The translations under genes were made by a program, and so were the position numbers. Shown one piece after another: positions 1 to 64,000 of a DNA stretch of 64,000 nucleotides. The stretch's first letter is position 1. Every line of letters starts with the position of its first letter. The DNA comes from Candidatus Giovannonibacteria bacterium (lineage in GTDB: Bacteria > Patescibacteriota > Minisyncoccia > UBA11713 > 2-01-FULL-45-33). The notes beneath the pieces were generated by a model. That model was not told the origin of the DNA. It saw nothing but the letters and a program-made list of their open reading frames with translations, and did no database searches. The stretch spans positions 150,281 to 214,280 of the forward strand of contig CP066687.1 in assembly GCA_016432405.1 (NCBI GenBank), given 5' to 3'.

Positions 1-2
1 AT

Positions 3-101
3 TTTATCTCGGAGGTTTTTGATATCGGGAAATGTGTCCATTATTTTGAGGCAACGTACTTTGATGACAAAGCCAAACTGGAACTTCAATTTCCTAATTT
101 A
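3..101 (+). CDS. 3' end (33 codons) of an upstream gene truncated by the window start; product unknown
   Basis: Open frame from window edge to TAA at 99-101 (…FDIGKCVHYFEATYFDDKAKLELQFPNL*); immediately upstream of pilC. Confidence 0.25.
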
Positions 102-230
102 TAATAGATCATGAGCGCAGTGTCACGCGTCGTTGCATTTGGTTATAAAATGCGATCGCCTATTATAGATTAGTAAATTTTAGTAAATTAGTGAAGCAGA
201 AAGCTTTAAAGCGTGATAAAATAAATCCGT

Positions 231-1457
231 ATGCCAATCTATCATTACAGGGCGCGGGATAAGGACGGGGGAGACGTTGAAGGAAATCGCGAGGCGAAAG
301 ACCAATACGTCCTTGCGCACGCTCTCCGCGCCGAGGGAATGACGCCGCTTTTTGTTTCGGAGGCGGCGTCGGCCGGAGCAAAAAAAATCGCGCTCAAAAA
401 TTACATTCCCGCTTTTTTGCAGAGAGTCTCGCTGGAAGAAAAACTGAATTTTACCAGAAACACTGCCGTGATGATCGGCGCCGGGGTCGGCCTTTCAAAA
501 GCGCTGGAAGTGATGGCAAGGCAGGCGCAAAACGAAAAATTCAAAAAAGTCATCGCGGAAATGGGAGAAACCATAAAACGCGGCAAGACCTTCTCGGAGG
601 CGTTAGGAGAGCATCCGGACATTTTCCCTAAATTTTATCAGGAAATGGCCCGCGCCGGGGAAAAATCCGGAAAACTTGAGGGATCGCTGAAACTGGTCGC
701 GCTACAGCTCAAAAAAGATTACGCACTTCGGCGCAAAGTCCGCGGAGCGATGGTTTACCCGATTATAGTCGTCATCGCCATGGTCGGCATAGGAATTTTA
801 ATGCTTCTGTACGTTGTCCCGACGCTGGTTTCCACGTTTGAAGAATTGAAAGTTGAGCTTCCTCTTTCCACCAGGTTCATAATTTTCATAAGCAAGTCAA
901 TTTTAGAAAGCGGTTTTATTTTTTTGCTTGGAGCGGCCATCTTGGGCTACCTCGCCTACCGCTTGGTAAAATCCTCCGGAGGCAAGGCGCGGATAGACTG
1001 GGTTTTCGCGCGCGCTCCGGTAATTGGAGGCATCAATCAAAAGTTCAACGCCGCGCGGACCTGCAGGACTTTAAGCTCGCTTATTTCATCCGGCGTTGAA
1101 ATTTTGGAAGCGATTTCCATAACCAAGGAGGTCTTGCAAAACCATCTTTATCAAAATGTCCTGGAGGACGCGCGCGGCAAGATACAAAAAGGCGAAACGA
1201 TAGCGAAAGCGTTTTTGTCTTCCGGAGACATTTATCCCCCGCTTGTCGGGGAAATGGTGGCGATTGGAGAAGAAACCGGCGAGCTTTCAGGGATGCTTTT
1301 GCGGCTCGCCGCTTTCTACGAAGGAGAAGTCGCGCAGGCAACAAAGGATTTATCAACAATCATTGAGCCCTTAATGATGATTATTATAGGAGCCGTCGTG
1401 GGGTTTTTCGCCGTCGCCATGATTTCCCCGATGTATAATTTAGTCGGAGCGTTTTAA
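231..1457 (+). CDS. pilC: Type IV pilus / type II secretion platform protein (GspF/PilC family)
   Basis: 408 aa, two GspF-like repeats, three TM segments, polytopic membrane protein at head of pseudopilin operon. Confidence 0.88.
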   Translation: MPIYHYRARDKDGGDVEGNREAKDQYVLAHALRAEGMTPLFVSEAASAGAKKIALKNYIPAFLQRVSLEEKLNFTRNTAVMIGAGVGLSKALEVMARQAQNEKFKKVIAEMGETIKRGKTFSEALGEHPDIFPKFYQEMARAGEKSGKLEGSLKLVALQLKKDYALRRKVRGAMVYPIIVVIAMVGIGILMLLYVVPTLVSTFEELKVELPLSTRFIIFISKSILESGFIFLLGAAILGYLAYRLVKSSGGKARIDWVFARAPVIGGINQKFNAARTCRTLSSLISSGVEILEAISITKEVLQNHLYQNVLEDARGKIQKGETIAKAFLSSGDIYPPLVGEMVAIGEETGELSGMLLRLAAFYEGEVAQATKDLSTIIEPLMMIIIGAVVGFFAVAMISPMYNLVGAF

Positions 1458-1459
1458 AC

Positions 1460-1906
1460 ATGAAAGGCGCGACATTGCTTGAACTTCTCTTGAGCATTTT
1501 CGTGGTCGCTGTTATCGCCGGCATTCTGGTGTCGGCCTTTGGCGTGTTCCGCGAATCAAACGATTTGCGCGTCGCGCAAAATACGATTGTTGGCATGCTC
1601 AAAGACGCGCGTAGCCGCGCGATCGCCTCGGAAAGCAATTCCGTTTACGGCGTGCATTTTGAAACGGCCAAATCTGTCCTTTTCAAAGGCGCCGCCTACA
1701 ACGTCTCCGACCCGGCAAACGAAACTTATACTCTCTCGCCCTCGCTCCAGATAAGCAATATAAATCTGGCGGGGGGGACGTCCGACGCAGTTTTTTCGCG
1801 GCTTCAAGGAACAACCACTTCTTTCGGAACAATCACTTTGTCTTCAAAAAACGCTCCGTCAAAAACCCGCGTTATAATCATTTATCAAACCGGCCTGGCG
1901 CAATAG
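1460..1906 (+). CDS. Prepilin-type N-terminal cleavage/methylation domain pseudopilin
   Basis: N-terminus MKGATLLELLLSIFVVAVIAGIL (class III signal: G-T/F-x-x-E then hydrophobic helix). Confidence 0.75.
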   Translation: MKGATLLELLLSIFVVAVIAGILVSAFGVFRESNDLRVAQNTIVGMLKDARSRAIASESNSVYGVHFETAKSVLFKGAAYNVSDPANETYTLSPSLQISNINLAGGTSDAVFSRLQGTTTSFGTITLSSKNAPSKTRVIIIYQTGLAQ

Positions 1907-1924
1907 TGTGCTAAAATAAAACCA

Positions 1925-2407
1925 ATGAAACAGCGCGGGTTCGGGCTTTTGGAAATTGTCATTGCAGTGTCTTTAATCAGCGGGACGATTTTTTCTTTGG
2001 CCTTTGTTTTTTTGTTGGCGAACAAGCTGGAGGTGCGCGCTTCCAACCAGGTCCGAGCAAATTTTTTAGCCGAGGAGGGCCTGGAGGTTCTTCGCTCTTT
2101 GCGCGATAAATCCTGGTCGGACAATTTGGCGTCTCTCAACGCCGGAACCACTTATTATCTTTCTTTCAATCCGGTCAGTTCAAGCTGGAGCGTGACCACT
2201 TCAAACCCCGGGCTTATTGACGGCGTCTACGCCCGTTCTTTCGCCGTCGCCTCCGTGAACCGCGACGACTCTGACAATATTGTAAGCTCGGGCGGGACAT
2301 TGGACCCGAACACGAAAGAATTCCGCGTCAGCGTTTCCTGGCAGGAGCGCGGGGTTTATTCCACGACGACCGTGAGCACTTATTTATCGGATATTTTTCA
2401 AAATTGA
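1925..2407 (+). CDS. Pseudopilin (prepilin-type N-terminal domain)
   Basis: N-terminus MKQRGFGLLEIVIAVSLISG; E at +5 after G, hydrophobic helix. Confidence 0.7.
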   Translation: MKQRGFGLLEIVIAVSLISGTIFSLAFVFLLANKLEVRASNQVRANFLAEEGLEVLRSLRDKSWSDNLASLNAGTTYYLSFNPVSSSWSVTTSNPGLIDGVYARSFAVASVNRDDSDNIVSSGGTLDPNTKEFRVSVSWQERGVYSTTTVSTYLSDIFQN

Positions 2408-2880
2408 TGCCGCGCGGGTACACAATTTTAGAAACGGTCGTCTACATCGGGATTCTCGCCGTAATAGCCGTGCTGGCGCTTGGCGCGATTCTTTCCGTAT
2501 ACCAAAGTTTTGCCAAAACGCAGATTGAAAGAAAGCTGGCCTTAAGCGGAGACGTCGCGCTGGAGACGATGGTAAAAGAGCTGCGCGCCGCCACGACCAC
2601 CAGCCCCGCCGGCGTATTTGGCGCAAGCCCCGGCGCGCTGCAGCTGGGACCGAAAAGATTTTTCATTTCCGGCAGCACGCTTCAAGTAAAAGACGGCGCC
2701 GGAAGCCTGGAGAATCTCACCGCTTCCGATGTCACCGTCTCTGCTCTGATTTTCTATAAAACCGCTTCAACCAACTCCGAGATTGTCAAAATAGAAATGG
2801 CGCTCCAGGCAGGCAGCGGGATATTTTCAAAAACTAAAAACTTTTACGGCAGCGCAGTGTTAAGAGGAAACTATAAATGA
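2404..2880 (+). CDS. Pseudopilin (prepilin-type N-terminal domain)
   Basis: N-terminus MMPRGYTILETVVYIGILAVIAVLAL; 4-nt overlap with neighbours (operon). Confidence 0.7.
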   Translation: MMPRGYTILETVVYIGILAVIAVLALGAILSVYQSFAKTQIERKLALSGDVALETMVKELRAATTTSPAGVFGASPGALQLGPKRFFISGSTLQVKDGAGSLENLTASDVTVSALIFYKTASTNSEIVKIEMALQAGSGIFSKTKNFYGSAVLRGNYK

Positions 2881-4091
2881 AAAAGGGGCAAGCAGCACTA
2901 ATAGCGGTGATTTTGATGCTGATTATAATGCTCTCGGCGGTTTTCGGGGCTTCAGCGGTCGCGCTCACGGAATCGCGCGCCGCCAACAAATCGCTCAATT
3001 CAAGATTTTCCTTTTTTGCCGCGGAAGCCGGGGTGGACGACGCGGTTTACCGGCTAAAGCGCGGCAAAAACCTGCCTTCGTCTTTTACCATTAACTTAAA
3101 CGGCGCCTCGGCCCCGACGACGGTGGCAACCAACGGAGGGGTTAAAGAAATAAAATCAGTCGGGGCGTATTTCGGCGCAACCAGAGCGGCGCGGGCCACG
3201 CTTTCCAATTCAACCGGCGTTTCATTTTACTACGGCGTGCAGGTGGGAGAGGGCGGGCTTGAGATGGAGCAGAATTCGGAGGTCCGGGGAGCGGGCGGCG
3301 CGGCGGGAAGCGTTTATTCCAATGGCAATATTGAAGGCGAGAATGGTTCGACTATAACCGGCGACGCTTTTTTAGCGGGAGCTTCCACGATTTCGGGTGT
3401 GACGGTAGGTGGAAATATTCAAACTGGCCAATCGTCTTTGCCGATGCCGATTCCGGATGCCGTGATTCAAGCCTGGAAAAACGACGCGGCGGCAGGCGGA
3501 ACCATCACTGGAAATTGCGGGGACAACGGCTCTCTGGGATGCAACATCGACAATAACGGCACGCTTCCTTTGGGTCCTAAAAAAATAAACGGCAATCTCG
3601 TTTTAACCAAAAAACAAACTTTAATTGTAACCGGAACGCTATATTTCACAGGCCACTTGGATATGGACAGCTCATCCGGCGCCGCAATAAAATGCGACCC
3701 GTCTTTTGGAACCAATAGCTGTATAGTGATTTTTGACGGCTGGATGCATATTAAAAATAATTCAGTCTTTCAGGGATCCGGAACTGCTGGAAGCTATATT
3801 CTTGTTTTAACTACCCTGCAGAATTGCAACGGACAAGACGGCGCGTCCGGATGCACGCATCACAATGCAGGCATAGATTTGCACAACAATGCCACTGGCG
3901 CGATATTTTATGCCGGAGATTCAATGATTAATTTGCATAACGGCGTAGGCGTTACAGAGCTTACCGCTTATAAATTACAATTGGACAATAACGCCGTCGT
4001 AACTTATGAACAGGGCTTGGCCAACGCTAATTTTTCTTCCGGACCCTCCGGCGGCTGGGATATTACCGGCTGGGCGGAAGTTGTGCCATAA
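2877..4091 (+). CDS. PilX-like large minor pilin with Gly/Asn-rich (beta-helix-like) C-terminal region
   Basis: N-terminus KGQAALIAVILMLIIMLSAVFGASAVALTESRAANKSLN resembles PilX_N; 404 aa. Confidence 0.55.
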   Translation: MKKGQAALIAVILMLIIMLSAVFGASAVALTESRAANKSLNSRFSFFAAEAGVDDAVYRLKRGKNLPSSFTINLNGASAPTTVATNGGVKEIKSVGAYFGATRAARATLSNSTGVSFYYGVQVGEGGLEMEQNSEVRGAGGAAGSVYSNGNIEGENGSTITGDAFLAGASTISGVTVGGNIQTGQSSLPMPIPDAVIQAWKNDAAAGGTITGNCGDNGSLGCNIDNNGTLPLGPKKINGNLVLTKKQTLIVTGTLYFTGHLDMDSSSGAAIKCDPSFGTNSCIVIFDGWMHIKNNSVFQGSGTAGSYILVLTTLQNCNGQDGASGCTHHNAGIDLHNNATGAIFYAGDSMINLHNGVGVTELTAYKLQLDNNAVVTYEQGLANANFSSGPSGGWDITGWAEVVP

Positions 4092-4098
4092 TCAATAT

Positions 4099-5157
4099 AT
4101 GAAAATCCCGATGCCGAATTTTTTAAAGCTCCCCATCTACGCTTTTGAGCTTTCGGACAGGTCGTACAAATATCTGCGGCTTGGCGAAGTGCGCGGAGGG
4201 ACGGTTGTGAACGATTTTGGCGAAGGGGAAATTGCCGCGGGGGTGATTGAACACGGAGAAATCAAAAAAAGGGACGTGCTTGCGCCTCTCTTGAAAGAAC
4301 TTTTTTTAAAAAAGGACATAAGGTTCGTGGCCGTTTCTTTGCCGGAAGAAAAAGGATTTCTGGAAAATGTCCAGTTGGCCGGAGTAAAAGAAGAAGAGAT
4401 CAGGCAAGCGCTTGAGCTGCAGTTGGAGGAGCATATCCCCCTGCCTCCGGGCGACGTCTTATTTGATCACGAGCTTGCCCGCAAAGACAAAAATCATTTT
4501 GATGTGGTCATAAACGCTTTCCCCAGGACGCTCGTGGAAAGTTATCTTGATACTTTTTATTCAGCAGGCGCGCTGCCAACTTTTACGGAGTCGGAGCTTG
4601 CGGCCTCGGCGAGAGCGCTCATTCCGCAAAATTTCAGAGGCACCGCGATGGTTATAGACTGGGGTAAAACCCGCACCAGCTTCTATATAGTTGAGGACGG
4701 GCGCCTTCGCTTTGCCTCCACTATCAACATAGGCGGAGAGTCGCTTGATGCGGCCATCGCGAAAACCTTGGGCGTCAGCCAAAAAGAGGCGGAGAATTTA
4801 AAAATCAAAAATGGGTTGCTGCAGAATCAGGATTCCCTTCAGGTTTTCCAAGCCATCATCCCGACCGTGACGGCGCTTCGGGAAGAAGCGGAGAAATACA
4901 TAAACTTTTGGCAAACACATTCCGAAAACAAAAAATTCCCGGAGAAAATTTTCCTCTCCGGCGGCGACGCCAATATGAAGGGGCTTGCGGAACATTTTGC
5001 GGAAGAACTCGGTGCGGAAACCGCCGTGGCGAATCCATGGGTCAATGTTAAATTTCCAAAATATTATCTGCCGGATATCACCAGGCAGCATGCGGTGCGT
5101 TTTTCGGCGTCAATCGGCCTTTCATTGGCGGCTAAAGAAAGAGAAGAAACGATATAA
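4099..5157 (+). CDS. pilM: Type IV pilus assembly protein PilM (actin-like ATPase fold)
   Basis: Start chosen at in-frame ATG 4099 (MKIPMPNFLKLPIYAFELSDRSYKYLRLGEV…); PilM-like length and motifs. Confidence 0.82.
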   Translation: MKIPMPNFLKLPIYAFELSDRSYKYLRLGEVRGGTVVNDFGEGEIAAGVIEHGEIKKRDVLAPLLKELFLKKDIRFVAVSLPEEKGFLENVQLAGVKEEEIRQALELQLEEHIPLPPGDVLFDHELARKDKNHFDVVINAFPRTLVESYLDTFYSAGALPTFTESELAASARALIPQNFRGTAMVIDWGKTRTSFYIVEDGRLRFASTINIGGESLDAAIAKTLGVSQKEAENLKIKNGLLQNQDSLQVFQAIIPTVTALREEAEKYINFWQTHSENKKFPEKIFLSGGDANMKGLAEHFAEELGAETAVANPWVNVKFPKYYLPDITRQHAVRFSASIGLSLAAKEREETI

Positions 5158-5158
5158 T

Positions 5159-5728
5159 ATGTATTTACTCACGCCGGCTTACGAAAAGGAGTTTAGAAAA
5201 GAAAAAATCGCGAGAGTCTCGGTAAGCTTTCTGGCTATGCTGATATTGGTTGCGGCGGCAGGTTTTATTTTCATGCTTCCTTCTTATTTCGTGTCGGTTT
5301 TTTCAAAAGATTATATTCTGCGGCAACTTAAAGCCGGGGAAGAGGTTTTCGCAAGAAAAGAATTCAAGAGTCTGGAAGAGCGGGTTGCCGGCGCCAACTC
5401 CCTGATATTTGCTTTTGAAAGAAACGAGGCCAAAAGATATCCGCTTTCCCCAATTCTTCAAAAAATCGCCCTCCGGACGCCGCCTGAAATCAGGATTGAC
5501 TCAATTAACTTCGGCCGGGCCGGCCGAGAAGAAAACATATTCAGTTTCGGAATCCAGGGCGAGGCGGACTCGCGCGAAGACCTTTTGAAATATATTGAGG
5601 TTCTGCGGAGCATGGAGGAATTCGCCTCGGTAAATTCGCCGGTCACCAATCTGCTTAAAGAAAACCGCGCGTCTTTTTTCTTGGACATTAAAATTAAACC
5701 GGAGCGCTACAAATATGCAGAGGAGTAA
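5159..5728 (+). CDS. pilN: PilN-like fimbrial assembly protein (single N-terminal TM)
   Basis: Start at internal ATG 5159 (MYLLTPAYEKEFRKEKIARVSVSFLAMLILVAAAGFIF…); position after pilM. Confidence 0.6.
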   Translation: MYLLTPAYEKEFRKEKIARVSVSFLAMLILVAAAGFIFMLPSYFVSVFSKDYILRQLKAGEEVFARKEFKSLEERVAGANSLIFAFERNEAKRYPLSPILQKIALRTPPEIRIDSINFGRAGREENIFSFGIQGEADSREDLLKYIEVLRSMEEFASVNSPVTNLLKENRASFFLDIKIKPERYKYAEE

Positions 5729-6251
5729 AAAATGGTTTTGGGCCGCAGCCGCGCTGGAGACGCTGTTTTTGGCGGCGGTTTTGGGGTTCGGCTGGCTCAC
5801 CTACGTAAAAATGTCCGCCGCTTCAAAAATAATTTCCGAGGCGGAGGCGAAAATGGCGGCTTTGGAGCAAAAAGAGCGGGAATTTGCGGCTTCGGAGGCG
5901 AACATAAAAGAGCTGGCCGGAGACATAGCCCTTTTGGAGAATTCTTTTTTGTCCGAGGGCTCGTTTGTGAAATTCATTGAGCTTTTGGAAGACGCGGCGC
6001 GGAAAACCGGCGTCAGGTTTTCCGCGCAAAACGCCCGCCTTCCATCCTCGGCCAAAGAAAAGGCCAGCATGACTTTTGAAATCACTGGCACCTTCAGAGT
6101 GGTTTTTAATTTCATTTCGCTTTTGGACAAAATACCTTACGCCGGGCTCGTGGAAAGCGCCTCCTTCTCTCCTAAAATAGAACAAGGGCAAAAGCGCACC
6201 GGGGAAATTACCGCCAAAATAAATTACATAATTTTTAACTACAATTTATGA
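5715..6251 (+). CDS. pilO: PilO-like pilus assembly protein (TM + coiled coil)
   Basis: N-terminal TM, coiled-coil segment EAEAKMAALEQKEREFAASEANIKELAGDIALLE; gene order pilMNO. Confidence 0.5.
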   Translation: MQRSKKWFWAAAALETLFLAAVLGFGWLTYVKMSAASKIISEAEAKMAALEQKEREFAASEANIKELAGDIALLENSFLSEGSFVKFIELLEDAARKTGVRFSAQNARLPSSAKEKASMTFEITGTFRVVFNFISLLDKIPYAGLVESASFSPKIEQGQKRTGEITAKINYIIFNYNL

Positions 6252-6526
6252 ATTTTAAGGAATGGATACCAAAAAGACGGGGGCCGATGACCATAGCCGG
6301 CATTTGGACAGCCGGAGTGGTTGCAGCGCTCGCCCTGCTCTCGGCGGCGCTCTGGGCGGATTTTCTGCTTTACAAAAATTTTGTTTCTGAAAAGGAAACG
6401 GCGGCGACGGAATGGAGCGCAGCCGCGCTCAAAAAAATCAATCTGGAAAGGGCGGGCAAAAAACTTCGCGAAGAAAAATCCTTTCTGGACAATCCAACAT
6501 TCCCGTTTGTAGAAAGCCCTTTTTAG
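6248..6526 (+). CDS. Small membrane protein, pilus-cluster associated (hypothetical)
   Basis: 92 aa, one TM (IAGIWTAGVVAALALLSAALWADFLL), overlaps pilO stop. Confidence 0.4.
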   Translation: MNFKEWIPKRRGPMTIAGIWTAGVVAALALLSAALWADFLLYKNFVSEKETAATEWSAAALKKINLERAGKKLREEKSFLDNPTFPFVESPF

Positions 6527-6553
6527 CGCTATAATTTCCTAGTTTGAAATATT

Positions 6554-6625
6554 CCCCTCGTAGCTTAACGGACAAAGCGGCGCTCTTCTAAGGCGTTGAT
6601 GGGGGTTCAATTCCCTCCGAGGGGA
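6554..6625 (+). tRNA. tRNA-Arg (anticodon TCT)
   Basis: Cloverleaf by eye: acceptor CCCCTCG/CGAGGGG, D stem GCTT/AAGC, anticodon loop CTTCTAA, T loop TTCAATT. Confidence 0.7.
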
Positions 6626-6640
6626 CAAGATAAAAATAAA

Positions 6641-6668
6641 AAGCAGGGGAGAATTCCCTGTCTCTCCC
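6641..6668 (-). terminator. Intrinsic terminator oriented for the reverse strand
   Basis: 9-bp stem CAGGGGAGA/TCTCCCCTG with 10-nt loop; U-run (CTTTTTATTTTTA) follows on the reverse strand only. Confidence 0.6.
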
Positions 6669-6856
6669 CTGTGAGTTGATGCGCCTTCAACGAGGCGCCA
6701 TTGTTATCTTTTCAGCCCGGAGTATCTAATTCCGAGCCGCCTTCCTGCCTCCATCCTCGGTCGCCTTTTTGGGCGTGGGCTGGCGGTTTTTGAGCCGTCT
6801 GGTAGCGGCTCGTTACCATACAGGTACGCCAGTGCGACCTTACCCGAACGTGCCCA

Positions 6857-6952
6857 TTACCAGACGGACGCGATGATCTCCGCTTTGTTGACCTTCGCCT
6901 TCTGCGTCAGTGCCAGCTGGAGACACGCGTCGGGTGCGCGTATGCGCTTCAT
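6857..6952 (-). CDS. Small ORF (31 aa, MKRIRAPDACLQLALTQKAKVNKAEIIASVW) with strong SD; part of a GC-rich reverse-strand transcript
   Basis: GGAGGTG 7 nt upstream of ATG; below ORF-track size cut-off; G/C-ending codon usage atypical for this genome. Confidence 0.35.
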   Translation of the reverse strand: MKRIRAPDACLQLALTQKAKVNKAEIIASVW

Positions 6953-6975
6953 AAAATCACCTCCTTCCGCTTTTA

Positions 6976-7003
6976 ATTTTAGCAACTTGCCAGACGCAGT
7001 CAA
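6976..7003 (-). promoter_or_regulatory. Sigma70-like promoter TTGACT-N16-TAAAAT for the reverse-strand small gene
   Basis: Reverse-strand reading: TTGACTgcgtctggcaagttgcTAAAAT, about 25 nt upstream of the SD/ATG. Confidence 0.5.
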
Positions 7004-7058
7004 GTTTGATATCCACAATAGAAATTGATAGAATTTTAATTATTTTGAGCGTGCCTGC

Positions 7059-7130
7059 GGGCCTATAGTTCAGTGGCAGAACGCATCCATGGCATGGATG
7101 AGGCGGGAGTCCGATTCTCCCTAGGTCCAA
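7059..7130 (+). tRNA. tRNA-Ala (anticodon GGC)
   Basis: Acceptor GGGCCTA/TAGGTCC with G3:U70 Ala identity pair; anticodon loop ATGGCAT. Confidence 0.8.
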
Positions 7131-7193
7131 AACAATAATTCTTATATTTTGTCAAGGTGGCGAGATTTTAGCGTCGTGGTATTATAACTAATC

Positions 7194-7778
7194 ATGTATT
7201 TGGAAGCCGAAAGGCCGTTAAATGAAATTCCCGACGAGGTGATTTTAAGAAAATCGCTTGCGAACCCGTCGCTTTTTTCCGTTTTGATTGATAAATACCA
7301 GATTCCTTTTGTAAGGAAAGCGCAGGGAATTGTGCATTCCAAAGACGAAGCGGAGGATATTGTCCAGGAGACCTTCACGAAAATTTATCTAAACGCCAGA
7401 AAATTCAAAAAACAGCCCGGGGTGGAGTTCAAAAGCTGGGCCTGGCGGATTTTGGTGAACACCTCGCTTACCCATTACCGCAAGCTCAAAAAGACCTTCG
7501 GCGACGTTGGGTATTTGGACGAAATTTTATCCGGAGACGAAGAGGCCGAGGCGCTTTTCGCGGTGGAAGACACTCTGGACAGGGACGAAAATATCGCCGG
7601 GGTCAGGGACGCCATTGAAAAAATGCCTCCCGAGGCGGCCGAGCTGCTACGGGCGCATTATGTGCAGGACCGCCCCTACGCCGAAATAGCCAGAAAACAC
7701 GGCATTTCCATAGGGGCATTAAAGATGAAACTTTTTCGCGCCCGCAAGGTTTTAAAGGATGTAATCAAGGAAGTATAA
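7194..7778 (+). CDS. RNA polymerase sigma-70 family, ECF-type sigma factor
   Basis: Region 2 (…EDIVQETFTKIYLNARKF…WAWRILVNT) and region 4 HTH (YAEIARKHGISIGALKMKLFRARKVLK). Confidence 0.85.
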   Translation: MYLEAERPLNEIPDEVILRKSLANPSLFSVLIDKYQIPFVRKAQGIVHSKDEAEDIVQETFTKIYLNARKFKKQPGVEFKSWAWRILVNTSLTHYRKLKKTFGDVGYLDEILSGDEEAEALFAVEDTLDRDENIAGVRDAIEKMPPEAAELLRAHYVQDRPYAEIARKHGISIGALKMKLFRARKVLKDVIKEV

Positions 7779-7791
7779 AAGCATAAATAAT

Positions 7792-8148
7792 ATGGCTGCT
7801 AGCTTAAAAACAAAAATAATGAGGCGGGTTTACGCAATCTGGTTTGTCCGGAGGGTTTTGCCGACCGGTTTTGCCAGCGCGTTTTTCATGAACGTGGCGC
7901 TGAAAAAGACGGCAGAGCGCTTTTTCGTATCGCAGATTTTCGCGAATTTTTACGCCGTGGCGAAGGCGAATATCTGGGCTGTGCCGAATTTTATCGCTTC
8001 CGCTTTCAATAATGTTGAGCCGTCGGTTTTAGTGCTTATCTCCATCGCCGGCCTTCTAGGCTTCAGTTTGGCTATTGAGCTTTGGAGGAGCGTTCGCAGC
8101 GTTGCCGCGGGGGCGCAGCTTGCCGCATTAAGCGCGCGCAGCAAATAA
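7792..8148 (+). CDS. Hydrophobic membrane protein following ECF sigma (possible anti-sigma; hypothetical)
   Basis: 118 aa, several hydrophobic segments; position only. Confidence 0.35.
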   Translation: MAASLKTKIMRRVYAIWFVRRVLPTGFASAFFMNVALKKTAERFFVSQIFANFYAVAKANIWAVPNFIASAFNNVEPSVLVLISIAGLLGFSLAIELWRSVRSVAAGAQLAALSARSK

Positions 8149-8184
8149 CGGCAAAAAATTTAAAAAAGGTCGGTTTAAAATCAG

Positions 8185-8216
8185 AAAACCTCCCCGATGG
8201 GGAGGTTTTCTTTGTT
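8185..8216 (+). terminator. Intrinsic terminator
   Basis: AAACCTCCCC-GAT-GGGGAGGTTT hairpin followed by TCTTTGTTTTATTTT. Confidence 0.75.
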
Positions 8217-8366
8217 TTATTTTAGATTTAGATAGTACCATACTTTTGCTATCGCCGAAGTATGGTCATAAGAAGCAAGGACACATTATTTTAATTTCGG
8301 TAGGGGTGAGATTCCCCGCCTGCCAAAGCTGCGCTTAGGCGTTGCGGGCAGGGAACTCACGATCGG

Positions 8367-8455
8367 GGCGGAGGCGGGAGGATTCGAACCTCCGAGCCGC
8401 TTGCGCGGCTTCCGGTTTTCAAGACCGGTGCCTTCAACCGCTCAGCCACGCCTCC
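8367..8455 (-). tRNA. tRNA-Ser (anticodon TGA)
   Basis: Reverse complement GGAGGCGTGGCTGAGCGG…CTTGAAA…long variable arm…GGTTCGAATCCTCCCGCCTCCG. Confidence 0.85.
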
Positions 8456-8522
8456 GCGCTCCAAACAAGTTTAGCGCGTTTTTCTTTCATTTTCAATAAA
8501 AGCGTTCTATACTCTAAATACT

Positions 8523-9752
8523 ATGCCGTCTTGGTTTTTGGCAAACGCGATTTTTCCCATAACTTTTTCCCTTTGGGGGATAGAGGCGCGGAGCACCCTG
8601 GATATTTTGGTCGTGGCGGTTTTGCTCTACGCAGTTATTTTTCTTTTCAAAAAAGCCCACTCGCTTTTTTTATTCAACGGCGTCGGCATATTGGTTCTCA
8701 TCTACATCGCCGCGCGTTATTTTGACCTTTATTTAACAAGCTTCCTCTTTAGTTTCTTTTTCGGATTTTTCGTGATTATTTTCGTAGTCGTTTTCCAGCG
8801 CGAACTGCGGCGGCTTTTTGAATGGCTCTCGGCATGGGGACACTTTTCCTATTCGCGGAGGGAGCTTGTTCCGGAAGCCGCGGCAAACCAAGTAATTCAG
8901 GCGGTGGAGCAGCTGGCGAAAACAAAAACAGGGGCCTTAATCGTCTTTCCCGGCAAAGAGCCGATTGACGTCTTAACCGAAGGAGGAATTTTGCTGGGCG
9001 GCCGCGTATCCGTTCCGCTGCTTTTGAGCATTTTTGATGCGTCTTCCCCCGGGCACGACGGCGCGGTGATTATTCAGGGAGACCGCGTCCGCGCGTTTGG
9101 AGTATATTTGCCGCTTGCCCTCAAGGCGGAGAAGTTAAAAAGTTTCGGAACCCGGCACCGGGCCGCCCTCGGGCTCGCGGAGCGAGCGGACGCGTTTGTA
9201 ATCGCGGTTTCCGAAGAAAGAGGAACCGTTTCCATTGCCGAAGACGGGGTTCTTACCACATTAAAAAAGCCGGAAGAGCTATCCATTCGCATGCATGAAT
9301 TTTTGCGGGCCAATTTGCTTGAAACGGACCTCCGCAAAAAATACTGGCATCCCTTCGTCAATTTAAGAGAAAAAATCATCGCCCTCCTGCTGGCCTCTTT
9401 TTTGTGGTATGTGTTTGCAGTTCAGCTGGGAGGCGGGACAATCACCCGCAACTTTGACGTTCCCGTGGAGTTTCGCGCTCTGCCTGCGGGATACGTTATT
9501 CAAGACGTAAATCCGATAGAGGCCAACCTTTCTCTTTCCGGAAAAACGCAGGACTTCAATTTTCTCAACGCCGAGCGCCTCAAAGTCGTCGTGAACGTTT
9601 CGGAGGCGAAAGAAGGAAAACAGCGCTTTACGGTAACCAATGAGAGCATCGTGAACGTCCCCGCCGCGCTTTCGGTGGCAAAGACCTCCCCGAAAACAAT
9701 ACAATTTAACATCAAAAAAATCCCTCAAGAAAAAGCAAAAGCGGGGAATTAA
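8523..9752 (+). CDS. cdaA: Diadenylate cyclase CdaA fused to a CdaR/YbbR-like regulatory domain
   Basis: N-terminal 3 TM + DAC domain (DGAVII, RHRAALG motifs); C-terminal TM plus a single YbbR-like domain. Confidence 0.8.
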   Translation: MPSWFLANAIFPITFSLWGIEARSTLDILVVAVLLYAVIFLFKKAHSLFLFNGVGILVLIYIAARYFDLYLTSFLFSFFFGFFVIIFVVVFQRELRRLFEWLSAWGHFSYSRRELVPEAAANQVIQAVEQLAKTKTGALIVFPGKEPIDVLTEGGILLGGRVSVPLLLSIFDASSPGHDGAVIIQGDRVRAFGVYLPLALKAEKLKSFGTRHRAALGLAERADAFVIAVSEERGTVSIAEDGVLTTLKKPEELSIRMHEFLRANLLETDLRKKYWHPFVNLREKIIALLLASFLWYVFAVQLGGGTITRNFDVPVEFRALPAGYVIQDVNPIEANLSLSGKTQDFNFLNAERLKVVVNVSEAKEGKQRFTVTNESIVNVPAALSVAKTSPKTIQFNIKKIPQEKAKAGN

Positions 9753-9772
9753 AAACGAACCAAATTCATTTT

Positions 9773-9859
9773 CGGAAGCGGGAGGATTCGAACCTCCGAA
9801 GCCCTTTCGGACTTACCGGTTTTCGAGACCGGCGCCTTCAACCGCTCAGCCACGCTTCC
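9773..9859 (-). tRNA. tRNA-Ser (anticodon CGA)
   Basis: Reverse complement GGAAGCGTGGCTGAGCGG…CTCGAAA…long variable arm…GGTTCGAATCCTCCCGCTTCCG. Confidence 0.85.
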
Positions 9860-9878
9860 ATTTAAATTATTTTGCCTG

Positions 9879-9951
9879 TCCGCCCAGTAGGAGTTGAACC
9901 TACAACCTTGTCCTTAAGAGGGACCTGCTCTGCCAATTGAGCTATGGGCGG
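9879..9951 (-). tRNA. tRNA-Lys (anticodon CTT)
   Basis: Reverse complement CCGCCCATAGCTCAATTGGCAGAGC…anticodon loop CTCTTAA…GGTTCAACTCCTACTGGGCGGA. Confidence 0.75.
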
Positions 9952-10014
9952 ATTAATTTTTAGATTATACATTTTTTGCCACAAAAATCAAAATATGGTA
10001 AGCTCTTTTACATA

Positions 10015-10491
10015 ATGAATCAGCTGATTAATTTATTTGATAAACACGGCTTTTATTTTTTTCTCGGGCTTTTGGTTTTGAATCTTGCCGCTTTCGCGTG
10101 GGTGTTTGTGTTGCGCAGGAATTTCAAGAAAATCTTCGGCGGCTCTCCAACTGGCGGATTGGATTTGGAAAAAGTTCTGCTGGATTTAAGAGACCGCCAG
10201 AATTCCGCGGATAGAATTTTTGATGAACTAAAAGGCAGGATAAAGTTTTTGGAAGACGCTTTACCGAAAGACATCCGCAAGGTCGGGCTTGTCAGATACA
10301 ACCCCTTTTCCGACGCGGGCGGCGACCAAAGCTTCGCTTTGGCGCTTTTAAACGACAAAAACGACGGCGTTGTAATTTCTTCTCTTTACGGAAGGGAGAT
10401 GAACAGGATTTACGCCAAGCCGATACAGGGCGGCTCGTCGCAGTATCAATTAACGGAAGAAGAACGGACAGCCATACAAAATGCAAAATAG
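10015..10491 (+). CDS. DUF4446-like membrane-anchored protein (hypothetical)
   Basis: Start at ATG 10015 (ORF track begins at a TTG 9976); N-terminal TM; segment LVRYNPFSDAGGDQSFALALLNDKNDGVVISSLYGRE. Confidence 0.45.
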   Translation: MNQLINLFDKHGFYFFLGLLVLNLAAFAWVFVLRRNFKKIFGGSPTGGLDLEKVLLDLRDRQNSADRIFDELKGRIKFLEDALPKDIRKVGLVRYNPFSDAGGDQSFALALLNDKNDGVVISSLYGREMNRIYAKPIQGGSSQYQLTEEERTAIQNAK

Positions 10492-11908
10492 ACCGCCAAT
10501 TGTAGTCGTGATGGGGCACATTGACCATGGCAAGACAGCGCTTTTGGATTATATAAGAAAGACCAATGTTGTGGCCGTGGAATCCGGAGGCATTACCCAG
10601 CACATAGGCGCTTATGAAGTTGAACACGCCGGCAAAAAACTGACTTTTCTGGATACGCCGGGGCACGAGGCGTTTTCCAAAATGCGCTCGCGTGGGGCAG
10701 TGGTCGCTGACATCGCCATATTGGTTGTGGCGGCGGACGACGGGGTTAAGCCGCAAACGGAGGAGGCGCTGGCCACGATAAAAAGCGCCGGCATTCCTTT
10801 TTTGGCCGCCATAAATAAAATTGACAAGCCAGCGGCGGACCCGGAGCGGGTGAAAAACGAGCTTGCCAAAGAAGAAGTGTTTTTGGAAGGGCGCGGCGGA
10901 AATGTGCCCTTCGTTGAAATTTCGGCAAAGCAGGGCACGGGAGTGGACAAGCTCTTGGAGACCATTTTACTAATGGCCGAGATGGAAAACCTCCCGGCCG
11001 ACACCAAAGCGTTCGCGGGCGGAGTGGTTATTGAATCGCACCGCGACCCGAAGCGCGGCGTGACATCCACTTTGCTCATAAGAGGCGGCACTTTGAAAAA
11101 GGGGGAGTATGTCGCCGCCGGAGGGGCGGTCGCCAAGGCGAGGATTTTGGAGGATTTCAAAGGAGACCCGATAGATTTCGCTGGCCCGTCTTCCCCGGTT
11201 TTGGTTGTCGGCTTTGACAAGCCGCCGCAGGTGGGCGCAGAGTTTAAGGCGTTTTTTTCACAAAAGGAAGCAATTGACGCCGCCCGCACCGCCGGAGAAA
11301 AACCCGCGCCCGGTTTCTTCCCGCCGGGAGGTTTTATAGGTCTTGTCATCAAAGCCGATGTTTCGGGCTCGGCGGAGGCGATTGAACACGAAGCGGCAAA
11401 GCTGAAAGATATAAAAATATTGCGCTCGGAAGCCGGCGAGGTGTCCGAAGACGACATCAAGCTTGCTTCCACCGCCGCGAATTCTTTGATTCTGGCTTTC
11501 AAGGTCGGGCTTTCATCAACCCTTCGCGAGCTTGCTTTGCGGCTGGGCGTGGAGGTGGCGCAGTTTGAAATCATATATGAGCTGGCGGATTTTCTTAAGA
11601 AAAAAACAGAAGCGCTCCTACCCAAAGAAGAAATAAATAAAATCCTAGGGCATGCAAGGGTGCTTAAGATTTTCAAGGCGGACGGAAAAACCCAGATAAT
11701 AGGCGGTAAAGTTCAGGACGGCCTAATTCGCCGCGGAGCGGAATTCAGCGTTTTTCGCCGCGAGAAAAAAATAGGCGAAGGGAAAATCGAAAATCTACAG
11801 GAAGGGCGAGTAAACGCCTCCGAGGTTGAAGCCGGAAAAGAATTCGGGGCGCTTGCGAGCTCAAAGATATCAATAGCCGAGGGAGACATATTGGAAATTT
11901 TAGGATGA
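10481..11908 (+). CDS. infB: Translation initiation factor IF-2 (short form lacking N-terminal extension)
   Basis: G domain GHIDHGKT, DTPGHEAF, NKID; 475 aa; followed by rbfA. Confidence 0.9.
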   Translation: MQNRPPIVVVMGHIDHGKTALLDYIRKTNVVAVESGGITQHIGAYEVEHAGKKLTFLDTPGHEAFSKMRSRGAVVADIAILVVAADDGVKPQTEEALATIKSAGIPFLAAINKIDKPAADPERVKNELAKEEVFLEGRGGNVPFVEISAKQGTGVDKLLETILLMAEMENLPADTKAFAGGVVIESHRDPKRGVTSTLLIRGGTLKKGEYVAAGGAVAKARILEDFKGDPIDFAGPSSPVLVVGFDKPPQVGAEFKAFFSQKEAIDAARTAGEKPAPGFFPPGGFIGLVIKADVSGSAEAIEHEAAKLKDIKILRSEAGEVSEDDIKLASTAANSLILAFKVGLSSTLRELALRLGVEVAQFEIIYELADFLKKKTEALLPKEEINKILGHARVLKIFKADGKTQIIGGKVQDGLIRRGAEFSVFRREKKIGEGKIENLQEGRVNASEVEAGKEFGALASSKISIAEGDILEILG

Positions 11909-12252
11909 TGGCGCACCAAGCGGAAAGATTTTCGTCTTTTTTGAAACGAGAACTCAACGGATTTCTGCAGCGGAACGCTCCGCATGATGAAGGAGTGTTT
12001 ATTTCCGTTGCGAAAATTCACGCGCCCGAAAGGTCGGACAAGGCCGAGATTACCTTATCCGTTTTCCCGGAGAAAGCGGCGAAGGGAACCATTAAGTCCG
12101 TAAAAAAAATGGCTGGGGAGGCGCGCAAATATCTTGCTTCGCGCTCGCGCCGCCGGTTTATACCCAAAATAATTTTTTTGGTAGAAGAAGACGCGGAGAA
12201 AACGACCCGGCTTGAAAAATTGCTGGACGGCATGAAAAGTAAAAGCAACTGA
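11905..12252 (+). CDS. rbfA: Ribosome-binding factor A
   Basis: 115 aa, conserved position downstream of infB; KH-like RbfA pattern. Confidence 0.75.
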   Translation: MMAHQAERFSSFLKRELNGFLQRNAPHDEGVFISVAKIHAPERSDKAEITLSVFPEKAAKGTIKSVKKMAGEARKYLASRSRRRFIPKIIFLVEEDAEKTTRLEKLLDGMKSKSN

Positions 12253-12257
12253 TTTTT

Positions 12258-12328
12258 TGCGGCCAGCGAGAATTGAACTCGCGTCTCGTCCTTGGCAAGG
12301 ACGCATTCTACCACTAAACCATGGCCGC
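12258..12328 (-). tRNA. tRNA-Gly (anticodon GCC)
   Basis: Reverse complement GCGGCCATGGTTTAGTGGTAGAATGCGTCCTTGCCAAGGACG…TTCAATTCTCGCTGGCCGCA. Confidence 0.85.
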
Positions 12329-12351
12329 AGAATTATTATTTATTCTAGCAT

Positions 12352-12433
12352 TGGGCAGGGTGGGATTTGAACCCACAACCCTTGCGGGATACGGTTCTAA
12401 GCCGTACGCGTATACCAGTTCCGCCACCTGCCC
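12352..12433 (-). tRNA. tRNA-Leu (anticodon TAG)
   Basis: Reverse complement GGGCAGGTGGCGGAACTGGTA…CTTAGAA…long variable arm…GGTTCAAATCCCACCCTGCCCA. Confidence 0.85.
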
Positions 12434-12446
12434 AAACAGAGTTCTT

Positions 12447-12519
12447 AGGCGCCGGAGGGAATTGAACCCTCGTATAGCGGTTTTGCAGACCGCCGCGTTA
12501 GCCACTTCGCCACGGCGCC
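12447..12519 (-). tRNA. tRNA-Cys (anticodon GCA)
   Basis: Reverse complement GGCGCCGTGGCGAAGTGGCTAACGCGGCGGTCTGCAAAACCGC…TTCAATTCCCTCCGGCGCCT. Confidence 0.85.
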
Positions 12520-12523
12520 GATT

Positions 12524-12609
12524 TGCCCGGGGTGGGATTTGAACCCACAAGCCCGAAAATGGGCCAAGGATTTTAAGTCCTTTGCGTATACCAGTTCCGC
12601 CACCCGGGC
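12524..12609 (-). tRNA. tRNA-Leu (anticodon TAA)
   Basis: Reverse complement GCCCGGGTGGCGGAACTGGTA…CTTAAAA…long variable arm…GGTTCAAATCCCACCCCGGGCA. Confidence 0.85.
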
Positions 12610-12610
12610 G

Positions 12611-12916
12611 TTAGGTTGAGACCGGCGGATTGAGTCCCTGACAGGACGATGGGGAGGGGATTGGGATGGAAGGACTCGTGCCAAAAATGGTCCTGTAAAT
12701 TGCAAACGTGATTCCCCACATTGCCAGCATCGCAAAGAGCCCGACAATCCCGTAAATAATGTATTTTCGCCCTTCCGCCACCTTTTTTTCATCCCCGCCG
12801 GCAATGACATACTGGATTATTCCCCATGAAAAAACAACCGTGGCCACGATGAAAAGCAAGGCCTCCACCTGCCCCAAGACGACGACAATCCTGCAGATTA
12901 TGGTTGTAATAGTCAT
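12611..12916 (-). CDS. VirB2/T4SS-pilin-like two-TM membrane protein (paralog 1 of 5)
   Basis: TM1-LALLFIVATVVFSWGIIQYV; loop IAGGDEKKVAEGRK; TM2 YIIYGIVGLFAMLAMWGIT. Confidence 0.5.
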   Translation of the reverse strand: MTITTIICRIVVVLGQVEALLFIVATVVFSWGIIQYVIAGGDEKKVAEGRKYIIYGIVGLFAMLAMWGITFAIYRTIFGTSPSIPIPSPSSCQGLNPPVST

Positions 12917-13200
12917 TTAAAAAAGTTTTGTAAAACCGTGATAATGGCTTTGGCCGAGGCCATAACGACAAGGCCCAAAATTCCCCAAGTCATGTGTTTT
13001 TTTCCTCTGGCGCGGGTTTTGAAGCTCATTCCTCCGGATGGGCTTGCTTCCCCGGCGGAAGCCCCGGCGATGAACTCCACCACTCCGAAGAGAAATACCA
13101 CGGCGGCCAAAGCAAAAAGCAAAGTCGTTATAGGGTCAATGAGCGACCTTTGCACGATACCAATAATATCATCTATGGTTTTGGCTTCGGCCCGCGGCAT
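12913..13200 (-). CDS. VirB2/T4SS-pilin-like two-TM membrane protein (paralog 2, divergent)
   Basis: Same TM-loop-TM architecture (…LLFALAAVVFLFGVVEFIAG…HMTWGILGLVVMASAKAII). Confidence 0.45.
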   Translation of the reverse strand: MPRAEAKTIDDIIGIVQRSLIDPITTLLFALAAVVFLFGVVEFIAGASAGEASPSGGMSFKTRARGKKHMTWGILGLVVMASAKAIITVLQNFFK

Positions 13201-13209
13201 CGGCGCTTT

Positions 13210-13566
13210 TTAAATCTGTGGCCGAACGTCGCCCGGACCGCCGGGGATTACCCCGCCTCCGACTCCGAATTGCGCGACAATCGCCCTGACCACTCCCCAG
13301 ATGGCTATCATGACGAAAAGTCCGACAAGCCCGAAGATGATAAATCTGCGGCCATCGGCCAATTTTTCCTCATCCCCGCCGGCGGTAACGTATCTGATAA
13401 CGCCCCAAAGAAAAACAATGGTGGCGACTATCATAAGAATCGGGATGACCCGGTTCAAAACGGATTCAAGCTGTGCCAAGATAGAAGTCACGTTCGCCGC
13501 GTAAGCGAAGAGCGGCAAAGCAAAAGCGGAACTTACTGCGATTTGCGTTAGAGTTTTTTTATTCAT
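13210..13566 (-). CDS. VirB2/T4SS-pilin-like two-TM membrane protein with signal peptide (paralog 3)
   Basis: Signal-like N-terminus; IPILMIVATIVFLWGVIRYVTAGGDEEKLADGRRFIIFGLVGLFVMIAIWGVV. Confidence 0.55.
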   Translation of the reverse strand: MNKKTLTQIAVSSAFALPLFAYAANVTSILAQLESVLNRVIPILMIVATIVFLWGVIRYVTAGGDEEKLADGRRFIIFGLVGLFVMIAIWGVVRAIVAQFGVGGGVIPGGPGDVRPQI

Positions 13567-13632
13567 AGTTTTATTTTAATTTATTTTTTAACTTTTAATG
13601 CTTATTGACTTTTTTTTCGACCTTTTTTAATT

Positions 13633-14016
13633 TTAAAGTTTCTTGGCGAAATCCACTATGGCGCTGGCGATGGCGTAAGCGCCCACCAAAAGCGCCGTTC
13701 CGACAATTGTCCAGTAAAAGGTTGATTTGGCTTTTTTGAGCTGTTCGTCGTTGCCCCTTGCCGATACGAAGAGAAACCCAGACCAGACAAGAAACACGGT
13801 TGCTAAGGGAATACCTATTTTAACCATAAGGTCAGCGAACCCCTTGACCACTGCGCCGAAAGACCCAGCGTTAATCGGGTTTTTAAGCTCATAAAACGGC
13901 TCAACGGCCCTCGCCCGGACTCCTAAATTCACCATAGCATAAACAAGGCCGAAAAGGAAGAACTTAGCGCGGTTTAGCATAGGTTTATTATACATATTTT
14001 TAAGGGAAAACCACAT
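13633..14016 (-). CDS. VirB2/T4SS-pilin-like two-TM membrane protein with signal peptide (paralog 4)
   Basis: IPLATVFLVWSGFLFVSARGNDEQLKKAKSTFYWTIVGTALLVGAYAIASAI. Confidence 0.5.
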   Translation of the reverse strand: MWFSLKNMYNKPMLNRAKFFLFGLVYAMVNLGVRARAVEPFYELKNPINAGSFGAVVKGFADLMVKIGIPLATVFLVWSGFLFVSARGNDEQLKKAKSTFYWTIVGTALLVGAYAIASAIVDFAKKL

Positions 14017-14854
14017 GGATGTGGTTTAGCTGTTTAAGCTGGGCTTCCGTAAACGGAGTGCCCCCGTTGCTTATCAAACAACTGGTTTTGCTTGAACGCA
14101 AATCTCCATTCTGGCTTTCGCATATTGCCTCTCTGGATAAAAAACTTGCTCTGCGGCGCAGCGCGGTAAGCGCCGGGATTTCAACCGCGCCGGAACAAGA
14201 CGGTTTAATGTCAACTACCGGCTTGCCTATGCCATGGGTTTGGTGCAGCGCGCCTTCGCCTTCCGTGCCTCCGCTTATGCAAAATCCTCCGGACGTCGCC
14301 AGCGCTTTAAGCCCCGCGGCCGCGCCCAGCGGCAGGCCTTTAAGGTCTGTGCAGTTCGTGGTTTGGCCCGCCGTGCACGGGCTTTTATTAATTTCTATGC
14401 CGGTATTTTGGAAATACGCCCTTGCCGCTTCTTCTGTTTGGAATGTCCCCGCCGGAGGAGTAATGGGTGGCGGAGGCGCGATTGGAGAAGGAGTCACAAT
14501 CGGCGCAGGGCAGGCGTTAATTGACTCCCAAGACCACGTTAGCTTGCCTTGCCCCAATGTGTTTATTATTGTGTTCACTATAAGCCACGCTCCGAAAGCG
14601 ATGAAAATTCCTATAACGCTGGATGTAAGTATATTTTTGCCTTTTTCAATCTGCGCCGGCTTGCCGGAGCTGGTCAGCCACACAATTCCCCCGATTAAAA
14701 GCGCGAGCGCCAAAATCGGAAGCGCAAGCCCTTTGAGCAGAAAATCAACTATGTTGCCGGCCAAATACCAGAGATAGCACGGGTCGCACGCCGGATAATT
14801 CCCGTATCCGCAAGGAACAAGTCCCGCAATTAAAATTTTATTTTTCGTAATCAT
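14000..14854 (-). CDS. Pilin-like two-TM N-terminal domain + Pro-rich linker + C-terminal peptidase M15 (VanY-like)-like domain (paralog 5)
   Basis: N-terminus LPILALALLIGGIVWLTSSGKPAQIEKGKNILTSSVIGIFIAFGAWLIV; linker PAPIVTPSPIAPPPPITPP; C-terminus …ALHQTHGIGKPVVDI… and …LNHIHVVF resembling SxHxxGxAxD / WHxxV zinc-peptidase motifs. Confidence 0.45.
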   Translation of the reverse strand: MITKNKILIAGLVPCGYGNYPACDPCYLWYLAGNIVDFLLKGLALPILALALLIGGIVWLTSSGKPAQIEKGKNILTSSVIGIFIAFGAWLIVNTIINTLGQGKLTWSWESINACPAPIVTPSPIAPPPPITPPAGTFQTEEAARAYFQNTGIEINKSPCTAGQTTNCTDLKGLPLGAAAGLKALATSGGFCISGGTEGEGALHQTHGIGKPVVDIKPSCSGAVEIPALTALRRRASFLSREAICESQNGDLRSSKTSCLISNGGTPFTEAQLKQLNHIHVVFP

Positions 14855-16140
14855 ATCTCTCCCAACCGGCTTTTGGCTTTTTCCAGGGCGTCGCGCAGGG
14901 TCGTAGAGCGGCCAGTGGCGGCGTCCTCTATTAATTCTCTAAAAATAGCGTCGGTTCTCAAGGGATCGGGGTTTGGCCAGATTTGCAGCGCCAAAACGGA
15001 TTCGGCGAAAGCCGACTTTGCGGACTCTCCCAGATAGTTCGGCAAAATGTCGCGGCGGAGCGACACGTTCGCCGCTTTGTCGGCGTAAGCCGCTGAATTT
15101 TCCTGCTCGCTTAAAAATTTTATAAATTCCCAGGATTGCCTCTGATTCCGCGAGGCCTTGGGCACGGCAAGCGCGAAAATCTCGCCGGCGGTTATGTTTT
15201 TGGGGGCGTCGGCAAGCTGCGGCAGGGGGCTTACTCCGAAAGACAGATGCGGATTTTTGTTTGTTATCTCAACGTACTCCGATATCCGCCCAAGATACAT
15301 CGCCAACTTGCCCGCTATAAAAAACTCCTCCGCCTCCGGCAGGGCGCCTGACCATCCTTGAGCGGTTTTTCTCGGGTTTGCGAAGTCCGTCATAAACCTT
15401 AAGGACGATTCCGCCGGCCGGAGAGTCGTCTGCCCGACGTTTAAGGGATTGTTTAAGACAACCTCGCCGGAATTATTTATTATTTTCTCGCCGGATTGGA
15501 GAAATAAAGCCGTCAGAACCAAGGGAGCGTTTTTGATGTTTGTCCCCCTCCCCAAAGCCGCGCCGGAGATAAGGATATTTCCGGAAGAATCCTTTTTTGT
15601 AAGCTTCGCCGCGTCGTCAAGAAATTCGTCCCAAGTTTTTGGCGGGAGCGTGAGCAGGTTTTTTGAAAAAATGTCTTTGTTCCAGTAAAGCACCGCTGCG
15701 TCGGCGTAAAACGGCGCGCCGAGAACCTCTTTTTTATCTCCCAGAAAAACAGCGCCCGCGTCAACATAGTTCTGCCGGATTTCCCTTTCCGTAAAGAGAA
15801 TCGGAGGGGCGGAGGCGAGCTTGTCTTTGTGTTTTTTAAGATAGCCGGCCGGGAAAACTATAACGTCGGGCGAGTTCCCGCTGGCCAGCGCGTTTAAAAG
15901 GTCGTTTTCAAAATTTTCCGTGGTAACCCTTTTGTAGCGCACTTCAAAATTCGGCCTGCTCTCTGAAAATTTTAAAATAAGGTCGCGCATCAAGGCCTCG
16001 TCGCCGAACCCCCACATAACCAAGTTTGCCGCAGTTCCCTCGTCCATGCGCAGGCCCGGCATTGCGCCGGTAAACACCAGAACGACAACGACCGCCAGTA
16101 TCACCGCCCCGCCGATTATCGCTATCTGCAGTTTATCCAT
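14851..16140 (-). CDS. Membrane-anchored extracellular solute-binding protein (ABC-type, family 1, sugar-like); no permease/ATPase partner adjacent
   Basis: 429 aa, N-terminal TM, SBP_bac_1-like length and composition. Confidence 0.65.
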   Translation of the reverse strand: MDKLQIAIIGGAVILAVVVVLVFTGAMPGLRMDEGTAANLVMWGFGDEALMRDLILKFSESRPNFEVRYKRVTTENFENDLLNALASGNSPDVIVFPAGYLKKHKDKLASAPPILFTEREIRQNYVDAGAVFLGDKKEVLGAPFYADAAVLYWNKDIFSKNLLTLPPKTWDEFLDDAAKLTKKDSSGNILISGAALGRGTNIKNAPLVLTALFLQSGEKIINNSGEVVLNNPLNVGQTTLRPAESSLRFMTDFANPRKTAQGWSGALPEAEEFFIAGKLAMYLGRISEYVEITNKNPHLSFGVSPLPQLADAPKNITAGEIFALAVPKASRNQRQSWEFIKFLSEQENSAAYADKAANVSLRRDILPNYLGESAKSAFAESVLALQIWPNPDPLRTDAIFRELIEDAATGRSTTLRDALEKAKSRLGEI

Positions 16141-16142
16141 TA

Positions 16143-16676
16143 TTATTTATTGAAAATTAAGCCGTAATGGTGCGACCCGGCTGCGAATTCCTTGAAAAAT
16201 TGGAAGCCGGCGCCCTCCATATTTTTTTTGGCCTCCTCGCGGCTGATTCTGTGCTCAAGCGGAGGAACGGCTCCGGAGGCGCTGTCTTCCCATTCCACAA
16301 CCATCGCGCTCCCGCCTTTTTTTAAAATTCTGTATGCCTCTTTTGCCACCGCGTTTTTGTCTTCCGCCTGAAAAAGTATGTTCGCGATAAGGACTTTGTC
16401 CGCGCTTTCGTCGCGCAAGCCGGAGCCCTGCGGGAGCTCCAAATCGGCGCGTTGCGGCTCTATGTTGAAGAGGTGGAAAAGTTTTATTTTGGCGCGCGTG
16501 GCCTCCAGCGCTTCCGGGCGGATATCCAGCGCGTAGACTTTCCCCTGCGGGCCGACTCTTTGCCCCAAGGGCAATGAAAAAAATCCCGCCCCGCAGCCAA
16601 AATCGGCGACTTTGTCGCCCGGGCGGATATCCCAAACCCCCAAAACTTCTTCGGGCTTCATAAACCCATTTGGCAT
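16143..16676 (-). CDS. Class I SAM-dependent methyltransferase
   Basis: Motif I VADFGCGAGFFSL; 177 aa. Confidence 0.8.
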   Translation of the reverse strand: MPNGFMKPEEVLGVWDIRPGDKVADFGCGAGFFSLPLGQRVGPQGKVYALDIRPEALEATRAKIKLFHLFNIEPQRADLELPQGSGLRDESADKVLIANILFQAEDKNAVAKEAYRILKKGGSAMVVEWEDSASGAVPPLEHRISREEAKKNMEGAGFQFFKEFAAGSHHYGLIFNK

Positions 16677-16714
16677 GAGTTTATTTTAACAAAAAAACAA
16701 ACCTTTAAGCATAC

Positions 16715-16742
16715 TTGACAATATTGTAAAAAGGAGTATAAT
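16715..16742 (+). promoter_or_regulatory. Consensus sigma70 promoter TTGACA-N16-TATAAT followed by ~120-nt leader
   Basis: TTGACAatattgtaaaaaggagTATAAT at 16715-16742; ATG of downstream gene at 16866. Confidence 0.6.
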
Positions 16743-16865
16743 TGGACAAGATTAAAGTATTGGCAGTTTCGCATGTGCTTACGCGGACACTTAGCGAAAA
16801 TGCCCCCTACAACCTCGGGCAGAGGGAAGTTCCCCGCAGACAGCGGAGGAAAGGAGGATTTAAAA

Positions 16866-17462
16866 ATGAAGTATGGCGAATTGACTCTGGGACAGGTGGA
16901 AGCCATCGTCAACAAGATTGGCGGGGTGGACGGCGTCAGGCGCCTACTGGCAGGAGAGCTATCGGTAAGGGCCACAGAGGAGTCAAAACTTCTGGAGCTC
17001 CTTGGTACCGTGACCATCCCCGCAAGAGCCGAAAGGTTTGTCGTGGCCGAGAAATTCGTGGTGGACACGAGCGAGAACGCCAAAGTGAAAATCTCCTATC
17101 TTGGAGAGAACCTCAAGGCCTTGTTTCTCGGCAAAACTGAGAATCCGATGGGTGAGAGCTCACTTTGCTACCACAAGCTTTGCAGGTACTCGCGGGACAT
17201 TCCTATCATCAGCGAGCTCGGCGAGGAGAAAGCCGAGACCACGCTTGCCGAAATCTACGTTCTCTTGGAGCGGCAGAGAAACGGCAAGAAAGGGGTTCTC
17301 CTTACGAATGGAGCCGCGAACATTTTCTATGTTCGCAACATTCATGGAGACCTCTGCGCGGTCCTTGCGCTCTGCCGTGAGGACGGCTGGCTCGTGAACG
17401 CGTACTCCGTTGGGTCTCCGCGCGTGTGGAACGTTGGCATCCTCGTCTTTTCCCGCAACTGA
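16866..17462 (+). CDS. Hypothetical protein (198 aa), compositionally foreign
   Basis: Start ATG 16866 with GGAGGA SD; ~56% GC with G/C-ending codons (AAG, GAG, CTG, ATC) unlike neighbouring genes; no recognisable domain. Confidence 0.55.
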   Translation: MKYGELTLGQVEAIVNKIGGVDGVRRLLAGELSVRATEESKLLELLGTVTIPARAERFVVAEKFVVDTSENAKVKISYLGENLKALFLGKTENPMGESSLCYHKLCRYSRDIPIISELGEEKAETTLAEIYVLLERQRNGKKGVLLTNGAANIFYVRNIHGDLCAVLALCREDGWLVNAYSVGSPRVWNVGILVFSRN

Positions 17463-17490
17463 TACTTTTTATTCCTTTGACCCCTCCGTT

Positions 17491-17850
17491 TTAGAGCCAA
17501 GTGTTTGCAAGCGCTTGGCTCTTTCTTTTTATCTTGATATTATTACGGATGAACTTTGCTGGCATCTCCGGCCAAGGCTTGAGGTGGCAAAATTCCGGTA
17601 GGAATTTTTTATTCCGCAAAGCGCGCGCGAGTGTTGCTTTTCCGATTTTGAATTCTTTATATCCTTTTTGAATTTGTTTTTGTAGAGAAGCATTATTTAG
17701 TTCAAGAAAATCTTCCATATCTTCAAAATCCACGATACCAGCTATTGGTTTGCCTTGTTTTTCCACCACCACAAAATCGCCGCTTCGTAATTTACCAACG
17801 ATGCCGGGCAATTTTTCTTTTGCTTCTTGGATTGAAAGTGTTTTGACCAT
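17491..17850 (-). CDS. Phd/YefM-family type II antitoxin-like protein (orphan; no co-directional toxin gene)
   Basis: N-terminus MVKTLSIQEAKEKLPGIVGKLRSGDFVVVEKQGKPIAGIVDFEDMEDFLEL typical of Phd/YefM. Confidence 0.6.
   Translation of the reverse strand: MVKTLSIQEAKEKLPGIVGKLRSGDFVVVEKQGKPIAGIVDFEDMEDFLELNNASLQKQIQKGYKEFKIGKATLARALRNKKFLPEFCHLKPWPEMPAKFIRNNIKIKRKSQALANTWL
17493..17530. terminator. Bidirectional intrinsic terminator between convergent genes
   Basis: AGAGCCAAG-12 nt-CTTGGCTCT hairpin then TTCTTTTT. Confidence 0.6.
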
Positions 17851-17886
17851 GCTTTTAGTATAGCGTTAAAAACAACACAGTCAAAC

Positions 17887-19020
17887 CTATTTCCTCTGCC
17901 TGCGGATGAAGGCGGGGATGGAGTCCCAGTCGGAGTCCTCTTCGGACGCTTGGGGAATCACTTTTTTTGCTCCGTTTTGGGAGGATGTCTGTTGGGCGAT
18001 TTTAGGCGCGGCCTGCTGGGTTACTTTCATCGGCCCGAAAAGCGTCGCCGATTTGCCGACATGGTCGTCCGGGAAGCCGGAGGCGATGACCGTTATTTTT
18101 ATGTCTCCTTTTTTAAGCCGTTCGTCCTGAATCGCGCCGAAAATCACTTTGGCGTCTTGGTCTATTGAAGAGGTGATAATTTTCGCGGCCTCGTTTATCT
18201 CCCACATTGTAAGGTCCGGCCCGCCGGAGACGGCGAAAAGCACTCCGCGCGCGCCGTTTATGGAAATATCCAAAAGAGGGGAGCTGACCGCCGCCCGGGC
18301 GGCTTCTTCGGCGCGCGCTTCGCCGCGCCCCAAGCCGATGCCCATGAGCGCGCTTCCTGCGTTTTGCATGACGGCGCGGACGTCGGCGAAATCAACGTTG
18401 ATTACTCCCGGGACGGTTATGAGGTCGGAGATGCCTTCAACCGCGTGGCGTAAAACTTCGTCGCACATGGCGAAAGCGGAAAGAAACGGAGTGCTCTTGG
18501 CGACAATAGAAAGCAGTTTGTCGTTTGGAATTACAATCAGCGCGTCCACCGCTTCGCGGAGCTTGATTAGCCCTCCTTCGGCAATGCGAGAGCGCTCCAG
18601 CCCCTCAAAAGCGAAGGGCTTGGTGACGACTCCGATAGCCAGCGCGCCATCTGCTTTGGCGGCTTGGGCGACTATCGGCGCCGCGCCTGTGCCCGTCCCT
18701 CCGCCCATCCCGCAGGTTATAAAAACCATGTCCGCGCCCTTGAGCGCCTCGTGGATTTCGTCTTTTGTTTCTTCAGCGGCCTGCCTGCCAAGCTCCGCGT
18801 TCATTCCTGTGCCAAGCCCTTTGGTTATTTCTTTGCCTATCCTGATTTTTTTATGCGCCAAGCTTTGGTGCAGGTCCTGCGCGTCTGTATTTACGGCAAT
18901 AAATTCCACACCGCGCACTTTGGAGCGTATCATGTGGTTCACGGCGTTTCTGCCGGAGCCGCCAACGCCTACGACTTTAATTCTGGCAAAAGATTCAATA
19001 TCTGGTTTAATATGCGGCAT
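17887..19020 (-). CDS. ftsZ: Cell division protein FtsZ
   Basis: GGGTGTG tubulin signature, 377 aa. Confidence 0.95.
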   Translation of the reverse strand: MPHIKPDIESFARIKVVGVGGSGRNAVNHMIRSKVRGVEFIAVNTDAQDLHQSLAHKKIRIGKEITKGLGTGMNAELGRQAAEETKDEIHEALKGADMVFITCGMGGGTGTGAAPIVAQAAKADGALAIGVVTKPFAFEGLERSRIAEGGLIKLREAVDALIVIPNDKLLSIVAKSTPFLSAFAMCDEVLRHAVEGISDLITVPGVINVDFADVRAVMQNAGSALMGIGLGRGEARAEEAARAAVSSPLLDISINGARGVLFAVSGGPDLTMWEINEAAKIITSSIDQDAKVIFGAIQDERLKKGDIKITVIASGFPDDHVGKSATLFGPMKVTQQAAPKIAQQTSSQNGAKKVIPQASEEDSDWDSIPAFIRRQRK

Positions 19021-19075
19021 GAATTTTTGGTTTAATAAAACAACTCTATCTTAGCGACGGAGCAAAAATGCGCAA

Positions 19076-19116
19076 GGTTGACCCCCACACCAAAACGTGT
19101 TGGTGTGGGGGTTGAC
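19076..19116. repeat. REP/MITE-like palindromic element (CCCCCACACCAA…TTGGTGTGGGGG) flanked by GGTTGAC direct repeats; copy 1
   Basis: 13-bp perfect inverted arms in ftsA-ftsZ intergenic region; second copy at 52862-52890. Confidence 0.6.
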
Positions 19117-19120
19117 GCAA

Positions 19121-20335
19121 CTACGGTAAAAAGGCGCGGAGCCAGTGGAAGAGCGAACCCGAGCGGCCGCGGAAAAATGGCGAGGTGCTGGAATTTTGGT
19201 CCAAAGCCGTAAGCGCGGCGCCGACAGCGACCGACCAGGCCGGATTTTTAACTTTTTCTTTGAACCCCCCCAAATTTTCCGGCTCGGCGACTCTGGCGTG
19301 GAGCTTAAGCCGCTCCCTCGCTAAAATTTCTATGCCCGGCAAGTTCGCGCCTCCGCCCACGAGCGCCACGCCGGAAGCCAAAAGCCCGGCGCGCTCGTAT
19401 TTTTTTAAATGTTTTTCCGCGAGCTCAAAAATATCGTCCAGCCGCGCTTCTATTATTTCAGAAAGCTTTTTTTTGGAGTAAGCTCCGTAAACTAAATCCT
19501 CTCCGCCGCGCGAAGTTTTTTTGGGCGGCGCGCTTTCTTGGCGCAGAGAACCGTAATTTATTTTTAACTTCTCCGCTTCTTCAAGCGTGGTGCGGAATCC
19601 CGTCGCGATGTCGTGGGTAATATTGGCCGACCCGAAAGGAAGAACCTCCAGCGAATAAGGGAGCCCTTCTTCAAATAAAATGATTGAGGTGGTGTTTGAG
19701 CCGATGTCCATTAGCATCACACCGACCTCTTTTTCCCGCTCGCTCAAAACCGCTTTCGCCGCCGCCAAGGGGCTCGCGATGACCTCTTCTATATTCACAT
19801 CCGCCTCATCAAAGGCCTTTATGGCGTTTTTTAGGGCTTGTGAAAAAGCGGTAACGAACAAAACTTCCGCTTCCAGCCGGATTCCCAACAGCCCCACCGG
19901 GTCGCGCGCCACAATTTCGTTATCCACGCGGTAGATGACCGGGAATTTATGCAGGACTTCCTTATTTTGCAACCTGCTTAAATTGGTTTCGCTCGCCTGC
20001 ACTGCTCTGGAGGCGTCTTCTTTGGTAATCTCGCCGTCGGCGCGCGATACCGCGACCAGCCCTTTTGATTTTTGAAAAGCAAGCCCGGCGCCGCCGATGC
20101 CGATGTGCGCGCCGCGGCTTTTTATGCCGGTTGATTTCTCCAGCGCCCTCACGGCTTCTTTAACCGCCCGCCCTGCTTCCTCCGGCTCGGTGATTGTCCC
20201 TTTTCTGATTCCTTTTCCGAGCGCCGCGCCGACGCCGACTACCCGCGCCGCGCTTTCTCCGGGGACGGTCTCAATGGCGACCGCCTTGACCGAATCCGTG
20301 CCCAAATCTATTCCGATTGCTCCCGATTGGCGCAT
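19121..20335 (-). CDS. ftsA: Cell division protein FtsA
   Basis: Actin-like ATPase motifs IGIDLGT…, 404 aa, upstream of ftsZ. Confidence 0.9.
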   Translation of the reverse strand: MRQSGAIGIDLGTDSVKAVAIETVPGESAARVVGVGAALGKGIRKGTITEPEEAGRAVKEAVRALEKSTGIKSRGAHIGIGGAGLAFQKSKGLVAVSRADGEITKEDASRAVQASETNLSRLQNKEVLHKFPVIYRVDNEIVARDPVGLLGIRLEAEVLFVTAFSQALKNAIKAFDEADVNIEEVIASPLAAAKAVLSEREKEVGVMLMDIGSNTTSIILFEEGLPYSLEVLPFGSANITHDIATGFRTTLEEAEKLKINYGSLRQESAPPKKTSRGGEDLVYGAYSKKKLSEIIEARLDDIFELAEKHLKKYERAGLLASGVALVGGGANLPGIEILARERLKLHARVAEPENLGGFKEKVKNPAWSVAVGAALTALDQNSSTSPFFRGRSGSLFHWLRAFLP

Positions 20336-20694
20336 TATTTTAAGTTAAGTATGTTTAATGTTTTTAATTCTTTCCTCCTCATTATTTTGTATCCTTTCTC
20401 TGTCTTGTGGTTAAAACCCAAGAGATGGAGCGCGCCGTGCGTAAAGAGGCGCGGCAGATTACTTTTCTTAAAATTTAAAAAAATTTCCCCCTTGTTTTTC
20501 TCCAGCAAAAACGAAAGCACGTCCGCGGTTTTATTTTTGTTTCTGTAAATCCTGTTTAGCCGCCGCATAAAGGGGGGAGGGGCGAAGACGACGCTTAATT
20601 CAAAATTTCTGCGCGCGGAGAATATTTTATTGTAAAGCCGTTTCAGAATTTTCGTGTCCTTGTGGGGTTTGGTAAGGTTTTTAAACTCAATCAT
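20335..20694 (-). CDS. ybeY: rRNA maturation endoribonuclease YbeY
   Basis: HGALHLLGFNH metal-binding motif. Confidence 0.8.
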   Translation of the reverse strand: MIEFKNLTKPHKDTKILKRLYNKIFSARRNFELSVVFAPPPFMRRLNRIYRNKNKTADVLSFLLEKNKGEIFLNFKKSNLPRLFTHGALHLLGFNHKTEKGYKIMRRKELKTLNILNLK

Positions 20695-21179
20695 GCCGGC
20701 TTATTGAGCTCTCTCTTGAGCGTTTCGGAGATTCTGTCGCCCGAGGCTTTGTTTTTGAGCGTGGGCATAATTATTTTCATAACCTTTCCGAAATCCGTTT
20801 CGGACGCGGCTCCTGCCTCCCGTATGCCCGCAAGGACAACCCGCAAAAGCTCATCATCCGGAAGCTCCGGCGGCAGGTATCCTTGGAGTATCTTAAGCTC
20901 AACTTCCTCTTTTTTTGCCAAATCCTCCCTGCCGCCCTTTTTGTATTCGGCAATGGAATCTTTCCTTTTTTTGGCTTCGGATGAGATTACGCCCAGCACC
21001 TCGTCGTCGGAAAGGCCGATGTCTTTTTTTCTCAACTCAATTTCTTTGCCGGTTATGGCGGCCGCCAGCATGCGCAAAGCGGAAAGGCGCGCCGCATCCC
21101 CGCCCTTTAGAGCGCTCTTTTGGTCCTCCGCGATTTTACTTTTTAAATTTTCCGCCATCTCTTGTTTTATTTTATACAA
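20691..21179 (-). CDS. GatB/YqeY domain protein
   Basis: 162 aa, YqeY-like helical pattern. Confidence 0.75.
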   Translation of the reverse strand: MYKIKQEMAENLKSKIAEDQKSALKGGDAARLSALRMLAAAITGKEIELRKKDIGLSDDEVLGVISSEAKKRKDSIAEYKKGGREDLAKKEEVELKILQGYLPPELPDDELLRVVLAGIREAGAASETDFGKVMKIIMPTLKNKASGDRISETLKRELNKPA

Positions 21180-21180
21180 A

Positions 21181-21396
21181 TTACTGCACTTTGCCCAGCT
21201 TTCTTAAGCGGTGGATTTCTTTTTCCCATTGAATGCGGCGCAGGGCCTCGCGTTTTTTTTGGTAACTTGACTTAGGCGAGGCGTAGTACCTGCCGGCGCG
21301 GGCGCGCGCCAAAAATTTGCTTTGCTGGATTATTTTCGCAAAGCGCCGAAGCATGCTTCCTGCCGATTCATTTTCTCTTTTTCTTACTTCAACCAT
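21181..21396 (-). CDS. rpsU: 30S ribosomal protein S21
   Basis: MVEVRKRENES…LRRFAK… 71 aa basic protein. Confidence 0.85.
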   Translation of the reverse strand: MVEVRKRENESAGSMLRRFAKIIQQSKFLARARAGRYYASPKSSYQKKREALRRIQWEKEIHRLRKLGKVQ

Positions 21397-21400
21397 AATT

Positions 21401-21721
21401 TTATTTCCAGCCGCCTAAAATATGCAGATGCACGTGGTCTATTACCTGCCCGCCTTCGCGGCCGACGTTAAAGACCAGTTTGTAGCCCGCAAGCCCGAGC
21501 TTCTCCGCGCCCTCTTTAGCGATGTGTATTAAGTGTCCTATTAAGACCTCGTTTTCATGTCCCACTTCTTTAATAGAAGGGATATGTTTTTTGGAAACGA
21601 CTAAATAGTGAATTGGCGCCGAAGGGTGAATGTCCCTGATGATAACAGCGTCCGGAGTTTCCTGCAACACCTCCGCCGGGATTTCCTTTTTTACGATTTT
21701 ACAAAATATGCAGTCATTCAT
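21401..21721 (-). CDS. HIT family protein (histidine triad hydrolase)
   Basis: HVHLHILGG histidine triad. Confidence 0.85.
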   Translation of the reverse strand: MNDCIFCKIVKKEIPAEVLQETPDAVIIRDIHPSAPIHYLVVSKKHIPSIKEVGHENEVLIGHLIHIAKEGAEKLGLAGYKLVFNVGREGGQVIDHVHLHILGGWK

Positions 21722-22011
21722 ACTTTGTTTTTCAAGCGTTTATAAATTTTATCGCGGCGGTCAGCGGCTAGGAGCTGGACAACATGGTCAGAGCGGAATT
21801 TAAACCCTACTCGATAATCGCGTATAATCCGAAAAGAAAATAAACCTTGAAGCGGCGGGCTTAAGGGCTTAGTATGAAGCTGCGCATCAAATGGGTCGTT
21901 TTCAATAATCTCTAAAAGTTCTGCAAGCTTATCTTGGCATTCCATTGGTAGTTTGCGAATATCTTTAAGAAAATCTTTATCATAAACAACCTCACTTTTT
22001 TGATCGGACAT
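21718..22011 (-). CDS. RelE/ParE-family type II toxin
   Basis: …FRIIRDYRVGFKFRSDHVVQLLAADRRDKIY; 97 aa; 20-nt overlap with upstream small gene. Confidence 0.65.
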   Translation of the reverse strand: MSDQKSEVVYDKDFLKDIRKLPMECQDKLAELLEIIENDPFDAQLHTKPLSPPLQGLFSFRIIRDYRVGFKFRSDHVVQLLAADRRDKIYKRLKNKV

Positions 22012-22216
22012 GATTTAAGAAAGATACCCCGTCCGTAAACCGATAAAGGGGGGCTTGGTTTTGCGAACGGCCAAGCATTTTTTTTACGAAAGCGTCTTTA
22101 TACTCGCCTTCAAGGTCTTTCAATGGAGCAAAAAGAAATTGCTTCATTTGCCGCAGATCACTTTTTAATTCTTTGATATCTCCATCAAGTTTTTTAACAA
22201 GAGTTAAAGTAGTCAT
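21992..22216 (-). CDS. Putative cognate antitoxin (74 aa)
   Basis: Small ORF overlapping toxin start; AT-rich palindromic sequence upstream. Confidence 0.4.
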   Translation of the reverse strand: MTTLTLVKKLDGDIKELKSDLRQMKQFLFAPLKDLEGEYKDAFVKKMLGRSQNQAPLYRFTDGVSFLNHVRSKK

Positions 22217-22313
22217 ATTGCATATAGTCTAGCAAATATTAATTATTAATGCAAATGGAGTGTCCACATCTATTTAAAAGCGGGATTATTGAGCGAGTGA
22301 ATATCCACGCGCT

Positions 22314-23690
22314 TTATTTTTTCTTGAGTTTAGCTTTTATTTTTTCAATCAATTTGGTCTGCAGTACCGATTCTTGGATGCCTTCCTCCATGTCGCGGAT
22401 GAGGATTGAGCCGTCCATGGCTTCTTTTTGGCCCAAAATCAAAGCGAGTTTGGCGCCGATTTTGGAGGCGATGTTGAGCTGGGTTTTTAAATTGTCGCGC
22501 GAAATGGATTCTCCCGCTTTGATTCCCGCCGCGCGGAGCTCTTCCATAAGATTGAAGCTCCGCTTCTTGGCCGCGGGGCCGATGTGTATCAAAAAAACTT
22601 TCGCTTCCTGGTGTGGCGCCGGGGCGATTTCCAGCCGCTTCATTTCGTGGATAATCCTTTCCATGCCCAAACTCATTCCGACTGCGGGCAGGGGTCTTTC
22701 TCCCAAAATTGATGCGAGGTCGTCGTATCTTCCGCCTCCGACCAGAGCCGTAGCGGCCGCTCCGGCCGCCGCTTCCGGGCCATCTTGTTTTTTCCCTTCT
22801 TCCAGAAAAATTTCAAACACCGTCCGCCCATAATAATCAAACCCTCTGACCAGAAAGTTGTCCAAAAGGTAGGGGATTTGCCCTTCGTCCAGAAATTCCA
22901 AAACGGATTTGAAATGCGTTTTGCACGTTTCGCAAAGGCGCTCAATCATCTGCGGGGCCTGGGCTTTTAGCTCCGCGCATTCTTTTTCTTTGCAGTCCAA
23001 AATGCGCAGCGGATTGTCTTTGAGCCGGCGCTTGCAGTCCTTGCAAAGATAGTTGAATTTTTTTCGGTAGTAATTTGTAAGCTCTTTTTTGTAAGCAGGG
23101 CGGCAGTTTTTATCCCCTATGCTGTTTATGTGAACTAAAAGGTCATTTTTCCAGCCAGAAGCTGGTCCCTGCCCGTCCGGCAGGCGGGCGTCTTTGGCGG
23201 AAAATCCGATTTCGCGGAGAATAAGATAGGCGATTTTAATGGTAAGCGCGTCCAAAACGGCGTCGTCGCTGCCCAGAATTTCCGCGCCGAACTGGCGGAA
23301 TTCGCGGAATCGCCCGCGCTGCGGCTTTTCGTGCCTGAAAAAAGCGCCTTCATAATAAAGCTTCACGGGCTGCGGCCAAGAGCCCATTCCGTTTTCAAAA
23401 TACGCGCGCACGATTCCAGCCGTTCCCTCCGGCCGGAGCGCCAAAAAATCGCCGCCTTTGGTGCGAAACGTATACATTTCTTTCTCCACGACGTCGCTGG
23501 TTTCCCCCAACGGCCTCAAAAAAAGCCCGGCTTGCTCCAGGTGAGGGGTCTTAATCGGCAAAAATCCGTAAAACTCGGCGATCTCGCGGGCCCTTTCCAG
23601 AATCATCTCCATGTATCTGATGTCTCCGTGAAGGATGTCGTGCATTCCTTTCGGCGAGCGGATGATTTCTCTTTTTGATTTTTTCGGCAT
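22314..23690 (-). CDS. hisS: Histidine--tRNA ligase (with Cys-rich insertion)
   Basis: Class II aaRS motifs; 458 aa; CKDC…CKEKEC…CETC insertion. Confidence 0.9.
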   Translation of the reverse strand: MPKKSKREIIRSPKGMHDILHGDIRYMEMILERAREIAEFYGFLPIKTPHLEQAGLFLRPLGETSDVVEKEMYTFRTKGGDFLALRPEGTAGIVRAYFENGMGSWPQPVKLYYEGAFFRHEKPQRGRFREFRQFGAEILGSDDAVLDALTIKIAYLILREIGFSAKDARLPDGQGPASGWKNDLLVHINSIGDKNCRPAYKKELTNYYRKKFNYLCKDCKRRLKDNPLRILDCKEKECAELKAQAPQMIERLCETCKTHFKSVLEFLDEGQIPYLLDNFLVRGFDYYGRTVFEIFLEEGKKQDGPEAAAGAAATALVGGGRYDDLASILGERPLPAVGMSLGMERIIHEMKRLEIAPAPHQEAKVFLIHIGPAAKKRSFNLMEELRAAGIKAGESISRDNLKTQLNIASKIGAKLALILGQKEAMDGSILIRDMEEGIQESVLQTKLIEKIKAKLKKK

Positions 23691-23691
23691 A

Positions 23692-24288
23692 TTAATTTTG
23701 GTCGGTTACAAATCCGGCCTTGGCTATCGGCCAAAGGCGCAAAAGCGCGCGCCCCATTATTTTATTTTTCGGCAGTGCGCCCCACAATCTGGAATCGGAG
23801 CTGTGGGGACGATTGTCGCCCAAGACGAAATATTCGCCTTCATCAAGTATTATTTTAATGTCAGGAGCGGTTTTAAGCGAATTCTCAAGATACGGCTCTT
23901 CAAAGGCGGCGCCGTTTACGGATATTTTTCCATTTTCTATTTCAACCGTTTCTTTCGGCAGGCCGACGATTCTTTTTATGAAAAATTCCGAAGGGTTCAA
24001 AGGATACCTGAACACTACAACCTCTCCGCGCTCGGGCGGGCGGAATTCGTACGTAAGCTCGTCTATTATCAGATATTCGCCGTTGTGAAAATTCGGCTCC
24101 ATGGAAGCCCCGGAAACTATGAACGGCTGGGCGATGTAGGTGCGCACCGGCAAAACTATGGCCAGGGAGACGACAATCACTTTTATAAATTCCCAAATTG
24201 CATTTTCTTTTCGTTCTTCCATAATATTCACATATGATACGCTTAATTTTGGGCTTAGGCAACCCGGGCGCGGAATACGAAAATACAA
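23692..24288 (-). CDS. lepB: Signal peptidase I
   Basis: SGASMEPN (Ser box) and GDNRPHSSDSR boxes; true start may be internal Met. Confidence 0.85.
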   Translation of the reverse strand: MYFRIPRPGCLSPKLSVSYVNIMEERKENAIWEFIKVIVVSLAIVLPVRTYIAQPFIVSGASMEPNFHNGEYLIIDELTYEFRPPERGEVVVFRYPLNPSEFFIKRIVGLPKETVEIENGKISVNGAAFEEPYLENSLKTAPDIKIILDEGEYFVLGDNRPHSSDSRLWGALPKNKIMGRALLRLWPIAKAGFVTDQN

Positions 24289-24791
24289 GGCATAACGCCG
24301 GCAGAATTGCCGCCCGGCATTTCGCCGAAAAACAGGATTATCCCGAATTTACGTACGATAAAAAATCTAACTCCCTTGTTTCCAAAAAAGGGCGGACAGC
24401 GGTTGCTTTGCCGGAGACATTTATGAATAAATCGGGAAGCGCGGCGGTGAAATTAATCCGGCCAAAAAAGGAGCTAAAAGAACTGGTTGTGATTCACGAC
24501 GACTTGGATTTGCCGCTGGGGCGGTTTAAAATTTCTTACGGCAAAAGTTCCGGCGGGCACAAGGGGGTGGAATCAATCATGCGCGCGCTTAAAACGAAAA
24601 ACTTCGTCCGTATCCGCATTGGCATTTCGCCAAAAAGAAAGCCGGCGCAAAAGGAAGTGATGAAATTCATAGTCGGAAAGTTCAAACCGGCGGAGTCGGA
24701 AATTTTTAAGAAAATAAACAAGCGCGTATCGGACGCGCTCGAGGTTATGGTGAACGGCTCGTTAGAAAGCGCTATGAGCCAATTTAACTAG
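24234..24791 (+). CDS. pth: Peptidyl-tRNA hydrolase
   Basis: LGLGNPGAEYENTRHNAG N-terminal signature. Confidence 0.9.
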   Translation: MIRLILGLGNPGAEYENTRHNAGRIAARHFAEKQDYPEFTYDKKSNSLVSKKGRTAVALPETFMNKSGSAAVKLIRPKKELKELVVIHDDLDLPLGRFKISYGKSSGGHKGVESIMRALKTKNFVRIRIGISPKRKPAQKEVMKFIVGKFKPAESEIFKKINKRVSDALEVMVNGSLESAMSQFN

Positions 24792-25030
24792 TTAACTGCG
24801 AACTCTATTTTGGCGGAATCATGCTGGCTTACTATCAGGATGAAAGTTTTCCTCGCCAGGTTTCTCCCGCGGATTTCCGTGTGATTTCTGTTGTGCTTAA
24901 CGGTCGGCCTCTTTGCCGAAATAAAAAATTCTCTCTGCCCGTTCTTCCTTAATAAGACGGTTTTATACATATTCCGCTCCTTTCCGTTATCGTCTACGAA
25001 ATTCATAGCAATATATTGCAAATTAGTCAA
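24788..25030 (-). CDS. Hypothetical small protein divergent from PaaX-like regulator
   Basis: 80-aa ORF only; no recognisable domain. Confidence 0.3.
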   Translation of the reverse strand: MTNLQYIAMNFVDDNGKERNMYKTVLLRKNGQREFFISAKRPTVKHNRNHTEIRGRNLARKTFILIVSQHDSAKIEFAVN

Positions 25031-25051
25031 TTTCCGGCTATTATTTCTAAT

Positions 25052-25085
25052 TTAACAAACTTGACCGATCGGCATAGTTTGTTAA
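25052..25085. promoter_or_regulatory. 34-nt inverted-repeat element TTAACAAAC-TTGACCGATCGG-N4-GTTTGTTAA (copy 1), overlapping a TTGACC-N17-AATAAT promoter
   Basis: In divergent intergenic region 11 nt upstream of PaaX-like gene; near-identical copies at 25650 and 60398. Confidence 0.55.
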
Positions 25086-25095
25086 TAATACTATT

Positions 25096-25647
25096 ATGGC
25101 ATTTAAAAAAACGAGCGCAAATAAAAAACCCACTTTAACTTTCCTGATTTTAAAAACAATTTTTGATTTGGGTGCCATTACTGTAAACTCATTTTTCCCT
25201 GCAAAATACCCGCAAGCACGAATCTGGAGACAGCTTTTAGGCTTGGATAAATCTTACAAATTTTCCCGTCAATCATTCGCGGTCATTTTAAGCAGGCTTC
25301 AGAAACAAAAATTGATAGCGTGCCAAAATGGCAAGTGGAGCATTACCAGCTTAGGCAAGAAAATAATTGGAGAATCAAAATTTAGACAGAATTCCGAATT
25401 GCCTCCGGAAGATGGCAAGGCGCGGTTATTCATTTTTGATATTCCGGAACGAGAGCGCAAAAAGCGTTTATGGCTTCGCCTTGAGCTTATTTCTTGCGGT
25501 TACAAGCTTTTGCAAAAAAGCGTTTGGGTTGGCTACCGGCCGTTGCCGGAATATTTTTTGAGGGACTTGGAGGATTTTAATCTAAGATCTCATATTCATA
25601 TTTTCAGCATTCATCACAGCGGCACTCTCCAAAAGGAGAATTCTTAA
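25096..25647 (+). CDS. PaaX-like winged-helix transcriptional regulator (short form)
   Basis: N-terminal wHTH; central segment DGKARLFIFDIPERERKKRLWLRLELISCGYKLLQKSVWVG matches PaaX/Cas2-like fold segment. Confidence 0.5.
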   Translation: MAFKKTSANKKPTLTFLILKTIFDLGAITVNSFFPAKYPQARIWRQLLGLDKSYKFSRQSFAVILSRLQKQKLIACQNGKWSITSLGKKIIGESKFRQNSELPPEDGKARLFIFDIPERERKKRLWLRLELISCGYKLLQKSVWVGYRPLPEYFLRDLEDFNLRSHIHIFSIHHSGTLQKENS

Positions 25648-25649
25648 AC

Positions 25650-25683
25650 TTAACAAACTTGACCGATCGGTAAGGTTTGTTAA
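25650..25683. repeat. 34-nt inverted-repeat element, copy 2 (TTAACAAACTTGACCGATCGGTAAGGTTTGTTAA)
   Basis: Starts 3 nt after PaaX-like stop codon. Confidence 0.55.
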
Positions 25684-25782
25684 GTCGTGACACAAATAAA
25701 AAAGCGCAGGGTTATTCAACCAATGCGCTATCGCAAAACTCGAGACGTCGGCTTATGCTCGGGTATGCGTATGGCACTCTCT

Positions 25783-26040
25783 TTATTTAAAGAAAGATAA
25801 AATAATGCCCATAATCATAATCACCAATGATGTCAGTATCCATTTGTTGTTAATTTTCACCGCCAACCTTACATTGGGATCCCGCATGTTAAATCCTTTT
25901 ATTTCGTCATGATGAGGTGGGCGGAAAAGACTGAAAATAAGTATCCCGGCTAATCCCGCAAGGGCTAAAATAAGTCCAAAGTAGTGCATAAATCCTCCTT
26001 TTCTGCCAACAATCTTAGCAAAATTGTATTCCTTTGTCAA
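25783..26040 (-). CDS. Small membrane protein (hypothetical)
   Basis: Two hydrophobic helices; 85-aa ORF. Confidence 0.3.
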   Translation of the reverse strand: MTKEYNFAKIVGRKGGFMHYFGLILALAGLAGILIFSLFRPPHHDEIKGFNMRDPNVRLAVKINNKWILTSLVIMIMGIILSFFK

Positions 26041-28046
26041 TACATGCTAATATTCAACAACTGAAAGATAAGCTAGATAAATTGTTAATAGCAGCGGTTG
26101 CCCCCTCTCTTTTGGAAAAGGGGGTGGGTTGGTTTTCGGAAAATTTTTCTAAAATTGAAAAGTTCAGGCGCGAAAATCCGTTTTGGCGGAGGAATGTTTT
26201 GATTTTTGAAACAGGACAAAATATAAAACTTTCCGAATTTTTAAGAAGCGTCGCCGAGCTGGGGTACACGAAAGTTTGGGAAACAGAGCGCCGCGGAGAA
26301 TTTTCCCAGCGGGGAGGAGTTGTCCATATTTTTCCGATAAACTCGGAAAATATTTTCGCGGTTGAGTTTGGTGGGAATTTTTTGGCAGAAATTTGGCAAA
26401 GCGAGCCATTTTCGGAGCGCGAGGGCGTCGGAGCCCCCCGAGTCCGCGAGGGAGGGTTAAGACCGAGCGAAACGGAAATGGCGAGCCTTTTTCACCAAGG
26501 CGACTATATCGTGCATATTGACCACGGCATCGGTGTATACCGCGGACTTACGCAGACCACAACGCAGAATGACGCGGATATTGTGATAGAATACGCTCCG
26601 CCGCGGGACCGCCCAAACTCGCCCGACTTGCTTTTTGTGCCAAAAAAAGAAGCCAAAAGAATCCAGCCGTATCTCGGCTTTAAAAAGCCGGAGATTCACC
26701 GCTTGGGGACTCCCTTGTGGGCGCTTACAAAAAAGAAGGCAAAAGAAGACATCATCGCTTACGCCAAAGAACTTCTTAAGATTTTTGCTGAACGAAAAAT
26801 GGCGGCGCGGAAACCCTACGAGGCAAATAAAGAATTGGAAGACGAGCTCATCGCGGATTTTCCATACGAACATACCTCCGGCCAAAAAGGGGCGCTGGAA
26901 GAAATTTTTTCCAATATGACGCACCAGGGGCCGATGGACAGGGTGCTGACTGGAGACGTCGGCTTCGGGAAAACGGAAATCGCGCTCACGGCGGCTTTCC
27001 GCGCGGTCTTGAACGGCCGGCAGGTTGCGATTATGGCGCCGACCACTATTTTGGCTGACCAGCATTCGGAAGTTTTTAAAAAACGTCTGGAAAAATATGG
27101 GGTTGAAACCGCGCGGCTTACCCGGCTTGAAAGTCCGGCGGAAATCAGGAAAATTTTGGAAGGAATCAAATCAGGCAGAATAGACATTGTGATTGGGACT
27201 CATAAAATTTTGTCGGCCTCGGGCTGGAAAAATCTGGGGCTTTTGGTGATAGACGAGGAGCAAAAATTCGGCGTGGCCCAAAAAGAAAAGTTCAAAAAAC
27301 AAAATCCGGCGCTGGACATCCTGACTCTCTCGGCGACTCCTATCCCGAGAACTTTGCACATCGCGCTTTCCGGAATTAAGCAAATTTCGTCAATTGAAAC
27401 GCCGCCGGAAGGGCGGATGGAGATAAAAACTTACGTTTTGCCGAAAAACAAGAAAATAATGAAAGAGGCGATTAATTTTGAGCTTGCCAGAGGAGGCCAG
27501 ATTTATTTTCTTGCCAACCGCATCCACAAAATTCCGGCGCTTTTGGAAGAGATTAAATATTTGAAAACCAGTGCCAAAATCAGCGTGCTTCACGGAAGGA
27601 TGCCGGAGGCAAGAATTATAAAAACCATGCGCGATTTTCGCGCCGGGAAAATAGATATTTTGGTTTCCACCACGATTATTGAAAACGGGCTGGACCTTTC
27701 CAACGTAAATACTTTGATTGTTGAAGATTCCACGAAGCTCGGCCTTTCGCAGGCGCATCAGCTCCGCGGCCGCATAGGCCGCGGAGAAAAAGAAGCGTTC
27801 GCGTATTTTCTTTTCACGGCGCAAAAATTAAAAGAAAAAGCCGCGGAGCGGCTTGAGGCATTGGAAAGATATTCCTGGCTCGGCGCCGGTTTGGAGATTG
27901 CTAAAAGGGACTTGGAAATCAGGGGAGCTGGAAATATTTTGGGCCGTGCGCAGTCCGGCGTCGCCTTCCGCGTCGGATTGAATCTTTATTTTGAACTTTT
28001 GGAGGAGGCGATTTCGGAAGCCCGCGGGTTTGACAAAAAAACCTAG
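26034..28046 (+). CDS. mfd: Transcription-repair coupling factor Mfd (short form lacking UvrB-homology N-terminal domains)
   Basis: SF2 helicase motifs GDVGFGKTE, DEEQ-like, C-terminal …LEIRGAGNILGRAQSG TRCF-type motif. Confidence 0.75.
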   Translation: MSIHANIQQLKDKLDKLLIAAVAPSLLEKGVGWFSENFSKIEKFRRENPFWRRNVLIFETGQNIKLSEFLRSVAELGYTKVWETERRGEFSQRGGVVHIFPINSENIFAVEFGGNFLAEIWQSEPFSEREGVGAPRVREGGLRPSETEMASLFHQGDYIVHIDHGIGVYRGLTQTTTQNDADIVIEYAPPRDRPNSPDLLFVPKKEAKRIQPYLGFKKPEIHRLGTPLWALTKKKAKEDIIAYAKELLKIFAERKMAARKPYEANKELEDELIADFPYEHTSGQKGALEEIFSNMTHQGPMDRVLTGDVGFGKTEIALTAAFRAVLNGRQVAIMAPTTILADQHSEVFKKRLEKYGVETARLTRLESPAEIRKILEGIKSGRIDIVIGTHKILSASGWKNLGLLVIDEEQKFGVAQKEKFKKQNPALDILTLSATPIPRTLHIALSGIKQISSIETPPEGRMEIKTYVLPKNKKIMKEAINFELARGGQIYFLANRIHKIPALLEEIKYLKTSAKISVLHGRMPEARIIKTMRDFRAGKIDILVSTTIIENGLDLSNVNTLIVEDSTKLGLSQAHQLRGRIGRGEKEAFAYFLFTAQKLKEKAAERLEALERYSWLGAGLEIAKRDLEIRGAGNILGRAQSGVAFRVGLNLYFELLEEAISEARGFDKKT

Positions 28047-28103
28047 ATTTGCTAGCATAATTGAGGTTTTGACAAAAAATTTTGCAAGGGAAAGGGGAAA
28101 GAT

Positions 28104-28970
28104 ATGAAAGATATAAAAGGTATGGAAGCAGAGGGCAGCGTGGGTATTCTTTTGTGGAGCGAGTGGTTTCATTCTTTTTTCCGAGGTCTGCAACGCCAGA
28201 TCTTGGATTCTTTCAACGGCATCAGCGAGGTGGAGGAAAAGGCGTCGGCAGATTATGTCGGCGAGCTAGACAAGTTTATTGAAAGGCGTCTTTTTGAGTT
28301 TTTGCCAAGGGTGTACGACTATCCCGTTTTAAGCGAGGAAACGCCGAGCCCGTGGCCCCCGGCTTTCAGTAAATTCTGGATTATTGATTCGCTGGACGGG
28401 ACACACAACTTCTTTGCCGGGCTCCCGCTTTTCGGAACCATAGTTGCTCTAATTGTAAACGGAAAAGCGGTGTTTAGCGCGATTTATCTGCCTATGGATG
28501 AGCAGAGTTTATGGCGCGGGCTTTACGTGGCGGCTAAAGGCCAGGGGGCTTTCAGAAGATTGCCTGCGGGGCTTGAGCCTATTCATGTTTCTGGGCAAAA
28601 TGATTTGAAAAAGGCATTTCTTCTATTGGAAGGTCCCAGCAAAAAGCTTTATACCTTTCATCCAGTACAAAATGCTGTTTTTGCCGCAGAACGCGTTCGC
28701 AACGGCCTTTCTTTCGCCTACTCTCTGACTCGGCTTGCCTCAGGCAGTTGCTGGACTAAAGGCGTGGACATCGTTGTTGCTGAAGGCGCGAAGCCATGGG
28801 AAGCGTTTGCGGCCGAACTTTTTGTTGAGGAGGCCGGCGGTAAAGCGACAGATTGGAACGGGAATCAGATATCAATGGGAAATTGCAATCTTCTGCGCAG
28901 TGATCTTCTGCTTTCCAACGGGCTTTTACATAGAAGTGCAATGAGCTCTCTTCATATGACGAGATTGTAA
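28104..28970 (+). CDS. Inositol monophosphatase family protein
   Basis: WIIDSLDGTHNF motif. Confidence 0.8.
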   Translation: MKDIKGMEAEGSVGILLWSEWFHSFFRGLQRQILDSFNGISEVEEKASADYVGELDKFIERRLFEFLPRVYDYPVLSEETPSPWPPAFSKFWIIDSLDGTHNFFAGLPLFGTIVALIVNGKAVFSAIYLPMDEQSLWRGLYVAAKGQGAFRRLPAGLEPIHVSGQNDLKKAFLLLEGPSKKLYTFHPVQNAVFAAERVRNGLSFAYSLTRLASGSCWTKGVDIVVAEGAKPWEAFAAELFVEEAGGKATDWNGNQISMGNCNLLRSDLLLSNGLLHRSAMSSLHMTRL

Positions 28971-28974
28971 TTAG

Positions 28975-29007
28975 CCACCCTCGCTCCGGCGAGGGCCTTT
29001 TTTATTC
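28975..29007. terminator. Intrinsic terminator between convergent genes
   Basis: CCCTCGC-TCCG-GCGAGGG then CCTTTTTTATT. Confidence 0.65.
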
Positions 29008-30201
29008 CGTTTTTTCTTTCTCTTTTTTCTCTTCTTTCGGAGCTGCGGGCACTTCGCCGTTTTTGCCTAAAAACGAGAGGGAGAGTTTTTTGTCTTCCGG
29101 CTTGTAATTTACGATTTGAAAAACGTAAGTTTCTCCGGGCGAGATCACCTCGCGCATTTTTTTCTCCGTTCCGAATTCAGATATGTGCGCAAGCCCGTAA
29201 ATTCCCGTTTCAAGCGTAACCAGCGCCCCGAATTTGTTTAAGCGCAGCACTTTTCCGGGGACGATATCGCCCTTTTTATATTTTTCCTTATGCGTTTCCC
29301 AAGGGTCGGGTTTCAGCGCTTTTACCGAAAGCGAAATTTTGTCTCCGTCCACGGAAATAATCTTGGCTTTTGTTTTTTCTCCGACTTTAAAGAGCGCGTT
29401 TGGGTCTTCAACTAGAGCCCAGTCCAGCTCCGATATGTGCGCGAGCCCTTCCAACCCATCTTCAATTTTTATAAATATGCCGAAATCAACCACGCCGGTG
29501 ACTTCGCCTTCTATTTCGTCGCCGACTTTGTATTTCTCAACCATTTTTTTGAGGATTTCCGACTCCGTGCCCTTTTCTGAAAAAATAAGCTTGTTTTCTT
29601 TCTGGTCAAAGTCCAGAACCGTGACGGCTATGGTTTCGCCGACCAGTTTTTTTAGTTCCTCAAAAATCTTTTCTTTTTCCCCGCCTTCCACTCTGGGGTA
29701 GTGCGAGGCCTTAAGCTGTGAGGCGGGCAGGAAACCTTTGATTCCTTTCCATTCCAGCACCAGTCCGCCTTTATTGGCTTCCAGCGCTTTGAGGCTCAAA
29801 GTTTCCTGCGACTCTTTTGCTTCGTTGATTTCTTTCCAGACAATTTCCGACCCCGCCTCTTTTAAAGAGAGCTCAATCAGCCCGCTTTCATTTTCCAGCT
29901 CAACCACTTTCGCCGCGACTTTATCTCCCGCTTTTAGATTTTTGATGAGCTCTCTCGCGTTTTGGTACTCCCTGCCGTAAATTATCCCCGTGCCGTAGGA
30001 GCCCAAGTCCATATATGCTTTCGCCCCTTCTTTAAACAGAAAAATCCCGTCAACCAAGTCGCCGATTTTAAGAAAAACCTTGGGCTTCGCCCGAAGCAAG
30101 CCCTCCATTATGCTGTTGTCTATTTTGGCCTCCTTTTCCATAACCAACGCCATTGATTGGATTATAGTTATTTTGCTAAAATTGTCTAGTATGGTCATCA
30201 C
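29002..30201 (-). CDS. rpsA: 30S ribosomal protein S1 (multiple S1 domains)
   Basis: Repeated S1 RNA-binding domain pattern (…GxV.G.V…FGaFV…G..GL.H.SE…); start uncertain (internal Mets at 30153/30141). Confidence 0.8.
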   Translation of the reverse strand: MMTILDNFSKITIIQSMALVMEKEAKIDNSIMEGLLRAKPKVFLKIGDLVDGIFLFKEGAKAYMDLGSYGTGIIYGREYQNARELIKNLKAGDKVAAKVVELENESGLIELSLKEAGSEIVWKEINEAKESQETLSLKALEANKGGLVLEWKGIKGFLPASQLKASHYPRVEGGEKEKIFEELKKLVGETIAVTVLDFDQKENKLIFSEKGTESEILKKMVEKYKVGDEIEGEVTGVVDFGIFIKIEDGLEGLAHISELDWALVEDPNALFKVGEKTKAKIISVDGDKISLSVKALKPDPWETHKEKYKKGDIVPGKVLRLNKFGALVTLETGIYGLAHISEFGTEKKMREVISPGETYVFQIVNYKPEDKKLSLSFLGKNGEVPAAPKEEKKEKEKTE

Positions 30202-30828
30202 TTACTACGGACTTTCGTGTTTTAAGATACAGAGCGGGGATACGGTGCTTGCGATTGACCCTTTTTCAAAAGAGTCGGGGCTTACGCCGCCGAGGTTTGG
30301 CGCGGATGCCGTTTTGGTTTCGCATGGGCATGATAATCATAATAATGTTGAGGCGCTGCAGGGCGACATTTTTAAAATCACCGGGCCCGGCGAGTATGAA
30401 TTTAAAAACATCATTGTCCGCGGAATAGAATCGTTCCACGATTCAAAAAACGGAAAGCAGAAGGGCAAAAACACTATTTATGTAATTGAATGGGAAGGGA
30501 TGAAATTGGCGCACTTGGGAGATTACGGAGAGGAAACCTTGCGGAGCGAAACGCAGGAAGCGCTGGACACGCCAGACATTATGTTTTTACCGGTTGGCGG
30601 GGGAGACACCATTGACGGCGAGGCGGCTGCGAAGCTTGTAAACGAAATTGAGCCGCGCGTCATAATTCCTATGCATTACAAAATTTCAGGGCTTAAAGCG
30701 AAGCTGGACGGCGTGGAAGTGTTTATGAAAGAGATGGGAGAGAAAACTGAGCCGGAGGAAAAGCTCACAATCAAAAAAAGCGGTTTGCCGGCGGCGGAAG
30801 AGTCAAAAATAGTTATTTTGAAGACGCC

Positions 30829-30832
<4 letters not shown>
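30191..30832 (+). CDS. MBL-fold metallo-hydrolase
   Basis: Start at ATG 30191 (MVITYYGLSCF…); VSHGHDNH metal-binding motif. Confidence 0.75.
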
Positions 30833-33041
<2,209 letters not shown>

Positions 33042-33062
33042 AACTTGCAAAGTTTTTAATTT
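33042..33062 (+). terminator. Short terminator-like palindrome after ligA
   Basis: AAACTTGCAAAGTTT then TTAATTT. Confidence 0.4.
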
Positions 33063-33199
33063 AGTGCTAGGCCTTTTTATTTTTTCTTGCACTATACACT
33101 TTTGTACGATCGTGAGGTTTTGTATAGTCTGCTTTTAGGGTAGGTAGTTGGTTTTAGCCCTTCTCTTGGGGCTTTTTTTTATGCATTTTTTCAGCTACA

Positions 33200-33505
33200 A
33201 TGGCCTTAATGATTTCCGAAGAAGAAATTGAGCATCTGAAGGATTTGGCGCGGGTTGAATTCGGCAAGACGGAAACAAAAAAACTCGCGAAAGACCTGGG
33301 AGAAATTTTGGGGTACGTTGACCGGCTTAAAAAGGCGGACGTTTCAAGCGCTCTGGAGATGACGCACGCGCTGGAGGGAGTAAAAAATGTTTTTCGCAAA
33401 GACGAAAAAGGCAAAGATGAGGGAGGTCTAGTCCTTACTAAGGATTTAATAAACGCCTTCCCAGAAAAAGAAAATAATTATCTTAAAGTCCAAGCGATTT
33501 TATGA
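33200..33505 (+). CDS. gatC: Glu-tRNA(Gln) amidotransferase subunit C
   Basis: ~100 aa, MALMISEEEIEHLKDLARVEF… typical GatC; precedes gatA with overlap. Confidence 0.85.
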   Translation: MALMISEEEIEHLKDLARVEFGKTETKKLAKDLGEILGYVDRLKKADVSSALEMTHALEGVKNVFRKDEKGKDEGGLVLTKDLINAFPEKENNYLKVQAIL

Positions 33506-34863
33506 CTATTTTAGAATTCCACAATGCCCTGAAAAATAGAAAAACTTCCGCGCGCGAGGTTGTAATTTCTTATTTGGATGAAATTAAAAAGAAAAACAGC
33601 GAACTCAATGCATATTTAGAAGTATTCGAGCAAGCCGCGATTGGGCAAGCAAAAGAAATTGACGAGCGCATCGCCTCCGGCGAAACCCCGGGAGGGCTTT
33701 GGGGAGTCCCTTTGGCGATTAAAGACAATATTTTAATCCGCGGGGAAATTGCTTCGGCGGCTTCCAAAATTTTGGGGAATTATGTTGCGTCTTACGACGC
33801 TTTTGTGATTGAAAAATTAAAAAAAGCCGGGGCAATTTTTTTGGGTAGGACAAACATGGACGAATTCGCAATGGGGTCTTCAACTGAAAATTCTGCTTAC
33901 GGCCCGACAAAAAATCCGCGCGATATCTCAAAAGTTCCGGGCGGTTCATCAGGCGGCTCCGCCGCCGCCGTTGCCGGCGGCCTTGCCATGGCTGCCTTGG
34001 GTTCCGACACAGGCGGCTCAATCCGCCAGCCCGCGGCTTTTTGCGGAGTCGTCGGGCTTAAACCGACTTACGGAGCGGTTTCCCGTTCGGGGCTTATTTC
34101 TATGGCTTCATCTTTGGACCAAATTGGGCCGATCGCGCAGACGGTGGAAGACGCGGAAATTTTATTTAACGTGATTCGCGGGAAGGATGAAATGGATTCT
34201 ACCTCGGTAATATCAAATGTCAAAAGTCAAATGTCAAAAGTCAAAACCATCGGCATTCCAAAAGAGTATTTCAGCGGCGGGCTGGCTCCGGAAATTAAAA
34301 AAAATATTGACGAAACCGTAAAAAAACTATCGCAAAAATACGAAATCCGCGAAATTACTTTGCCCCACACTGAGCACGCGCTTTCCTGCTACTATATAAT
34401 TATGCCGGCGGAGGTCTCATCAAATATGGCCCGGTTTGACGGGATGAGATACGGAAAAAGAACCGATGGGGGTAATTTGATTCAGACATACAAAAAATCG
34501 CGCGGTGAAGGGCTGGGCTTGGAAATCCGGCGCCGCGTCCTTTTGGGCACATATGTTCTTTCCGCGGGCTACTACGACGCTTACTATTCGCGCGCGCAAA
34601 GAATGCGAGCGCTGGTCGCGGAGGATTTTAAAAACGCGTTTAAGGAGATTGACGCCATCTTGGCCCCGACTGCTCCCACTCCGCCGTTTAAATTGGGCGA
34701 AAAATTAAAAGACCCGTTGGCGATGTATCTTTCGGATATTTACACGATTCCGGCGAATCTCGCCGGCGTGCCGGCGCTGACGCTCTCTTCCGGCGCCCAG
34801 CTTATCGCCCCGCATTTTGAGGAAAAAAGATTATTTGAATTAGGAAAATTTTTGGAACGATGA
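33502..34863 (+). CDS. gatA: Glu-tRNA(Gln) amidotransferase subunit A
   Basis: Amidase signature GGSSGGSAAAVAGG…GSDTGGSIRQPA. Confidence 0.9.
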   Translation: MTILEFHNALKNRKTSAREVVISYLDEIKKKNSELNAYLEVFEQAAIGQAKEIDERIASGETPGGLWGVPLAIKDNILIRGEIASAASKILGNYVASYDAFVIEKLKKAGAIFLGRTNMDEFAMGSSTENSAYGPTKNPRDISKVPGGSSGGSAAAVAGGLAMAALGSDTGGSIRQPAAFCGVVGLKPTYGAVSRSGLISMASSLDQIGPIAQTVEDAEILFNVIRGKDEMDSTSVISNVKSQMSKVKTIGIPKEYFSGGLAPEIKKNIDETVKKLSQKYEIREITLPHTEHALSCYYIIMPAEVSSNMARFDGMRYGKRTDGGNLIQTYKKSRGEGLGLEIRRRVLLGTYVLSAGYYDAYYSRAQRMRALVAEDFKNAFKEIDAILAPTAPTPPFKLGEKLKDPLAMYLSDIYTIPANLAGVPALTLSSGAQLIAPHFEEKRLFELGKFLER

Positions 34864-35396
34864 TTGATTTTATAAATTCGGTTTTTGACTTGTTCTTCAA
34901 TCTCGCGGATTTTTTGCTGCGCTATGATTATTCGCAGCCGGTTCCTTTGCTAAAAGCTCTGGCTGTTTACATTTCCATCCCGCTGGTTTGGGGCATAATT
35001 TACAGCGTCTACAAATCCAATCGGATTTTCCGCGCGATGCACGTTTTTGACGAGCCGCAAAGCGCCCCGCCGGAGAACAACGAAAATCTGGACAACTGGC
35101 AGAAAATTCTGTCCCAAGGCGGCTCGGAAAACGAGAACGACAGGAAGCAGGCCGTAATCGGCGCGGATTCTTTGATTGAGAAAATTTTGGCGATGGCGGG
35201 ATACGGCGGCGAAAATTTAGGAGAGAAGCTGAAAAATATTGAGCCGGCGGATTTGGATTCCTTGGATGCCCTTTGGGAAGCGCATAAAATCAGAAACCGC
35301 ATCGCCCACGAAGCCGGTTACTCTCTTCCAAAAGAAGACGCCTCGCGCGCGCTTTCCCTTTTTGAAAAGGTGCTGAAAGAGTTGGAATACATTTAA
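34860..35396 (+). CDS. Membrane-anchored protein with HEPN-like C-terminal helical domain (Rx4H motif)
   Basis: TM LAVYISIPLVWGIIYSVY; C-terminus …AHKIRNRIAHEAGYSL… (R-x4-H followed by Y). Confidence 0.4.
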   Translation: MIDFINSVFDLFFNLADFLLRYDYSQPVPLLKALAVYISIPLVWGIIYSVYKSNRIFRAMHVFDEPQSAPPENNENLDNWQKILSQGGSENENDRKQAVIGADSLIEKILAMAGYGGENLGEKLKNIEPADLDSLDALWEAHKIRNRIAHEAGYSLPKEDASRALSLFEKVLKELEYI

Positions 35397-35497
35397 ATTT
35401 TAAAGGTTGGCAGTTTTAACAGTTAATTTAAAACCTGTTGGGGTAAACCGCCAGCTTTGCCGGCAAAACACAAAAAACATCTAAAAAACGGAGGCTT

Positions 35498-35510
35498 TTG
35501 TTATCCACAG
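35498..35510. repeat. Left inverted repeat / perfect DnaA-box 9-mer TTATCCACA(G)
   Basis: ttgTTATCCACAGg; matches reverse complement at 37210-37222 over 10 nt. Confidence 0.5.
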
Positions 35511-35564
35511 GATATATGATGTAGCGTTGTTGCAACGCGCAGGCGGCTGTGCTAATATAAGTAT

Positions 35565-35906
35565 ATGGAAAAAAATAACGAGTTAGGGCAAATTTTAAAG
35601 GCATACCGGGAAAAGGCTTTCCCTGATCAGGGCTTACGCAGAGTTGCTGCTAAAATCGGGATAGATTATGCGCATTTATTTCGGATTGAATTGGGGCAAT
35701 ATACTCCAGCGGACGAAACTCTGCTTAAAATTTTAGACACTTATGGCATAAAAGATCTCGATGAAAGATTAAAAGTATTTAATTTGGCGCGATTATCACC
35801 AAGTCATCAGGAAGCCATAGAAAAAGTAGCGAAGCAATATGAGGGTAAGCCACAAGAATTTGTTGAAGTATTTTATCGGAAAAGCAGAAAAAATAAATCT
35901 AAATGA
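35565..35906 (+). CDS. XRE-family helix-turn-helix transcriptional regulator
   Basis: Cro/C1-type HTH (LGQILKAYREKAFPDQGLRRVAAKIGIDYAHLFRIELG). Confidence 0.7.
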   Translation: MEKNNELGQILKAYREKAFPDQGLRRVAAKIGIDYAHLFRIELGQYTPADETLLKILDTYGIKDLDERLKVFNLARLSPSHQEAIEKVAKQYEGKPQEFVEVFYRKSRKNKSK

Positions 35907-36595
35907 GTAAAGTTGTTAATAACATTTTGTATTTAAGTAATGAGATGATTGAATCGCATGCAAGCGAGGATCTATTAAAATTTCAAAAAGTAACTGGACA
36001 TCCTCTTGCGTTTCCGATATACCCAGAAGAAGTTTTAAGGAATATTTGGGGCATCCAAGTTGAATATCTGGACAGAGTTAAATCTCTGGAAGGCGAGGAA
36101 GTTCTAGCCTGTTTTATGCCGGGAACCCACTCCGTTCGTTTGAATAACTCAATGCATAGCGTGGAAGGAAGCGTTACGTTCAGCATCGCTCACGAAACCG
36201 GACACGTTTCGCTTCACAATTTTCTATCAGATCTAAAGGAAAAACCAACTTTTTGCGAAGGTTCTATTTTTGGCCGGAAAGCATTAAAAACGATTGAGAG
36301 GCAAGCGGATAGATATGCGTCAGCGCTTTTAATTCCTCAATATGTTCTGATGCCAAAACTAGAATCCATCGGTTGGTCTTTGGGGAAAAAATTAGATTTA
36401 CAACTTCACGGCAGGCCATTAAAAGAATATTTTGGGGTTTCCTTTGAGGCATTAGAGCGTCGGCTTGGATTTTTTGGAATACCTACAATAGGAGGTTTTT
36501 ATAACATTCCATCCAAAAAAATAAAGAATGTTGTTTTTGAAAAAATGGAAGAGGAAAGGGCGAGTTGGGCATTATATGACAAACGACGAGCATAA
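35903..36595 (+). CDS. ImmA/IrrE-family metallo-endopeptidase (DUF955)
   Basis: HEXXH motif IAHETGH; 4-nt overlap with upstream XRE gene. Confidence 0.75.
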   Translation: MSKVVNNILYLSNEMIESHASEDLLKFQKVTGHPLAFPIYPEEVLRNIWGIQVEYLDRVKSLEGEEVLACFMPGTHSVRLNNSMHSVEGSVTFSIAHETGHVSLHNFLSDLKEKPTFCEGSIFGRKALKTIERQADRYASALLIPQYVLMPKLESIGWSLGKKLDLQLHGRPLKEYFGVSFEALERRLGFFGIPTIGGFYNIPSKKIKNVVFEKMEEERASWALYDKRRA

Positions 36596-36609
36596 AAGCA
36601 AAAATTATT

Positions 36610-36882
36610 ATGCCAAATCCTTTAAGAAATAGGGGTTACGAAGAAATTATCAGATTTTTAGAGCATTGTGGATGTAGCCCCGGCCCTATTCACGGCGACG
36701 ATCAAATTTTTTATCATCCAAATAATAAAAATTGGGGCATTAAGGTTAATATAAATCCCACACTAAAAAGAAGCGGTTACCCAATTGGAACGCTTCTGGC
36801 TAACATACGTTCCTTAAGAGCAATATCAGGAATTGAGAAGAAGGAGTGGATTAAATGGTTTAGTGAAAAAAGAAATTTCTAA
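36610..36882 (+). CDS. HicA-like (YcfA family) toxin-like protein
   Basis: …IHGDDQIFYHPNNKNWGIKVNINPTLKRSGYPIGTLLANIRSLRAISGI matches HicA pattern. Confidence 0.5.
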   Translation: MPNPLRNRGYEEIIRFLEHCGCSPGPIHGDDQIFYHPNNKNWGIKVNINPTLKRSGYPIGTLLANIRSLRAISGIEKKEWIKWFSEKRNF

Positions 36883-37149
36883 CCATTTTGCAATGTTCGC
36901 TATAAATGGCAAAACGAAAAATAAAATTCTGTAATTCAATGCCGGTTTTTGATTAATTGCTTTTTCCGACAACTTATTCTCATTTATTGTTTTAAACGTT
37001 GCAATGATTCCGTTGTGAACATGGTTTAAAACATCATCTATTGAATTACCAACATCAACGTAACCAGTTTCGTATGTAATCCCAACATAGCCCTCTTTGC
37101 CACGATAAATGAGGATGTGAAATGTTGCTGATTTTAATGTATTTTTCAT
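36826..37149 (-). CDS. HicB/UPF0150-like antitoxin-like protein (convergent, 57-nt overlap with HicA-like gene)
   Basis: N-terminus …ATFHILIYRGKEGYVGITYETGYVDVGNSIDDVLNHVHNGII resembles HicB N-domain. Confidence 0.4.
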   Translation of the reverse strand: MKNTLKSATFHILIYRGKEGYVGITYETGYVDVGNSIDDVLNHVHNGIIATFKTINENKLSEKAINQKPALNYRILFFVLPFIANIAKWLEISFFTKPFNPLLLLNS

Positions 37150-37209
37150 GTCTATTCTATAATGTCATTATAGCAAACCGGTAACAAAAAATTGTTAGAT
37201 AAAAAGCTG

Positions 37210-37222
37210 GCTGTGGATAAAA
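37210..37222. repeat. Right inverted repeat / perfect DnaA-box 9-mer (CTGTGGATAA)
   Basis: gctggCTGTGGATAAaaat. Confidence 0.5.
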
Positions 37223-37291
37223 ATGACTTAGCGTAGCATAGCATATTGAGCTATTAATTGTCAATGCCAAACCGCCTACAAGACGAGATAT

Positions 37292-37618
37292 TTAAAAAAA
37301 CCAATAAATCACCGCGGCTAAAAAACCGACTATGAGTATGAAACTGGCAGTCCCCCAAATTACCCACTCCCATATTCTTTTTCTCTCTTCCGGCGCTGCC
37401 TCCCTTTTTCCATATATGGTATATAAAATCACTGCTCGGATAACAAAAAGTAATATCAACCATATAAGTGCGTTGATAGCGCTATCGATCAATAGAAAAA
37501 TATTGGGTTCGTGTACTATCCATGGTGCGATAAACGCGCCGACAAAAACCGAAACAGCAACAACTTTAAATATCCGGTACCAAATTTTCTGATTAAGCTC
37601 TTCTGGTTTTGGTCTCAT
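37292..37618 (-). CDS. Small polytopic membrane protein (hypothetical)
   Basis: Start at internal Met (MRPKPEEL…) because upstream part of track ORF overlaps tRNA genes; three TM helices. Confidence 0.4.
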   Translation of the reverse strand: MRPKPEELNQKIWYRIFKVVAVSVFVGAFIAPWIVHEPNIFLLIDSAINALIWLILLFVIRAVILYTIYGKREAAPEERKRIWEWVIWGTASFILIVGFLAAVIYWFF

Positions 37619-37633
37619 ATAGTATGGTTTTTG

Positions 37634-37704
37634 TAGCGGGGGCCGGATTTGAACCGGCGTCTCAAGGTTATGAGCCTTGCGAGATACCACTTCTCCACCC
37701 CGCG
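37634..37704 (-). tRNA. tRNA-Met, initiator-like (anticodon CAT)
   Basis: Reverse complement CGCGGGGTGGAGAAGTGGTATCTCGCAAGGCTCATAACCTTG…GGTTCAAATCCGGCCCCCGCTA closely resembles bacterial tRNA-fMet (C1 unpaired with 72). Confidence 0.7.
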
Positions 37705-37792
37705 ATGTAAAACAAATTTTACTCCGTTTTTTTGAAAAAGCAAGTTTCAAGCTGGCAGAAACTTTAAAAATGTTATATATTAAGTCGTAACT

Positions 37793-37864
37793 GCCGGCGT
37801 AGCTCAGTGGCAGAGCGAGGGACTCATAAGCCCTAGGCCGCAGGTTCGATCCCTGCCGCCGGCA
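37793..37864 (+). tRNA. tRNA-Met or tRNA-Ile2 (anticodon CAT)
   Basis: GCCGGCGTAGCTCAGTGGCAGAGCG…anticodon loop CTCATAA…GGTTCGATCCCTGCCGCCGGCA. Confidence 0.75.
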
Positions 37865-37878
37865 AATGCGAAAATTAT

Positions 37879-37953
37879 GCAGCCGTAGTGTAGCCCGGTT
37901 AACACGCCTCCCTGTCACGGAGGAGATCGTGGGTTCAAATCCCATCGGCTGCG
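37879..37953 (+). tRNA. tRNA-Asp (anticodon GTC)
   Basis: GCAGCCGTAGTGTAGCCCGGTTAACACGCCTCCCTGTCACGGAGG…GGTTCAAATCCCATCGGCTGCG, discriminator G. Confidence 0.85.
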
Positions 37954-38013
37954 CCCCGAACCAGAAAGGAAATATAGTGACTTTATAATTCTATATTAAG
38001 ATTATACCTATAT

Positions 38014-38691
38014 ATGCAGGATACGCCGTTATGCGTAGGAATCATTTTGGATGGAAACAGGCGTTGGGCGAAGGAGCGCGGGCTTCCTTTTTTTGAAGGC
38101 CATCGGCAAGGGCTTGATAATGTTGAGCCGATAGCGCTTGCCGCGCGCGATATGGGCGTAAAGCACCTCGCTCTCTACGCTTTTTCCACGGAAAATTGGG
38201 AGAGGCCCAAGAAAGAAGTTTCCATGCTGATGTCGCTTTTTGAGACGATGGCCAAAGACAAAGCCGACCGGCTCATAAAAGAAGGCGCCAAAGTCCGATT
38301 TGCGGGCCAGCTTTGGCGCTTTTCCGAAAACCTCCAAAAATTGATGCGAGAGGCGGAAGAAAAAAGCCCCGCCGAGCCAAAAATCACGATCTGGATATTG
38401 CTTTCCTACGGCGGGCGGGCGGACATTGCCCAAGCGGCCGGAGCGCTTGCCAAAAAAGGCGAAGCCGCAAGCGAAGAGTCATTGGCGCGCAATTTATGGA
38501 CTGCCGGAATGCCAGACCCGGATATCATCATCCGCACCGGCGGCGAGCAGCGCCAATCCAATTTTCTTTTGTGGCAGGCGGCTTACAGCGAACTTTTTTT
38601 CCCGAAAACTTTCTGGCCGGAATTTACAAAAGAAGAATTTGAAAATATCATAAATGAATACAAAAAGCGCGAACGCCGCAACGGGGTTTGA
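38014..38691 (+). CDS. uppS: Undecaprenyl-diphosphate synthase
   Basis: GIILDGNRRWA…, cis-prenyltransferase signatures. Confidence 0.9.
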   Translation: MQDTPLCVGIILDGNRRWAKERGLPFFEGHRQGLDNVEPIALAARDMGVKHLALYAFSTENWERPKKEVSMLMSLFETMAKDKADRLIKEGAKVRFAGQLWRFSENLQKLMREAEEKSPAEPKITIWILLSYGGRADIAQAAGALAKKGEAASEESLARNLWTAGMPDPDIIIRTGGEQRQSNFLLWQAAYSELFFPKTFWPEFTKEEFENIINEYKKRERRNGV

Positions 38692-38723
38692 TTCAGAACC
38701 TTTTTTGTTTTATATTTTAAGAA

Positions 38724-39176
38724 ATGGCGGAGAAAGAAACCCAGATTTCGCGGCTGATTAAAATTGCCAAAGGATTGGTCGGCAGGCCTTACAAATACGG
38801 CGCGAAGATGAAAGACGCGCCAAGTTTTTTTGACTGCTCCCTTTTTACCCAATATGTTTTTAAGCAAATCGGCGTGGATTTGCCAAGAAGCACGATACTG
38901 CAGGCGGATAATGGGATTGAGGCGAGCTTGGAGGACATAAAGCCGGGGGATCTCTTGTTTTTTCACGGCGAGCGCGGTTTTTACAACAAAAAATTTCCAG
39001 AAGGCATCGGGCACGTGGTTTTATACGCGGGAGATGGCAAAGCCGTTCACGCCGCTTCCGAAAGAATTCAAGAAAACCCGGAAGTCGTTGAGCGCGGCGA
39101 GGTAGAGGAAAAAGGACTTGATTATATAATTGACAAATGCGGACCTCTCATCGTTGTTAAGCGGATAATCAAATGA
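38724..39176 (+). CDS. NlpC/P60 (C40) family peptidase
   Basis: Catalytic Cys in FDCSLF, His in GHVVLYAG…H. Confidence 0.8.
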   Translation: MAEKETQISRLIKIAKGLVGRPYKYGAKMKDAPSFFDCSLFTQYVFKQIGVDLPRSTILQADNGIEASLEDIKPGDLLFFHGERGFYNKKFPEGIGHVVLYAGDGKAVHAASERIQENPEVVERGEVEEKGLDYIIDKCGPLIVVKRIIK

Positions 39177-40321
39177 ATATTGAAATCAAATCGCCGGAGG
39201 AGGCGGAAATGAAAAAATTTCTTGAGGAAAGACACGACGCGGAAGCAAAAAGAATTTTGCGGTTTTTAAATATGCCGGACTTGTCGCGCGCGGAGGGGAG
39301 CCCACTCAAAGAAATAGTTGAGCGGGCTTCAAAGGTTAATAGCCTTGAAGGGTTTGATGTTATACAAATCCCCGAAATTATACCTACCAATATTTTGTTT
39401 GATCTCTTTAATATGCCGCCGGGGCATCCCGCCCGCAGCAAATCAGACACTTATTACATCGGCGATGATTATGTGCTTAGGACCCATGATACGGTGTTTT
39501 GGTACTATTATTTAAATTATCCTGAAATTAAAGAAAGAATCGCCAACAAGGAAATCTTAGGCGTGATTTGTTATGGAAAAGTATACCGAAAAGATGAAAT
39601 TGACCGAAGCCACATGAATGTATTCCACCAGTTCGGCGGGCTCCATATTGGGCCTGACGATAAAAAAACCATAACGCCAGAAGATTTAAAAAATACTCTT
39701 TCGGAAGTTGCCAGAAGTATTTTTGGAGATGTTAACTTTAGGTTCTACGATCACAATTTTCCTTATACGGATCCTAGTTTTGAAATGGAGGCGGAAATTA
39801 ACGGGCAATGGATGGAAATGCTCGGCTCTGGCATGGCAAGGAAAAGCGTATTGGCAAATTTTGGCCTTACTGGTTATCACGGCTGGGCTTTTGGTTTTGG
39901 TTTAGAGCGGCTGGCGATGGCTTCCATGAGCTTACCTGATATCCGGCTTTTGTGGTCGGAAGACCCGCGGATTAAAAAGCAACTGCGCTTGGGAAATAAA
40001 TATATTCCGGTGAGCAAATACCCGCCGATTACACGCGATATATCTTTTGTCGCGGACAAAAATTTTATTCCAAATAATTATTTTGATTTGCTAAGGGATT
40101 TGGGCCTGCCTGCCGGCAAGGCAGGGGGCGATTTGATTGAAGAGGTCGGTTTGATTGATAAATATGAAAACGCCGAAAAATTCGGGGAAGCCAAAACCAG
40201 CTACGCTTACCGGATAGTTTTCAGAAGCAACGAAAGGACTTTAACTTCCGGCGAAGTTGATGAGATAATGTCCAAAATTTACTCCGAAACCGCCAAGCAG
40301 TTTAAGGCGGAGTTGAGGTAA
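39173..40321 (+). CDS. pheS: Phenylalanine--tRNA ligase, apparently monomeric type (PheS catalytic core fused to C-terminal FDX-ACB anticodon-binding domain)
   Basis: Class II motifs (…GHPARS…, …GKVYRKDEIDRSHMNVFHQFGG…, …GFGLERLAM…); C-terminal ~95 aa (…ISFVADKNF…TSYAYRIVFRSNERTLTSGEVDEIMSKI) resembles PheT FDX-ACB; short N-terminus; no pheT adjacent. Confidence 0.8.
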   Translation: MNIEIKSPEEAEMKKFLEERHDAEAKRILRFLNMPDLSRAEGSPLKEIVERASKVNSLEGFDVIQIPEIIPTNILFDLFNMPPGHPARSKSDTYYIGDDYVLRTHDTVFWYYYLNYPEIKERIANKEILGVICYGKVYRKDEIDRSHMNVFHQFGGLHIGPDDKKTITPEDLKNTLSEVARSIFGDVNFRFYDHNFPYTDPSFEMEAEINGQWMEMLGSGMARKSVLANFGLTGYHGWAFGFGLERLAMASMSLPDIRLLWSEDPRIKKQLRLGNKYIPVSKYPPITRDISFVADKNFIPNNYFDLLRDLGLPAGKAGGDLIEEVGLIDKYENAEKFGEAKTSYAYRIVFRSNERTLTSGEVDEIMSKIYSETAKQFKAELR

Positions 40322-40442
40322 TTTAGCCGCTTTAAGTTTTGTTCATTCTAACGCGATCGCGTCAAGTTGGTCAAAAATAAAAAAAGCGCGGTGAGCGATG
40401 TTTTGCTCCCCAACGCATTTTTCTTTTTAGTGGTTATCCGTT

Positions 40443-40649
40443 TTAGTGGAGTGCTCTCATGCGCCTTGGAATGTCGTTGATTTTTTCCTCCAGCGCCTTG
40501 ATTTCTGCCTCAAGGCGTTCGCGTTCTTCTTCGCTGAGTTCGCCGCGAATTGATTTTTTCGCGAGAGCCACACGTTTCTCTGTAACTTCGTTGGTAAGCT
40601 TAAACCCTTCGGCTAAAAGAGCTTTTACCTCGTCCAATGTTTTATTCAT
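40443..40649 (-). CDS. Small coiled-coil protein (hypothetical, 68 aa)
   Basis: Start at internal ATG 40649 with AAGGAGGTG SD; helical, charged (…LSEEERERLEAEIKALEEKI…). Confidence 0.35.
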   Translation of the reverse strand: MNKTLDEVKALLAEGFKLTNEVTEKRVALAKKSIRGELSEEERERLEAEIKALEEKINDIPRRMRALH

Positions 40650-40780
40650 GGATACCACCTCCTTTTCTGATAAATTTACCTTATTATATACTAGCAAATT
40701 ATGGTTATTTTGTCAAGTTTTGGGGTTTGCGCCCTGCGGATTTTTATGCTAAGATTTGGGTATAAATTCGGATAAGATTT

Positions 40781-42745
40781 ATGCCAAAAAAAGCCGGTAA
40801 AATTAAGCCCAAAAATGAGGGGGGGAAAGGGGGGAGTTATACCGCCAAGGACATTTTTGTGTTGGAGGGCTTGGAACCGGTTAGGAAGCGCCCGGGGATG
40901 TACATCGGCTCAACCGGCCCCGACGGCCTTCACCATCTCATTTGGGAAGTGGTGGACAACTCCATTGACGAGGCGATGGCCGGGTACGCCAAAAATATCG
41001 CCGTGACTTTGCTGCCGGCTCACCGCGTGCGCGTTATTGACGACGGCCGGGGAATCCCCATTGAAATCCATAAGCAAACCAAGAAATCCGCTTTGGAGAC
41101 GGTGATGACAATGCTGCATGCCGGGGGAAAATTCGGCGGAACGGGATATAAAGTTTCGGGAGGACTCCATGGAGTCGGGATTTCCGTGGTCAACGCTTTG
41201 TCTTCCTGGATGCGCGTGGAGGTTTGCCGCGAGGGCGAGCAATGGGCGCAGGAATACCAGAGAGGCAAGCCAAAAACCAAAGTTCAGAAAGTTGGCAGAT
41301 GCCCGCGCAACGGCACGGCCGTTACTTTTGACCCTGACCCGGAAATTTTTGCCGGTAAAGACGGTAAAATTCCCGAATCTGACTGGAAAAGGATTTTGGA
41401 GCGCATGCGACAGCAGGCCTATCTTACTAAGGGCATAAAAATTTCCGTGCATGACGAGCGCGCCAAAGACAAAGCGGAGCATAAATCCTACGCTTTTTAT
41501 TTTGAAGGCGGCGTGGCTTCTTACGTCGCGTATCTCAATGAAGGGTTTCAGCCCAAGCACGACACAATTTTTTACACCCAAAAAGAATCAGAAGGGATTA
41601 TAGTGGAAATAGCTTTGCAGTACGTTGATGACCTTCAAACGAGGGAGCTCGCTTTCGCGAATAATATTTTAAATCAGGAAGGCGGCCAGCACGCAACCGG
41701 TTTCCGGACGGCGTTGACGCGCTCTTTGAATTTATACGCGCGAAAAAACGGGTATCTGAAAGAAGCGGAGGAAAATCTGACGGGAGAAGACGTCCGCGAG
41801 GGGCTGACTTCCGTAATTTCCGTAAAACTTAAAAATCCGCAGTTTGAGGGGCAGACCAAAGCCAAACTCGGCAACCCCGAGGCGCGTACGGCGGTGGAAG
41901 ACGTTTTCGGAAAAGCGTTTGACGCGTTTTTGGAAGAGCGGCCGCAGGACGCGCGGGCGATTTTGGAAAAAGTCGTCTTGGCTCTCAAGGCGCGCAAAGC
42001 AGCCAAGGCGGCCAAAGACACTATTTTGCGGAAAGGCGCTTTGGAGGGCTTGGCGCTGCCCGGAAAACTGGCGGATTGCCAGTCCAAAAACGCCGCCGAG
42101 TCGGAAATTTTCATAGTTGAAGGCGACTCGGCCGGAGGCACGGCCAAGCAGGCCAGAGACAGAAGATTCCAGGCAATTTTACCATTGCGGGGCAAAATTT
42201 TAAATGTTGAGAAAGCGCGTCTGGACAAAATGCTGACCTCGCAGGAGATTAAGGCGCTGGTGATTGCCTTGGGCGCGGCGATCGCGGAAAGTTTTGACAT
42301 ATCCAAGCTCCGCTACCACCGCGTTGTGATTATGACGGATGCGGACGTGGACGGCGCGCACATACGGACGCTGCTTTTAACGCTTTTTTACAGATACTAT
42401 CTGCCGCTGGTTCAGCAAGGATATGTTTACATCGCCCAGCCGCCGCTTTATAAAATCCAAAAAGGCAAAGATGTAAAATACGCTTACGCCGAAGAAGAAA
42501 AAAATAAAATGACGAAAGGAATTGACGGGCAAAACATCCAGCGCTACAAGGGTTTGGGGGAAATGAACGCTGAGCAGCTTTGGGAGACGACCATGGACCC
42601 GGGGCGGAGAGTGCTTAAGCAGGTGACGATAGAAGACGCCAAAGCGGCCGACCATATTTTTGACGTTTTAATGGGCGACGAGGTGGAGCCGAGGAAGCTT
42701 TTCATTCAGACCCACGCCAAGGCAGTGAAGAATCTGGACATTTGA
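40781..42745 (+). CDS. gyrB: DNA gyrase subunit B
   Basis: GHKL ATPase N-terminus (…GLHHLIWEVVDNSIDEA…), TOPRIM EGDSAGG, 654 aa. Confidence 0.9.
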   Translation: MPKKAGKIKPKNEGGKGGSYTAKDIFVLEGLEPVRKRPGMYIGSTGPDGLHHLIWEVVDNSIDEAMAGYAKNIAVTLLPAHRVRVIDDGRGIPIEIHKQTKKSALETVMTMLHAGGKFGGTGYKVSGGLHGVGISVVNALSSWMRVEVCREGEQWAQEYQRGKPKTKVQKVGRCPRNGTAVTFDPDPEIFAGKDGKIPESDWKRILERMRQQAYLTKGIKISVHDERAKDKAEHKSYAFYFEGGVASYVAYLNEGFQPKHDTIFYTQKESEGIIVEIALQYVDDLQTRELAFANNILNQEGGQHATGFRTALTRSLNLYARKNGYLKEAEENLTGEDVREGLTSVISVKLKNPQFEGQTKAKLGNPEARTAVEDVFGKAFDAFLEERPQDARAILEKVVLALKARKAAKAAKDTILRKGALEGLALPGKLADCQSKNAAESEIFIVEGDSAGGTAKQARDRRFQAILPLRGKILNVEKARLDKMLTSQEIKALVIALGAAIAESFDISKLRYHRVVIMTDADVDGAHIRTLLLTLFYRYYLPLVQQGYVYIAQPPLYKIQKGKDVKYAYAEEEKNKMTKGIDGQNIQRYKGLGEMNAEQLWETTMDPGRRVLKQVTIEDAKAADHIFDVLMGDEVEPRKLFIQTHAKAVKNLDI

Positions 42746-42779
42746 CATATTTCGCGCACGGAGTATTATTGAAATGTAA

Positions 42780-42798
42780 GAGCCCCGCGGGGCTTTTA
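42780..42798 (+). terminator. Intrinsic terminator after gyrB
   Basis: GAGCCCCGCGGGGCTTTT. Confidence 0.7.
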
Positions 42799-42825
42799 AA
42801 AATGGCAAATTAGTGGATTAGCATC

Positions 42826-43008
42826 ATGTTGGATAAACTGACAAATTATCTCAAAGAAACGAGGATTGAGATGAAAAAAGTGAACTGGCCGACGAGGCAG
42901 GAAACCGTGCGATATACCATTACCGTGATCGCGGTTTCTTTGGCCGTGGCCGCGGTTTTGGGCGCGTTTGATTTTATATTCTCGCGCGTAATCCGGCTAT
43001 TTATTTGA
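42826..43008 (+). CDS. secE: Preprotein translocase subunit SecE
   Basis: 60 aa, single C-terminal TM, immediately upstream of nusG. Confidence 0.8.
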   Translation: MLDKLTNYLKETRIEMKKVNWPTRQETVRYTITVIAVSLAVAAVLGAFDFIFSRVIRLFI

Positions 43009-43020
43009 TTTTTTAAATTT

Positions 43021-43566
43021 ATGCCGAAACAAACATCCGAATTCGGAAAAAATTGGTACGCCGTGCACACCTACTCCGGCTACGAAGACGCGGTCGCAAG
43101 AAATCTCCGCCAGAGGATTGAGTCATTGGGGATGGAGGGCCAGATTTTTCAGGTTGTGGTGCCCAAAGAAAAAAAGATAAAAATCAAAAGCGGCAAGCGC
43201 CGGGTGGTTGAAGAAGAAATTTACCCAGGGTACGTTTTGGTTGAGATGATTGTGACCGACGCTTCGTGGTATGTTGTCCGAAACACCCCGCGGGTCACCG
43301 GATTCGTGGGCTCGGGAACGACCCCGGTGCCCTTGGAGAAAGAGGAAATTGATTCGCTTTTCGCCAGAATGGGCAAGGAAGAGCCGACGCACAAAATTGA
43401 CGTCGGCGTCGGCGAGCCGGTTAGAATCATAGACGGGCCGTTCAAGGATTTTGAGGGCAAAGTCGGAGAGATTGACGAGGCGCGCGGCAAAGTCAAGGTG
43501 TTTGTTTCCGTATTCGGCCGGGAAACGCCCGTGGAGCTGGATTTCCTGCAGGTTAAGAAGTTATAA
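43021..43566 (+). CDS. nusG: Transcription termination/antitermination factor NusG
   Basis: NGN domain [11 protein letters not shown]…, C-terminal KOW ([18 protein letters not shown]). Confidence 0.9.
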
Positions 43567-43573
43567 AAACAAA

Positions 43574-43999
43574 ATGGCAAAGGCGATAAAAACAATAATA
43601 AAAATTCAGCTGCCGGCGGGCAAAGCCACACCCGCGCCTCCTTTGGGCCCGGCGCTTGGCCAGCACGGAGTGAACATCGGCGAATTCGTCAGCAAATTCA
43701 ACGCGGCCACCGCCAAAATGGAAGGCGACATAATCCCTGCGGAAATTACCATTTATCAAGACCGGACTTTTGATTTTAAATTAAAGACCCCGCCGGCCTC
43801 CGACCTTCTGCGCAAAGCCGCCGGAGTGGAAAAAGGCGCGGCAAATTCTCTTGCGAGCAAAGTCGGCAAGGTCTCGCGCGTTAAAATTCGCGAGATTGCG
43901 GAACGAAAAATGGAGGACCTAAACGCCAACGACGTTGAGGCGGCCATGAAAATCATAGAAGGCACGGCCCGCAACATGGGGATTGAAGTGACTGATTAG
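43574..43999 (+). CDS. rplK: 50S ribosomal protein L11
   Basis: Start ATG 43574 ([34 protein letters not shown]…). Confidence 0.9.
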
Positions 44000-44040
44000 A
44001 TTTGTTAAAATTTCTTCAGAGATTCCCGATCGGAGGATAT

Positions 44041-44601
44041 ATGAAAGAAACTCCGCTGTTTGTTGCCATTGAAGGGGTTAGCAGTATTGCCCAGAAAATG
44101 CTTTCGGAGGAGCTGGAGGTTTACTTTGCCGCCCAACTCGGCTTAGGCGTCGTAGCGGTAAAAGAGCCGAGCGACGGGCTTATTGGACATCGTATTCAGA
44201 AGATTATTGACGGAAAACTGCCCGCGCTCAAGACAAATTATGAGTTTCAGCGGCTGTGCGTTGAAGACCGGTTTGAGAATATCCGCCGCGTAATCCGGCC
44301 GCATCTCCAGCTGGGGAACTGCGTGCTCTCCATCGGATATTGGCTTACTACGCTCGCTCACGGGATGTTGGACGGTTCTTTGGAACAATACCTGCAATTG
44401 CACAGAGATATTATCGGCATAGAAATGATTTTCCCGCATCTTTCCATTCTTTTGGACGCGCCAGCGAATTCCCCTCTCCGCGCTAACTATCTTTGGCTTG
44501 CCGAATGCGGACACTTTGGCAACATTCATATAATCAACTCCGCCAGGCCAGAAGACGAAACGCTGTCCTCGGCCGTCGCCGCCATCAAGCCCTTGCTCTA
44601 A
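44041..44601 (+). CDS. Thymidylate kinase-like protein with degenerate (lysine-less) P-loop
   Basis: Start ATG 44041 (MKETPLFVAIEGVSSIAQ…); TMK-like pattern (…VKEPSDGLIGHRIQKII…, …LSILLDAPANSPLRAN…) but GxxGxGKS/T replaced by EGVSSIAQ. Confidence 0.45.
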   Translation: MKETPLFVAIEGVSSIAQKMLSEELEVYFAAQLGLGVVAVKEPSDGLIGHRIQKIIDGKLPALKTNYEFQRLCVEDRFENIRRVIRPHLQLGNCVLSIGYWLTTLAHGMLDGSLEQYLQLHRDIIGIEMIFPHLSILLDAPANSPLRANYLWLAECGHFGNIHIINSARPEDETLSSAVAAIKPLL

Positions 44602-44690
44602 CGGGGCTTGTTTTTTTATTTAAAATTGCTAGGGTTTGGAAAGAGTTCTAACCGAATACCAACGCTACTAAAACAGAGGAGGGATAAGTT

Positions 44691-45629
44691 ATGGAGCAAT
44701 TCTTGAATTTGATTGACACGGTTCTGACCAAAGGGAAGAAAAGAACGACTAGCGTCCAAGGGCCGGGCACTATCGTCTACCCGGGGTATGAGATGCGTTT
44801 TCGGATGGACGATGGCTTTCCGCTTATTACCACAAGGAGCTTGAAGGGTTCATGGAAAGCGGTACGGGCAGAACTGCTTTGGCTTCTCTCCGGTTCAGAT
44901 GACATAGCCGACCTTCATAAAGACGGCGTTCATCTATGGGATTCCTGGGCGACACCGGAAATTTGCGCTCAATACGGACTTCCGCCGGGAAGATTGGGGC
45001 GGATTTACGGCCCGCAGTGGCGGCGATGGCCGAAGCGGGAAAATGATCTGGTTGATAAGATTGCGGATATAATCGCCCGGGTGGAACCACTCAACGGCGA
45101 GAAAATCCGTGCCATAAAAAAGTTGTTAGAAAATCGTCCGCGCGGCGGAGAGACGATTGACCAGATAGCGAACCTTGTCCATGAGATCAAAACCTTCCCC
45201 GATTCAAAGAGGATGAAAGTTACCGCTTGGAATCCGGAAGACGTTGATAAGGTTTTTATCGCTCCTTGCCATGGGGATTTTAAATTCATCGTGGCCGAAG
45301 GAGGCCTTTACTTGATTTTATCTCAAAGAAGCGCGGATCTTCTCGTAGGGGTCCCGTTCAACATTGCCGGATATGCGCTTTTCCTGAAAATGATGGCCCA
45401 GGTAACGGAGTTAAAAGCGGTTGAATTTGTTCACCAACTGATTGATGTGCATATCTATTTCGACCAGATCGAGTACGCAAAGATACAGCTCGAGCGGGTT
45501 CCAAAATCGTTGCCCGGGGTGAAGCTTAACCCCGCAGTGTCCGACCTCTTCCGTTTTCAGTTGAACGATTTCGTTCTTGAAAACTACGATCCGCACCCGC
45601 CCATCAAAGGAATTCCGGTGGCAATTTGA
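44691..45629 (+). CDS. thyA: Thymidylate synthase (ThyA family) with internal insertion
   Basis: …IAPCHGDF… catalytic Cys, QRSADLLVGVPFNIAGYALFL, Asn in FNIA suggests dUMP substrate; 312 aa. Confidence 0.85.
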   Translation: MEQFLNLIDTVLTKGKKRTTSVQGPGTIVYPGYEMRFRMDDGFPLITTRSLKGSWKAVRAELLWLLSGSDDIADLHKDGVHLWDSWATPEICAQYGLPPGRLGRIYGPQWRRWPKRENDLVDKIADIIARVEPLNGEKIRAIKKLLENRPRGGETIDQIANLVHEIKTFPDSKRMKVTAWNPEDVDKVFIAPCHGDFKFIVAEGGLYLILSQRSADLLVGVPFNIAGYALFLKMMAQVTELKAVEFVHQLIDVHIYFDQIEYAKIQLERVPKSLPGVKLNPAVSDLFRFQLNDFVLENYDPHPPIKGIPVAI

Positions 45630-45639
45630 AAGGAGGCCT

Positions 45640-46071
45640 ATGATTATGGGAAAAGATTTTGTTGATCTGCGTCATGCCAAGAGTAAGGACTACTGCGCGG
45701 TGCTGAAGGAAATTAAAAAAGAAGGCAAGTGTCCTTTTTGCCCGGAGAACTTTCGTTGGCATCCGAAACCGATTCTAGAGAATTATCAGAGATGGTTTCT
45801 CACCGAAGCGAATTGGCCGTATGAGAATGCCCGCAAGCATTTTCTAATTATCTGCAAAGAGCATAAAGAGGATTTTTTAACTCTTACTCCGAACGACTTT
45901 TCGGAAGTTTACGAGCTTGTGAGTCAAGCCATTGAGGATTTCAGGATTCGCGGCGGCGCCGTTACGCTTCGTTTCGGAGACACTGCATACACCGGGGCTA
46001 CGGTGAAGCATCTTCACTTCCATTTGATTGTTCCCAAAAAAAGGAAAGTGGTGGACTTTCCGATCGGATAA
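45640..46071 (+). CDS. HIT-like protein with CxxC plus HxHxH motifs (GalT/Ap4A-phosphorylase-like branch)
   Basis: AGGAGG SD 6 nt upstream of ATG 45640; CPFC…; VKHLHFHLIV. Confidence 0.55.
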   Translation: MIMGKDFVDLRHAKSKDYCAVLKEIKKEGKCPFCPENFRWHPKPILENYQRWFLTEANWPYENARKHFLIICKEHKEDFLTLTPNDFSEVYELVSQAIEDFRIRGGAVTLRFGDTAYTGATVKHLHFHLIVPKKRKVVDFPIG

Positions 46072-46079
46072 AAAAACAG

Positions 46080-46120
46080 CCCTGACGCGCGGCGAGGTTC
46101 GCGCATCAGGGTCTTTTTAT
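46080..46120. terminator. Bidirectional intrinsic terminator between convergent operons
   Basis: AGCCCTGACGCGCG-GCGAGGTT-CGCGCATCAGGGTC hairpin flanked by A-run and T-run. Confidence 0.65.
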
Positions 46121-46929
46121 TTGACGAATATCAGTTCAATTCCTCTCGCTTTCAAGATGTTCTCGACGTCAAGATAGGCATTTCCGGAGGCGAAGAAGCA
46201 TCTTTTGATGCCGGCTTCGGCGAGTATGCCGGAACAGGTAATGCACGGAAACACAGAAACATAAATATCAGCTTCTTTTATCCCGCCTCTTGCCGCTAGA
46301 ACCTGCTCCGCGTGGATCGTCGGAGTAATTTCGCTTTGTTTTCCGGCTTCAACGAAATCCCTGATGTTGCCGAAAGCATAAGGCCGGTACTCGCTGATAG
46401 GATCTTTGTTGTATGCTTTTCCAATAACCACTCCATCTTTCACCGCAACCGCTCCAACTTGTCTCCACCAATCCGGGCTTTTCTTGCCTTCTTCTATCGC
46501 TTGGCGCATCAACTCTCTGTCAAAAGGACTCGCAGATTCCCTGTCGTATTTGATGTCTGTGCGCGAAACAATGCTTCGCTCATCCCATCGGAGAAAGGAG
46601 GAATCGTACCAGATATTACAGCCCGGCAGATATTTTACCGCAAAGCGCCGGGTGATGCTCTCGTCCGATGTGATAATATTGCATCCCTCGAGCCGTTGCG
46701 CGGCGGAAGCGTCTAAAATCTCAACATTCTTGAAATAACCGCTGGCCTCCACGAGCTTTTTAGCCGTCGCGGAATCAATGGCCCGGATTTCCCGAACCAA
46801 AAATTTACACTTTTCCACAAACTCATCGCCGAGAATGAAAAGCCCGTCAACCTTCGCGGAGTATTTCTCAAAAAGATTGAGATAGCCCTGATGGATGACC
46901 GGAATGTAAAGCACAAGAAATGTCTTCAT
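46117..46929 (-). CDS. CMP/dCMP deaminase-family protein with ~135-aa N-terminal extension of unknown function
   Basis: C-terminal zinc motifs HAE…PCITC; N-terminal domain unassigned. Confidence 0.6.
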   Translation of the reverse strand: MKTFLVLYIPVIHQGYLNLFEKYSAKVDGLFILGDEFVEKCKFLVREIRAIDSATAKKLVEASGYFKNVEILDASAAQRLEGCNIITSDESITRRFAVKYLPGCNIWYDSSFLRWDERSIVSRTDIKYDRESASPFDRELMRQAIEEGKKSPDWWRQVGAVAVKDGVVIGKAYNKDPISEYRPYAFGNIRDFVEAGKQSEITPTIHAEQVLAARGGIKEADIYVSVFPCITCSGILAEAGIKRCFFASGNAYLDVENILKARGIELIFVK

Positions 46930-47531
46930 GGCTTGCCTCCTCTAGCGTCGAGCAGCGACATCATCGCGGAAAGATTTTTTTTGAGCGCTTCCTGGATTAT
47001 TGCGGTGCTGGAAGTATTTTCCGCCTGCCGCGGCAGAACTACCAGCTTGCGGCAGTATTTCTTTATCTCCCGCTTCTGCTCCGGAGAATAGCTGTCTCCC
47101 TCAACCGCTATGAACACATCCGGCCGAATGCACTTCAAAAGGCCGCATTTCCACCTTCCTTTTTCATCCATATCGTCAAGCAGCGTTACGAAATCCACGG
47201 GGAGTTGGTAACTCAACATTTCCATCCGTTCCTCTTCCGGAATGATGGGGCGGTGCGCGCCTTTTGTCTTTTTGACAATGCGGTCGCTGTCAGTCCCCAC
47301 AATCAGGATATTGCCCTTTTCCTTTCCAGCTATAAGATAGCGGACATGTCCTATATGGAGCATATCCCAGGAGCCAATCGTGAGCACTATTTTATAGCCG
47401 GCCGCGCGGAACCCGTCCGCGATTTTCGCGACGGCGCGGTAATCGCGGACGACTTTTTTCCGAAGCGTGAGCACTAAGTCAGACAGAGAATTATTCTGGG
47501 AATTGGGTTTCTTTTTCTTGTGCATCTTCAT
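46926..47531 (-). CDS. Cytidylyltransferase-like nucleotidyltransferase (HIGH-motif family)
   Basis: TIGSWDMLHIGHVRYL (HxGH), TagD/RfaE-domain-II-like length. Confidence 0.6.
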   Translation of the reverse strand: MKMHKKKKPNSQNNSLSDLVLTLRKKVVRDYRAVAKIADGFRAAGYKIVLTIGSWDMLHIGHVRYLIAGKEKGNILIVGTDSDRIVKKTKGAHRPIIPEEERMEMLSYQLPVDFVTLLDDMDEKGRWKCGLLKCIRPDVFIAVEGDSYSPEQKREIKKYCRKLVVLPRQAENTSSTAIIQEALKKNLSAMMSLLDARGGKP

Positions 47532-48055
47532 TCTCCCTTCCTAAGTTTTCTTTCGAGGCGCCACCAAAGAAAATCGTATTCATTTTTTTCGTCTGCCCCT
47601 ACGCATTTCTGTTCTGCATACTCCCACTCGTCCGCATTCCATTTTGGAAAAAACGTGTCGCCATCAACTTCCGCCAAAACAAGCGTTATGTACATCGTGT
47701 CTGCGTGAGAAAGCGCTAGCTTATATATCTCCGCGCCACCAATGACGAATACTTCTTTTTCGCCCTCGGCCAGTTTCAGCGCCTCCTCCCACGAATGCGC
47801 TATCAGGCATTCGGGTGTATGCCAGTCCCTTTGTCTTGTCAGCACAATGGTTTTTCGGTTAGGCAGGGGCTTGCCGATTCGTTTAAGTATTGACTCGTGG
47901 GTTTTTCTCCCGACTATCACCGCGTGCCCTAAAGTTAGATCTTTGAAGCGCTTAAGGTCAGTAGGCAGATGCCAAGGAATCTCGCCGGCTTTTCCGATTA
48001 CTCCGCTATTTTCTGCCATCGCCACGATTATGGAAATTTTTACGCCCATATCCAT
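47528..48055 (-). CDS. folA: Dihydrofolate reductase
   Basis: Start at internal ATG 48055 with GAGGGGAG SD; ISIIVAMAENSGVIG…IPW…LP.D; 4-nt overlaps with downstream genes. Confidence 0.85.
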   Translation of the reverse strand: MDMGVKISIIVAMAENSGVIGKAGEIPWHLPTDLKRFKDLTLGHAVIVGRKTHESILKRIGKPLPNRKTIVLTRQRDWHTPECLIAHSWEEALKLAEGEKEVFVIGGAEIYKLALSHADTMYITLVLAEVDGDTFFPKWNADEWEYAEQKCVGADEKNEYDFLWWRLERKLRKGE

Positions 48056-48129
48056 TATTTGTTTCTCCCCTCTTTGTAAATTTTCTTCTATTGGCAAATT
48101 AGCAAACTTGCTGTAAATTATCAAGATAT

Positions 48130-49368
48130 ATGAAAATCCGGATTTTGGCTTTAATTATTTTGCTCATCGGTCTCGCCGCAGGATTTTTTGATTTTTGGGG
48201 CTGGAGCCCGTTCCGGCTAGGGCTTGATCTTCAAGGCGGGACGCATCTGGTTTACCGCGCGGACACCTCTTTGATTTCTTCCGCGGAAGCCGGCGAAGCG
48301 ATGGCTGGAGTAAGAGACGTTATTGAAAGGCGCGTAAATCTTTTCGGCGTCTCCGAGCCGATTGTGCAGACGGAGCGGGTTGGAGGAGAGCGGCGGCTCA
48401 TCGTGGAGCTTGCGGGCGTTTTTGACATAAAAGAAGCCATAAAAGCCATAGGGGAAACTCCTTACTTGGAATTTAGGGAATTAAAAGGGGAAGATTTTGT
48501 GACCACGAATCTGACCGGCAGGTATTTAAAGCGCGCTTCTTTGAGTTTTGAGCAAAATTTGGGCGAGCCGCAGGTTTTTTTGGAGTTTAACGACGAAGGC
48601 GCGGAAATATTTGAAAAGATTACCGAAAGAAATGTCGGCAGTCCCGTGGCTATTTTTTTGGACGGCGCTCCAATCAGCGCGCCGGTAGTGCAGGAGCGCA
48701 TCAGCGGAGGTCAGGCGCAGATAACCGGGCGATTCACTCTGGAAGAAGCGAAACAACTGGTCAGGCGGTTTAACGCCGGGGCTTTGCCGGTTCCAATCAC
48801 TTTGCTTTCGCAAGAAAGCGTCGGCGCTTCTTTGGGCAAGGACGCGCTTATAAAAAGTTTGCGCGCCGCGATTTACGGGACGCTCGCCGTCATGCTCTTT
48901 ATGATTTTATGGTACCGGCTCCCCGGCGTAATTTCAGTTTTGGCGCTCGGCGTTTACGGCGCGCTCACTCTGCTTTTGTTTAAATTGATTCCGGTGACGC
49001 TTTCGTCCGCAGGCATCGCCGGATTTATTTTGTCGGTGGGCATGGCGGTGGACGCCAATATTTTGATATTTGAGCGCATGAAAGAGGAGCTCCGTTTTGG
49101 GCGCTCGCTGGATACTGCGATGGCCGAGGGCTTTCGCCGGGCATGGACATCAATACGCGATTCCAATGTCTCCAGTCTGATTACCGCGGTGATTCTTTAC
49201 TGGTTCGGCACGTCAATCGTCCGCGGATTCGCGCTGACCTTGGGGCTGGGAATTTTGGTTAGCATGTTTTCGGCAATCACCGCCTCGCGCTATTTTCTTT
49301 TCTCTCTGCCGCATAAAACACAGACAAAACTCGCACATTTTCTCTTCGGCGCTGGATTTTCTCGCTAA
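48130..49368 (+). CDS. secD: Protein-export membrane protein SecD
   Basis: N-terminal TM, large periplasmic domain, C-terminal 5-TM bundle; 412 aa; no secF adjacent. Confidence 0.75.
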   Translation: MKIRILALIILLIGLAAGFFDFWGWSPFRLGLDLQGGTHLVYRADTSLISSAEAGEAMAGVRDVIERRVNLFGVSEPIVQTERVGGERRLIVELAGVFDIKEAIKAIGETPYLEFRELKGEDFVTTNLTGRYLKRASLSFEQNLGEPQVFLEFNDEGAEIFEKITERNVGSPVAIFLDGAPISAPVVQERISGGQAQITGRFTLEEAKQLVRRFNAGALPVPITLLSQESVGASLGKDALIKSLRAAIYGTLAVMLFMILWYRLPGVISVLALGVYGALTLLLFKLIPVTLSSAGIAGFILSVGMAVDANILIFERMKEELRFGRSLDTAMAEGFRRAWTSIRDSNVSSLITAVILYWFGTSIVRGFALTLGLGILVSMFSAITASRYFLFSLPHKTQTKLAHFLFGAGFSR

Positions 49369-49435
49369 TTGACTCTCTTTATTTGCTATGCTACCTTGAT
49401 TTTAGAAACAAACTTTCGGCGAAAGGAGATTAAAA

Positions 49436-49774
49436 ATGGTTTTGAAGCAATTAGGAAGTAAAAATGGCCATCCGTTGATAGAATGTGATGGCAAGAAAAT
49501 AGCCGTCGGCGATTTTCTTAAGATGTCTGACAGAGCGGACAGGCCGCCTTTTTACGGAGTTGTCACAGAGATTGTTGTTTTTCGGAATGGCCGCAAAATT
49601 AGATCTTGCAATATTCTTCTTGAAGATGAGGCAAAACTTAGGTCTCATTTAATAAGTTTAGGCCCCAACTGTGTTTTGGCAGACAGCATCACGGTGCTAA
49701 CAGCTTCACAGCTTGTCAACGAAATAAACGATCTTCAAAAAAGGTGTTTTGATGCGCTGATGGTGGTTGCATAA
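49436..49774 (+). CDS. Hypothetical protein (112 aa)
   Basis: AAGGAG SD; no recognisable domain. Confidence 0.35.
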   Translation: MVLKQLGSKNGHPLIECDGKKIAVGDFLKMSDRADRPPFYGVVTEIVVFRNGRKIRSCNILLEDEAKLRSHLISLGPNCVLADSITVLTASQLVNEINDLQKRCFDALMVVA

Positions 49775-49813
49775 TATATCGTCAAAAGCCGACTATTAGT
49801 TTTTTGGTTCCTT

Positions 49814-49846
49814 GCGCTCGAGGGAGTAACCCCCGAGCGTTTTTTA
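49814..49846 (+). terminator. Intrinsic terminator
   Basis: CGCTCGAGGG-AGTAACCC-CCGAGCG then TTTTTTATT. Confidence 0.7.
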
Positions 49847-49865
49847 TTGATTGTAAAATTTTATC

Positions 49866-51413
49866 ATGTTAAGCTCATCGGTAATGAACTGGTTCAACAG
49901 GTTCACAGCAAGCCGATGGCGTTTTTTGTTGGCGATGATGTTACTTGGCGGAGCAAATTTTGTCTATGGAGCTTCCGGCGATGTCGCGATTTCCGAAATT
50001 TTATTTGACCCGGCTGGAGGGAATGATACGGGTTTGGAATACGTTGTCGTAAAAAATTTTGGCGCTTCGCAGATAAATCTATCCGGCTGGCATTTATATC
50101 CGGACGGCATTGGCTATTTTGCTTTCCCGGACTTTGTTTTGAACGCCGGGGCGTCAGTTGAAATCCATCTCCGCGCGAGCGGTGCGGACGACGACGCAAA
50201 TTTATATTTTCCGGCTGCCTCCGGCAATATGGGAAATTCCTCCGGCTCGCTTGCGCTTTTTTCAAGCACGACTCATTCTAAAGACACAATTGTTTCTTAT
50301 GTAAGATACCATAATCCCGGGAGTTCCGAGAAAAAAACTTGGGAGACCACCGCCGCAAGCGCTGGCGTCTGGACCGCCGGGACTTTCATTGATATTGCCG
50401 CGGGAGCCGAGGGAAAAATTTTAAAGTTAAACAATTTCAATCAGCGCGCAAGCATAGTCGGCTGGACTATATCCAATCCGGCTCCGGACTCAACGCCGCC
50501 AGCGGAAGAAAGCGACGCTACGGACGCGTCCGTTTCTGAAACTCAAACCAGTGGTTCGGTTGCGCCCAGGCCGGTTGCCCAAATTAAGGCCTACGCGGGA
50601 GAGGACCGCTCGGCGATAGCCGGGGCTACAATATTTTTTGACGGGTTTGCGGAGGGCCTTGCCGGCGAGCCGTTGGACGGCGCAAGATTTTCGTGGAATT
50701 TCGGTGACGGCTCGCCTATTTTAGACGGCAAAAAAATCGGACATGTTTTTCTTTATCCGGGCGTATACACGGTTTCTTTGAATATTTCGTCGGGCGAGTA
50801 TTCTGCGATGGATACGGTCAACATTGCTGTCACGGCGAGCCCGCTCGCGATTTCAGAAATTAAAACGGGGCCGGATGGCTGGATTGAAATCAAAAATAAT
50901 TCCGCGCGGAAAATTGAAATATCAAGATTTGGCCTCTCATACGGAGATAAAGTATTTATATTTTCAGAAAATACATTTGCGGCCCCTTACGCGGCGCTAG
51001 TTTTGGGCACTACTACTCTCGGTTTCTTACTGCCTGCTTACGGAGGAGAAATAAAATTTATTTATCCAAACGGTTCCATTATGTCTTCTTTAAATTACCC
51101 GGTTTTAGCGCTCGCGAAAGGAGAAAGTTTGAATTTCAATAACGGCTTTTGGGTTGCGGCCGCAGCGACTCCGGGCGCAAAAAATGAAGTAGTTAAGGAG
51201 GTTAAAAGCGGCGCTGCTGCGCACCAAGAGCAGCCCAAAATTAGCGGCAATGAAGAGCCGCAACAAAATCAAACTGCTTCCGTAATAAATATTGAAAGCT
51301 CTGCCGGCGCCCGGGCTTTTTGGGGCGGGGATTATTTCTGGCTTTTTGCCGGACTCGGCGCCGGCGTAGTGGCGGCTCTCGTTTTCTTTTTGGGCAAACG
51401 ATATTGGGCTTAG
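49866..51413 (+). CDS. Cell-surface protein with two lamin-tail (LTD) domains, a PKD domain and C-terminal TM anchor
   Basis: Signal peptide; LTD-like DVAISEILFDPAGGNDTGLEYVVVKNFG…LSGWHL and LAISEIKTGPDGWIEIKNNS; PKD FSWNFGDGSP…YPGVYTVSLNI; C-terminal YFWLFAGLGAGVVAALVFFLGKRYWA. Confidence 0.65.
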   Translation: MLSSSVMNWFNRFTASRWRFLLAMMLLGGANFVYGASGDVAISEILFDPAGGNDTGLEYVVVKNFGASQINLSGWHLYPDGIGYFAFPDFVLNAGASVEIHLRASGADDDANLYFPAASGNMGNSSGSLALFSSTTHSKDTIVSYVRYHNPGSSEKKTWETTAASAGVWTAGTFIDIAAGAEGKILKLNNFNQRASIVGWTISNPAPDSTPPAEESDATDASVSETQTSGSVAPRPVAQIKAYAGEDRSAIAGATIFFDGFAEGLAGEPLDGARFSWNFGDGSPILDGKKIGHVFLYPGVYTVSLNISSGEYSAMDTVNIAVTASPLAISEIKTGPDGWIEIKNNSARKIEISRFGLSYGDKVFIFSENTFAAPYAALVLGTTTLGFLLPAYGGEIKFIYPNGSIMSSLNYPVLALAKGESLNFNNGFWVAAAATPGAKNEVVKEVKSGAAAHQEQPKISGNEEPQQNQTASVINIESSAGARAFWGGDYFWLFAGLGAGVVAALVFFLGKRYWA

Positions 51414-51433
51414 AGCGTTATATAATTAATTAA

Positions 51434-53671
51434 ATGAAAGGTGAGCTCAAAAAGCCCGTAATTTTTGTTTTTTCTACTGCCTACTTGCCGTTCATCGGCG
51501 GAGCTGAGGTTGCGATTGAACAAGTTGCGAAAAGATTCAAAGACATGTTTGATTTTGTTATTTTTACTTCCCGGATGCGCGGAGATTTGCCGACAATGGA
51601 AGTCAGAAGCGAGGGGTTGGTGATTAGAGTTGGATTCGGAAATAAATTTGATAAATTTTTGCTTTTGTTTTTTGGATGGTTTAGGGCATTACGAGAGCTG
51701 AAAAAACGCCGCGGTAGAATGATTTTTTGGGTTATGGATTTTTCGTTCGGCGCTGCAGTTGCCGGGTTTTTGAAAATTTTTTATCCCAAGATTCCTCTGG
51801 TTTTCACAATTCAATACGGCTACGGAGAGGAAAGGGTAGCTAGGGGCAGGTTCGGGCTTATGAATTTGGCGTTTCGGCTTATTTTAATGCAAGCGGATTA
51901 TGTCACCGCGATTTCAAATTATTTGCTTGATTTGTGCAAGCAGTACGGTTATATCGGCGAGGAGGCGGTGATACATAACGGGGTGGATTTAAAAAAGTTT
52001 ACGAATCAAGAATCACGATTAGAAAATCGTGTGATAATTTCAACCTCACGGCGGGTTTACAAAAATGGTTTGGATATTCTGGAGAAGGCATTTGAAATTG
52101 TAAAAAAGAAATTTCCGGATGCCGAGTTGAAAATTATTAGTGACATTCCATATGATGAATTGCCTAAGTATTTATGGAAAGCCCATATTTTCGTCAGACC
52201 CTCGCGCTCGGAGGGGATGGGCAACGCTTTTGTTGAGGCGCTGGCAGCCGGGTTGCCGATTGTCGGCACGCCGGTCGGCGGAATTTTGGATATTATAAAA
52301 GACGGCGAGACGGGGCTTTTCGCGAAAGTGGACGACCCGAAAGATTTGGCTGAAAAAATTAAAATTTTGTTGGCGGATAAGGCGCTGGCGCGAAAAATTG
52401 TTGAAAACGGCAGAAAAATGGTTGAGGAAAGGTTTGATTGGAACAAAATCGCGCAAAATTACTCGGATATATTTAATCACGAACTTAATCTTAAAAAACG
52501 TGTTTTAATTGCGACCGGAATTTTTCCTCCAGAAGCCGGCGGACCAGCCACTTACAGCAAAATTCTGCTGGACGAGCTGCCGAAAAAAAACTTTGGAGCG
52601 AGGGTTTTGAATTTCAGGTCAGTTCGGCGCTGGCCGAAAATAATTCGCCATTTTATTTATGGCTTGAAGCTTATGGCTTACGGCAGAAATGCCGATATCA
52701 TCTTCGCGCAGGATCCGGTGAGCGTGGGGCTAGCTGCTGCAATTGCTGCAAAAATTCTGCGCAAGAAATTTTTGCTCAAAATCGTCGGCGATTACGCTTG
52801 GGAGCAGGGAGTCCAGCGGTTCGGAGTCAAGGAAGTTTTAGACGAATTTTTGAAAAATAAACCCCCACACCAAAAATTTTGGTGTGGGGGTAAATATCGG
52901 TGGGAAGTTGAGCTTTTGCGCAAGGTACAGAAATTTGTCGCCAACCGCGCGGAGAAAATCGTTGTGCCTAGTGAGTATTTAAGAAAAGTTGTTAGGCAAT
53001 GGGGTATTAATCATGATAACATTCATGTTGTTTACAATACTTTTGAGTGGCCAACGAACCTTGTTAAACCGGGCTTTAGGGATTACAAATCTGATAAACA
53101 AGATTATTTACAAAATCCAATTAAGTTTAAAAATAAAAAACGAGTTCTTTTGTCGGCTGGTAGATTGGTTCCATGGAAGGGATTTTCTGCACTGATTGAG
53201 ATATTGCCGCAATTGTTAAACGATTTTCCTAATTTGAGATTGATTATTGTTGGTTCTGGTCCGGAAAAGGACAAATTGAAATCCCAAGTTATCAATCAGA
53301 AATTAGAAAAAGAGGCAATATTAACTGGTTCTGTGCCACGCCAAGAGTTATTGGAATGTCTTTCTAGCGCCGATGTTTTTGCACTTAATACTGCTTACGA
53401 AGGGTTTTCTCACTTGATTTTAGAAGCAATGGCGCTTGGTGCGCCCATAGTAACAACAAAAGTGGGCGGCAACCCAGAGATTATAAAAGGCGAAAATGGT
53501 TTTTTGGTTGGCTTTAACGACAAAGAGGCTCTTTATCGAAAAATCTACGAGTTATTAACTAATCCCTTTTTGGCCGAAAAATTTTCAAATAATGGTTGTG
53601 CTACAGTGGCGCAATTGGCAAATAAAGAATTTATGCTTAATCATACAATAAACATTTTTAAAGACTTATGA
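51434..53671 (+). CDS. Tandem fusion of two GT4-family (GT-B) glycosyltransferases
   Basis: Two Glycos_transf_1 C-domains (…PSRSEGMGNAFVEALAAGLPIV… and …AYEGFSHLILEAMALGAPIV…), 745 aa. Confidence 0.75.
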   Translation: MKGELKKPVIFVFSTAYLPFIGGAEVAIEQVAKRFKDMFDFVIFTSRMRGDLPTMEVRSEGLVIRVGFGNKFDKFLLLFFGWFRALRELKKRRGRMIFWVMDFSFGAAVAGFLKIFYPKIPLVFTIQYGYGEERVARGRFGLMNLAFRLILMQADYVTAISNYLLDLCKQYGYIGEEAVIHNGVDLKKFTNQESRLENRVIISTSRRVYKNGLDILEKAFEIVKKKFPDAELKIISDIPYDELPKYLWKAHIFVRPSRSEGMGNAFVEALAAGLPIVGTPVGGILDIIKDGETGLFAKVDDPKDLAEKIKILLADKALARKIVENGRKMVEERFDWNKIAQNYSDIFNHELNLKKRVLIATGIFPPEAGGPATYSKILLDELPKKNFGARVLNFRSVRRWPKIIRHFIYGLKLMAYGRNADIIFAQDPVSVGLAAAIAAKILRKKFLLKIVGDYAWEQGVQRFGVKEVLDEFLKNKPPHQKFWCGGKYRWEVELLRKVQKFVANRAEKIVVPSEYLRKVVRQWGINHDNIHVVYNTFEWPTNLVKPGFRDYKSDKQDYLQNPIKFKNKKRVLLSAGRLVPWKGFSALIEILPQLLNDFPNLRLIIVGSGPEKDKLKSQVINQKLEKEAILTGSVPRQELLECLSSADVFALNTAYEGFSHLILEAMALGAPIVTTKVGGNPEIIKGENGFLVGFNDKEALYRKIYELLTNPFLAEKFSNNGCATVAQLANKEFMLNHTINIFKDL
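52862..52890. repeat. REP/MITE-like palindromic element, copy 2 (CCCCCACACCAAAA-A-TTTTGGTGTGGGGG), inside glycosyltransferase CDS in frame
   Basis: 14-bp perfect arms; shares arms with copy at 19081-19112; flanked by AAATA-like direct repeats. Confidence 0.6.
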
Positions 53672-54723
53672 GGGTTTTCATGATAAGCGGGGATCCGGGG
53701 GTTTTAGAACCGCAATCGGAGACCGGAAAAAGAACGGAAGAATATCGCAAAGCCCTCGGCAAGCTGGATGTTTTGGTTTGCCGCGGAAGTATTTTTAGTT
53801 TTATTTTCGGGTTTTTGGGAGGACTTAAAATACTTTGGCGCAATAAGTACGATGTGATTACGGCGCAAGATGTGGAGCACACGCTTCTGGCATGGGTATT
53901 TTCAAAATTTTTCAAAACCCCGTTTCAAATGCAAATACACGCCGATATTATGAGCCCGTATTTTCGGCGGGAATCGCTTAAAAATAAAATCCGCGTCGCG
54001 CTCGCAAAATTTTTAGTCCCGCGCGCGGATTGCGCGCGGGTGGTTTCGGAGAGAATTAAAAATTCAATTTTAAGGACGTCGGACGTCCGTTCGGACGTCC
54101 GACGTCCAATAATTGTTCTCTCAATTTTCGTTGACACAGAAAAAATCAAAAACTCGCCAATCAAAACCGATTTGCACAAAAAATATCCCGGGCGGTTTAT
54201 AATTTTGATGGCGTCGCGGATAACAAAAGAAAAAAATATCGGATTGGCGATTGAGGCAGTGAAGGGGCTAATAACCCACCCCTTAAACCCTCTACTTCTC
54301 ATTGTTGGAGACGGGCCGGAGATTGAAAATTTAAAATTTAAAACTTACAAGCTGGGGCTGAATGAAAATATCGTTTTTGAGCCGCATACTGACGATTTAA
54401 TCTCTTACTATAAAACCTGCGATTTATTTTTACTGACCTCAAATTACGAAGGATATGGGCGCACTCTGGTTGAGGCCGCTGCCGCGTCAAACGCGGTTGG
54501 CACAGCGGGGGCGAAAATTATATCAAGCGACGTCGGCATCGCGCCGGAAATTTTGGAGCCGGAATGTATTTTCAAAGTCGGCGACAAAAATAATTTAATT
54601 GAAAAATTAAATTCAGTTTTCTTGGGTAACATCAAGACACCGAAACTACTTGTTTCTCAAACAAAAGAGGATTATTTAGGGTTATATAAAAGCAGTTTTG
54701 AGGTATGCGCTCATAAAAAATGA
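53668..54723 (+). CDS. GT4-family glycosyltransferase
   Basis: …TSNYEGYGRTLVEAAAASNAV… Glycos_transf_1 signature. Confidence 0.7.
   Translation: MRVFMISGDPGVLEPQSETGKRTEEYRKALGKLDVLVCRGSIFSFIFGFLGGLKILWRNKYDVITAQDVEHTLLAWVFSKFFKTPFQMQIHADIMSPYFRRESLKNKIRVALAKFLVPRADCARVVSERIKNSILRTSDVRSDVRRPIIVLSIFVDTEKIKNSPIKTDLHKKYPGRFIILMASRITKEKNIGLAIEAVKGLITHPLNPLLLIVGDGPEIENLKFKTYKLGLNENIVFEPHTDDLISYYKTCDLFLLTSNYEGYGRTLVEAAAASNAVGTAGAKIISSDVGIAPEILEPECIFKVGDKNNLIEKLNSVFLGNIKTPKLLVSQTKEDYLGLYKSSFEVCAHKK
54074..54107. repeat. 34-nt perfect GC-rich palindrome (GGACGTCGGACGTCCG-TT-CGGACGTCCGACGTCC) inside GT4 CDS
   Basis: 16-bp perfect arms, built from GACGTC units; encodes RTSDVRSDVRRP in frame. Confidence 0.7.
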
Positions 54724-55718
54724 ATCTTTTAATCCTCACTCAAAAAGTTGATAAGGACGATGATAACTTAGGGTTTTTCCATCGCTGGCTGGATGAGCTT
54801 GCAGAAAGAGCCGACAAAGTGTTTGTCGTGGCGAATTTTGTCGGCGAGCATAATTTGCCGGCCAATGTCCAAATTTTTTCTTTGGGAAAAGAGAGGGGAT
54901 TGGGCAGAATCAGGCGCTATATAAATTTTTATAAATATCTGTTTTCTGCTCTGCCGAAAGCAGATGCCGTGTTTGTGCATATGATTCCGATCTGGGTTAT
55001 TCTCGCTTGGCCTGCGGCGGCGATTTTCGGAAAAAAAATATATTTGTGGTACACTCACAAATCAGTGACATTGTCTTTGCGGCTTGCCGAAAAACTGGCT
55101 GCAAAAATTTTCACGGCCTCACCAGAGAGCTGTCGGCTCCGCTCTAAAAAAATTATGGTCACTGGACATGGCATTGATACCGAGCATTTTAAGCCGAAAG
55201 ATATGCCGAAAACCGAGGCGCTTAAACTTCTTAGCGTGGGGAGGATTACGCCATCCAAAGATTACAAGTTTGTTATTGAAGTCGTTGGTTTAGCAAGCGG
55301 AAATGCGGTTTTAGACATAGTTGGAGAACCAATCACAAAGGTTGACGTTACATATAAAAGGAAGCTGGAGATGCTGGTTTTGGAGAAAAATTTGCGCGAC
55401 AGAGTTATATTTTTGGGCGCAAAGAATCAAGACGAAATGCCGGATATCTACAACGGCCACGATATTTTGCTTCACGCAAGTGAAACCGGCAGTATGGACA
55501 AGGCGGTGCTGGAAGCAATGTCCTGCGGGCTTCCGATAATAACCACCAGCGAAGCGTTTAAAAATCTGCTTGCGGTTTTGCCGAAGGATACCGCCGTGGT
55601 TGCGGGAAAAATTATTCAAGCGGCCGGCGCAGGAAAAAATTTGGCTTTGCGCGAATTGGTTATAAAAAATCACAATCTTGAAAACACGATTGAAACAATT
55701 ATCGCCAATATGAGATGA
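54720..55718 (+). CDS. GT4-family glycosyltransferase (DUF1972-like N-domain)
   Basis: 332 aa; …HASETGSMDKAVLEAMSCGLPII…. Confidence 0.75.
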   Translation: MNLLILTQKVDKDDDNLGFFHRWLDELAERADKVFVVANFVGEHNLPANVQIFSLGKERGLGRIRRYINFYKYLFSALPKADAVFVHMIPIWVILAWPAAAIFGKKIYLWYTHKSVTLSLRLAEKLAAKIFTASPESCRLRSKKIMVTGHGIDTEHFKPKDMPKTEALKLLSVGRITPSKDYKFVIEVVGLASGNAVLDIVGEPITKVDVTYKRKLEMLVLEKNLRDRVIFLGAKNQDEMPDIYNGHDILLHASETGSMDKAVLEAMSCGLPIITTSEAFKNLLAVLPKDTAVVAGKIIQAAGAGKNLALRELVIKNHNLENTIETIIANMR

Positions 55719-56545
55719 ATAAAATACCATGCTCCGTCGGAATACTGACCCTGAACTCCGGAGCCACATTGCGCCGCTGTTTGGATTCGCTCAAGGACTT
55801 CGCGGAAATTGTAATTTGCGACGGCAACAGCACGGATAATACTTTGGAAATCGCCAGCGAGTACGAGGCAAAAATAGTAAAGCAATACGATTCGGACGAG
55901 CCCAATTTGCGCTGCGTCAAAGACAAGGCGAATGTTCGGCAAAAAAACATGGACGCGGCTTCCTACGATTGGTATTTTTTTATGGATTCAGACGATGCTT
56001 TATCCACGGAAGTTATTGAAGAAATTAGAAAAATATCCACGAATCTGCGTCCGGAGTTTTTAGTTTACCGCATGCCCACAAGGATTTTTATAGACGGCAA
56101 AAAAATAAAACGCGAAGCGAGTTACCCTTCGTATCAAACAAGATTGATAAACCGCAAAATCAATCCGTATTTTAAGGGGAGGGTACACGAGCGCCTGAAG
56201 TTTGACCGCGCGAGATATAAAGTGGGCGAACTGCGAAGCTATTACGACTTTCACTGGTCGCGGGAACGCGCCGAAAATTACTGGCGATACTTGAAAATGT
56301 ACGCAAACTGGGAAGCGGAACTTTTAGAATACGGTCCGCTGGGACCGTTTCTTTACTGGTGCGTCTGGCGCCGGCTTCGCATCATCGCCGGGTATCTGTA
56401 TCGGATTCCTAGGATGTATCTGCTTTACGGATTTAAAAATTCCATGCCGGCGCGGATACAGTTTTTGACTTTGTGGTACCATTTTTATCTTTTATATTTA
56501 TTCATAAGAACAAGGATCGCCTATGTGCGCAATAAACGGCTTTAA
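55715..56545 (+). CDS. GT2-family glycosyltransferase
   Basis: …CSVGILTLNSGATLRRCLDSL…ICDGNSTDNT…FFMDSDD (DxD). Confidence 0.75.
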   Translation: MNKIPCSVGILTLNSGATLRRCLDSLKDFAEIVICDGNSTDNTLEIASEYEAKIVKQYDSDEPNLRCVKDKANVRQKNMDAASYDWYFFMDSDDALSTEVIEEIRKISTNLRPEFLVYRMPTRIFIDGKKIKREASYPSYQTRLINRKINPYFKGRVHERLKFDRARYKVGELRSYYDFHWSRERAENYWRYLKMYANWEAELLEYGPLGPFLYWCVWRRLRIIAGYLYRIPRMYLLYGFKNSMPARIQFLTLWYHFYLLYLFIRTRIAYVRNKRL

Positions 56546-58328
56546 TTTCAAAGACGAAGGGCTGATTTTGAAGATGAACCAGGCAACGCGCCACAGAGGG
56601 CCCGACGGCACCGGAATTTTTTTGGACGACAAAGTTTCTCTGGGGCATAACCGCTTAAGCATCATTGATTTAAGCGAAGAGGCCGCGCAGCCCATGACAA
56701 GCGCGGATGGAAGATTGGTGATTACTTTTAACGGGGAAATTTACAATTTTAAGGAATTAAAACGCGAACTTGCCGGCTCCTACGATTTTAAAACGTCAAG
56801 CGATACTGAGGTGATGTTGGCGGCTTACCGGAAATGGGGATATGGCGCGGTGAAGAAATTTAACGGGATTTTTGCATTTGCGATTTGGGACAAATTAAAG
56901 CAGGAACTTTTTTTGGCGCGGGACCACATCGGCATAAAGCCGCTTTATTATTTTTGGGCCCCCTCGACAATCTCGGGGCAGGGCGGCAAATTTGTTTTTT
57001 CTTCTGAAATCAAGGCCATTTTGGAGCACGCCGTCGCTGGAAAATTAAACCGCAAAGCATTTAATATCTATTTTAGGACTCTCTACGCGCCGGAACCGCT
57101 TACAATGTTTGAGGGGATTTATAAATTCCCTAAGGCGCATTACGGCGTGTTTAATGGCGGCCAACTAGCACTAACTAAATATTGGGAGATCTCTGGCGTA
57201 AACTATTTCGATGAGCCGTTTAAGGTCCTGGCGGAAGATTTACGCGAGGAAGTCTTCAAAAGCGTCCGCGCTCAATTGGTCTCCGACCGCCCTGTGGGAC
57301 TTTATCTTTCCGGCGGGATTGATTCCAGCGCCGTACTGGATGCGATGAGCGCGGCCCGCGGGAACATAGACACTTTTTCTATCGGGTTCACTCTGCCCGA
57401 TAAAAATGACGAAGAAAAATTCAACCAGGATTTTTATCTGGCAAAGCGCACCGCCGGGCACTACGGCGCGCGCCACCACGAAGTTTTGCTTGCGGAGGAG
57501 GAAATCCCGGATTTTTTGGAGAAAGCATTTTTTCAATTAGATGAGCCAATCGCCAATCCAACCGCGATTCCGATGATGAAGCTGGCTGAATTTACCAAAA
57601 ACAAAGGGGTGGATGTGGTTTTGGGTGGCGACGGCGGCGATGAGATTTTCGGCGGGTACGAAAGATACCGCTTGAGCCGAATTTTGAGTTTTTTGCCCAA
57701 GTTTCTTTTGCCGAAAGAAGCGGAGAGATTCGCCAGATTTATGTCCCAGAAAGACATGATTTTAGGCGAAGTTCTGCGTGACGAATTTTTTGAGAAAGAC
57801 GCCGCAGCGGATTTTTTCGCGGAAAATTATTTTTCCAAAAACCAATTCAAAACATTTGAGGAGCTTTTCATGTCTGTGGACAGGCAATCCTGGCTTGTGG
57901 ACGAATCGCTTCTGCGTACGGATAAGATGGCCATGTTTTCTGCGGTTGAGGCGAGAGTGCCTCTCTTGGACAAAAATCTTGTTGAATTCGCTGCGAAAAT
58001 CCCCAGAAAATATAAGCTAAACGCGTTTAGTACAAAAATTATCTTAAGAGAAGCGTTTCGCGGCCGGATTCCGGATTTTTTGCTTAACCAGCCCAAGCGC
58101 GGATGGTTCTCTCCGGCGGCTAAATGGTTGAGAAACCCGAAAATTCACGCCATAGCCCAAAACATTCTCTCCAAAAGTTACTGCGCCGAAACCGCGCCGA
58201 TATTTAATTGGGAAAATGTCAGTAAAATTCTAAAAGACCACGTTGAGGGCAGGAGATACAACCTCACGGTTTTGTGGGCGCTGATAAATTTTCAGGTTTG
58301 GGCGAAAATTTATAAAGTAAAATCATGA
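56523..58328 (+). CDS. asnB: Asparagine synthase (glutamine-hydrolysing)-family amidotransferase
   Basis: N-terminal MCAI(NG) Ntn Cys; SGGIDSS PP-loop; 601 aa. Confidence 0.88.
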   Translation: MCAINGFNFKDEGLILKMNQATRHRGPDGTGIFLDDKVSLGHNRLSIIDLSEEAAQPMTSADGRLVITFNGEIYNFKELKRELAGSYDFKTSSDTEVMLAAYRKWGYGAVKKFNGIFAFAIWDKLKQELFLARDHIGIKPLYYFWAPSTISGQGGKFVFSSEIKAILEHAVAGKLNRKAFNIYFRTLYAPEPLTMFEGIYKFPKAHYGVFNGGQLALTKYWEISGVNYFDEPFKVLAEDLREEVFKSVRAQLVSDRPVGLYLSGGIDSSAVLDAMSAARGNIDTFSIGFTLPDKNDEEKFNQDFYLAKRTAGHYGARHHEVLLAEEEIPDFLEKAFFQLDEPIANPTAIPMMKLAEFTKNKGVDVVLGGDGGDEIFGGYERYRLSRILSFLPKFLLPKEAERFARFMSQKDMILGEVLRDEFFEKDAAADFFAENYFSKNQFKTFEELFMSVDRQSWLVDESLLRTDKMAMFSAVEARVPLLDKNLVEFAAKIPRKYKLNAFSTKIILREAFRGRIPDFLLNQPKRGWFSPAAKWLRNPKIHAIAQNILSKSYCAETAPIFNWENVSKILKDHVEGRRYNLTVLWALINFQVWAKIYKVKS

Positions 58329-59422
58329 AAAAACTTATTTACATAGCAAATGCCCGCATTCCCACCGAAAAGGCGCACGGGATTCAGATTATGAAAGTGT
58401 GCGAGAGCATGAGTAAAAATATGGAAGTAAGGTTAATTGTGCCGCGCAGATTAAATCCCATCAAACAAGACCCATTTGATTATTATGGGGTGAAAAGAAA
58501 TTTTAAAATCATCAAATTGCCGACGCTGGATTTCATCACGCTGGGGTTGGGCCAATTCGGGTTTTTCACCGAGACGCTTATATTTTTAATTACCGCGAAG
58601 ATTTATTTATTTTTCAGAAAATATGATATTTTGTACACCCGCGAATGGCTGGCCGGATTGTTTTTTAAAGACATAGCGCTTGAAATTCACTCTTTGCCGG
58701 CGAAGCCGAGTTTTATTCATAAAAAGGCGTGGCAGAGAGCCAAAGCGCTTTTGGTTTTGACGAGTTTTATTAAAAATGAGCTTGTAAAATCGGGCGTGGA
58801 CGAAAATAAAATTCTTGTTTTGCCTGATGCCGTAGATTTAGCAAAATTTGACATAAAAATCTCCAAAAAAGACGCCAGAAAAAAATTAAACTTGCCGCAA
58901 GATAAAAAAATTCTTTTATACACTGGCAGTTTCTATCTTTATTATTGGAAAGGAGTGGATATTTTATTGGAAGCGGCCAAGAATTTCGGAGAAGATTTTT
59001 TGTTTTTACTTGTCGGCGGGTCGGAGGAAGAAATCTCAAATCTTAAAAATATTAAATTAATTGGCCACAAGCCCTATGCTGAAATTCCATATTATTTAAA
59101 ATCCGCCGATGTTTTGGTTTTGCCGAATAAGACAGGACATAAAATGTCGGAGCAGCATACTTCGCCGTTAAAAATGTTTGAATACATGGCTTCCGGACGG
59201 CCGATTGTTGCATCTGACTTGCCGTCTCTTCGTGAAATTTTGACGAAAAAAGAAGCGGCGTTTTTCAAACCCAATGACGCGGCCGATTTGGCGCGCGCGA
59301 TCAAAGATGTTTTATCAAATTCGCAGCTTGCTTCCGAAATCTCCCAAAACGCCTTCCAAAAAGTCCAAAATCACACCTGGCAAAACCGCGCCAAACGCGC
59401 CATTGACTTTTTAACTAGGTAG
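58325..59422 (+). CDS. GT4-family glycosyltransferase
   Basis: 365 aa; …PLKMFEYMASGRPIVASDLP…. Confidence 0.75.
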   Translation: MKKLIYIANARIPTEKAHGIQIMKVCESMSKNMEVRLIVPRRLNPIKQDPFDYYGVKRNFKIIKLPTLDFITLGLGQFGFFTETLIFLITAKIYLFFRKYDILYTREWLAGLFFKDIALEIHSLPAKPSFIHKKAWQRAKALLVLTSFIKNELVKSGVDENKILVLPDAVDLAKFDIKISKKDARKKLNLPQDKKILLYTGSFYLYYWKGVDILLEAAKNFGEDFLFLLVGGSEEEISNLKNIKLIGHKPYAEIPYYLKSADVLVLPNKTGHKMSEQHTSPLKMFEYMASGRPIVASDLPSLREILTKKEAAFFKPNDAADLARAIKDVLSNSQLASEISQNAFQKVQNHTWQNRAKRAIDFLTR

Positions 59423-59450
59423 GCGTATAATTAAGGCGGAGGTAATCTGT

Positions 59451-59891
59451 ATGTGGATGCTAAAAAGTTCTTTGATTTTGGCGTTTTTGGCTTCGCTATT
59501 TTTTGCCGGCACCGCTTTGTCGCTGAAGCTGGTTACAGGAACAGGGCCGCGTTCGGATACAATAATTTGGTTAGGCGCGGCTGTTTTCTCCATCGGTTGC
59601 GTTTGGAAGTTTGTTGAGGGCGGGGCATTTAGCTGGTCTTTGCCGTTCATTAATTATTCAATACTCTGTGGCGCATTTTGGACTCTGGGTATGATATGCG
59701 TACTCTTGGCGTTTGAATTGGGGTCTGTCACTTTAGTTACGCCAATGTATAACATCAACACACTTTGGGTTATGCTCGCCGGTTTGATTTTCTTTAAAGA
59801 GTATGAGAAGGTTTCGGTTCCCTATGCGCTGATCGGAGGGGTACTGATTATTTTGGGCGGAAGCATTCTTGGATTTGCGGAGAGGAGGTGA
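59451..59891 (+). CDS. Four-TM SMR/EamA-like small transporter (possible polyprenyl-phosphate sugar flippase subunit, ArnE/F-like)
   Basis: 146 aa, four hydrophobic helices; context in glycosylation locus. Confidence 0.45.
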   Translation: MWMLKSSLILAFLASLFFAGTALSLKLVTGTGPRSDTIIWLGAAVFSIGCVWKFVEGGAFSWSLPFINYSILCGAFWTLGMICVLLAFELGSVTLVTPMYNINTLWVMLAGLIFFKEYEKVSVPYALIGGVLIILGGSILGFAERR

Positions 59892-59896
59892 TTTGA

Positions 59897-60361
59897 TTGA
59901 AATACGATGTCGTTGTGCCGTTTGCTTTCGGGTTGCCGTCGGAGTTGGGGTCTAACGAAGAAATTCTTAAAAGAGCAGCTCTACTTGGCAAGGAGTCGGG
60001 TCTACCGGTTTTTGCCGAATGTGTATTTTCGACAAAGTATCCAGAAGTGCAGTTAGCTCAATCGGATGGCTGTTATTCCTCCACACTGAAATTGGTCAAA
60101 GCTTTAGCCGACAGAGCCAAGAAAAGGGGCTGGAGAAACGTTTTGGTGGTTGCTCAGCCGCACCATGCCAAGCGATGCATTAGGGATCTCGGAAGATTTG
60201 GTTTTAACGCCGAAGCAGATTGCCATTTTTGCGTTAATGGAATGTATCTGTATGACAAAAAATCCCTGCAGTGGCAAACGCGCTCGGCATGGCAATTTTG
60301 GCTGCGCGAGGCGCCGCTTCGTCTTTTGCCTTGGTGGCTCTATTCCCGAATAGCCGGTTGA
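59897..60361 (+). CDS. Hypothetical protein (154 aa)
   Basis: ORF only. Confidence 0.3.
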   Translation: MKYDVVVPFAFGLPSELGSNEEILKRAALLGKESGLPVFAECVFSTKYPEVQLAQSDGCYSSTLKLVKALADRAKKRGWRNVLVVAQPHHAKRCIRDLGRFGFNAEADCHFCVNGMYLYDKKSLQWQTRSAWQFWLREAPLRLLPWWLYSRIAG

Positions 60362-60397
60362 GTTTGCACACTCTCCGGCTTTTATTTTCTTTTAAAT

Positions 60398-60431
60398 TTA
60401 ACAAACTTGACCGATCGGATGAACTTGTTAA
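60398..60431. repeat. 34-nt inverted-repeat element, copy 3 (TTAACAAACTTGACCGATCGGATGAACTTGTTAA)
   Basis: Between convergent gene ends in glycosylation locus; 29/34 identical to copies at 25052 and 25650. Confidence 0.55.
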
Positions 60432-60442
60432 ATTTTTCTTTT

Positions 60443-61180
60443 TTATCTCTTTTTAAATTTCAGCGCAAATACGACGCGCAAGGAATCAAAGATGTCGCGG
60501 AGGGTGCTTTTTGAAGAGCCGCCGCGGCGCTCTAAAAATTGAATCGGAATTTCTTTTGTTTTGGCGCCCCGGCGCAGCATTTCGTAGAGAAACTGGATTT
60601 TGTAGGCGTAATATTTTGATAAAACTTTGTTTTCATCAAGCGGCAGCAACTCCGCGAAATTTTTTACGCGGGAAAGTTTAAGGCCGGAGGTCGTATCGTT
60701 TACCGGAAGCCCTAAAACAAACTTGGCGGTGAAACCGCCAAGTCGGCTTAAAAATTTTCTCCAAAGCGCCCACTCTTTTGGAATGGAGCCGCCTGGGACG
60801 TAACGCGAGCCGATGATATAGTCATATCCTTTATCAAATTCGGCAACCAGCCGTTTTATGTCTTCTGGATTATGCTGCCAGTCGCCGTCAAATTCTACCA
60901 CAGCGTCAGCACCCAATTTTTCTATCGCGTATTTCATTCCTGCGACATATGCCGCGCCGATGCCGCGCTTTTCTTTTTCTTTGATTAAAAAAATGTTCTG
61001 GTGGCGTCGGGAAGCTGCGGCGACGGCTTCGGCCGTGCCATCCGGTGAGTTCCCGTCCACAACCAAAACTTTCATCTCATGATTTTGAATTGCTTTGAAT
61101 ACTTTTCCGCAAAGCGCTTCCAGAATCCCGCCGACGGATTCTTTCTCATTGTAAGTTGGAATTATTACGACTATTTTCAT
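60443..61180 (-). CDS. Polyprenyl-phosphate sugar synthase (dolichyl-phosphate mannosyltransferase-like GT2)
   Basis: …IVVIIPTYNE…VVDGNSPDGT…; 245 aa; 4-nt overlap with upstream GT-C gene. Confidence 0.8.
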   Translation of the reverse strand: MKIVVIIPTYNEKESVGGILEALCGKVFKAIQNHEMKVLVVDGNSPDGTAEAVAAASRRHQNIFLIKEKEKRGIGAAYVAGMKYAIEKLGADAVVEFDGDWQHNPEDIKRLVAEFDKGYDYIIGSRYVPGGSIPKEWALWRKFLSRLGGFTAKFVLGLPVNDTTSGLKLSRVKNFAELLPLDENKVLSKYYAYKIQFLYEMLRRGAKTKEIPIQFLERRGGSSKSTLRDIFDSLRVVFALKFKKR

Positions 61181-62799
61181 CTGTTGATTTTATATATTTT
61201 TATCTCCGGCCCCAGCTCTTTTAATTTAAATAAATCCAGCGGGTTTGCCAAAAACTGGCTTTCCGCCAAAGACAATTTCGTCTGGCCGCCGCCGAAAGCG
61301 GCAAGCTCTTCGCCTTTTTCCAACATGCTTTGGAAATATTGGCCATTGCGATAGTTCGGCTGAATAATCACGTATTCGTAGTTGTTTTCTTTAGCATAGT
61401 TTTCCAAATTTTCGTAAAAATTTTGATTGTTTGCGTCAAATAAATTCAGGGCGTGAAAATTTTTCTCTCCAAGTTCGGCGTCAGCTAAATCAACTTTTCT
61501 TAAAGATGCAGGGTCAATAATTTTCTGTTCTCTTGCCGCTTCTTTATTCGTCGGGAGCCGCGTGAGTCGCGCGAGAGTTATGATTTTTGTCCCGGCCCGG
61601 AGGTTTTTCTCCGCCCAAGAACGCGCCAGAGCGCGCGAATCGTTTTTTAATGCCAGCCGTCCCAGCTGCAGAACAAAAATCAAAGGCAGCAAAAGTAAGA
61701 GCATAAATAATTTTGATAAAGCGGCGCTAGAGATTCTTTTTTGTATTTCATAGAAACCATACCCCGCGAGAATTATAAATAACGGCAGTATACCCATGAA
61801 AAATCTCGGTTCAAATCGGAAAATCAAATAAAAAATCACGCTGTAGGAGTAGATAAAAATAAAAAAAGTCCAAAAAACATTTCTGGCGCGCCATAAAGCA
61901 AAACCGAGCCCCAAAACGGCAAACAAAATAAGTATCGGCTCGCTGAAGGCTGCCGTTTTTGCAAAAAACACCGGACTGGCCAGCGCGCCCCAGAGCGTTT
62001 TTGCTGATTCGGTGGTGACATCCGCTCTGAATCCCAGGCTCCCCGGATAAAGCAGGTAAGGCAGCGCAGCCAATCCGGCAAAAAGCGCGTAGAGTTTATA
62101 GAAAAATTTGTCTTTGAGCAGATTCAACCAATGTTTTTTTTCGTAGAGAAGGCACCAAAAAGCAATCAGCAGAATTAAAACGGCGTTTATTATTGCAAAA
62201 CCGACTCCCAACCCGGCGCTGAAGACCGCCAGCAAGTATCTTGTTTTATTGGGAAGCGCGGGGCGGGAGAGCCAGAAAAGGACAAGCGCCGTGAAGAAAA
62301 AAACTGAAAGCCAGTGGCGGCTTACCATAGAAAGCGCGATATGAATCAGGCTGGTGGACACAAAAAAGGCGGCAAAAAGAGCGGCGCGAGAACTTTGAAA
62401 AATGCTTTCAGTAATTTTATAGATGAGAAAAACGGACGCCGCGCCCAGCATGAGGTTGATTGCGCGCGCAATGATAAAAAATTGAGAGAGGTCCGTAAGC
62501 AAATAAGACGCGAAGAGCGCGGCGGGACCGCTGTAAAATAGAAATTTTATCCCGACAAGCGCCGCGAAAAACGGCAAATATAAATAAGAAAAATACGGCG
62601 GGTAGTAAAGAACGGTTTTAAAGTCCGCCGGATGGAGAGCAGGAAGCAGGGTTTTTAATTCCAGCATCTTCAGAGACGCTAAAACAAACGGGGGCTCGTC
62701 GTCCACTAACCAAAGCGGTAGCCCGTAAGCGACGCCCGCTATTCTTGTTAAAAGCGCGAAAGTTAAAATTAAAAAAAGCGGTTTCGACAGAGCATTCAT
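61177..62799 (-). CDS. GT-C superfamily glycosyltransferase (ArnT/PMT_2-like, polyprenyl-phosphate-sugar dependent)
   Basis: 540 aa, ~12 TM helices, N-terminal loop with DDEPP-like acidic motif ([10 protein letters not shown]). Confidence 0.65.
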
Positions 62800-62838
62800 T
62801 GCGTTTACTATACCCGATTTTTTGGTTATAATCCAGAA

Positions 62839-63540
62839 ATGAAACTTTCCATTATCGTCCCCGTTTATAATGAAAAAAATACTATTTTAGAGGTTATCAA
62901 AAAAGCGGAGTCGGCGGATGTCGGCGCGCTGGTGAAAGAAGTTGTCGTCGTGGACGACGGCTCAACCGACGGCACGCGCGAAATTTTAAAAAATTTAGAG
63001 AAAAGCGGAAAATATAAAATTTTCTACCAAACAAAAAATCAGGGCAAGGGCGCGGCGCTGCGCCGCGGATTTTCGGGAGCAACAGGCGATTTTATTATTG
63101 TGCAAGACGCGGACTTGGAGTATGACCCGGCTGAATATAAAATTTTACTCCAGCCGCTTTTGGACAACAAGGCAGATGTTGTTTATGGCTCAAGGTTTAT
63201 GGGGGCTTCGGCGCATCGGGTTTTATTATTTTGGCATTATGTCGGCAATAAATTTCTCACTACGCTTTCAAATATTTTTACGGACCTTAATTTGACCGAT
63301 ATGGAGACGGGGTATAAGGCCTTTGGACGCACGGCGCTTTTGAAAATTTTGCCGAAACTCAAAAGCAGCCGGTTCGGCATTGAGCCGGAAATTACAGCCC
63401 GCGCGGCCAAGGCCGGCTTGCGCGTCTACGAAGTCGGCATTTCCTACAGCGGCCGGACTTATAATGATGGTAAAAAAATCAGCTGGCGGGATGGCATCGC
63501 CGCAATCTGGGCAATTATCAGATTTAATTTATTTGACTGA
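62839..63540 (+). CDS. Polyprenyl-phosphate sugar synthase-like GT2
   Basis: …[10 protein letters not shown]…[10 protein letters not shown]…DADLEYD…; 233 aa. Confidence 0.8.
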
Positions 63541-63542
63541 TT

Positions 63543-64000
63543 TTGGGCTGGCTAAAAAATCATAAAACCGAGATTTGGATTTTTCTTCTGGCGTTTGGAA
63601 TAAGATTTGCCTACGCGGTTTTGGTGCAGTTCAAATTCGGGGCGCAGGGGTTTTTGGCCTACTCGGATGCCTTTTCTTTTTATCTTCCTCTGGCGAAGAA
63701 TTTGGTTGAAAATCATGTTTTCAGCATGGGTTCCGTCCAGCCATACGTGCCAGACGCCTATCGCACGCCTCTTTACCCGCTTTTTTTGGCCTCGTTGTTG
63801 TGGTTTAAGTTGCCGATTTTTGCGATTATTTTCGCGCAGAATATTTTGGCTGGATTTATGGCCGTTTTAATCTATAAAATAGGTCTAGAAATTTTTAATT
63901 CAAAAAATATTAGTTTATTCGCAGCTGTTTTAATTAGTGTTGAGCCAATGTCCGTTTACTGGGGTAATCTTTTGATGTCTGACTATTTGTTTGCCTTCTT
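63543..64000 (+). CDS. GT-C superfamily glycosyltransferase (ArnT/PMT_2-like), 5' part; truncated by window end
   Basis: Open frame from TTG 63543 to window end (…IRFAYAVLVQFKFGAQGFLAYSDAFSFYLPLAKNLVENHVF…PYVPDAYRTPLYPLFLAS…); absent from ORF track because no stop in window. Confidence 0.5.
   Translation, partial: MGWLKNHKTEIWIFLLAFGIRFAYAVLVQFKFGAQGFLAYSDAFSFYLPLAKNLVENHVFSMGSVQPYVPDAYRTPLYPLFLASLLWFKLPIFAIIFAQNILAGFMAVLIYKIGLEIFNSKNISLFAAVLISVEPMSVYWGNLLMSDYLFAF

Follow-up and report, generated by a model that had tools for sequence, protein, structure and literature searches.

Results

A GC-rich spacer between two tRNA genes

The window analysed here is a 64-kb stretch of the genome of a tiny, uncultured groundwater bacterium, a Candidatus Giovannonibacteria (Parcubacteria/CPR); it has a GC content of 47.3% and of which about 92% is taken up by coding sequences plus tRNA genes. 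Its second-largest gene-free gap is the 432-nt spacer at 6627-7058, which separates the genes for tRNA-Arg(TCT) and tRNA-Ala(GGC) (Table 1). Both tRNA genes were called intact and on the plus strand, in agreement with an earlier reading of this DNA made from its letters (hereafter, the sequence-only reading). The GC content of the spacer is 51% overall, 0.559 for 6641-7003 and 0.575 for 6641-6960, as compared with 0.473 for the window and 0.30-0.45 for the remaining intergenic gaps. The block between the tRNA genes is thus indeed GC-rich relative to its surroundings, at about 56-57% instead of the roughly 60% that had been given for it.

The junction formed by the spacer is present in two further contigs, L018 and L019, which come from two sequencing runs and are 100% identical to the window over this region; L018 covers it from the sigma factor gene on one side through to the pilus genes on the other. 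Because the contigs of two sequencing runs match at 100% identity, the junction is not an assembly artefact. The 92-aa protein encoded on the left flank, p92, is identical to the protein HYW15_01040 of an NCBI metagenome-assembled genome (MAG).

Table 1. Features predicted in and around the 432-nt spacer, from left to right in window coordinates
Feature	Position	Strand	Details	Basis
tRNA-Arg(TCT)	6554-6626	+	last gene of the left synteny block (pilM/N/O, p92, tRNA-Arg)	
Predicted intrinsic terminator	6671-6634	-	10-bp stem with 6 G-C pairs, 8-nt loop, tail CUUUUUAUUU	terminator scan
GC-rich structured 3' region (predicted)	6672..6794	-	several hairpins, including GCGCCU/AGGCGC at 6681-6698	folding
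Predicted 73-nt hairpin	6795..6867	-	perfect 10-bp closing stem, arms 6795-6804 and 6858-6867	folding
31-codon ORF plus TAA	6952-6857 (ATG at 6952, TAA 6859-6857)	-	peptide MKRIRAPDACLQLALTQKAKVNKAEIIASVW	ORF list, translation
Putative Shine-Dalgarno sequence	6966-6956	-	AAGGAGGTGAT, 11 nt, GGAGG core 7 nt ahead of the ATG	sequence read
Putative sigma-70-type promoter	7003..6976	-	TTGACT-16-TAAAAT, TGn-extended -10	consensus scan
Putative divergent promoter for tRNA-Ala	7006..7034	+	TTGATA-17-TAGAAT, TG-extended, back to back with the minus-strand -35 hexamer	
tRNA-Ala(GGC)	7059-7129	+	first gene of the right synteny block (tRNA-Ala, sigma factor, p118)	

A putative expression unit on the minus strand

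Inside this gap, a promoter, a Shine-Dalgarno sequence with its ATG and an intrinsic terminator are all found on one strand and in the correct order. Together with the 31-codon ORF, the hairpin at its stop codon and the structured region that follows, these predicted elements make up a complete minus-strand expression unit with a strand-specific terminator. Such a unit had been claimed by the sequence-only reading, and all its parts were recovered with small shifts in their coordinates.

The near-consensus promoter that had been placed at 6976-7003 was found again, and to its description we add the TGn extension of the -10 hexamer. TG-bearing promoter sites with at least 10/12 matches number seven in the window, where about 0.6 are expected from shuffles, which amounts to an approximately 10-fold enrichment; promoter-like matches counted regardless of the TG show no enrichment locally (3 versus 2.2 expected). 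Because the TG-extended sites exceed the shuffles to this extent, the promoter at 7003..6976 is unlikely to have arisen by chance and is probably real. Transcription from it is predicted to start at about 6971-6968, giving a short 5' UTR of about 17-20 nt. The DnaA-box-like 9-mer ATATCCACA, which had been described as lying about 45 nt upstream of the promoter, is located at 7009-7017, only 6-14 nt upstream of the -35 hexamer, and is a chance-level match. A DnaA box or oriC cluster was considered and rejected: the 9-mer is a lone 8/9 match here, and the window as a whole contains 13 sites with at most one mismatch versus 9.4 expected.

The strong Shine-Dalgarno sequence reported ahead of the ORF was also confirmed, and we take its 11 nt to be the complement of the canonical 3' tail of the 16S rRNA. 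The motif AGGAGGTG occurs three times in the window, in all three cases with a start codon 5-6 nt downstream, and is used nowhere else. At the opposite end of the unit, the stem of the terminator spans 6671..6644 (6641-6668 in the sequence-only reading) and is followed by the tail CTTTTTATTT; as that reading had it, the T-tract is confined to the minus strand. About 8-10 nt separate the predicted 3' end of the RNA from that of the convergent tRNA-Arg.

The 31-codon ORF and the frame beyond its stop codon

The ORF at 6857-6952 encodes the 31-aa peptide exactly as it had been written before. Its GC contents at the three codon positions (GC1/GC2/GC3) are 0.58/0.42/0.84, compared with 0.54/0.39/0.56 for 19 genes of the window, and a GC3 of at least 0.8 is reached in just 0.5% of the 31-codon windows inside those genes; the G/C-ending, foreign-like codon usage that had been pointed out is therefore confirmed. 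The periodicity has a gene-like phase (GC1>GC2<<GC3) and stops exactly at the TAA: over the next 50 codons in frame, the values are 0.58/0.62/0.58. Because the phase of the periodicity is gene-like and ends at the TAA, we consider the ORF to be coding-like with a foreign codon usage, and readthrough of its stop codon to be unsupported. It should be noted that an ORF of 31 codons can arise by chance in GC-rich DNA.

The peptide is cationic (net charge +4). With a GRAVY of 0.08, a best 18-mer Kyte-Doolittle mean of 0.47 and a hydrophobic moment of at most 0.26, it is neither hydrophobic nor amphipathic, and it is modelled with moderate confidence (pLDDT 69) as a single helix comprising residues 9-30. 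When 1.84 billion representative proteins were searched with phmmer, the peptide matched nothing but itself; its 90% cluster is a singleton present on 7 contigs from one study. The impression that the peptide resembles an AlpA/Xis-type helix-turn-helix protein was dropped because the Pfam and PHROGs searches gave no family.

The sequence-only reading had also raised the possibility that translation continues past the TAA. The frame does stay open for 50 further codons, and the stop codon lies partly within a stable hairpin, both of which favor a programmed, hairpin-stimulated readthrough of the TAA that would give rise to an 82-residue basic protein. However, coding periodicity is absent after the stop, and the extension coincides with RNA helices. 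In addition, the stop codon is followed by U, and UAA followed by U is an efficient termination context. The extended product has no relatives either: Pfam and PHROGs contain no family for the 31-aa peptide or for the 82-aa readthrough product, and a protein homology search with the latter gave no candidate, although this search did not return the peptide itself, and short proteins may be unindexed in it. The open frame is thus confirmed; the readthrough is not supported, and we consider it extremely unlikely.

RNA structure downstream of the ORF

The perfect 10-bp stem that had been reported to abut the stop codon is present, with the coordinates 6795-6867 instead of 6798-6866. On the minus strand, codons 30 and 31 make up the middle of the 5' arm of the hairpin that it closes, and two bases are added at either end, the last two of codon 29 and the first two of the stop codon. 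In the structured region that follows (6672..6794) we noticed, by eye only, an arrangement of CCGCC/GGCGG and CCGAG/CUCGG that might form a pseudoknot.

The whole 346-nt region folds better than shuffled sequences on both strands (z = -3.7 for the minus and -4.6 for the plus strand). This signal sits in the 3' 235 nt (6636-6870; z = -3.7 minus and -4.85 plus, with 0/200 shuffles as good), which bears out the visible self-complementarity that had been described after the ORF, and the segment 6868-6970, containing the ORF and its leader, folds like random sequence (z = -0.18). In a 200-nt scan of the window, which was coarse and noisy with 15 shuffles per window, the segment 6641-6840 of the minus strand ranked 13th of 638 and is hence structured but not unique in this respect. 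The trinucleotide GGA occurs 9 times in the region, as compared with 8.4 +/- 2.4 times in shuffles; it is thus not enriched, and a CsrB/RsmZ-type sponge RNA was rejected as a candidate.

These data bear on the view that the unit specifies a purely non-coding minus-strand sRNA of about 335 nt that would act via its structure or by base pairing, the ORF being fortuitous. The significant structure of the 3' region, the presence of an own promoter and terminator, and a peptide for which the protein searches returned no homologue are all consistent with this view. On the other hand, a fortuitous ORF would not be expected to have a perfect 11-nt Shine-Dalgarno sequence at optimal spacing to its ATG, nor a codon-position GC periodicity that matches its limits exactly; moreover, the ORF part shows no excess of structure, there is no Rfam family for the region, and no RNA homologue was obtained with a covariance model or nhmmer. 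Altogether, we regard a purely non-coding sRNA as unlikely, though as an explanation to be taken seriously.

The structure itself is of little help in choosing between the strands. The minus-strand fold contains 6 G-U pairs and the plus-strand fold 11, their energies differ very little, and the helices are almost all Watson-Crick. Because they hold so few G-U pairs, the structure does not decide the strand, and the strand assignment rests on the predicted promoter, Shine-Dalgarno/ATG and terminator. The opposite assignment would imply a structured plus-strand RNA that is either transcribed together with tRNA-Arg or released from its transcript by processing; the signals on the minus strand would then be coincidental. 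This may be supported by the slightly better folding and the larger number of G-U pairs of the plus strand, by the location of both flanking tRNA genes on that strand, and by the plus-strand group I intron that is found within a tRNA gene in the corresponding slot of the closest relative (see below). However, a terminator-like plus-strand hairpin at 6681-6698 followed by CATTGTTATC would halt read-through from tRNA-Arg early, and tRNA-Ala has a promoter of its own. Furthermore, Rfam gave zero plus-strand matches at E ≤ 10, Intron_gpI included, and no similarity to the intron of the relative was found. A plus-strand RNA therefore appears very unlikely to us.

Searches for relatives of the unit

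With the covariance models of Rfam 15, nothing beyond the tRNAs was found, either at the gathering thresholds or at E ≤ 10, other than noise: the best scores inside 6627-7058 were those of two mammalian lncRNA models (E = 1.7 and 5), as compared with 61-66 bits for the flanking tRNAs. The Rfam/Infernal search that the sequence-only reading had proposed thus yields no known family that explains the region. A length of about 330 nt, a GC content above that of intergenic DNA and the proximity of tRNA genes might be reconciled with a known housekeeping or catalytic RNA (RNase P RNA, tmRNA, SRP RNA, 6S RNA or a group I intron) that has diverged past recognition. Yet the two lncRNA matches, which are at chance level, are all that cmscan gives for the spacer; ARAGORN finds no tmRNA in the window; the universal P4 motif of RNase P RNA and domain IV motif of SRP RNA are not visible in the sequence; and a housekeeping RNA is expected to be conserved in relatives, which the unit is not. 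The probability of this explanation is, in our opinion, close to negligible.

When the 432-nt spacer was compared with 43 related loci by blastn and nhmmer, only the identical contigs L018 and L019 were retrieved. Similarly, a single-sequence covariance model of 6700-6870 matched only itself over 257 kb of related loci, and a second copy of the unit was found neither in the 64-kb window nor in these 257 kb. The expectation that the ORF or the structure would be conserved at related loci was therefore not borne out by any of the three methods, and because both are unconserved in related genomes, an outcome that the sequence-only reading had itself named as refuting, the idea of a conserved structured-RNA family fails. 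A MITE or another repeated mobile element was rejected as well, the unit being single-copy in the sequences just mentioned and having only a weak inverted repeat at its borders. Distant blastn searches with the spacer DNA gave zero matches in phage and plasmid collections, and IMG/VR gave zero matches for six back-translated patterns of the peptide or for a pattern of the hairpin arms. Nothing in the tests run (Rfam, including riboswitches and OLE/ROOL/GOLLD/HEARO/raiA; Pfam; PHROGs) supports assignment of the predicted unit to a described family.

A variable slot downstream of tRNA-Arg(TCT)

The left and right flanks of the spacer belong to different synteny blocks, and the unit fills the entire 432-nt junction between them. 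To the right, we analysed 12 loci with a close relative of the sigma factor (68-90% identity); the best matches to the sigma factor of the window are from MAGs of Giovannonibacteria. In five of these loci (L001, L002, L003, L007 and L012) the tRNA-Ala gene is located 60-570 nt upstream of the sigma factor gene, and in two others (L004 and L006) 1.2-1.4 kb upstream; in L002 and L012, tRNA-Ala is preceded by tRNA-Arg(CCT) and a small ORF for a membrane protein. No pil genes were found in the right-flank loci. To the left, about two dozen loci carry the block pilM/N/O-p92-tRNA-Arg(TCT), with identities of PilM up to 93%.

In the left-flank relatives whose contig is long enough, tRNA-Arg(TCT) comes next after p92, and lineage-specific cargo after that. 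In the three closest relatives (L020, L035 and L036), the slot contains tRNA-Val and an intron-bearing tRNA, the intron being of group I (66 bits with Rfam), and in L020 and L036 a large serine recombinase is also present downstream. The slot of L022 is occupied by a DUF4258/DUF2283 pair, which is a toxin-antitoxin pair; that of L026 by an unrelated plus-strand unit that has a 38-aa ORF together with a Shine-Dalgarno sequence, a terminator and a promoter of perfect consensus, and that is followed by hsp20; and further left-flank relatives have other ORFs after tRNA-Arg(TCT). A group I intron was rejected for the window, as the intron of L020 reaches 66 bits versus zero match here at E ≤ 10, and the tRNAs on either side are intact. 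Alignment of the window with L020 shows homology up to about 13 nt past tRNA-Arg, at about position 6638, where it ends, and the region upstream of tRNA-Ala does not align with the relatives; hence, the 432-nt spacer is unique to this genome over its full length. It lies at a rearrangement junction and in a hot spot of accessory cargo.

We also considered a non-functional relic, a decaying scrap of foreign high-GC DNA that a mobile element or a rearrangement would have left at the tRNA-flanked junction and whose signals would be leftover or weakly used. This explanation is in line with the synteny breakpoint and the variable slot, in which the closest relative has a large serine recombinase, with the foreign GC content and GC3, with the complete orphan status of the unit, and with the weak, AT-rich 14-nt inverted repeats (79%) at the borders of the spacer (6626-6639 and 7040-7053). 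It is opposed by the state of the expression signals, all of them intact and of high quality; one would not expect this of decaying DNA in a streamlined, 92% coding genome. In addition, within the window neither a recombinase, nor an integrase, nor an att-like tRNA duplication adjoins the unit, and there is no second copy. We consider the relic improbable, but worth keeping in view.

Discussion

The explanation that we prefer, although we hold it tentatively and at slightly less than an even chance, is that the unit is a horizontally acquired, strain-specific gene for a small-protein mRNA with a structured 3' region, or for a dual-function RNA. We infer from the sequence signals that the unit gives rise to an RNA of about 335 nt and that its ORF is translated. 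The TG-extended sigma-70 promoter would start this RNA, running roughly from 6970 to 6635, with a very short leader, and the 11-nt Shine-Dalgarno sequence would drive the translation of a cationic, single-helix peptide of 31 residues. The 73-nt hairpin and about 120 nt of further hairpins would follow, and the intrinsic terminator would close the transcript. The structured 3' part most likely serves to shield the short mRNA from 3' exonucleases, and it may double as a regulatory RNA, in which case the molecule would be a dual-function RNA. Because the 73-nt hairpin overlaps the end of the ORF, its formation and translation would be mutually exclusive, and a terminating ribosome would have to melt it. 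This leads to a more specific proposal, namely a lineage-specific dual-function RNA in which translation up to the stop codon melts the 73-nt hairpin and frees or refolds the 3' domain, thereby tying ribosome traffic to the activity or stability of the regulatory RNA; we regard this version as a long shot.

Whatever its function, the unit is probably a new orphan of one Giovannonibacteria lineage, and not a new family or class of RNA. To our knowledge, the CPR group lacks Hfq, and hardly any riboregulators have been described in it. If expressed, the unit would be among the very few candidates for a small-protein or dual-function RNA gene in CPR/Patescibacteria, whose repertoire of regulatory RNAs is almost unknown. 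At present it is an orphan of a single genome, of practical value chiefly as a target when metatranscriptomes are mapped. In Giovannonibacteria, the slot downstream of tRNA-Arg(TCT) is a hot spot of lineage-specific small cargo and as such is useful for studying gene flow in reduced genomes.

Comparison with known systems

The unit resembles, in its general layout, the mRNAs of type I toxins such as hok, ldr, tisB and fst, whose short ORF likewise forms part of an extensively folded RNA of about 300 nt and which are often found in accessory or mobile DNA. We rejected a type I toxin, as the peptide has no hydrophobic or transmembrane stretch of 18 residues and has a low hydrophobic moment. It has no homologues either. 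An antisense promoter inside the unit was not found in a consensus scan, which was non-exhaustive; the nearest plus-strand site, at 7006-7034, faces tRNA-Ala.

Within the same genome, other small-protein genes that stand alone, for example two minus-strand ORFs of 68 aa that start at 40649 and 25989, have similar expression signals, with a TG-extended or near-consensus promoter and a Shine-Dalgarno sequence of the AAGGAGG type 4-8 nt before the ATG. These two ORFs are twice as long, however, and lack the structured tail of about 220 nt, and the unit studied here stands apart from them by its foreign GC3 of 0.84. The unit in the slot of L026 is analogous in its position and in having a promoter, a Shine-Dalgarno sequence, a short ORF (38 aa) and a terminator, but it lies on the opposite strand and has no sequence similarity.

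Finally, the unit can be compared with the dual-function sRNAs SgrS/SgrT, RNAIII/hld, SR1/SR1P and AzuCR/AzuC. It has no relationship to them in sequence or by Rfam, its ORF is located at the extreme 5' end, and it is an orphan of a single genome, whereas these known dual-function sRNAs are conserved within genera. What it has in common with them is a short ORF with a good Shine-Dalgarno sequence and a long structured non-coding part, on what would be a stand-alone transcript of a few hundred nucleotides. Like these RNAs, which have their own promoter and intrinsic terminator, the unit is predicted to possess both.

Promoters and junction of the orphan unit

The -35 hexamers of the orphan unit (the minus-strand promoter, 31-codon ORF, structured 3' region and terminator between tRNA-Arg(TCT) and tRNA-Ala(GGC)) and of the tRNA-Ala promoter lie back to back with 2 bp between them, reading AGTCAA-GT-TTGATA, and RNA polymerases at the two promoters could be in competition or under co-regulation. 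Over the whole window, promoter-like sites with a TGn extended -10 that match at 10/12 or better number seven, against ~0.6 expected, and this genome seems to favour the extended -10 for its strong promoters.

A 24-nt inverted repeat (83% complementary) has one arm inside the gene for p92, the 92-aa protein of the left synteny block, and the other just 5' of tRNA-Ala. The motif (GCTCAAAAA / TTTTTGAGC) recurs between the arms. The repeat could be due to chance, or could be left over from the rearrangement by which the junction arose.

Other small genes and possible structured regions in the window

Two further stand-alone small genes were seen, one product being coiled-coil-like (MNKTLDEVKALLAEGFKL...) and the other resembling a two-pass membrane protein (MHYFGLILALAGLAGILIF...). 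The lowest z-scores of the coarse folding scan, which are noisy (15 shuffles), were -9.8, inside a 351-aa ORF, and -7.4, spanning the gap between convergent genes.

Coordinates of features in the window and in the loci of relatives
Feature	Position	Strand	Details
Window, -35 of orphan unit	7003-6998	-	
Window, -35 of tRNA-Ala promoter	7006-7011	+	
Window, TGn-extended sites, positions noted	7003, 26040, 37264, 40716	-	at least 10/12
Window, TGn-extended sites, positions noted	7006, 28030	+	at least 10/12
Window, inverted-repeat arms	6418-6441, 7036-7059		
Window, motif recurrence	6787-6795		
Window, 68-aa gene	~40446-40649	-	strong promoter, AAGGAGG Shine-Dalgarno
Window, 68-aa gene	~25786-25989	-	strong promoter, AAGGAGG Shine-Dalgarno
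Window, folding minimum	54041-54240	+	
Window, second folding minimum	25641-25840	+	
L002, spacer before tRNA-Ala	3087-3393		
L012, spacer before tRNA-Ala	3565-3867		
L020, intron-split tRNA	6642-6935		
L020, Intron_gpI (Rfam)	6664-6902		66 bits
L035, intron-split tRNA	~6499-6792		
L026, stand-alone unit	6703-7040	+	
L026, promoter		+	TTGACA-16-TATAAT, perfect
L026, leader		+	~100 nt
L026, Shine-Dalgarno		+	AAAAGGAGGG
L026, ORF		+	38 aa, MRNHILSPPGSVYAEAINFIATFLASGTTATHSATGSS
L026, terminator		+	10-bp
L022, gene pair	6621-7111	+	

Cargo at the corresponding positions in relatives

In L002 and L012, relatives that have the right flank in common with the window, tRNA-Arg(CCT) and a small membrane-protein ORF on the plus strand (product beginning MNNWFYGSYGHWASPFWGG...) lie ahead of the tRNA-Ala gene. 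The ORF sits in a spacer nearly as long as the orphan unit.

Directly 3' of tRNA-Arg(TCT) and tRNA-Val(TAC), the closest relative, L020, carries a tRNA split by a group I intron, an arrangement also present in L035. This tRNA was not called by ARAGORN in L020; its anticodon loop, read by eye as CUGAA|GA, would identify it as tRNA-Phe(GAA). Downstream of the intron-split tRNA, L020 and L036 have a large serine recombinase, whose domains in L036 are Resolvase, Recombinase and Zn_ribbon_recom.

The slot after tRNA-Arg(TCT) holds other cargo elsewhere. In L026, from a different Giovannonibacteria lineage, it is occupied by a stand-alone unit unrelated to the orphan unit and followed by hsp20 on the opposite strand, and in L022 by a DUF4258 (RelE/barnase-like) and DUF2283 gene pair that is likely a toxin-antitoxin module.

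Follow-up and report, generated by a model that had tools for sequence, protein, structure and literature searches.

Results

The gene at 16866–17462 and its flanking signals

The window, by which is meant the whole 64-kb stretch of DNA that was analysed, is part of a contig of 651,549 bp from Candidatus Giovannonibacteria. On its plus strand, at positions 16866–17462, there is a coding sequence of 198 amino acids, whose product is listed as QQG42801.1 (HYW15_01155) and which is found among core genes, such as those of a methyltransferase and FtsZ, and beside a low-GC Phd-like ORF. The ORF is real, and its GC content of 55.4% is close to the approximately 56% given in the initial annotation. 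The start at 16866 is the correct one, because the MKYGELTL sequence encoded there agrees with the N-termini of the homologues, which begin with MKYG(E/N)LTLGQ. The NCBI start at 16800 (220 amino acids) is too long; it falls within the leader RNA, and the N-termini of the homologues favour 16866.

A sigma-70-type promoter is predicted on the plus strand at 16715–16742, consisting of TTGACA (16715–16720), a spacer of 16 nt and TATAAT (16737–16742), with a match at 12 of the 12 positions. Such a perfect TTGACA-N16-TATAAT site, which had already been pointed out at these positions, is present only once in the 64 kb, with 0.01 sites expected by chance. The predicted transcription start site of the gene is at about 16749, such that the leader is approximately 117 nt long (123 nt when counted from the -10 box). 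The Shine-Dalgarno (SD) sequence AAGGAGG (16851–16857, plus strand), as read from the sequence, is located 8 nt before the ATG, in agreement with the earlier description of a leader of approximately 120 nt with a good SD. Near-consensus promoters are also seen 90–185 nt 5’ of the start in approximately 27 of 85 homologous loci.

Downstream of the gene an intrinsic terminator is predicted on the plus strand (17493–17532), in which a hairpin (17493–17522) with a 13-bp stem and a UGCA tetraloop is followed by UUCUUUUUAU (on the plus strand, the T-tract TTCTTTTT). The stem is not followed by a T-tract on the minus strand, where the sequence reads AAAACGG. Concerning the proposal that this is a bidirectional terminator (17493–17530), the hairpin and the plus-strand T-tract are indeed observed, but not the T-tract that would be required on the other strand. 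Because the T-tract is on the plus strand only and the Phd-like ORF crosses the hairpin, the terminator is predicted to be unidirectional, serving the plus-strand gene only.

The convergent Phd/YefM-like ORF (17491–17850, minus strand, 119 amino acids) is present as previously described, and no toxin ORF that could be its partner is found. Its match with Pfam PF02604 (E = 5e-6, 26.6 bits) is below the gathering score of 29.8, and the NCBIfam match is weak. Its tail of approximately 58 residues is unrelated to Phd and runs through the terminator stem of the neighbouring gene. This ORF may be a degraded TA module, and, with a GC3 of 0.37, it is the more atypical gene of the convergent pair.

The encoded protein and its homologues

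The protein is predicted to have a two-helix N-terminal module (residues 1–35) and a C-type-lectin/FGE-like (CLec/FGE-like) domain (residues ~42–198). In the predicted fold the variable region (VR) is located in the C-terminal strands, as expected for a target of a diversity-generating retroelement (DGR). No match of this protein is found in Pfam, NCBIfam, PHROGs and PADLOC, nor in a profile search against the PDB sequences, and Foldseek gives no significant match in the PDB and BFVD. The absence of a recognisable domain, as noted initially, is therefore true for the profile libraries, but the fold and the family can be recognised; the comparison of remote homology and structure provides a predicted CLec/FGE-like fold but no significant Foldseek match against PDB/BFVD.

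The gene had also been referred to as an orphan. This does not hold, as a first search identified 196 homologues, all from Patescibacteria, and an exhaustive phmmer search identified 2,186 matching cluster representatives (E <= 1e-3); the sequence identity of the window protein to its homologues is 44–61%. For three homologues (L001, L004 and L005), a bAvd gene and an RVT_1 gene are located directly downstream, and the last ~115–125 nt of the target gene are repeated ~535–550 nt downstream. Between the VR and this repeat, the template repeat (TR), all mismatches are at TR adenines (14/14, 16/16 and 13/13, respectively), and the VR and the nearby TR of approximately 35 further loci also differ almost only at TR adenines. 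A downstream repeat with adenine-only mismatches is the signature of a DGR, whose TR accompanies a VR located in the target gene. The order target(+)-TR-Avd(-)-RT(+) is common among 80 loci of species-representative genomes, and, among the species representatives whose flanks are at least 4 kb long on either side, DGR parts are present in 24 of 42 loci and absent from the other 18. Judged from these sequence comparisons, the gene at 16866–17462 belongs to a large family of Patescibacteria genes for the variable (target) proteins of DGRs.

Among the stand-alone copies there are trans targets. The VR of L083 matches the TR of L031 of the same MAG, with 11 of 12 mismatches at A, and the VR of L009 relates in the same way to the TR of L018 (23 of 29 mismatches at A). 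The stand-alone copy L061 (8 of 24 mismatches at A) is not a trans target and has drifted. A terminator, defined as a hairpin of at least 7 bp with a T-tract at most 110 nt (mostly 20–60 nt) after the stop codon, is present in 46 of 80 loci; the stems are mostly 12–20 bp long, often with a tetraloop, in cassettes and stand-alone copies alike. By analogy, it is our assumption that this hairpin may double as a DGR target-recognition hairpin of the phage BPP-1 type.

Among the relatives there are also proteins with two to five tandem whole variable-protein domains in one polypeptide, including P0243 (926 amino acids) and P0244 (379 amino acids). In several loci (L166, at 3974–4207 of that locus, and also L039, L045, L059 and L077) annotated short ORFs correspond to the TR, read in the frame of the VR; these TR-derived pseudo-proteins are N-rich, for example ...NLLNANRNDDGRWLNAYNDRPDNRWNRDNG....

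The variable region of the window gene and the DGR of the same genome

The former VR of the window gene (17345–17462, plus strand) is colinear with the TRs of homologous DGRs, and its variable codons are 167–193 (17364–17444). It can be aligned gap-free, codon for codon, with the TRs of L035, L010 and L018. At the 10 AAY codons of these TRs the window gene has CTT, CTC, CGT, CTC, AAC, TAC, TCT, CGC, AAC and ATC, such that 8 of the 10 sites have NNC/NNT replacements, which appear to be the footprint of past adenine mutagenesis. Over the final 120 nt of the gene, A3 is 0.02. Trp170 is shared by at least 90% of the family; the window protein has a cysteine at this position, and this replacement is due to a non-adenine change.

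A repeat of the region 17200–17470, being a copy of the TR, is not found in the 64-kb window, and neither are RT or Avd genes, as the best E-value of tblastn searches of the window with three RTs and three Avds is 0.17. With a Giovannonibacteria DGR RT as the query, one RT (P0149) is found on the same 651,549-bp contig, outside the window. It is part of an intact cassette (locus L166, 3082–5569 in the numbering of that locus), in which the target gene (3082–3717, 211 amino acids) is followed by the TR (4037–4165), Avd (about 4190–4480, minus strand) and the RT (4568–5569). The VR and TR of this cassette differ at 15 positions, of which 14 are TR adenines. In the 12-kb DGR locus that was scanned, no similarity between the L166 TR and the VR of the window gene is detected, and the 3’ end (the IMH region) is unrelated as well. 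The search for TR, RT and Avd thus concerns the 64-kb window plus this 12-kb locus of the 651-kb genome.

The two target genes of this genome are otherwise unrelated, but they have the N-terminal helical module in common. The shared region of approximately 30 residues (LT.GQ..AIV.K.GG......L..ELSV) is encoded by 16866–16970 of the window and by 3106–3195 of L166, with 57% identity, and this module co-occurs with the leader motif described below.

The VR of the L166 cassette has 19 differences between the assemblies SRR12113426 and SRR12113433, against none in the 700 nt around it; likewise, the second allele departs from the TR almost only at adenines. In addition, two of the three Logan contigs examined start at or just after the VR (L167, 1–165, at the VR; L168, after the target gene). 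The differences at 19 sites between the runs, together with the contigs starting at or after the VR, indicate that the L166 cassette is actively diversifying in the population. The window locus is 100% identical in SRR12113426, -433, -428, -424, -390 and -401 (1–2.7 kb around the gene), in a comparison of consensus assemblies, which could hide low-frequency VR variants.

The leader RNA

The leader is predicted to contain three structural elements, all on the plus strand. The P1 hairpin (16762–16804, GGCA-UUUCGC...GCGAAA-UGCC) is obtained from a single-sequence fold and ends right at a C-tract. It is followed by the core of a proposed H-type pseudoknot (16805–16825), in which CCC (16805–16807) would pair with GGG (16817–16819) in the loop of P2 (16813–16825), the latter being formed by CCUC (16813–16816) and GAGG (16822–16825) with the loop GGGCA. 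The P3 hairpin (16830–16851; UUCCCCGC paired with GCGG(A)GGAA, loop AGACA) abuts the SD. A P1-like hairpin is also present in the homologues, where its length varies and its end is at the CCC tract or close to it, and the SD is 0–4 nt after P3 in all aligned leaders.

A covariance model with the two hairpins P2 and P3 (R1) was made from a trimmed alignment of 10 leaders, leaving out P1. It matches the window at 16796–16868 with 62.7 bits (E = 1e-13). In approximately 1.26 Mb this model gives 24 matches at E < 0.01, each of which terminates at the start codon of a target gene whose product has an MKYG-type N-terminus. The second-round model (R2) adds weaker matches (24–27 in total), including the leader of the L166 cassette target. 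With both models, no matches are found away from target-gene starts in the 1.26 Mb.

The pairing scheme is well preserved when the leaders are compared. Standard pairs are seen in 90% of the alignment cells, compared with 71% in shuffles (0 of 500 reach this value) and with 29–44% when the 3’ partners are slid. There are 56 cells in which both sides have changed, compared with 19.5 in shuffles, and changes on both sides concern 9 of the 11 pairs overall and 5 of the 6 pairs of P3 (23 distinct leaders). In P2, CG is exchanged with UA (10 versus 10) and UA with GC (11 versus 8). RNAalifold, using an independent MAFFT alignment, also recovers P2 and P3, with 7 of 9 pairs compensated. The CCC:GGG pseudoknot pairing is satisfied to 97%; it has one compensatory change (to U:A) and two wobble changes and is otherwise invariant. 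The GCCCC tract, the GGGNA loop, the GAAG linker and the A-rich loop of P3 are conserved as unpaired bases. When the leader is folded as a single sequence, the result is unremarkable (z = -1.5), and the SD is free of pairing in the predicted fold. A switch by pairing of the C-tract or of the 5’ arm of P2 with the SD was also considered and is rejected, as this complementarity is not conserved (the arm is CCUC or CUCGC, depending on the leader).

The suggestion in the initial annotation that the leader has room for a cis-regulatory RNA is thus borne out by a conserved, covarying structure, found only upstream of this gene family, and the proposed scan of the leader with Rfam did not yield a family: there is no match in 16600–17600 even at E <= 10. 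At the gathering score, Rfam finds only tRNAs and a tmRNA in the window, and no leader family is found in 11 homologous loci either. From these comparisons the leader appears to be a conserved structured RNA that is specific to this gene family and matches no Rfam family. As P3 and the pseudoknot are inside the expected 30S footprint and several unpaired bases are conserved, it most probably serves as a translational operator to which a protein or a small ligand binds.

A separate sequence box, YTCTTTGAH, is seen just 3’ of the -10 element, at approximately -130 from the start, in 11 of 77 leaders of the family (for example, L010, L027, L096 and L152), with 0.017 expected per region. This box, which is absent from the window leader, may be an operator or a 5’-end element.

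Codon usage of the window gene and of its family

With a GC3 of 0.70 the window gene is at the top of the 70 ORFs of the window (mean 0.52, SD 0.085, z = 2.1). The neighbouring genes for the methyltransferase, FtsZ and FtsA have GC3 values of 0.62–0.64. The composition had been described as foreign; it is indeed the highest GC3 of the window, but the gene is at the upper end of a continuum and is not a gross outlier. Similarly, of the G/C-ending codons listed at that time, GAG, ATC and GGC are preferred (as are AAC and GAC), but AAG is not (5 AAG compared with 7 AAA).

This property is shared by the family. The GC3 of the target gene is higher than that of its neighbours in 68 of 68 homologous loci, by 0.23 on average (Wilcoxon p 8e-13), and the target is top-ranked in 55 of them; in AT-rich hosts the excess is up to +0.5 (up to 0.75 versus 0.24; loci L001–L085). 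In the 18 complete cassettes the mean GC3 is 0.68 for the target, 0.46 for the RT, 0.44 for Avd and 0.49 for the neighbours, and the GC3 of the RT tracks that of the host (r = 0.93). Also in the genome studied here, the unrelated L166 target has a GC3 of 0.73, compared with 0.55 for rpsL and 0.60 for rpsG. Because all 68 loci are biased, RT and Avd are host-like and the unrelated cassette target behaves alike, the bias is no evidence of recent transfer. The G/C-ending bias is a conserved, intrinsic property of the gene class and not a cassette-wide foreignness. This finding, that a composition resembling that of horizontally transferred DNA is a trait of a gene class, is also a caution for island-finding methods.

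The third-position shift of the targets (C3 +0.17, G3 +0.05, A3 -0.12, T3 -0.10) spans the gene from end to end and peaks in the VR. Part of the bias is explained by this VR being poor in A and rich in NNC codons, and the remainder is a C3 enrichment that extends over the whole gene. Avoidance of adenine is rejected as the cause of the bias in the gene body, as T3 is depleted as much as A3, and ordinary high-expression codon bias is unlikely, as rpsL and rpsG of the same genome only reach 0.55–0.60. We know of no published explanation for the GC3/C3 enrichment of DGR targets. The anomaly may point to DGR-linked selection or to a mutation bias.

Elsewhere in the window, the region 35400–37800 has a GC content of 33–40%, with ORF GC3 values of 0.29–0.33, and lies beside a tRNA cluster (37634–37953). 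As a candidate for foreign DNA, this region is preferable to the gene at 16866–17462.

Discussion

The favoured reading, to which we assign a probability of approximately 0.75, is that 16866–17462 is a decoupled DGR variable-protein gene, being a self-contained unit with the codon bias of its gene class and a conserved pseudoknot leader. The consensus promoter, the structured leader, the strong SD, the ORF and the strong terminator would together form a self-contained expression unit. The encoded protein would combine the short N-terminal helical module with a C-type-lectin-like ligand-binding domain, of which the last ~40 codons are the VR. In many relatives this region is rewritten through adenine-specific mutagenic retrohoming by a DGR (TR, Avd and RT), which is either adjacent or remote, and the window copy would be cut off from this machinery, its VR being fixed in the population. 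As no TR, Avd or RT is found in the 64 kb, the L166 TR matches another VR, and the window VR is fixed, the gene most likely provides a single, frozen binding specificity that remains from past diversification.

Two other views of the gene need to be considered. The initial annotation regarded it as a recently acquired gene of unknown function with foreign codon usage, and the highest GC3 of the window, the lack of a match in the profile libraries and the location between core genes, beside the low-GC Phd-like ORF, are consistent with such an event. However, a family with 2,186 cluster representatives is large, the raised GC3 recurs at each of the 68 homologous loci whereas RT and avd within the cassettes do not deviate from the host, the unrelated L166 target of this genome is equally biased, and the window locus is clonal across samples, which makes a recent horizontal acquisition very improbable. 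The gene could also be an active trans target, with its TR located outside the 64-kb window, given that remote targets exist in the family (L083/L031 and L009/L018), that the genome has an active DGR (L166) and that the hairpin 3’ of the VR is retained. This possibility is unlikely, though somewhat less so than a recent acquisition, as neither the L166 TR nor its 3’ IMH region matches the window VR, Trp170 was replaced by cysteine through a non-adenine change, and the VR and its flanks are invariant in the six runs, including both runs between which the L166 VR differs at 19 sites.

Concerning the function of the leader, P1, the H-type pseudoknot (CCC:GGG and P2) and P3, positioned against the SD, would allow translation to be gated within the 30S footprint. 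An alternative explanation is that the leader has a generic role, stabilising the 5’ end of a highly expressed mRNA or enhancing its translation without a specific regulatory partner. The consensus promoter, strong SD, strong terminator and GC-rich codons would suit a high and stable expression, the length of P1 is highly variable, and the predicted fold leaves the SD free. Such a generic role is nevertheless difficult to reconcile with the strong conservation of the unpaired GCCCC tract, GGGNA loop, GAAG linker and A-rich P3 loop, and with the CCC:GGG complementarity, including its one compensatory change; moreover, a general enhancer should recur elsewhere, and the motif is limited to one gene family. 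It is considered to be a real possibility, but one that falls clearly short of even odds. Returning to the decoupled target gene with its pseudoknot leader, it is tentatively proposed, as a speculative extension, that the leader represents a cis-regulatory RNA of a new class (an operator or riboswitch with a pseudoknot, gating translation), dedicated to the DGR variable-protein genes of Patescibacteria and possibly autoregulated via the co-occurring N-terminal module, and that the C3/GC3 enrichment, arising from selection or from a biased repair tied to retrohoming, is a second signature of DGR targets, unrecognised so far. If true, DGR targets would be regulated and shaped as a class, even after loss of the retroelement.

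Pseudoknot translational operators are well known from the phage T4 gene 32 and from the rpsO/S15 and alpha-operon/S4 systems of E. coli. As in these systems, the predicted window leader has an H-type pseudoknot some tens of nucleotides before the start of a single gene, inside or beside the ribosome-binding region; this likeness is one of architecture only, and there is no sequence similarity. The leader also resembles the preQ1-I/II, SAM-II, fluoride and guanidine-III riboswitches, which are compact H-type pseudoknots with conserved loop bases near the SD, and like these small pseudoknot riboswitches it is restricted to the 5’ UTR of one gene family. It differs from them in that the pairing partner is 5’ of the hairpin, the SD is outside the pseudoknot, the downstream gene does not suggest a ligand and the Rfam models fail to match. 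Structured RNAs of retroelement loci have been described as the RT-associated motifs RT-1 to RT-19, which adjoin RT genes and of which RT-10 is found in the BPP-1 DGR (Weinberg et al. 2017, PMC5737381). The leader resembles these motifs as a structured RNA with an association to retroelement loci, including those of DGRs, but it is part of the 5’ UTR of target genes, even of those that have no RT nearby, and none of the Rfam RT motifs is found in the homologous loci at the gathering threshold.

The DGR targets of CPR bacteria are abundant, functionally opaque and without recognisable domains. The targets of the Patescibacteria 'DGR clade 2' have been described as having no recognisable domains (Roux et al. 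2021, PMC8144416), and the window protein is likewise without a signal peptide, TM segment or Pfam domain. Its predicted CLec/FGE-like fold is like that of the C-type-lectin variable proteins of DGRs, such as Mtd of the Bordetella phage and TvpA of Treponema denticola. In contrast to the Mtd/TvpA-type and clade 2 targets, the window protein is small (198 residues) and has the N-terminal helical module, its gene has no adjacent RT/Avd and no cognate TR in the 64-kb window and the 12-kb DGR locus, and its VR is static while the DGR of the genome acts on another gene. The window gene is thus a clean natural case of a target separated from a DGR that is still active in its own cell, and could serve to study the role of a frozen variable protein as well as the gain and loss of targets. 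The pseudoknot leader, in turn, provides an experimental handle on the expression of variable proteins, in organisms for which almost no regulation is known.

Other features of the window

The initial annotation had mentioned a small ORF at 6.7–7.0 kb with the same codon bias. This is not confirmed. The region (6630–6952, minus strand) lies between two tRNA genes and consists of a 31-residue ORF (MKRIRAPDACLQ...), which has a strong SD, and of a structured part 3’ of it. The latter part comprises approximately 200 nt of GC-rich structured sequence (z = -2.15) that ends in a terminator hairpin, and no Rfam match is found for the structured region of 6630–6952. At 13633–14854 (minus strand), two adjacent genes encode proteins with T4SS-pilin/TrbC-like domains (PF18895).

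Follow-up and report, generated by a model that had tools for sequence, protein, structure and literature searches.

The stretch of Candidatus Giovannonibacteria DNA analysed here (the window, 64,000 nucleotides) contains two palindromes, one in the spacer between ftsA and ftsZ and the other in frame within a gene that encodes two fused GT4 glycosyltransferase modules; at both places the sequence is as the original prediction described it. The elements, the target-site duplications (TSDs) that abut them and the neighbouring genes (identified with Pfam) are as follows.

17887..19020, reverse strand: ftsZ, downstream neighbour of copy 1
19078..19081, no strand: left TSD copy of copy 1, TTGA (TCAA on the coding strand)
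19082..19111, no strand: hairpin element copy 1, 30 bp, CCCCCACACCAAAACGTGTTGGTGTGGGGG, of the form C5ACACCAA-AACGTG-TTGGTGTG5, in the ftsA-ftsZ spacer
19112..19115, no strand: right TSD copy of copy 1, TTGA
19121..20335, reverse strand: ftsA, upstream neighbour of copy 1
51434..53671, forward strand: gene that hosts copy 2, encoding 745 aa with two fused GT4 glycosyltransferase modules
52858..52861, no strand: left TSD copy of copy 2, TAAA
52862..52890, no strand: hairpin element copy 2, 29 bp, CCCCCACACCAAAAATTTTGGTGTGGGGG, of the form C5ACACCAAAA-A-TTTTGGTGTG5, in frame in the GT4 gene
52891..52894, no strand: right TSD copy of copy 2, TAAA

The arms of copy 1 match perfectly over 13 nt, the outer A/T pair included, and those of copy 2 over 14–15 nt. 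At the base composition of the window, 64 kb should by chance contain ~0.009 hairpins whose arms reach 13 nt or more, and the 15-nt arm should recur ~7e-5 times; with expectations this low, the two palindromes represent a repeat family and not a coincidence. As RNA, the copies fold with energies of -28.8 and -25.8 kcal/mol (z-scores of -4.3 and -6.0), and as DNA the hairpins reach -17.5 and -16.9 kcal/mol. Direct repeats had been proposed on both sides of each element, and duplications are indeed present, but they are 4 bp long (T-W-W-A), neither 7 bp nor AAATA-like. The GGTTGAC repeat named for copy 1 can be read in the sequence, although its GG overlaps the terminal G run of the element itself, and the duplication proper is TTGA.

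The copy 1 hairpin sits 58 nt 5′ of the ftsZ start codon, and an effect on processing or translation of the ftsZ mRNA is possible. A reading as an intrinsic terminator was dropped because no T-tract follows the hairpin: the coding strand after the main hairpin reads TCAACCTTGCGC, and a terminator scan gave only a weaker alternative stem. Rfam searches of the window and eight related loci returned no family matching the element. Copy 2 is translated in the frame of its host gene as KPPHQKFWCGG. Its inserted length, 29 bp plus the 4-bp duplication, amounts to 33 bp or 11 codons, and the extra residues fall in a length-variable loop of the N-terminal domain of the second GT4 module, where an alignment of homologues shows natural indels; the reading frame stays open.

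Empty sites were found in relatives at both loci. With the second GT4 module as query, 120 homologues of 45–62% identity were aligned, and all 120 lack exactly the 11 residues KPPHQKFWCGG; one of them (P0028) has LDDFLKN-KYRWEVELLRK at the position of LDEFLKN[KPPHQKFWCGG]KYRWEVELLRK in the window. At the DNA level, a Giovannonibacteria relative (L221, GCA_030699445.1) is empty, has a single TAAA and reads GAAAAATAAATAC. Its sequence TTTTTGAAAAA-TAAA-TACAAATGG corresponds to TTTTTGAAAAA-TAAA-[29 bp]-TAAA-TATCGGTGG in the window, with core letters at the junction of GAAAAA-TAAA-TAC and GAAAAA-TAAA-[29 bp]-TAAA-TAT, respectively.

For the ftsA-ftsZ spacer, the FtsA encoded in the window matches a Candidatus Giovannonibacteria FtsA at NCBI with 100% identity, and all 13 contigs encoding the identical protein retain copy 1, hence none of them offers an empty site. 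A Giovannonibacteria relative with an FtsA of 84% identity (L127) lacks copy 1, carries a single TCAA and has a 76-nt spacer. On the coding strand, it reads G-TCAA-GGTTGCGC versus G-TCAA-[30 bp]-TCAA-CCTTGCGC in the window or, over a longer stretch, …G-TCAA-GGTTGCGCC… versus …G-TCAA-[30 bp]-TCAA-CCTTGCGCA…, and the sequence downstream of the insertion site is well conserved between the two. In a relative with 73% identity the spacer is just 28 nt long. Because the sites in relatives are empty and hold one 4-mer, both window copies are insertions that duplicated 4 bp, and we regard it as firmly shown that the two palindromes are insertions of a mobile DNA hairpin. Orthologous loci are polymorphic in length at both positions, so that ancestral sequence, which had been named as the refuting outcome, does not account for them; the empty sites, the TSDs and the open GT4 frame bear out the idea of a mobile palindrome able to enter coding sequence without disrupting it.

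A dispersed family of 26–38-bp hairpins

A scan of 185,579 species-representative genomes with the pattern CCCCACACCAA-N(0-14)-TTGGTGTGGGG recovered the same hairpin, C5ACACCAA…TTGGTGTG5, at no fewer than 120 loci; these span many phyla, with Patescibacteria in the majority. The family is thereby common among ultra-small bacteria of groundwater. Of 80 record titles among the matches listed, about 50 named Patescibacteria (Candidate Phyla Radiation, CPR), including Parcubacteria, Saccharibacteria, Microgenomates, Giovannonibacteria and others; further host labels among these matches were Omnitrophota, Elusimicrobia, Planctomycetes, Deltaproteobacteria, Nitrospira, Gammaproteobacteria, Nanoarchaeota and one Bacillus. 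Misbinning may make the host range look wider than it is, yet several copies have G+C-rich flanks unlike Patescibacteria DNA. The same element recurs in independent assemblies from many studies. A scan of 2.9 million viral contigs in IMG/VR gave 2 matches, which argues that the element is not mainly phage-borne. A full-text literature search with the arm sequence returned unrelated primers only, and the literature on CPR MITEs or palindromic elements and on GIY-YIG transposons yielded no description of these hairpins; the family is widespread and undescribed in the literature searched. A likeness of the arms to the tRNA 3′ end (acceptor stem plus ACCA) found no support and was dropped.

We aligned 125 copies from the matches listed on their palindromes, and the anatomy given here refers to this set. 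The element proper is C5ACACC(A/T)(A/T)…G5, 26–38 bp in length with a mode of 29 bp and a loop of 0–6 nt. It is a near-perfect palindrome whose ends, 5′-CCCCCACACC(A/T)(A/T)…GGTGTGGGGG-3′, are conserved over the outer 10–12 nt across copies from at least 120 loci. The inner part varies in both sequence and length and remains palindromic, with 67 distinct variants among the matches listed; the variant in the GT4 gene is the commonest of these (12 loci). The left flank has the composition N-T-W-W-A-C, the right flank G-T-W-W-A-Y. Immediately outside C5…G5, the 4-bp duplication is perfect in 41 of 93 copies among the matches listed and has one mismatch in a further 20, while four shifted controls gave 0–2 perfect repeats in 93 (p=6e-13); its consensus is T-W-W-A, and TAAA, TTTA and TATA are the favoured 4-mers. 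Longer versions of 53–340 bp agree with the hairpins in their ends and 4-bp duplications, and at one locus (L088) a small hairpin with its own duplication is nested within a 129-bp relative. A 100–150-bp repeat that contains the hairpin and encodes no transposase was also seen in a MAG labelled Nitrospira.

Residence within genes is frequent in this family. Among the matches listed, 29 of 125 copies lie within reading stretches that stay open for 150 codons or more, and the combined length of element and duplication is a multiple of 3 in 24 of these 29 intragenic copies as compared with 48 of 96 elsewhere (p=0.0013). C and A are the only bases of the left arm (no T or G), and G and T the only bases of the right arm (no A or C); owing to this composition the arms are free of stop codons on either strand. 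Frame readings through the listed elements are stop-free in 723 of 750 cases (~96%). Stop-free arms, together with a length of 29 bp that a 4-bp TSD brings to 11 codons, explain how copies survive within genes, the GT4 gene among them.

GIY-YIG genes between matching arms

Clustering of the ORFs in 0.9 Mb around 120 hairpin loci (matches listed) revealed no enriched protein family, transposases included; the top clusters were GT2, ABC ATPase, epimerase, Mur ligase, tyrosine recombinase and similar proteins, each at 8 loci or fewer. A search for a longer, autonomous element, defined by two ends 45–4000 bp apart with matching duplications, returned only the 53–340-bp versions and pairs of separate hairpins. 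At two loci (L102:379-638 and L089:1309-1608) the arms surround one small ORF, in which Pfam recognises the GIY-YIG catalytic domain only (PF01541). Homologues of the 76-aa protein from the first of these were found in unrelated contexts: beside aconitase, pilZ and pilMN, and between rpsD and rpoA. In five independent contexts the gene for this 76-aa protein is always bracketed by CCCCACACCCAGCA … TGCTGGGTGTGGGG, and one copy has the matched arm variant CCCCTCACTCAGCT/AGCTGAGTGAGGGG.

A metagenome scan for Patescibacteria-type GIY-YIG genes of ~84 aa yielded 80 loci, 72 of them with enough flanking sequence. Perfect inverted repeats of 10–24 nt bracket 51 of these 72 genes, as against 0 of 72 with shuffled downstream flanks (p=2e-22); the other 21 have no bracketing repeat, which counts against a role of GIY-YIG genes in this family. 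The arms of most units begin (A)CCCCCACACC, and in subfamilies the two arms change together, as in CCCCTCACC/GGTGAGGGG, CCCCGCACC/GGTGCGGGG and CCCCACACT/AGTGTGGGG; further arm subfamilies are CCCCCCACC/GGTGGGGGG and ACCCCGTTAGAGAT. Units are 268–367 bp long and carry one gene of ~80 aa (76–95 aa) with a single domain. They show a 4-bp duplication of their own, perfect in 13 of 37 and with one mismatch in another 10, with 0 of 37 perfect in the control. The ORF is intact in 79 of 80 loci, and conservation of the catalytic residues (Y, Y-x-G, R, H and E) is 96–100%. In the PDB the closest sequences are UPF0213 BH0048 (E=6e-8), EF2693 and Slx1, the UPF0213 entries being 1ZG2 and 1YWL.

At three loci (L141, L165 and L190) small hairpins that lie beside a GIY-YIG unit carry the subfamily-specific inner arms of that unit; hairpin and unit share CCCCACACTTAATT at L165 and CCCCACACCTAATG at L190. 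That the hairpin family shares its ends with units which encode a GIY-YIG protein, and which are themselves inserted, is firmly shown. The small hairpins are quite likely ORF-less derivatives of these units, and some of them could be remnants left in place by ORF-carrying units and not independently mobile. The 64-kb window itself holds no GIY-YIG gene.

Known palindromic elements and possible routes of mobilisation

Several classes of short repeat resemble these hairpins in part. Rickettsia palindromic elements (RPEs) are palindromic repeats of ~100–150 bp that lie in frame in protein-coding genes and are tolerated as an extra peptide. The hairpins share with them insertion into ORFs that stay open, as seen in the 11 codons of the GT4 copy and the excess of intragenic lengths divisible by three; they are set apart from RPEs, by description, in size (26–38 bp), sequence and hosts. 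The label MITE-like is apt as regards terminal inverted repeats, TSDs, occurrence in multiple copies, the lack of coding capacity and the existence of longer relatives with the same ends. It fails on size, since MITEs usually measure ~50–500 bp and the window copies 29–30 bp: the hairpins consist of nothing but two ends, with no internal sequence beyond the 0–6-nt loop. The one gene found between matching ends encodes a GIY-YIG nuclease and no recognised transposase. REP elements, which are thought to be spread by RAYT enzymes (IS200/IS605-like Y1 transposases), are likewise short hairpin repeats paired with an enzyme that recognises hairpins in ssDNA. The suggested label REP-like was nonetheless given up, because the GTAG/CGTC tag is absent (the ends are C5/G5, with T-W-W-A flanks on both sides) and the listed copies, with more than a fifth in long open reading stretches, are not confined to intergenic DNA. 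A duplication is also present, unlike in IS200/IS605-type events, which produce none, and the enzyme family is a different one.

The closest published analogue is Ssn with its NTS repeats, which offers a biochemical precedent for a tiny GIY-YIG enzyme that recognises a hairpin. Ssn is a single-domain GIY-YIG protein of ~94 aa (CDD cd10448) that binds its hairpin repeat only in ssDNA and cleaves beside it, leaving dsDNA uncut (Chenal et al., Nat Commun 2025, PMC11893778). The repeats, called NTS in Neisseria and SRM generally, are 20–50 nt long, lie on either side of ssn genes and number in the hundreds; Rickettsia is among the SRM-rich genera, and the authors likened NTS-ssnA-NTS to an insertion sequence (PMC11893778). 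In their account 2% of NTS are intragenic, while duplications, empty sites and Patescibacteria go unreported (PMC11893778). In both systems a single-domain GIY-YIG gene of ~80–95 aa is flanked by hairpin-forming inverted repeats and the hairpin is dispersed in many copies. In the present units, however, the gene interrupts a single hairpin, whose half-sites flank it in the manner of terminal inverted repeats, whereas the Neisseria gene lies between two complete NTS. The hairpin sequence is also unrelated and has no conserved asymmetric 5′ extension: the SRM pattern HGTCWYN(0-2)YYVSBRHN(0-5)WNVSBRGN(0-2)RNCYNB matched none of the 125 hairpins (matches listed) with 20-nt flanks on either strand, and did match an NTS control. 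The present hairpins further differ in their 4-bp duplications, their empty sites, their frequent in-frame intragenic copies and their hosts, drawn from Patescibacteria and further phyla of groundwater. GIY-YIG ORFs have been described, in a 2024 survey, from CPR rRNA-gene insertions that were neither intron- nor homing-like (PMC11270868), which fits the family described here.

On balance we favour reading the window copies as ultra-small transposable hairpins, the ORF-less form of the GIY-YIG units, and probably mobilised in trans. The element inserts into T-W-W-A tetranucleotides, which it duplicates. In single-stranded or cruciform DNA its arms would pair to form a stem-loop, and a GIY-YIG nuclease would recognise the conserved base of the stem and cut next to it. 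The nuclease would be supplied in trans by an ORF-carrying copy at another place in the genome; that the 64-kb window has no such gene makes this an assumption and counts against the model. Host repair or ligation would then complete integration and fill in the 4-nt stagger. We infer the mobilising role of the nuclease, its action on a hairpin in ssDNA and the route of joining; to the proposal that it mobilises the hairpins by cutting at the base of the stem-loop, with host enzymes finishing integration, we give even chances.

GIY-YIG enzymes are hydrolytic nucleases, and we know of no strand-transfer activity among them and of no precedent for DNA joining; for this reason a DDE transposase stays a serious rival. 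The hairpins would then be exceptionally short MITEs of some DDE transposon (IS1380/piggyBac-like or IS5-like) whose transposase would bind the CCCCCACACC ends and make 4-bp staggered cuts, and the GIY-YIG genes would be passengers or parasites within such MITEs. piggyBac and IS1380 have a 4-bp duplication and a CCC…GGG end polarity that match the TTAA-like T-W-W-A duplication and the 5′-CCC…GGG-3′ termini seen here, and the lack of an enzyme gene close by is what mobilisation in trans, the normal mode for MITEs, would give. Yet no DDE transposase lies between matching ends and no transposase family is enriched in the 0.9 Mb around 120 listed copies; no unit of 0.5–4 kb with these ends and matching duplications turned up save pairs of separate hairpins, and the sole ORF that the arms repeatedly bound is the GIY-YIG gene, intact and conserved. 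By our inference, a 29-bp duplex is also too short to hold two ends in one synaptic complex without extreme bending, and inner arms that vary by lineage while remaining perfectly complementary fit pairing of a stem better than binding of a protein to two ends. We therefore consider a DDE transposase an unlikely source of the hairpins.

Another view would have the GIY-YIG genes invade the loops of pre-existing palindromes without mobilising them, as free-standing homing-endonuclease genes, with the palindromes themselves spread by host replication and repair or by an unknown enzyme. GIY-YIG enzymes are classical homing endonucleases, the ORF stands exactly at the loop position between the arms, and the CPR rRNA-gene ORFs in non-intron insertions (PMC11270868) could be read in the same way. 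This is nonetheless improbable: the 76–95-aa proteins consist of the catalytic domain by Pfam, with no DNA-binding domain of the kind used by homing GIY-YIG enzymes; arms of 10–24 nt would be very short homology for recombinational homing; and ORF-carrying units have their own 4-bp duplications at unrelated loci, which indicates that the entity that inserts is the unit with its arms. That the palindromes are ancestral host sequence, serving for instance as a protein-binding site, a terminator or a regulatory RNA hairpin, is hardly credible, and so is an origin by chance or misassembly. Great stability of the hairpins and retention of copy 1 in all contigs with the identical FtsA speak for a host function, but the empty sites at both loci contradict it as they do an artefact; the T-tract is lacking, Rfam is empty and one copy is translated. 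Chance or misassembly is further opposed by expectations of ~1e-2 to 1e-4 and by recurrence of the element in independent assemblies.

Taking the preferred reading of nuclease-mobilised hairpins one step further, we tentatively suggest, with rather more doubt than confidence, that the ~270–370-bp units are an unrecognised class of autonomous DNA transposon, composed of two perfectly complementary arms that begin CCCC(C)ACACC and a gene of ~80 aa for a GIY-YIG protein, and that the 26–38-bp hairpins are its non-autonomous derivatives. The "transposase" would in this case be a GIY-YIG nuclease, hydrolytic and specific for hairpins, with ligation and repair left to the host. Against the known sizes of IS elements, such units would rank among the smallest autonomous mobile elements. 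The hairpins would be the smallest transposable elements that make TSDs, spreading across phyla and seeding in-frame peptide insertions in reduced genomes.

For the Ssn family, transposition has been hypothesised solely from gene architecture. If our reading is correct, the empty sites, fixed 4-bp duplications and nesting constitute direct genomic evidence of transposition by GIY-YIG-linked hairpins, the first, as far as we are aware, for hairpins of this kind. It would also define a minimal requirement in cis, a stem of ~12 bp with a conserved base, next to a minimal candidate enzyme of ~80 aa, and stem and enzyme together would be of interest as tools for ssDNA. Annotation is affected as well, in that insertions of 33 bp give real proteins 11 extra residues and strong hairpins come to lie within operons such as ftsA-ftsZ. 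If correct, the model would account for short, unexplained in-frame and non-intron insertions in Patescibacteria genes, and the hairpin family would allow horizontal exchange between phyla of groundwater to be traced.

Other palindromes in the window

A palindrome is also found in the GT4 gene (53668-54723) that follows the double GT4 gene with the in-frame hairpin copy, and a separate, imperfect palindrome is repeated elsewhere in the window:

54074-54107: 34-bp perfect palindrome, GGACGTCGGACGTCCG-TT-CGGACGTCCGACGTCC
25052-25085, 25648-25685 and about 60400-60435: imperfect palindrome TTAACAAACTTGACCGATCGG…GTTTGTTAA, three copies

The 34-bp palindrome is read in frame as RTSDVRSDVRRP and is flanked by TTTTAA and AATAAT. 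Neither the rest of the window nor the fetched loci (L-numbers, from other genomes or contigs) contain a further copy. The palindrome may be one more case of in-frame palindromic insertion, by a family different from that of the hairpin. In the TTAACAAACTTGACCGATCGG…GTTTGTTAA repeat, of which the copies at 25052 and 25648 are spaced about 600 bp apart, a TTGAC box is followed approximately 17 nt downstream by an A/T-rich hexamer. The repeat has the look of a shared promoter or operator, not of a mobile element.

Structured and composite units in the fetched loci

Among the 72 GIY-YIG loci with enough flank to score bracketing by inverted-repeat arms, 21 have a gene without arms; these may be decayed or domesticated copies. 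The region L064:1936-2700 holds a small hairpin and a GIY-YIG gene that has no recognisable arms, both within what appear, by eye, to be reverse-strand tRNA genes. Sequence related to tRNA was also seen at L119:3047-3157, where a tRNA-like sequence is bracketed by the arm-like CCTCACACCAA and TTGGTGTGGGG, and at L013:6030-6300, where the 3′ portion of a tRNA occurs in tandem repeats, each abutting CCCGACACCAA. In the latter two arrangements, tRNA sequence may have been captured, or the insertion may have occurred beside it.

Larger units are as follows:

L070:1499, L093:2564, L100:6122, L102:4257, L102:379-638 and L132-L140: conserved unit of ~190 nt, longer with an ORF
L094:4369-4520, L117:2484-2636 and L019:15-217: ~150-bp element, ends CCCCACACCTTCCC…GGGAAGGTGTGGGG, TTTA duplicated

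The ~190-nt unit, which probably comes from Omnitrophota, has an outer stem (AAATGAAGCC…GCTCATTAAA), one hairpin per side, and a central stem (GGCTGAATTTGA-CCCCACACC…GGTGTGGGG-TTTAATTCGCA) whose apex is either a short loop or a 76-aa GIY-YIG ORF. Its right end often provides the AAGGAGG ahead of the next gene, and a search of Rfam returned no match for the unit. Nested in the ~150-bp element are two small palindromes with arms of different families, CCCTCCCACCAAA… and CCCCCACACCAACAC….

Viral contigs and the ftsA-ftsZ spacer

In IMG/VR, the hairpin is present on only 2 of 2.9 million contigs, which are viral according to the IMG/VR listing:

L224:1635-1663: hairpin
L225:2488-2516: hairpin

In a Giovannonibacteria relative with a 71% identical FtsA, a 104-aa ORF without a match in Pfam lies between ftsA and ftsZ (L130:3233-3547), which makes the ftsA-ftsZ spacer a place where change recurs.

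Follow-up and report, generated by a model that had tools for sequence, protein, structure and literature searches.

Why does a short gene for a PaaX-like regulator lie between two copies of one palindrome, and does the palindrome belong to the protein that is encoded between them? The question arises from a 64-kb stretch of DNA (hereafter, the window) of a Candidatus Giovannonibacteria metagenome-assembled genome, which belongs to the Candidate Phyla Radiation (CPR). I compared the locus with its relatives and with metagenome sequences, and weighed the explanations that a gene between two palindromes calls to mind.

The palindrome and the mini-PaaX gene in the window

The mini-PaaX gene (25096..25647, plus strand) encodes a protein of 183 aa with a winged helix and a Cas2-like PaaX_M domain. 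Copy 1 of the 34-bp palindrome precedes it at 25052..25085, and copy 2, in direct orientation relative to copy 1, begins 2 nt past its stop codon, at 25650..25683. Copy 3 (60398..60431) is a solo copy with a degenerate right arm, located between the convergent genes 59897-60361 (plus strand) and 60443-61180 (minus strand); the latter is a gene for a GT2 polyprenol-phosphate mannose synthase. These three copies had been reported in a preliminary description of the locus and were recovered here, all on the plus strand, including the placement of copies 2 and 3 between convergent genes. With up to three mismatches allowed, the element had no match in 100 shuffles, and the chance expectation is 0. 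No further copies were found within the 64-kb window, which thus has one solo copy. The occurrences of CCGATCGG at 44026 and 46060 were rejected as copies, both being devoid of arms.

Copy 1 reads TTAACAAAC TTGA CCGATCGG CATA GTTTGTTAA, and the pattern of the three copies is TTAACAAAC-N4-CCGATCGG-N4-GTTTGTTAA, in which the first spacer is TTGA and the left 21 nt (TTAACAAACTTGACCGATCGG) are the same in 3/3 copies. The 9-bp inverted arms described earlier around a palindromic core are present, but the symmetry is not limited to the arms: the 34-mer as a whole is a near-palindrome with its centre between CCGA and TCGG, self-complementary at 14/17 positions in copy 1, 15/17 in copy 2, and 12/17 in copy 3. 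Copies 1 and 2 are identical at 31/34 positions; the value of 29/34, once given for this flanking pair, is that of copies 1 and 3. The spacer length need not vary between N4 and N5 either, as copy 3 keeps the same 34-nt geometry with a right arm (ACTTGTTAA) in which 7/9 arm positions are complementary. CCGATCGG is over-represented in the window (5 observed, 1.2 expected) because of the elements. The tetranucleotide GATC is approximately 3-fold depleted in the window (63 observed, 209 expected), but every copy retains it at its centre. In the whole window, TCGA is also strongly under-represented (28 observed versus 297 expected), and the scarcity of GATC and TCGA suggests restriction avoidance.

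What kind of element is this? A CRISPR array would have at least three regularly spaced repeats with short spacers, whereas here a gene stands between two repeats spaced by 598 bp, with the third at a distance of 35 kb. Rfam covariance models gave no match up to E = 1 in 24700-26100. The RNAs of the copies are predicted to fold with -8 to -18 kcal/mol (z-scores of -2.3 to -5.4). Might the copies then be autonomous hairpins, serving as RNA or DNA elements that stabilise the 3′ ends of mRNAs or act as weak bidirectional terminators, with the upstream copy alone tied to the protein? The folding energies would agree with this, as would the solo copies directly past stop codons. Moreover, in several lineages (for example, L055 and L081) the palindrome is perfect and combines a GC stem with a T-tract, as in a textbook bidirectional terminator. 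However, the inner 4+4 nt are unpaired in the window-type elements, the T-tract is missing in copies 1 and 2, copy 3 has a T-rich tail with a weak stem of -8 kcal/mol, and a terminator scan called 0/3 window copies as intrinsic terminators. Copy 2 lies between the mini-PaaX gene and the terminator of a convergent small membrane-protein gene (25783-25989, minus strand), and copy 3 lies directly 3′ of the intrinsic terminator (60345-60385) of the plus-strand gene 59897-60361. Copies 2 and 3 thus each adjoin the intrinsic terminator of a convergent neighbour, while the gene whose stop codon abuts the copy has no terminator of its own. Since canonical terminators already stand beside copies 2 and 3, a second terminator would be superfluous. 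The hairpin explanation also leaves unexplained the same sequence in the upstream copy, which is probably untranscribed, and I regard it as quite improbable.

The assignment of the protein to the PaaX family, proposed earlier, was borne out: PF20803 (PaaX_M) matches residues 105-179 with E 5.6e-14 and 52.4 bits against a cut-off of 24 in Pfam, while the Pfam model of the PaaX N-terminal domain has no match in the 183-aa protein. In an AlphaFold model (pLDDT 76), residues 14-93 form a winged helix composed of helices and a beta-hairpin wing, and residues 109-180 form a ferredoxin-like domain. The best fold match in the PDB is PaaX of E. coli W (8a39, E 8e-5), followed by winged-helix regulators of the MarR/PhiH1 type for the N-terminal half and the Cas2 structures 5zyf and 5xvo for the C-terminal half. 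Cas2 sequence profiles match the protein below threshold. The protein ends right after the Cas2-like domain and lacks the C-terminal ligand domain of PaaX. Across the family, the Cas2-like half of the protein is conserved, and the winged-helix half is variable. Both D115, which is the Cas2-type Asp at the end of strand 1, and E118 are invariant, and these residues at the Cas2 catalytic position may have a catalytic role. The family is large, with 1,820 clusters at 50% identity (E <= 1e-10), and the listed members are mostly 170-210 aa in length.

The neighbours of the gene are hisS, a signal peptidase gene, pth, a gene for a small membrane protein, and a short mfd-like gene. No paa genes were found nearby, nor was a Cas1 gene or a CRISPR array seen near the gene. 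There is one mini-PaaX copy and no second PaaX-like gene within the window. The mfd-like gene (26034-28046) encodes 670 aa and scores 696 bits with TIGR00580 against a cut-off of 800; compared with full-length Mfd, its product is apparently devoid of the N- and C-terminal parts.

Copy 1 had been said to contain TTGACC-N17-AATAAT, and it does. The sigma-70-like promoter (25061..25089, plus strand) consists of TTGACC at 25061-25066, a 17-nt spacer, and AATAAT at 25084-25089, with 10/12 matches. Its -35 lies within copy 1, its -10 overlaps the end of the right arm, and the ATG follows 6 nt past the -10. The mini-PaaX mRNA is probably leaderless or nearly so; the Shine-Dalgarno statistic is uninformative on this call, as the start-codon calls are crude. 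Copy 1 would be an operator that overlaps the promoter and covers approximately -44 to -11. Is this layout found in relatives? Within the window's subfamily, 10 distinct relatives have a gap of 9-11 nt between the upstream element and the ATG, while the arm bases differ. In the relatives with the embedded promoter layout (L008, L009, L010, L015, L016, L053, L061, L083, and L093), a -10-like hexamer of differing bases stands at the arm edge. The recurrence of palindrome, -35, -10, and 9-11 nt gap in 10 relatives lends comparative support to the autoregulatory operator that had been proposed at copy 1. The divergent promoter proposed with it is doubtful, as no family matches the minus-strand ORF 24788-25030, which is also missing in L009, L093, and L061; in these close relatives, approximately 30-35 nt separate the end of pth from the element. 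In L017, L060, and L081, which belong to another subfamily, the element lies 58-85 nt upstream of the gene. Thus, the gap of approximately 10 nt is specific to the window's subfamily.

Two-sided bracketing in the mini-PaaX family

Is the bracket peculiar to the window? Relatives were found by protein alone at 84, 77, 67, 62, 58, 48, 40, and approximately 31% identity, and the surrounding DNA was compared. With the window, this set comprises nine homologues (the window, L008, L009, L010, L014, L015, L016, L137, and L138), which, being found by protein alone, carry no bias toward the DNA motif. Another 13 homologues were found via the DNA pattern, in a metagenome scan with AACAA-N6-CCGATCGG-N6-TTGTT that gave at least 120 loci, with approximately 10 estimated chance matches. 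In these 13, the second flank also has an element, often too diverged to match the scan pattern. In summary, a palindrome is present on both sides of the gene in 22/22 distinct homologues examined, the window included, down to approximately 30% identity. Two-sided bracketing is apparently a family-wide rule, which is the main result of this study and was missed by the preliminary description. The downstream element lies within 4 nt of the stop codon in 11/22 homologues and overlaps it in L010 and L030; in the window's subfamily, it usually starts 2-4 nt past the stop codon. The downstream element has the direct orientation relative to the upstream one wherever the spacers make orientation readable. 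Helical phasing of the two flanking sites was considered and rejected, as the spacings of 596-840 bp are inconsistent.

The reverse comparison, from the DNA to the protein, gave the same association. Among the ORFs within 1.2 kb of 131 sites, the mini-PaaX family was the only strongly recurrent neighbour (18 of at least 120 loci), while the next-commonest neighbour clusters reached 4-5 loci each. A 19-mer scan of 185,579 species-representative genomes, among which the source genome is not included, gave one match, in a Vibrio contig, which was taken as chance. In the literature on PaaX, its operators, Cas2, and CPR palindromes, I found no description of a gene-between-palindromes layout.

A tight bracket might also be the trace of transposition. 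The palindrome-gene-palindrome unit would then be a mobile cassette that duplicates its target, similar to the relocatable cassette proposed earlier. With 10 nt between repeat and ATG and 2 nt between stop codon and repeat, the bracket is indeed tight, its repeats are direct, and the more distant homologues have other neighbour genes. Nevertheless, the pth-gene-mfd order is kept over the range of 100% to 62% protein identity, the window has a single copy, no recombinase is adjacent, and a protein-profile scan of viral contigs revealed no relatives of mini-PaaX. The promoter lies inside the upstream repeat in all lineages of the subfamily, which points to an old, fixed arrangement. Mobility of this gene as a cassette is thus not supported, and I consider it very unlikely. 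No weight was given to the association with mfd itself, because it is limited to the window's sublineage and follows the common pth-mfd synteny.

Given the bracket in 22/22 homologues, a binding site of the encoded protein is the likeliest identity of the palindrome, ahead of a chance repeat or an abundant genome-wide one. I hold with moderate confidence that the palindrome is the cognate DNA site of mini-PaaX and that the upstream copy is an autoregulatory operator overlapping the promoter. The Cas2-like domain would dimerise and place two winged helices on the outer arms, approximately 25 bp apart centre to centre, with the conserved dimer core over the invariant CGATCG centre. At the upstream copy (approximately -44 to -11, with the predicted transcription start at or beside the ATG), the bound protein would exclude RNA polymerase and thereby repress its own gene. 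The protein would also bind the downstream and solo copies, where transcription units end. There, a 3′ copy may anchor a repression loop with the upstream site, or it may form a protein roadblock between convergent genes; a loop anchor or roadblock is the role that I prefer for the downstream and solo copies.

If the palindrome is read by the protein, do the two vary together? The arms vary with the protein lineage, and the most distant relative has a different core, too. The arm class TTAACAAAC is shared by the window, L008, L009, L061, and L093. The other classes are CTAACAAAC (L016 and L029), ATAACAAA (L017, L048, L060, and L081), TAAACAAT (L010 and L083), TAATTC...GAGTTA (L014), and ATATACAT-N7-CGATCG-N7-ATGTATAT (L138), while L137, the most distant relative, has CTATAC arms and a CGGCCG core. 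The consensus of the element is AACAA-N7-CGATCG-N7-TTGTT, and an alignment of 34 AACAA-type sites shows no change in AAC-A, CGATCG, or T-GTT. Changes at the outermost and inner positions are symmetric: 69 cells are altered on both sides versus 29 +/- 5 in shuffles, and the covariation score is 0.31 versus 0.12 in shuffles, the observed values being reached in 0/500 shuffles. Such symmetric change is compatible with a dimeric reader or with a hairpin, and symmetry kept through two-sided changes would suit autonomous hairpins too. However, a pure hairpin does not require that AACA and CGATCG be invariant in sequence. The invariant letters indicate sequence-specific reading, which is more than pairing alone. 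The conserved Cas2-like half and the variable winged helix of the protein seem to parallel the constant centre and the variable arms of the DNA. As a separate observation, a PaaX-like gene of L083, itself bracketed by AACAA-type elements, is followed 135 nt downstream by a third palindrome (CTAAGATATTTCGGCGATCGTCGAAAAATCTTAG, approximately 4341-4374) with other arms, from which it seems that several classes of specificity exist side by side in one genome.

Solo copies and junctions of varying gene content

In the pattern-only sample, approximately 40 distinct solo sites and approximately 20 gene-linked sites were counted among the at least 120 metagenome loci (approximately 2:1). Most solo copies directly follow a stop codon or stand between convergent genes (approximately 10 convergent versus 1 divergent among the low-GC solo sites), often beside intrinsic terminators. 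Their neighbours (such as BipA/RmuC, LepA/S16, SmpB, MeaB, GT2, and an MBL-fold protein) are unrelated housekeeping genes, among which a functional theme was sought and not found. No hidden PaaX-like gene, including a divergent one, was detected next to the solo sites at E <= 10, except for gene fragments at contig ends. In 41 kb of the relatives L139 and L141, there are no AACAA-type copies. The low number of solo copies and their 3′ placement do not fit a classical regulon, nor do they fit an abundant REP element. The suggestion that the unit is a dispersed REP-like element thus holds for its placement at 3′ ends and between convergent genes, but, in the 64 kb and the metagenome sample, not for its number.

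REPtrons deserve a closer comparison. In these, a single-copy RAYT gene is flanked by a short palindrome, solo copies lie in extragenic 3′ regions, and the palindrome sequence tracks the protein lineage. The mini-PaaX gene resembles them in being flanked by a palindrome with solo copies at 3′ ends and a sequence that tracks lineage. By analogy, the Cas2-fold protein would be a site-specific nuclease or recombination factor that copies, homogenises, or recombines its own palindrome, and the solo copies would be its products, or boundaries of cassettes, in permissive 3′ intergenic DNA. The lack of a functional theme around the extragenic solo copies would agree with this, as would the lineage-specific spacers that solo and gene-linked copies have in common in the window and in L017, and the invariance of D115 and E118 at the Cas2 catalytic position.

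The turnover at individual junctions is also in its favour. Downstream of the GT2 gene, where the window has copy 3 at 60398, the arm class differs from genome to genome. L142 (GT2 80% identical) has GGGCTACA-N8-CGATCG-N8-TGTAGCCC, and L141 (GT2 75% identical) has TTAGCATACA-N11-CGATCG-N11-TGTATGTTAA at approximately 10750-10800. At this junction in L139 (GT2 80% identical), there is no element, and the adjacent small gene is also missing. A palindrome of a second class, ACTATACA-N8-CGATCG-N8-TGTATAGT, lies in the window at 33089-33126 between ligA (31014-33041) and gatC (33200-33505) and is followed by a terminator. Its geometry is the same as that of the bracket of the distant homologue in L138. 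As the window has no second PaaX-like gene, a cognate paralogue of this palindrome, if any, would lie elsewhere in the genome. The syntenic region of L067 (1695-3173, compared with 33056-33445 of the window; flanks of 80-86% protein identity) has 2.3 kb more DNA with extra genes. Three extra genes are each followed by a CGATCG palindrome, two of them with an adjacent terminator as a 64-nt direct repeat, in contrast to the single palindrome at 33095 in the window. CGATCG-cored palindromes of more than one arm class apparently mark 3′ junctions of varying gene content. Near-identical copies of a perfect 34-bp palindrome, CGAACAATAATGTCCGATCGGACATTATTGTTCG, occur in at least 14 unrelated contexts on contigs of 48-64% GC (including L020-L023, L032, L034, L038, L041, L051, L058, L073, L085, L092, L109, L110, and L132), which also counts in favour of the REPtron-like reading. 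In orthologous pairs of this palindrome, the symmetry is kept through changes on both sides (L092 versus L110).

Nonetheless, several features differ from REP/RAYT systems. The protein is not an HUH/Y1 transposase: PaaX_M is its sole Pfam match, and no HUH motif is found among the invariant residues. Its flanking copies are direct, while those of REPtrons are inverted, and the upstream copy would also serve as the promoter of the gene. The element occurs approximately once per 50-60 kb, compared with once per 5-10 kb for REP; the single solo copy in 64 kb and the 41 kb of L139 and L141 free of the AACAA type illustrate this low number. The gene sits stably between pth and mfd down to 62% identity, and viral copies were not found. 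In L142, palindrome and terminator recur at 6730-6839 and 7467-7576 within a 110-nt segmental duplication among paralogous small genes, so that the second copy did not arise by insertion. A pair of empty and filled sites with the element as the sole difference was not found. On balance, a REP/RAYT-like or cassette-boundary system, although the main rival of the cognate-site reading, appears fairly unlikely.

Comparison with known regulators and palindrome systems

How does the proposed cognate site compare with that of PaaX itself, the repressor of phenylacetate catabolism known from E. coli and Pseudomonas? The operator of E. coli PaaX is TGATTC-N27-GAATCA, with widely spaced inverted half-sites, through which PaaX represses its own Px promoter by steric hindrance of RNA polymerase; its C-terminal domain binds the inducer phenylacetyl-CoA (PMC9493321). 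Mini-PaaX resembles PaaX in the winged helix, the Cas2-like central domain (PF20803), the fold match to 8a39, and the widely spaced inverted half-sites of its proposed operator. It differs in its 183-aa length without the C-terminal domain, in the lack of nearby paa genes, and in its uncultivated CPR host. Its proposed half-sites are approximately 25 bp apart versus 33 bp for PaaX, and its putative site has an invariant CGATCG centre and is repeated directly past the stop codon. In phage lambda, the CI repressor gene lies between OR and OL, and looping between them tunes autoregulation. The mini-PaaX gene likewise lies between two putative operator regions, but each flank has one site instead of three, the sites abut the coding sequence, and there are extra solo sites in the chromosome. 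The likeness to Cas2 consists in the ferredoxin-like residues 109-180, which match 5zyf and 5xvo, and in the conserved Asp at the end of strand 1; the differences are that the Cas2 match is below the family cut-off, that the domain is fused to a winged helix, and that the repeats flank a gene instead of spacers.

Several points count against the cognate-site reading. The invariant centre is not obviously explained by a winged-helix dimer, solo copies at 3′ ends beside unrelated genes are the opposite of classical operators, and the invariance of D115 and E118 may point to catalysis. I found no precedent for a repressor site directly 3′ of the repressor's own stop codon. Alternatively, the mini-PaaX proteins of CPR bacteria might, instead of being plain repressors, form the protein half of a so far unrecognised palindrome system, in which they recognise and possibly nick a CGATCG palindrome as a marker of transcription-unit ends and of the limits of variable gene insertions. 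This I hold to be unlikely; if true, the system would correspond in function to REP/RAYT or integron attC sites while relying on another protein fold. The invariant AAC...GTT of the element resembles the core triplets of integron attC, while the element is far shorter than any attC known to me.

With the palindrome as the probable cognate site of mini-PaaX, a large uncharacterised family (approximately 1,800 clusters) now has a DNA site and a promoter, both predicted, together with a bracket rule that can be tested, in bacteria of the CPR that have almost no characterised regulators. Since the arms and the protein change together, the family is a natural data set for a recognition code of winged helices. 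From the invariant centre, it seems that duplex DNA can be read by a dimer of the Cas2 fold, a point of relevance to the origin of the DNA-holding role of Cas2 in CRISPR adaptation. Should the 3′ copies be roadblocks or recombination sites, they would be a new way to delimit transcription units or gene insertions in very small genomes.

Two further observations concern related sequences. In L085, a related half-element lies just before the likely start of a distant PaaX-like ORF (13211-13736). The window itself has another 34-bp palindrome, GGACGTCGGACGTCCGTTCGGACGTCCGACGTCC, at 54074-54107, which is complementary at 16/17 positions and unrelated in sequence to the element.
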